A DNA stretch of 62,938 nt, filler included, from Collodictyon triciliatum (GCA_043381765.1; 3 parts of 3 records of this genome joined end to end with filler, not necessarily neighbours in it); one strand, 5' to 3'; positions 1 through 62,938 are shown, numbered from the whole stretch's first letter. Notes: generated from the letters alone by a model not told the origin. Translations and numbers: made by a program.

Positions 1-42118: not shown

Positions 42119-42726
42119 TGCGATTCTCGAGGGGCGAAATCCTGTAGAAAATGATGGAAAAATTAATTAAAGAACGGTCTTGCTGTCCAGCTGATGTGAT
42201 GAGGCATAGAGAAAAGTAAAATCGGACTAGATGGCTGAATCATAGGATGATTAAACTACTTCGGTTATCTATTTCTATGGGAAATGAAGTGGTTATTCCT
42301 TCGTCGTAAGCTTGCGATTCAAAACATGGTATAGGAGCAGAGCGCGTTGATGTGCATGGGAAATCTCATAGTTGCTTGTTTGTTTCTGTAGTTAACAGAG
42401 GACAGAATCACCCGGACTGAAATGATTGAGTATGAACAGAAACATATCGTGCTCGTTGCATGGTTCTCCCTTTTTTCCTCTGATGATATTTTCTGTGATT
42501 GCCCGCATCGCTAGGCTGGTTTCTTGATACTGTCATCACGTTATGCTCTTTTTCAAAAGTAACAAGGGCGGTGCGCTTATCTTGCATTGCGCTTGGATGG
42601 CGGCCATGCTTTTGCAAGCGAGCGGCTGCATTCTTTTTCCCTTGCATCGCACCTTTCCTTTTCGCATTAGATTCAGTATTGCCCCCACCAAAGGCTGACT
42701 AAAAGATAAAGAGAAAGAGAGCTAAA

Positions 42727-42766
<40 letters not shown>

Positions 42767-43041
42767 ATATGATATTAGTAATTAGCAAAATGATTTCTTG
42801 TTGTCTGCCTCGTGGAGTCATGTCACATGACAGCTCGATAAATACAGATTCTTTTACGCATGCTTTATATAAACCGACTAGGAGGGGTATACCAATCTTT
42901 CTATTGACAAACACCCAGAGAGACTCTCAATGCAGAGCCGAGCAGCCTCAGCTGCCGTATATTCATTTTAATATCCTGAAAGAAAAAAAAACACACAGCG
43001 CAGAAGACAACCTGCTTCACAAGACTTTGCACCTTCGTTTG

Positions 43042-47312
<4,271 letters not shown>

Positions 47313-47717
47313 TGTACCGATGCTGGTGATGTTGCCTGGAGCAGATTCTTTCCAGTACTTTTCTTTATAAAGTAAAAATTGCAGCATACAATACAATATG
47401 GACAGAAATAAAAACATACACGAATATATAAAACTCTCCTCTTGGATGGGGGTTTATCAGATTAGTATCAGGCTGAACCATGACGCTGTGCGAATCGGCA
47501 GGAAGAGGGTGGACCTTTTCAATCTGTGCGACATTTTAGTATTCAAGAGGAGGAGAATGCGTCTGCTTCATTTCACACCGTCCCTTCCTCCTTTTTGCTT
47601 CGCGTGTCATCGTCTCGCATAGTGGTTTCGTGTGAGTTGGTTGAGAAAAAAAAAGTGAGGGAGAGAGAGATTAAAAGTAGAAAGGAAAGGCGAAGAAAAA
47701 AAAAAAAGAAAGAGGCA

Positions 47718-50700
47718 TTAGCGTGAACTCTTTGATGGGTAATACGGCTCCTTGTCTCTTGGACGCTTGTAATGCGCATTCGCATTGTGGCCATCGCCTA
47801 AAACAATTCACAAGCACTTAGCCACCAACCATGCTTTAATTTGATTGCATACATGCCAAAGTACATCATCAGTAAAGGTATTCGAGCGAGAATGCGAAAA
47901 ATAGGAAGATAGGGTTTGATAAACCGGAAAATGCAATGCTGGCGGGAAAAAATAAAACCTTGCGGATTCGAGTCGTAGGTCTGCTGCGGATAACTCGAAG
48001 GCGCTGAGTGGTAGCTCTGTTCCGGACGAGTCGTTGTATTCCAGTGGTAGTCCTGATCAGCGAGTGGATTCAGAAGCGGAGCTCCACCGTAGCCTGGCGG
48101 AGAAATGTGTGCATTCAGGTGCGCAGGGGGCGCTTGGTAGCTCTGTCCCATGGGGTGATATCTCGGCGGAGCAGAAGCCGAACTCGAAGCACAAGCATAA
48201 CCAGCGCTTGGATTGGGGACAGATGATGACATGGGCGGTGCGGATGGGTTGAAGTGGAACGGCCTGTCAAACGCGGGAGTGGAGCTCTAAAAAGAAACCA
48301 GCGCATTTACAAGACATTAAAAAAAAAAATAAAGACATGAAACGGATGAAAGAAGAATAAAAAAAAAAAATATATAAAAGATGAAGTAGTACCTTTATAC
48401 ACAGATATATTGTTTGCTTTTGTTTCTTTGTGGTTACCTTTTCGACCGGCGACTCATGCCTGAAATCGCCTCCGGCGTTGTGACTGTAGGAGTTTTGGTG
48501 GTCTTGTCTCCTTGGCGGATACGAGCTGGAGCTCCGGTCGTACGGTGCTGGACGGCTCTGCGTGTATCCAGATCGATGCAGGTAGCCGGACTGTGAATGT
48601 GTGCTGTACGAATTGCGGCTGCTGCTACGCATGTCGTGGCTCTGTGAATCGCCGAGGATTTGACAGGCGGTTCTGACGTCTCTCGTGCCTCTTCGCAGGT
48701 GTTCTTCGTCGTTGCCTGGTGGGTTGCACGAGTTTCGGGTGTTTTAAAGTAAACAAAGGTCAAAACAAAGGTCAAAACAAAGGTCAAAACAAAGGAGAAA
48801 AGGAAAAGAGAAAGACTGACTATCCAGAGCAGGACCGGGAAGATTTGTGCCACTAAGAATAGCAGTCCGAAAAACGAAGCCCTCCGGGATGTTGGGAGCT
48901 ACATATAAGATCGTCACAGCTCATTAAAAGTTGGATGAGAATAATGAGTGTGTCTATAATAGATGTATAACTAATTTCTTGGGTTTTTTTTAACGCTAAA
49001 AAACGATGTCAGATATTAGGACGTTAATATATTATTATCTACACAAATCTGGGGAGAATAGAACACACTGGATGTTTTAAAAAAAAAAAAAAAAGAAGGC
49101 AAAAGTCCATTAAAGAAAGAGAAAGAGGGGGAATGCATATGCTTTTGTTTCATGGATGTGAATGTGGTTTAAAGTTAACCAACGAAAGACCACATACGAT
49201 TGAAAATAGCTGAGTAGGTGCAATTCACAAAGTCCGGCATTCCTAGAATGGTTGATTTCACCATAGAGCCGAACGTGCCTCCTTCTATGAGAAAAAAAAT
49301 TGGCGATACGGTGATTTGGCTGAATAAGCAGCAGCATATGTTCGAGAGGCCAGAAAAGGGAGTTGTTTGGCTATGGCAGACATGAGCTAAATTATGACGC
49401 CATACTTCGATAACCCGACATGTAACCAAAAATCTCATTCCGAGGGTCTTTGATATCCACCCACCTGGTAACGTGAATTTATTGCATCTTTGATTAGAGC
49501 TTCACACAAGCCAAAACGGAAAATACAAAGCAGCTGAGGCTCGTTTAAATGGCTCATAGCCCATATATCAAATTAGTTTCTTACTCTATTTGCTCATCCT
49601 TCCAAGTTGGAAGAGTTTTTTTGTCATCATAGAGACTTTTGACGAAGCCGGAAATCGGATGAGACTCATGCACGAAGAATAGATCCCAATTCCTTGTATT
49701 CCGTTCCTTTTCCTCTGGCGTTACACGGTGTTCAACACTAAACAATTTCGATGGGATAAGAAGAATGACATTAACTTTTCAAACTAAAATTCGGTGCTGT
49801 ATTTGGTCTTAGCAGGCGGAAGGTAATAACACCACCAAAAAAAAAAAAAATAATTGCGAATTGTATCATAATTTCAATTCTTTGATTCTATATTACTCTT
49901 TGATGGCATCAGAAAGTCTCTTTTGGTCGATGAATGGTAGAATCACAACAGCTTTCCAAGCCTTATCCTGACCGTTCATATCAGAGATAAAGGATTCTAT
50001 GTTCCGGGAGAGAAAAATATGAATAATACAAAGATAGAATTCTATAATATGGCTCAAATCATGTGTTCTCTCTGTCATTTTTTATCGGCATAGTCGTTTC
50101 ACGAATTATGCATACAAATGTATCTCTCCTCTCTGTTTGGCGTTCTTTTATTTATTTATTAAACCCTGCCGACTTTCGTATTTTAATAAAAATATATATA
50201 TATAATAATTCTATATAGAAACTTACCGGGGTAAAAATCGATAATTGGCGAATTCGGATCTGTCATGAGCTTGCGGTAAGATTCAGGAAGTGCATGACCG
50301 CTAGTTTGGTTATATTGTGAATAAATGTGTTACAGCACGACACAACATAGAGACCAAGAAAAGAGAAAATTGAATTGCATATGACCCTAGTGGAATAAGT
50401 GGCTATTTTTTCTCTTCTATTGCTTTTTCAATAGAATTAAGCAAACTAGAGATAACCAATTTAAAAAAATAGTGTACCTCAACGCTGGAAGGACACCCAA
50501 TAACTGCTCAAATGGCTTTCTTGGTCTGGATGGTGCAAACTCTGTGTTGACTTCATGGAGGTCGGCCAAGTCGCTAGCGAATGGGGCATAATAGAATGGA
50601 TAGTACCAGTCCCACGATGGACAACCCTAATGCCAACCACGAGCTGTATTCAGACGTTTTGATGGCGAAGATATATAATACTATTCAGGGATAACCCAAT

Positions 50701-53700
50701 TTCAAAGAATAAAATAGTCATGTCCGATTTTGTGTTGGTAGTGTTACTTGGCTGTAATACTGCCACACCCAGCATAGTCCCAGAACATACTCATCACGAA
50801 TTCTAGAATAGAGAAGTTTGATATTTCAATAATATTTTGACAAAGTCGGAGGAAGGAAGAATACAAAGGAGGCCATCAATGGAGCGGAATGATTATTCTG
50901 GATTTTTAAGCGTGGAGTCAAAGGCTATTCAATCTAGAATTTCGAATCCCAACACACAAGGCACGAGTAATATATGTATCGCTTCGTTTTCTAGAAATCG
51001 ACGACATTGTAATCCGTCAATCCGTACTTTTTGAAAAAAGATATCGTTTGAGACTCGAGCGGAAATTTCTTCATGTAGTATCTTCGCTTCCATCCAGGTG
51101 TATCATAACATATTTCATCTACATTGAGAGGTGATGGGAAAATACACAAACGTTTAATTACATTTTTCCATAAAACAGGATGGAAACCAACAAATAGTAC
51201 CTATTTCAGCGACTGGAGTGTCCTTTTTGCTTTGGGAGGGTCGACCTCTTCCAGATTTTTGTTGTGATTGCATCCTTTTTTGCCTTTGGCACTTGGCAGA
51301 GAGCAATATATCTGTGATAATTATTGATTCATTTTAAAATATATATGTATTCGAAATATTTGCGCTTAAGTAGTGAAGAAAGTGAAAAAGTTTAACAGTA
51401 GGGCAGAGTAAGTGAGATGAAACGCACCCTCTTTGGACCCAACCATGCGAATCAACATTTCAGCCCTGTTCAAGTTCAACTAAAACAAGAACCTTTGTGA
51501 GTTCCGATATTTTCATGCGAGACTGGCACCTCCAAAGTTTATAATGTATATATAAATGGGGGCGGAAATACCACGCCCAATTAAAACTAACGTTTCCATC
51601 GCCAGTTATGTAACCACCCATCAGAACCAGGTTTCTTCGATATGCCTCCATGAGCAGATCCAACGAGCCTGCAATTAAACCAAGTGATAAAGTTGCTTCC
51701 CAATATTCAAAGATGGTGTATCAGTCCCTATCAGTAAATTGCTTTTACCAGAGTTGATGTCCAGCGATGGAATGTGAGGCAAAAAGTCGTTTCCCACCAG
51801 AAAACAGATGAATACAAAATCATCCAGTACACGCTCGTCTTCTCTTTTAAATGGAAGCTACGAGGGCGTAAATTATAGGTGTATTAGTATGAAAAAAATG
51901 TATGCGCTATTGAAGATAACAATCAGAAAATATGCATGATGATTAAATCCTGATGTGCCGAGTGTACATATTAAAGGGGTATTTGATAAAACAAACATTG
52001 GCAACATAGAGGTCCATAATGAGATATTCTCTCAGAATATCAACATGAGCATACTATATTAAAACATCACATCAAGGGAAATTTATGATTGGAGAGAGAA
52101 TTTTATTGTTCAGTTTTTTTTTGCACATGTATTGCGAATGGTTATTTAATGGCTCTAGTCGATCAGAAAATCGAGACAAACGTGTAGGGAAATAAGGGCG
52201 ATGTGCTCTTCTGGGTCAAGTCCGTCTAATTCTGCCGCGCTTAGTGTTGATTTCTATGTAATATTTGTTAACTTGCTATTTATGCGCCACACATTCATTC
52301 AGATTCGGTAGACATACGTCTGGAATATCGCGCAGAATTTTGAAATGGGGTTCATGGCTAACCAACGCAAGCATAATAAGATCCGCATCCTACAAACATG
52401 TTAATTGTGGCCATGAATGCACATTACATTCCAAATGATTACGTTAGGAGTTGGCTGTTGATATTATAGAGAGGAATCGATGTGATTATTTACCGAACCG
52501 TAAAGAACATGAACGGTGTTCGGGTCATAACCATCCATCAATCTTTGGCGACGAATGTAGTCCATGACTAAAAGATTGATAAAACAGCGAATGTTAGATA
52601 ACAAGACTGTAAATCTTTAAATTATGAATTTTAAAAAAGGAAAAGGAAAAGGAAACATATTTGCATATCCATGGGATTCTTTCTTTTACTTTTATGCTCT
52701 CCTTCTCCAGGGACACCTCCATCGGATATGATAACTTTAAGCTAATTTTGAAATAATTTTTAGAAAAATGACCACTGATATAATGAGCCATTGTTTAATA
52801 TATGTTGGGTTCTGACAAAATGAAAGAATAGAGAATAAGTGTGGCAAATATGTTTATACATTCCTCCAGTATGGGTCCTCGGTTTGTTTTGTTTGTACGT
52901 AATATCTCAAGGCCTGCGACACGCTATATTTTGTTGCAAAAAAAATTAATGATTAAGAAATTTCTTTCTTTTATTTTTTGTTGTACCATAAATATCACTT
53001 GAGTAAGTGATGTCAACGCACAAATAAAGTTGCTAGAAGCATGAAGCATGAATTTAAACTCAAGGAACATACAATAATAGAAACTCAGTCCCAGGCGTGA
53101 TGACGTTTCCATCAAATGCAACATCCAACTCTTTATACTGCGAACGATACATAATAATTCACAAATTCCGAAAATAAATTGGCATGTATATGGATTGTAA
53201 GATGAAATACAGAAATGATATGGTATGGCATAATTTCATCCAACCGAATTTTATAAAACATACAGCAATGTTCTGTATTTCGCACTCCCTCTTTCGAAGC
53301 TGCTCCAATTCCAAGTTATCCTTTGAGTCTTGGGCAGCACGGAAACGGCGGCTTCTTTGTTGATTCATCTTTGCGCGAGGAGCAACCCCATCTGGGCATT
53401 GGAACAACCATGAGAGAGACTGATTATCAATGGACAAGTACGTTTTCTTGGTATTATGATTGCAATTCTTGACGAGAGACCTCATATCAAATAAAATTGA
53501 GTATCAATATGGAAAGATATGTATCGTAAAATACTTGCCAATGGCAAAATACACCAGCTTTCGAGGTCGAGCATTGCTTATCAATCGATCTATAATTTGA
53601 AACATAGAGGCCATTCTCTCCGAATCATTCTCTGGGATTTTCTACATGTTTTGAAATCAAGATAATGGCAACAGATGCAAGAAAATTGCCATCAAACTGG

Positions 53701-53855
53701 CAGTCCACAACAAAACTTTAAGAAATCATGCAGTGAATACATTGGTGATGTAAAAAAAAAAAATGCCTGACTTGGTTTAAGAGCAACAAATCAAAACACA
53801 AACCCCGCTCTCTGGCTTGCAACAAGGGTGGATGATGCTGTTCATATCCAGGTAG
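47718..53855 (-). CDS. XRN2: 5'-3' exoribonuclease, XRN2/Rat1-type; 5' end lost at contig break
   Basis: [102 protein letters not shown], then a low-complexity S/Y/P tail. No XRN1 C-terminal domains. Confidence 0.9.
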
Positions 53856-53918
53856 CTAAAGTTGGATTGATAATTTAGAGGTGCGTTTTCGTCTAGAAAG
53901 TGATGAAGCTAGATAATT

Positions 53919-54038
53919 GATATGATATGATATGATATGATATGATATGATATGATATGATATGATATGATATGATATGATATGATATGATATGATATGA
54001 TATGATATGATATGATATGATATGATATGATATGATAT
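53919..54038. repeat. (GATAT)n at contig end, XRN2 intron
   Basis: Direct reading. Confidence 0.95.
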
Positions 54039-54138
54039 NNNNNNNNNNNNNNNNNNNNNNNNNNNNNNNNNNNNNNNNNNNNTTAATTAATTAANNNNNN
54101 NNNNNNNNNNNNNNNNNNNNNNNNNNNNNNNNNNNNNN
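54039..54138. other. Artificial contig-joining linker (44N-TTAATTAATTAA-44N)
   Basis: Same six-frame-stop 12-mer (54083-54094) within an N run. Confidence 0.97.
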
Positions 54139-54241
54139 TTGTTTTTTTTTTGTTTTTTTTTTTTTTTTGTTTTTTGTTTTCTTCGTTTTGTTATTCGAGG
54201 AGGAGGAAATATAAAACTGGATAAGCAACAAAGCAGCATAG

Positions 54242-54520
54242 CAATGGGAGGATGGCAGAACACGCAGATCACGAATGGTTGTCCGGGCCCGACTGCCTCG
54301 CAGCGCGTTCGGCTCTTTGCGGCTGACGCAGCCTGATTCATCCTTTGTGCCGGGTGCTGTGTTGGTATTCCGCACGGGCGAGGTGCAAGACGTATATGGC
54401 ATGACAACCCTGAACGTTATGTCTGATGCAGCATCGTCGCACCGGTTCTTTGCTTGGTGTCCAGCGTGTTGGGTTTCCGGGAGGGAAAGGACAGGGAAAG
54501 ACAAAGGCACAGAAAAGTGA
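54242..54520 (+). CDS. Probable terminal exon of an unknown gene truncated by the contig start
   Basis: CATAG acceptor at 54237-54241, then a GC-rich open frame QWEDGRTRRSRMVVRARLPRS...GTEK*. The stop is 50 bp from the convergent stop at 54571. Confidence 0.4.
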   Translation, partial: QWEDGRTRRSRMVVRARLPRSAFGSLRLTQPDSSFVPGAVLVFRTGEVQDVYGMTTLNVMSDAASSHRFFAWCPACWVSGRERTGKDKGTEK

Positions 54521-54570
54521 TGATATGATTAGAGAGAGAGAGAAATAGATATAGTCCTTTATATGAGGTT

Positions 54571-57006
54571 CTAATTGTATTCCTGCGAGAGCGCTTTCTC
54601 TTTTTCTGTCCGGTGATATATAATCCTGGCTATTGTATCGTAGTGGGATTCTAAACTCACGAGGCTTTCGAGTGACTGCAAGTGTTCAAAGTTGTCGGCT
54701 TGAGCTGCAGGCGGGTTGGTGAACAGCTGAGTTAAAATCGTTCCTATATGAAAATCTGTAGCGGTAACCCCCTTGTCTTCATTTACAAGATACTTTGTTC
54801 TTTTGGGCTCTTGGTTGTCTTCATTGTCTTGGATGGGTGCGTCCATTCCCGAGAGGAGAGCAGACTCCGTGGTGCTTTCTTTTCGGCCGCGAAGGGGTAA
54901 CCACAATAATATCAGATAAAAAAATGAGTGGGGGTTTTCACTCGTTTACCCAAATTAATCAATTTATAACCCCTTGGGCAGTGCATGAAATGCGATTTTT
55001 TTTTTAAAATAAAAAAAAAAGCTTTTTCTTATCATTAGTCCACCTTTCGGTATACACGAGTTGAGGAAAATATGATGAAATTTTGAAAAGAAACTGTATT
55101 ACCTTGCATAGATGGCTGCACCGCGCCTGTACTTTGTATATCCTCCGAAATAAATCCTACATAAAATATTATTTTAGAGAGTGTGCCGAAGCACTTTTAT
55201 TATATTATGTGAATCTGACCACTACACATCCTTTCGTCTGCATATGTATAAACGTATTCATCCGATAGCAGTAGCGCTTTATTGGTTATTGAAGATTGAA
55301 CAGATTCTCCATGATTCGCATCGTCATGCATTCCACCATTTATTAAATCATGTCCATTTGTGTTCTGGTTATGGAATGTCTGCGTTTCTGCTATCTTTCT
55401 GTTGGCTTCGGTGAATTGTACGTACTTGTTTCTAACCAACAAGTTCCAAAGAACAAATAGGCCCTGTGTATAGTTTTTGGCTGTAATTTCATCAGAGACA
55501 GGAAGTCTTCCATATCTCAGGACTGGAAATAGTTCTTGTATAGTCTCACGAAACAGATTGTGTGTCAATCTGCTTTGTTCATGTAATTTGTTAAAGTTTT
55601 CTTGATAATCATATTTGGGGTGTTTGAAGGATGATAACAACCACGGGTAAGATGGGTGATGTTCATCAGTGAAAATGTAACCAAACGCAGAAATTTGCTC
55701 CATACCATCCATATTTTCAATCTCGCCATTAGATTTATAGTATGGAGCTTTTCTTTGGTTAAATTGGACAATCTTCTTTTGCAGTTCGGGTGATAGGATT
55801 CTTAGCCCTTCTACCAGTAGCTCCACATTTTCGCTTGGATATTTTATCCACTCAAAGTATGTAATCTCCATAGATTGGTTAACCACATACTAATTTATTC
55901 AGAAAGTTCTTAGTTTGGGAAAACTAAAGAATATGATGTTTTTTTTTCTTTAAACCCCCCTTCCCCCTCCTCCTTTGAGTTTTATTTACTTAGTAATCAT
56001 TATGGTGTATAAATTTGCTTTGAAACTGATATAAAGCTTAAATAATGTAATAAAACGCTCGTAAATTTTATTCTACTATGTTAATCGACTATTCAAATAC
56101 ACTACAGCGTTGGAAAAGTCATCGTTACCTGAATCATATAATCGGCGTGACACTGAGAAGCTTTTTGCTCGGTAGCGGGTCTGCCTCTTGAAACATTTGC
56201 AAAATGATGCGAAATATTCAAAGGGAAATAGCCCAGGTATCCCAGATTAACCGGCTCGACAGTTTGTTTGCTTGATACACCATCGACAACCGGGAGTGGC
56301 CCTATATGATATCAAGTGTGACGAGCGCAGCAAACTCTCGAGGTATGTTATTTTTTCTAAAAAAAAAAAAAACCTGAAAATCTGGTAATTCAATGACAAA
56401 TCATATATTTGATGTAGATATATGAAAGCCCATATAGATATATGCCCCCCGGAAAAAAGAAGACGAAAGAGTAAAGGGGAAATGAAGTGTTTTTGAATAA
56501 TCATAAATATCTTTTAAAAAGGGCACGTTACTTGGACCAAACCCGATTACAGGTTCGTACCGACACAGAGCGGCAATGCACAACTGCACAGAGGTCGATG
56601 CAAAGCCGTTGCTGCACTTGTAAACGGACATCAGCTTGCGGAAGGACATGTTCGAGGTGAACCTGGCCAGAAAGATCAGTGCGCGCCACTTGAGCACGTC
56701 GAGTCTTTGGAACTTCATTCGCTCCACTCGGCGCAGGAGCGAAACGACGCTGTCCCATGCGGCTTTTGGCAGGCGCATCTGCTGCTGAAACTCTGCTTCC
56801 GAGGCTGCCAGGAGCGTCCGAACAGAGTTTGGGATGATGAAGCGAAGAGAGGCGTTGGTTTGCCGCTGCGAAGTGCTGCTGCCTGTGCGGACGTCCTTCA
56901 GCCCGCTCCTGAACGAGTCCAGACGGTCCGTGTATTCCCGGTCGAATGCTGCGAGGCGGTCGTGCAGCGCTCGGGAAAGACCCGTGAAGACGCCCCCACT
57001 TGTCAT
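54571..57006 (-). CDS. Harbinger/PIF transposase-derived (HARBI1/ALP1-like, DDE_Tnp_4) gene, 5 exons (57006-56532, 56301-56129, 55889-55220, 55126-55103, 54878-54571), about 549 aa
   Basis: HTH LIFLARFTSNMSFRKLMSVYKCSNGFASTSVQLCIAAL. GYIFTDEHHPSYPWLLSSFKHPKYDYQENFNKLHEQSR matches the Harbinger pattern GYLLGDSGYP..PWLLTP.....FN..H..R. GLFVLWNLL resembles ACCVLHN. All exon phases are consistent. No TIRs seen. Confidence 0.75.
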
Positions 57007-57081
57007 GTTGTGGAAGCTGGCCTGCCTGCGCGCCGCTTTTCTTGTGTTATGTGCATATTCTCTCGCTCCGTTGTTTGCTTG

Positions 57082-57244
57082 TTTTTTTATTTTCTTTTTT
57101 CTTTTTTCTTGTTTTTTATTCTTTTTCTTATTCTTTTTCTTTTTATTTTCTTTTTTATTTTCTTTTTTATTTTCTTTTTTATTTTCTTTTTTATTTTCTT
57201 TTTTATTTTCTTTTTTATTTTCTTTTTTATTTTCTTTTTTATTT
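57082..57244. repeat. 12-bp (ATTTTCTTTTTT)n between the UTP25 stop and the Harbinger-like gene start
   Basis: Direct reading. Confidence 0.9.
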
Positions 57245-57277
57245 CAGTGTTTCTGTGGGAGGGCTTGTGGAGGTTGG

Positions 57278-60200
57278 CTAGCAGAACATGTGCGAGGTTT
57301 TCTCGGAGCTGAGCAGACGCTGGCACCTTTCTGTGCCGAGGATGCGCTCGATTTGAGGCATGTCTGGCTGCATGTAGAGAATGAGCGCCCTGCGTAGGGA
57401 AAAGATTGCGTTTGCGAGGGATAATCAGTCATCGAGTGGTGAGCCTTGTTTGATGCCAATCTGTATACTGTCTTTTGTCTCTTGCGCGTATCTAGCTGGC
57501 ACTACGCACGTCGCGTGGGGATTGTCTTGTCTCTTTTCTTGTAAGGATGCTGTGCAGATGGATAACTTACGTTCCGTCTGTGCTCTCCATCAGGTTGAGC
57601 ACCTCCGGGTAGAAATGAGCAAAGTCTGGGAGTGAGTAAAAAACAACATTGCGGATACCACGGATTCGATATCTTGAGCAAAGAGAAACCGAACAGAAAA
57701 AAAGTGGGGGTGAAGACTGTTAGTTTGTCCAACATAGATAAGGACTTGCCTATGTACTAGAAAAGTACATGGAATATGTTGTCTTGCTCAGATGGCATAA
57801 TCAGTTAAGAGCTTGCTCGCTTTGAGAACTCTCAGAAATGCAAAGGGATAGATAATGATTGATAAGATGTCTTACCGACGGAAAAAGTGAAATCTCTCTG
57901 TGAACAGCACAAAGTCACGCTCCTTGTGGAAAAACTGGAAACGTGCGCGGGAGATAGACGCATTCGATGAATACCTTGATGATGGTTTTATTTTTTGTGA
58001 TGGACATTTCGCTAGTAGAATTAAACAAATGCATTATGTTGGAGGATAGCATGTACATAAAAGCCAAAGTTTGAGTTATTTTATGTTCGTGTGATGATTA
58101 TTGAGGCTTATACTCGCAAAGTTGGCAGAAAGAAATATCCTGCTTCTTGAGGTAGTTACGCAGGCGCACATATTCGAAATACGAACGTACAAATATCAGC
58201 GTCTGCTTCTGAATAGAGCTTTGCAAGTGAGGCAACACCTAAGAGCGTTTGTAGGGAAGATATTAGTTTGATATGTAGTGGGCTTTGCGGTTCTATATTG
58301 TAACTTTTTTTCTTTCATTTGAAAACGTAAAGTCTTCAATCACGTTAATTGAAATAAAAAATTAGCAGGAAATATACACACCAACTTTAATACATCGAAT
58401 TTTATTACCTGCTTAGTAAAATAGTCGAAGCGTTTATCGTCAGCATTTTCAGTGTCTTTGCAATCGATTTTTTGATAAAGCTGGAATTCAGGAAGAAGAA
58501 TAACCCAAAACAAAAAAAAAATGTATCAGAGGGCGTGCTTTTTTTTTGTTTTGTTTTGTTTTTTATTCCCTGTCGAATGAGATCAGAAATTGCGTGTTCA
58601 TATTTGTAATTATACTATACCTGTCTTGTCTGTCTGAGAATATTTTCGATGGAACCAGGATATGTTGGACGCACTTTAATTTGGCCAAAGGCGTCTGCAA
58701 TATAAAGTAATCTCAATTTCTTGTTGATTGGGATTTGCATATGACTTTTGCATATGACTTTTGCATTTGACTTTTGACTTTTGACTTTTGACTTTTGACT
58801 TTTGACTTTTGACTTTTGACTTTTGACTTTTGACTTTTGACGTTTGTCTTTGTTTTAATTTTATTTTGTTTTATTTTTATTTTGTTTCGATGACTGGTTT
58901 AGTTAAAATAAATAATAATAATAATAAAAAAAAAGGGGGATTTTCTTTTCTTTAATGAATAGAATATATCTAGTTATGTACTAAATCAGAAGATTATATG
59001 AATCGTATATGACTTACTATAGCACCATCGAGTAAAAATAGCATTAAATTCTGGATTCATGAAGCTGCTTGCAATAATCGTTTGTCGTGTGTACTTTGAC
59101 CTATTTTGAGAACAAGAGTCGATTAGTTGTACTTTCTCCTTAGTATTTTTCTTCAGCTTTGCAATTATTTTGCATTATGGTACATCTTAACATTATCATG
59201 ACATAGTAATCAGTCATCAATATATGGAATCAAACTTTCCACTTAAACACCATTCGCGAACTCTGGAGAAGTCTGTATTGCTGTGCGATACTGGTAGCAA
59301 ATTCAAAGTGTCAAACAAAGTCACCACATGGTCCCAGTTTTGCATGAGAAATGCATCCGTCTGATCGACTAATATTAAGTGGATTTATGTTATATGAAAG
59401 ATTAAATTCAAATGTTTGATTTTATCGGTGTATGGTTTAAAATAAATATTTGCGTACGGATGACCATTTCAATTGATGATAGAAAGTCGTAATCTCTGTC
59501 CTTGTCTCTGAATTAAAATGAAAAATTGTTTGAGCTGACATATCTTCATGAATTCGCAGAAGGGAAAGTTATCTTTGAAAGTTCTTTATCCTCAAAAAAA
59601 AAAAAAATCATGGTATTCAATCTAAGATTACCCTGTAGCACCAATCAGTAATCGAAGCCCCAGAGGAGAGGCAATGACCAGATCTGATGAGAAAAACTCA
59701 GAGTATATTTTGATAGAACGCTTCGAAAAAGAAAGCCCGACTCTGAAACAGTCATCAATGTTTCCCTCGAATAAGGATTTGAAGTCATCTATATCGCCAT
59801 TTAGAAGCGTTTTAGCTTTGGGTGTGTCCCAAGGAGCGCAACGGAGGAGAGAGGTGTCACACGTCAGCCAATTATAGTTTTACGTGGTTTCGTCTCGTCC
59901 GCTTTTTCCTCCTGGTCGGTACTGTATTCCTGGAAGAATCTCTTCTTGTTTGCAACTTGGTCCTGTTTTTATCTCAGTTTAGCGCATGTCCAGTTGCATA
60001 TGAATTGTATTACCCAAAAATACTATTTTATCAATTGGCATATAACTAACACAGTTCTTTTCATAACAAAAGAAAAAGAAAAGATAGAATGAAATAAAAT
60101 GGAGAGTGTCTTGAACGGTTAGCGAAGCAGATATTTAGCATACGTGTACCCACTTGATGCACTTTTGGTGATAAATTCAAGAACAAATCAACGTATTTCT

Positions 60201-62938
60201 TCGCTGAATTTCTGAAAGGAACTACAATAAGCACAGTCGGACGGGTAAAGCCCTGGTCTCGGATTTCCCTTTGGTAGAAAATAGGATTGTTTCACCTCAT
60301 TAACTTTGATGTATTGAAATAAAAGATGTTGACAATGAAGAGTAAGAAAGAGACATTCAAAATGAATCATGGAAGTAGATCGTGCTTTGGTAATTAAAAA
60401 AAAAATACGGAGGCTCCTTTTTTGCGGATCTTGCAGCATTTATCTTTGCATTTCCCCTCAAGACACGGTCCCTTGACCTTGTCATATAAAAGACATTATG
60501 TCTCTATTTCAATCTCTTATATTTTTTTTTTCATTTAGAAATCAAGGTTACAGAAAACTGTTGCGATGACTGATTACAAATATTTTATCTCAGATGTATG
60601 TCTATGGACGTGATTGTAAATATCATTCATGAGAAATGATCGAGAGCTTTTTAGCCTTTGAATTACTTGAAAATGTGATTAAGAGCGTGTAAGGCAATAG
60701 TTTGTTGTACACCAGGAAGATTTTCTGTCGTCTCGCATGGAAAGTAAACATCCTTATATGTGTTTAATAAAGAAAACAACCGCATTTGGAATGGAGGCAG
60801 TGCTATCAAAGGGGAGAATTTTATTCCCTTAATTAGGCCCAGATTTTTGAAAATGAAAAGATACTAATGTAAATTTTTTGGGTGCGATAGAATTATATCT
60901 CTCATATGAAAACCCTACTAGCATCCTCTTGAGAGGTTTCTTTGGCTCGGAGGTATGATACTTGTTCTATGAGTCTTGCTTTCAGCTACATTTTAAAGAG
61001 TGAAAAGAGCCATGAATTTACTAGCCTAAGTTTTAAATAGAAACTTAAAAATGAAACTTTAATACTCGGCATAACATTTAATGATTATATGAACATATGA
61101 TTTTTTTTTCAATTTATGGTAGGCTTGTAGTTTCACATACTCCGTAATCCTTGAGAGTGTTATGGATGGGTGGTATAGTGGCGTCATCGTCGGTGCAGAA
61201 GATGGATCCGCCGAGTATTTCCCAGCGTGCTGATGAGCTTTTTTTCTTCTCTCGAATTGCGTGGTCATAAACCTTTGTAAACTTTGATGATTTTTTCAAA
61301 ATTCTAGCATCTAATGCAGGCTCCTCAATGAGGTAATGATGCACGTATGGGTCGTCTGAGCGAAGTTCTTCGAGGTTGTATTGGTCAAGATTTGACTCCT
61401 GAATCCACTTTTCTTCAATTTCACTTTTATCCACTAGAAAAAAAAGTTGATAGGGATAATGTGTATAACCCAGCAAATGATATGTTGATGCTACGATTTA
61501 TTATATAGATGTATACATATATATATGTAATAGGTACCCTGTCTGTCGACAAACTGCTTCTCTCCACTCCTTGAAATGGGAACCTCTGGTTGCGATACCA
61601 ATTAGAATGTAGGACAAGCGTTGGTGATTGCTCTTTTAAATGACAATATGATTCTGAACATATTCAAAAAATTAATATGCCCGGTTTTTTATGGCACAAG
61701 CAAATGGTTAGTAGAATACCTTTTTTTCTCGGTTTGATGAGAAGTGATGACCTGTGACTGCTGTTTTCACCCTCTTCATCGTAATTAATTCCAATATCTT
61801 GGAAGCTATCTTGACTATTTTCTTCGTCTTCATTTTCTTCGTCTTCATTTTCTTCGTCTTCATTTTCTTCGTCTTCATTTTCTTCGTCTTCATTTTCTTC
61901 GTCTTCATTTTCTTCACCTTCATTTTCTTCGTCGCTGTCTTCATCCCCGCTGTATTCTTCGTTGCTCAATTCTTCATCTGGAATAACTTCGAAGTCGGCT
62001 GGCTCTAGGCCATCCTCAGCTGCAGAGTCTTCAGAGTCTTCAGAGTCTTCAGAGTCGTTGTTAGTTTTACCTTCTGAAAAAGCATCGCTCTCTCCACCAT
62101 CAGTTCCAAGGGCCCCATCGTCCTTTTCTTCCTCCTCTTCGCTTTGGTCACTTTCTTCTTTGCCCTCACATTCCTTCATTCTCTTCTCCATCATTCTTCT
62201 CACTTCAGGAGCCTTCAGAGACTGCAACAGCGACTGATACGCACTCGGTCGTTCGTACGCATCGTAATCTGGATTGTCGTTGCCTTCAGCACCACCCACA
62301 TCATCGCTGCCTCGACTCTGCTTTCCAGATGGGCCTCTTTTCCCAGAAGATTTTGGCCCATGGGCTGAGTCTTTCCCTCCTCGCACTGTGCCTCTTCTCT
62401 TTCCAATCTCGACAATCGAATCTGCTTCTTCCTGCTCGCTGGTTTCATCGCTCTCGTCATCGACCTCACCGCGAAGAGCTCTTTGTCGCTTCTGTTCCTT
62501 CTCCTGTGATGAATCATATTCGATGATTGGACTCAAATGGAGAGACAGAGGGCGGCTCGGCCGTAAAATGGTAAGTGCTCTGATGAAAGCCTCAATGAGA
62601 GGCGGCATTGAAGAAAGGAAATACTGAAGAAAGATGTGACTAAAGAAAAGAATGAAGTTGGGTTGAATTGAATAGGGTTGAACAGAGTTGAGCAGAAGAG
62701 AAAAGAAAAGAAAAGAAAAACTACTCTGTGCTGGGCTCTGCGCTCCTCTTTGTCCCACTCGTCAGCTGTATTCACAGTCATCATTCTCTCCTTCGCACCT
62801 GCGCCGTCCTTCCCTGTGTTTGCAAGGTGGGTCGGTCTTCGCCCAGGAAGAATCGGATCGGCATTGCGGCTTCGCTGCCTCATCTTCTTGAGAGACGTAG
62901 CGCTGGACCTGGGCTTGAACTTTGGCTTTGAAGACGAT
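57278..62938 (-). CDS. UTP25: U3 snoRNP-associated protein 25 (UTP25/DIEXF); start lies beyond the window
   Basis: Acidic N-terminus; [104 protein letters not shown]; C-terminus ERILGTERCQRLL...MFC*. Confidence 0.93.
58734..58841. repeat. 13-mer units grading into a (CTTTTGA)n array, UTP25 intron
   Basis: CTTTTGCATATGA, CTTTTGCATTTGA, then (CTTTTGA)n. Confidence 0.9.
61818..61932 (-). repeat. Coding 15-bp repeat (EDEEN)n in the UTP25 acidic N-terminus
   Basis: (GAAGACGAAGAAAAT)n on the minus strand. Confidence 0.9.

Follow-up and report, generated by a model that had tools for sequence, protein, structure and literature searches.

The window, by which we mean the whole stretch of 62,938 nucleotides from Collodictyon triciliatum that was analysed, carries near its right-hand end a gene on the minus strand that runs from an ATG at 57006 to a stop at 54571, in five exons and with no frameshift or internal stop, directly downstream of UTP25 (Table 1). 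Two joiners, at 27028-27127 and 54039-54138, are identical in sequence (44 N, then TTAATTAATTAA, 12 nt, then 44 N) and mark the ends of three unrelated contigs, so that neighbourhoods across them are artefacts. The gene lies on contig C1048, which starts at 54139 and leaves just 432 nt of visible 3' flank; the XRN-family gene to the left (49.9-53.5 kb, minus strand), which loses its 5' end at the second joiner, is therefore no true neighbour. Elsewhere in the window, a GC-rich and apparently intronless frame of 521 aa with a glycosyltransferase family 92 domain sits at 2304-3866 (plus strand) in an intron-rich region, and on either side of the first joiner, at 9.1-22.9 kb (minus) and 28.5-38.5 kb (plus), kelch-repeat exons are followed by protein kinase exons; these two regions are probably paralogs.

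The 5' end of the gene has a host-like composition. As the earlier note on this DNA had stated, 271 nt separate the ATG from the UTP25 stop at 57280-57278. Exon 1 has a GC content of 0.59 and a GC3 of 0.72, against 0.36-0.49 in later parts of the gene. The claim that an A-tract and a GC-rich first exon are shared with host genes applies to this gene and to one synaptobrevin-family gene (window 150-520), whereas several other gene starts that we examined were less clear. On the 3' side, a convergent plus-strand gene ending at 54520 had been put forward as a possible partner; it gave no Pfam or Rfam match and no Myb signature, about 380 nt from the contig end. The stretch at 54190-54500, between the 3' end of the gene and a contig-end T-tract, is GC-rich, single copy and without a Pfam or Rfam match. 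Its minus strand carries a pyrimidine tract and AG, and transcript contigs give no cover over 54140-54445; it may be an exon of a 3' UTR or the final exon of a gene that is itself unseen. Upstream of UTP25 and beyond the window, the same contig holds an open frame of 571 aa (L125:4884-6596, plus strand) with no Pfam match.

Table 1. Features at the locus of the transposase-derived gene (coordinates are those of the window)
Feature	Coordinates	Strand	Description
UTP25, upstream neighbour, outside any element	57278..62938	-	Pfam PF22916; spliced joints in X1 and X3
A-rich tract, host-type 5' region without TIR	57065..57260	-	between UTP25 stop and ATG at 57006
Exon 1, aa 1-158	56532..57006	-	long N-terminal helix aa 6-40, then DUF8040-like helical/HTH domain aa 60-150
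Exon 2, aa 159-216	56129..56301	-	eroded D1 strand (GAIDG to GYLG, G182) and start of beta-2; basis: joints, anchor spacing, register scores
Exon 3, aa 217-440	55220..55889	-	remaining DDE_Tnp_4 core, D291 kept, E lost; acidic linker begins
Exon 4, 54 nt	55103..55156	-	X1 contig spans 55103-55157, joined to 54878
Exon 5, aa 458-559	54571..54878	-	acidic linker, NLS-like KRTK (aa 483), final helix and stop; X1 contig 54559-54878
Artificial contig joiner	54039..54138	.	identical to joiner at 27028-27127

The spliced frame comprises 1,680 nt and encodes 559 aa with a single terminal stop, and all four introns are GT-AG, 63-239 nt long and of GC 0.29-0.33, with all eight splice sites intact in the genome, in line with the intact five-exon reading frame described earlier. 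Three runs of apparent transcript type (X1, X2, and X3) belong to one study; their RNA label is a guess that is not on record, and their contigs show presence only. The joined exons in X1 contigs nevertheless identify these as cDNA—contigs of this run, one of the three compared with the locus, bridge introns 1, 2, and 4 at GT-AG ends, with joints at 56300/56531 (intron 1, spanned by a contig that covers 56531-56729 of exon 1) and 55889/56129 (intron 2). Exon 4 required a correction. The contig that covers it has a loose end of two parts: the outer one turns up again at a loose end in UTP25 (57927) and is therefore adaptor, and the inner one, of six letters, agrees with the last letters of exon 3. 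In that molecule exon 4 is therefore 54 nt long. The 24-nt micro-exon proposed previously has an acceptor in the DNA that the contigs do not use, and with exon 4 at 54 nt the protein has 559 aa rather than about 549; the short six-letter overhang of this one contig is also the sole support for intron 3. The C-terminal extension noticed earlier turned out to be mostly an expanded acidic linker. Run X2 matched just an A/T tract, and X3 contained pieces of UTP25 and no exon of the gene downstream of it. Introns of UTP25 are bridged in both X1 and X3; over its last intron (window 57360-57599), contigs of both runs go through as well as across, as would fit a retained intron or DNA. The gene is a real one: a single-copy, spliced, and transcribed frame of 559 aa.

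The two halves of the protein resemble the two domains of PIF/Harbinger transposases. In the ESM Atlas, exon 1 reached a best match of 0.95, with 21 of 30 matches in the DUF8040 set, and exon 3 reached 0.94 to DDE_Tnp_4 clusters, with 30 of 30 matches in PF13359 sets; DUF8040 (PF26138) together with DDE_Tnp_4 (PF13359) is how the 120 listed Harbinger proteins are usually built. We also compared the protein with two profiles of our own. The first was collected with a Harbinger transposase motif, which matched at least 120 metagenome loci, of which 28 among those listed had enough open frame and 19 remained after removal of near-duplicates; the second added 108 of the 120 listed Harbinger proteins to give 127 sequences, or 22 after de-duplication. 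This seed set is biased to the exact D1 motif. The spliced protein scored 32 bits (19 sequences) and 42 bits (22 sequences), with two domains in the correct order, whereas the best of 2,000 shuffles attained 4.2 and 7.6 bits with the respective profiles and 15,000 local shuffles reached 9.8 at most. Exons 1 and 3 were the top two among 1,286 ORFs of the window, and the N-terminal half is the better preserved, at 26.5 bits for the exon 1 domain against 13.5 for the exon 3 core.

Divergence from everything sampled is extreme. The best long pairwise identity to sampled transposases is about 22%, and in a tree that did not include the true ALP1 and HARBI1 the terminal branch measures 6.55 changes per column against a median of 0.68, with unsure placement. 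Exon by exon, Pfam matched no Harbinger family; phmmer with exon 3 against 1.84 billion representatives returned no true homolog (two matches, to repetitive proteins without a transposase domain, were rejected), and hhalign gave a weak match between profile A1 and the sequence by itself (probability 20%, E 0.001). When longer homologs were sought by word index, 0 of 351 candidates were confirmed for exon 3 and 0 of 291 for exon 1; among pattern matches for related loci, 0 of 3 on viral contigs and 0 of 50 on GTDB contigs were confirmed, and a motif scan of viral contigs gave no match, so that phmmer, the word-index searches and the contig scans found no ortholog. Searches of the PDB by sequence returned nothing useful, and no Harbinger core was among its sequences. 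An AF2 model of exon 1 built with the Harbinger alignment (pLDDT 76) places a long helix over aa 6-40, together with an HTH bundle; it superposes on sigma-4-type HTH domains with Z up to 6.8 (rmsd 2.5, 63 residues aligned), a common arrangement in a model that is not independent of the Harbinger alignment. The single-sequence fold of exon 3, where the RNase H-like core was looked for, is of low confidence (pLDDT 57) and lacks the first strands, and fold searches with it returned helical bundles alone and no transposase. The Atlas matches for both halves, and a profile score of 42 bits where shuffles stay at or below 9.8, agree with the Harbinger origin suggested earlier: the protein almost certainly descends from a PIF/Harbinger transposase, with an N-terminal helix and DUF8040/HTH domain followed by a DDE_Tnp_4 core.

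The catalytic site appears to have been lost. All of the motif changes read by eye in the earlier note (GYLG, YPSENV, TD, and THNLFRE) are present. The second aspartate of the triad (D2) is kept as D291, with a block score of 19 bits against 0.8 for the next best. The E column can be placed in two ways. In 101 of 101 pattern-matching sequences (of 127; the pattern allowed just 9-11) the E stands 11 residues after a conserved N, a spacing also visible in alignment A2, and this puts the column at N327 (11.3 bits, next 3.4); MAFFT instead infers a 7-residue insertion and places it at Q334. Neither residue is acidic, although E331 and E335 are close by, and the catalytic E is thus absent from its predicted column in both registers. 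For D1, register scores favour G182 in two of three settings, with D165 tying in one and D212 9-12 bits lower, although one ungapped block prefers the D212 register (10.5 bits). Because these scores alone are not decisive, the position was settled by anchor spacing: the distance from the HTH serine to D1, 47-54 residues in 102 of 106 measurable sequences, points to aa 179-186, and the beta-2 anchor, from which D1 lies 28 residues back in 109 of 113 (range 25-37), to aa 179-191. No acidic residue occurs in the latter interval, nor is there any D or E between 175 and 202. A MAFFT register that takes NQRK as the YRNRKG motif was rejected, as it leaves too few residues before D2. Only 9 of 33 family-conserved columns are kept (hand-anchored blocks), with RKG, GWPGS.HD, and FG all lost. 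A single D-to-A change in the DDE triad of Ping cut excision about 150-fold (PMC2836001). The alignments strongly suggest that D1 is lost along with E, in which case the protein would neither bind metal nor cut DNA; the enzyme is very probably dead, as the earlier note had argued.

The locus also lacks the hallmarks of an active transposon: we found no intact DDE triad, no TIR or TSD, no second ORF, and no multiple copies. DNA and each of two protein queries gave one match apiece, the single copy that had been expected (counts are lower bounds in this fragmented assembly of 14,576 contigs). As claimed before, no TIRs are apparent—the best pair in the flanks, with 432 nt on the 3' side, is 13 nt long and A-rich, is equalled in 5 of 30 shuffles, and has differing TSD letters. 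An 18-nt inverted pair at 54287/56948 was rejected because one arm lies within the coding region. No second ORF of Myb/SANT type accompanies the gene, the 5' neighbour being UTP25, the 3' ORFs having no Pfam match, and none of nine PF13837 matches falling on C1048 (visible from 54139). Searches of the 14,576 contigs with PF13359, PF04827, and a canonical Harbinger query found no intact eukaryotic Harbinger element, again as lower bounds. The sole PF13359 match in the genome was rejected as a source element, being an intact ISL2-type IS on a cyanobacterial-looking contig, and one PF04827 match fell below the cut-off, unsupported by our own Harbinger HMM. The ISL2-type transposase (G000:C1099, L002:1150-1995) lies among bacterial genes: the assembly holds bacterial contamination.

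An open frame in so divergent a transposase argues for retention by the host. We mutated three intact transposase frames neutrally, in 300 replicates for each level of divergence. At 0.5 substitutions per site, where the median score is 41 bits and so matches the divergence of our protein, frames carried 12.7 stops on average and 0 of 300 remained open; at 0.1 substitutions per site, 5 of 300 did. The source frames are close to the profile, which overstates the divergence needed if the gene came from an unsampled lineage, yet the core motifs lost here are ones that an active enzyme should retain, whatever its lineage. Selection by the host has thus probably kept the frame open over the long term. 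The differences between X1 and the genome look neutral and show no constraint: 12 sites differ, 9 of them non-synonymous (of 1,062 such sites) and 3 synonymous (of 291), which gives a pN/pS of about 0.8, with P = 0.75 under neutrality, 0.10 under an omega of 0.3, and 0.02 under 0.2. Eight of the 12 are in exon 5, the core holds three non-synonymous and one synonymous, and none makes a stop. Contig depth in X1 is 3-9, and the sole coding difference in UTP25 (57634, Ser to Leu, hand-read) is also non-synonymous, so that errors or rare alleles may contribute to these counts. Domestication, as the earlier note had read it, still accounts best for the gene, given a frame that is open in spite of extreme divergence and a 5' end with the composition of a host gene.

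We suggest, with a probability of about 0.55, that the gene is an old domesticated PIF/Harbinger transposase that is now a non-catalytic, Myb-partnered nuclear regulator or scaffold. Harbinger elements encode both a nuclease and a Myb protein. Within the IDM complex, aa 1-225 of HDP1 bind HDP2 at the latter's C-terminal region (PMC5339849), and the Ping nuclease's N-terminal half binds the C-terminal half of its Myb protein (PMC7282668). By these precedents the protein would work as a scaffold. Its N-terminal half, the best-preserved part, would bind a Myb/SANT trihelix protein from another locus at that protein's C-terminal region, and this partner would bring the dead transposase to DNA; there the pair might tune a complex that modifies chromatin, in the way that ALP1/ALP2 act on PRC2, and HDP1/HDP2 on the IDM acetyltransferase complex. 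Such an ALP1/HDP1-like chromatin role is plausible. The Myb-partner model is weakened by the lack of an adjacent Myb gene, since co-domesticated pairs in insects are often neighbours (PMC9710019), and by the finding that the halves of ALP1 alone did not bind ALP2 (PMC7282668).

The search for a Myb/SANT partner, negative next to the gene, yielded an unlinked candidate. Nine PF13837 matches were found in the genome, seven of them over the cut-off, and some are ordinary Myb repeats. One belongs to a single-copy, intron-containing gene (G000:C2237, L131:1501-3197, plus strand) with an N-terminal Myb/SANT trihelix (31 bits), an acidic linker, RRKR, and, by eye, a C-terminal coil, a layout like that of Harbinger ORF1, NAIF1, and ALP2; copies beyond one are low-complexity matches only, and its contig, 22.5 kb long, has no transposase within the first 10 kb. 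Ordinary trihelix factors have an ORF1-like layout too, so this gene is just a candidate, for the partner or for a lone domesticated Myb. A complex prediction of exon 1 with its 55-aa C-terminal coil scored 0.01 with the alignment not used, and is evidence neither way. Three other, related trihelix genes (L128, L129, and L130 on C517, C2867, and C840) share a cysteine-containing insert before the second helix and form a small lineage-specific family. As for chromatin machinery, an E(z)-like gene on G000:C607 (L137/L143) has preSET_CXC over the cut-off and SANT-like and SET motifs by eye, with no Pfam SET match on single exons, so that PRC2 is probably present, while a search for the SUZ12 VEFS-box gave no match anywhere. 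A bolder and rather unlikely version would have both Harbinger genes independently co-domesticated, the dead transposase and the C2237 Myb forming an ALP1/ALP2-like pair that steers or antagonises a protist E(z)/PRC2; if true, the recruitment of Harbinger proteins to Polycomb would have happened convergently in a lineage other than plants and animals, perhaps starting from an anti-silencing trick encoded by the element.

Among the alternatives, the one that survives best, while still unlikely, is a domesticated and dead protein with a job unrelated to Myb or chromatin, as a scaffold for another complex or through DNA or RNA binding of its own by the HTH. The absence of a linked Myb gene, the retention of the HTH and the KRTK motif, and an erosion that goes far beyond the triad would all suit it, and transposase-only domestications are known in insects (PMC9710019); yet the best-preserved region is the one that binds the Myb partner in HDP1 and Ping, and candidate Myb partners exist in the genome. 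It is also quite unlikely that the gene was formerly useful and is now under relaxed selection, transcribed through the host-type promoter context behind UTP25 while slowly decaying. The pN/pS of X1 would fit such a decay, as would the low contig depth and the presence in X3 of UTP25 pieces but of none of the gene's exons (as far as contigs that show presence only can tell), but neither the 1,680-nt frame nor any of the eight splice sites is broken in the genome, the X1 differences make no stop, and the simulated survival of so few neutral frames at 0.1 substitutions per site implies that any relaxation would be very recent. Improbable, too, is a role in transposon defence, in which the dead transposase would be a dominant-negative sink for the Myb proteins or the ends of invading Harbinger elements; a kept partner-binding half with lost catalysis is what this predicts, but no eukaryotic Harbinger family was found in the genome (lower bounds), ALP1 did not cross-bind the Ping Myb (PMC7282668), and the protein's identity to sampled transposases does not exceed about 22% over long stretches. 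Finally, a nuclease still active through a rearranged triad (D165 or D212, D291, and E331 or E335), whether a host rearrangement enzyme or an unsampled divergent PHIS transposase, could draw on the kept D291, on E331 one helical turn from N327 and E335 adjoining Q334, on the VVDG word around D165, and on the one block that fits D212 as D1, but it is very improbable given the acid-free D1 interval set by anchor spacing, the 9-12 bits by which D212 falls below the best register, the loss of RKG, GWPGS.HD, and FG, the single copy, and the lack of TIRs.

The preferred reading, of a domesticated and dead Harbinger transposase, describes a known kind of process whose route is familiar from plants and animals. 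Active PIF/Pong/Harbinger transposases (PF26138 and PF13359) share the domain order and motif spacing, whereas here there is no TIR or TSD, no second ORF, a broken triad, and a single copy. Arabidopsis ALP1, a PRC2 accessory protein that joins the complex via ALP2 and MSI1, is likewise a Harbinger-derived host gene with introns and two of the three triad residues lost (PMC4671723, PMC7282668); ALP1 keeps D1 (triad DGA), whereas our protein has lost D1 and E and kept D2 (as G-D-N), is far more eroded and longer (559 aa against 396), and has a putative link to PRC2. HDP1, which acts with HDP2 in the IDM1 histone acetyltransferase complex of Arabidopsis, is described as having an incomplete DDE and no transposon features with a preserved partner-binding N-terminal region, as here, and as being about 30% identical to Harbinger transposases (PMC5339849), in contrast to about 20% for our protein, which Pfam missed exon by exon.

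In animals, HARBI1 keeps a recognisable triad, and the short distance from D2 to E in our protein (35 residues) resembles that of HARBI1, with 36-37 in the short class of the Harbinger set; HARBI1 belongs to a different lineage, and we saw no sign of orthology. In jawed vertebrates HARBI1 is a domesticated transposase with a separately encoded Myb-like partner, NAIF1, which imports it into the nucleus (PMC9392472). The insect genes DPLG, APLG, and LPLG are similarly single copy and without TIRs, with a source element that is apparently extinct, and include transposase-only cases; six further domestications are reported in insects, with or without a linked MADF gene, and these PIF-like genes were proven by synteny and dN/dS, several having an adjacent MADF gene, of which there is none here (PMC9710019). 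The pattern of triad loss differs from those of ALP1 and HARBI1, which argues for a separate domestication event. Documented cases of Harbinger domestication come from flowering plants, vertebrates, and insects, and we found no protist case in the open-access literature, judged by titles and abstract openings. A protist case with a different triad loss would suggest that the route is independent of multicellularity, and a genome with both an E(z)-like gene and a Myb gene of ORF1-like layout alongside this transposase offers a direct test of whether Harbinger proteins have been recruited repeatedly to chromatin complexes, as ALP1 and HDP1 were in plants.
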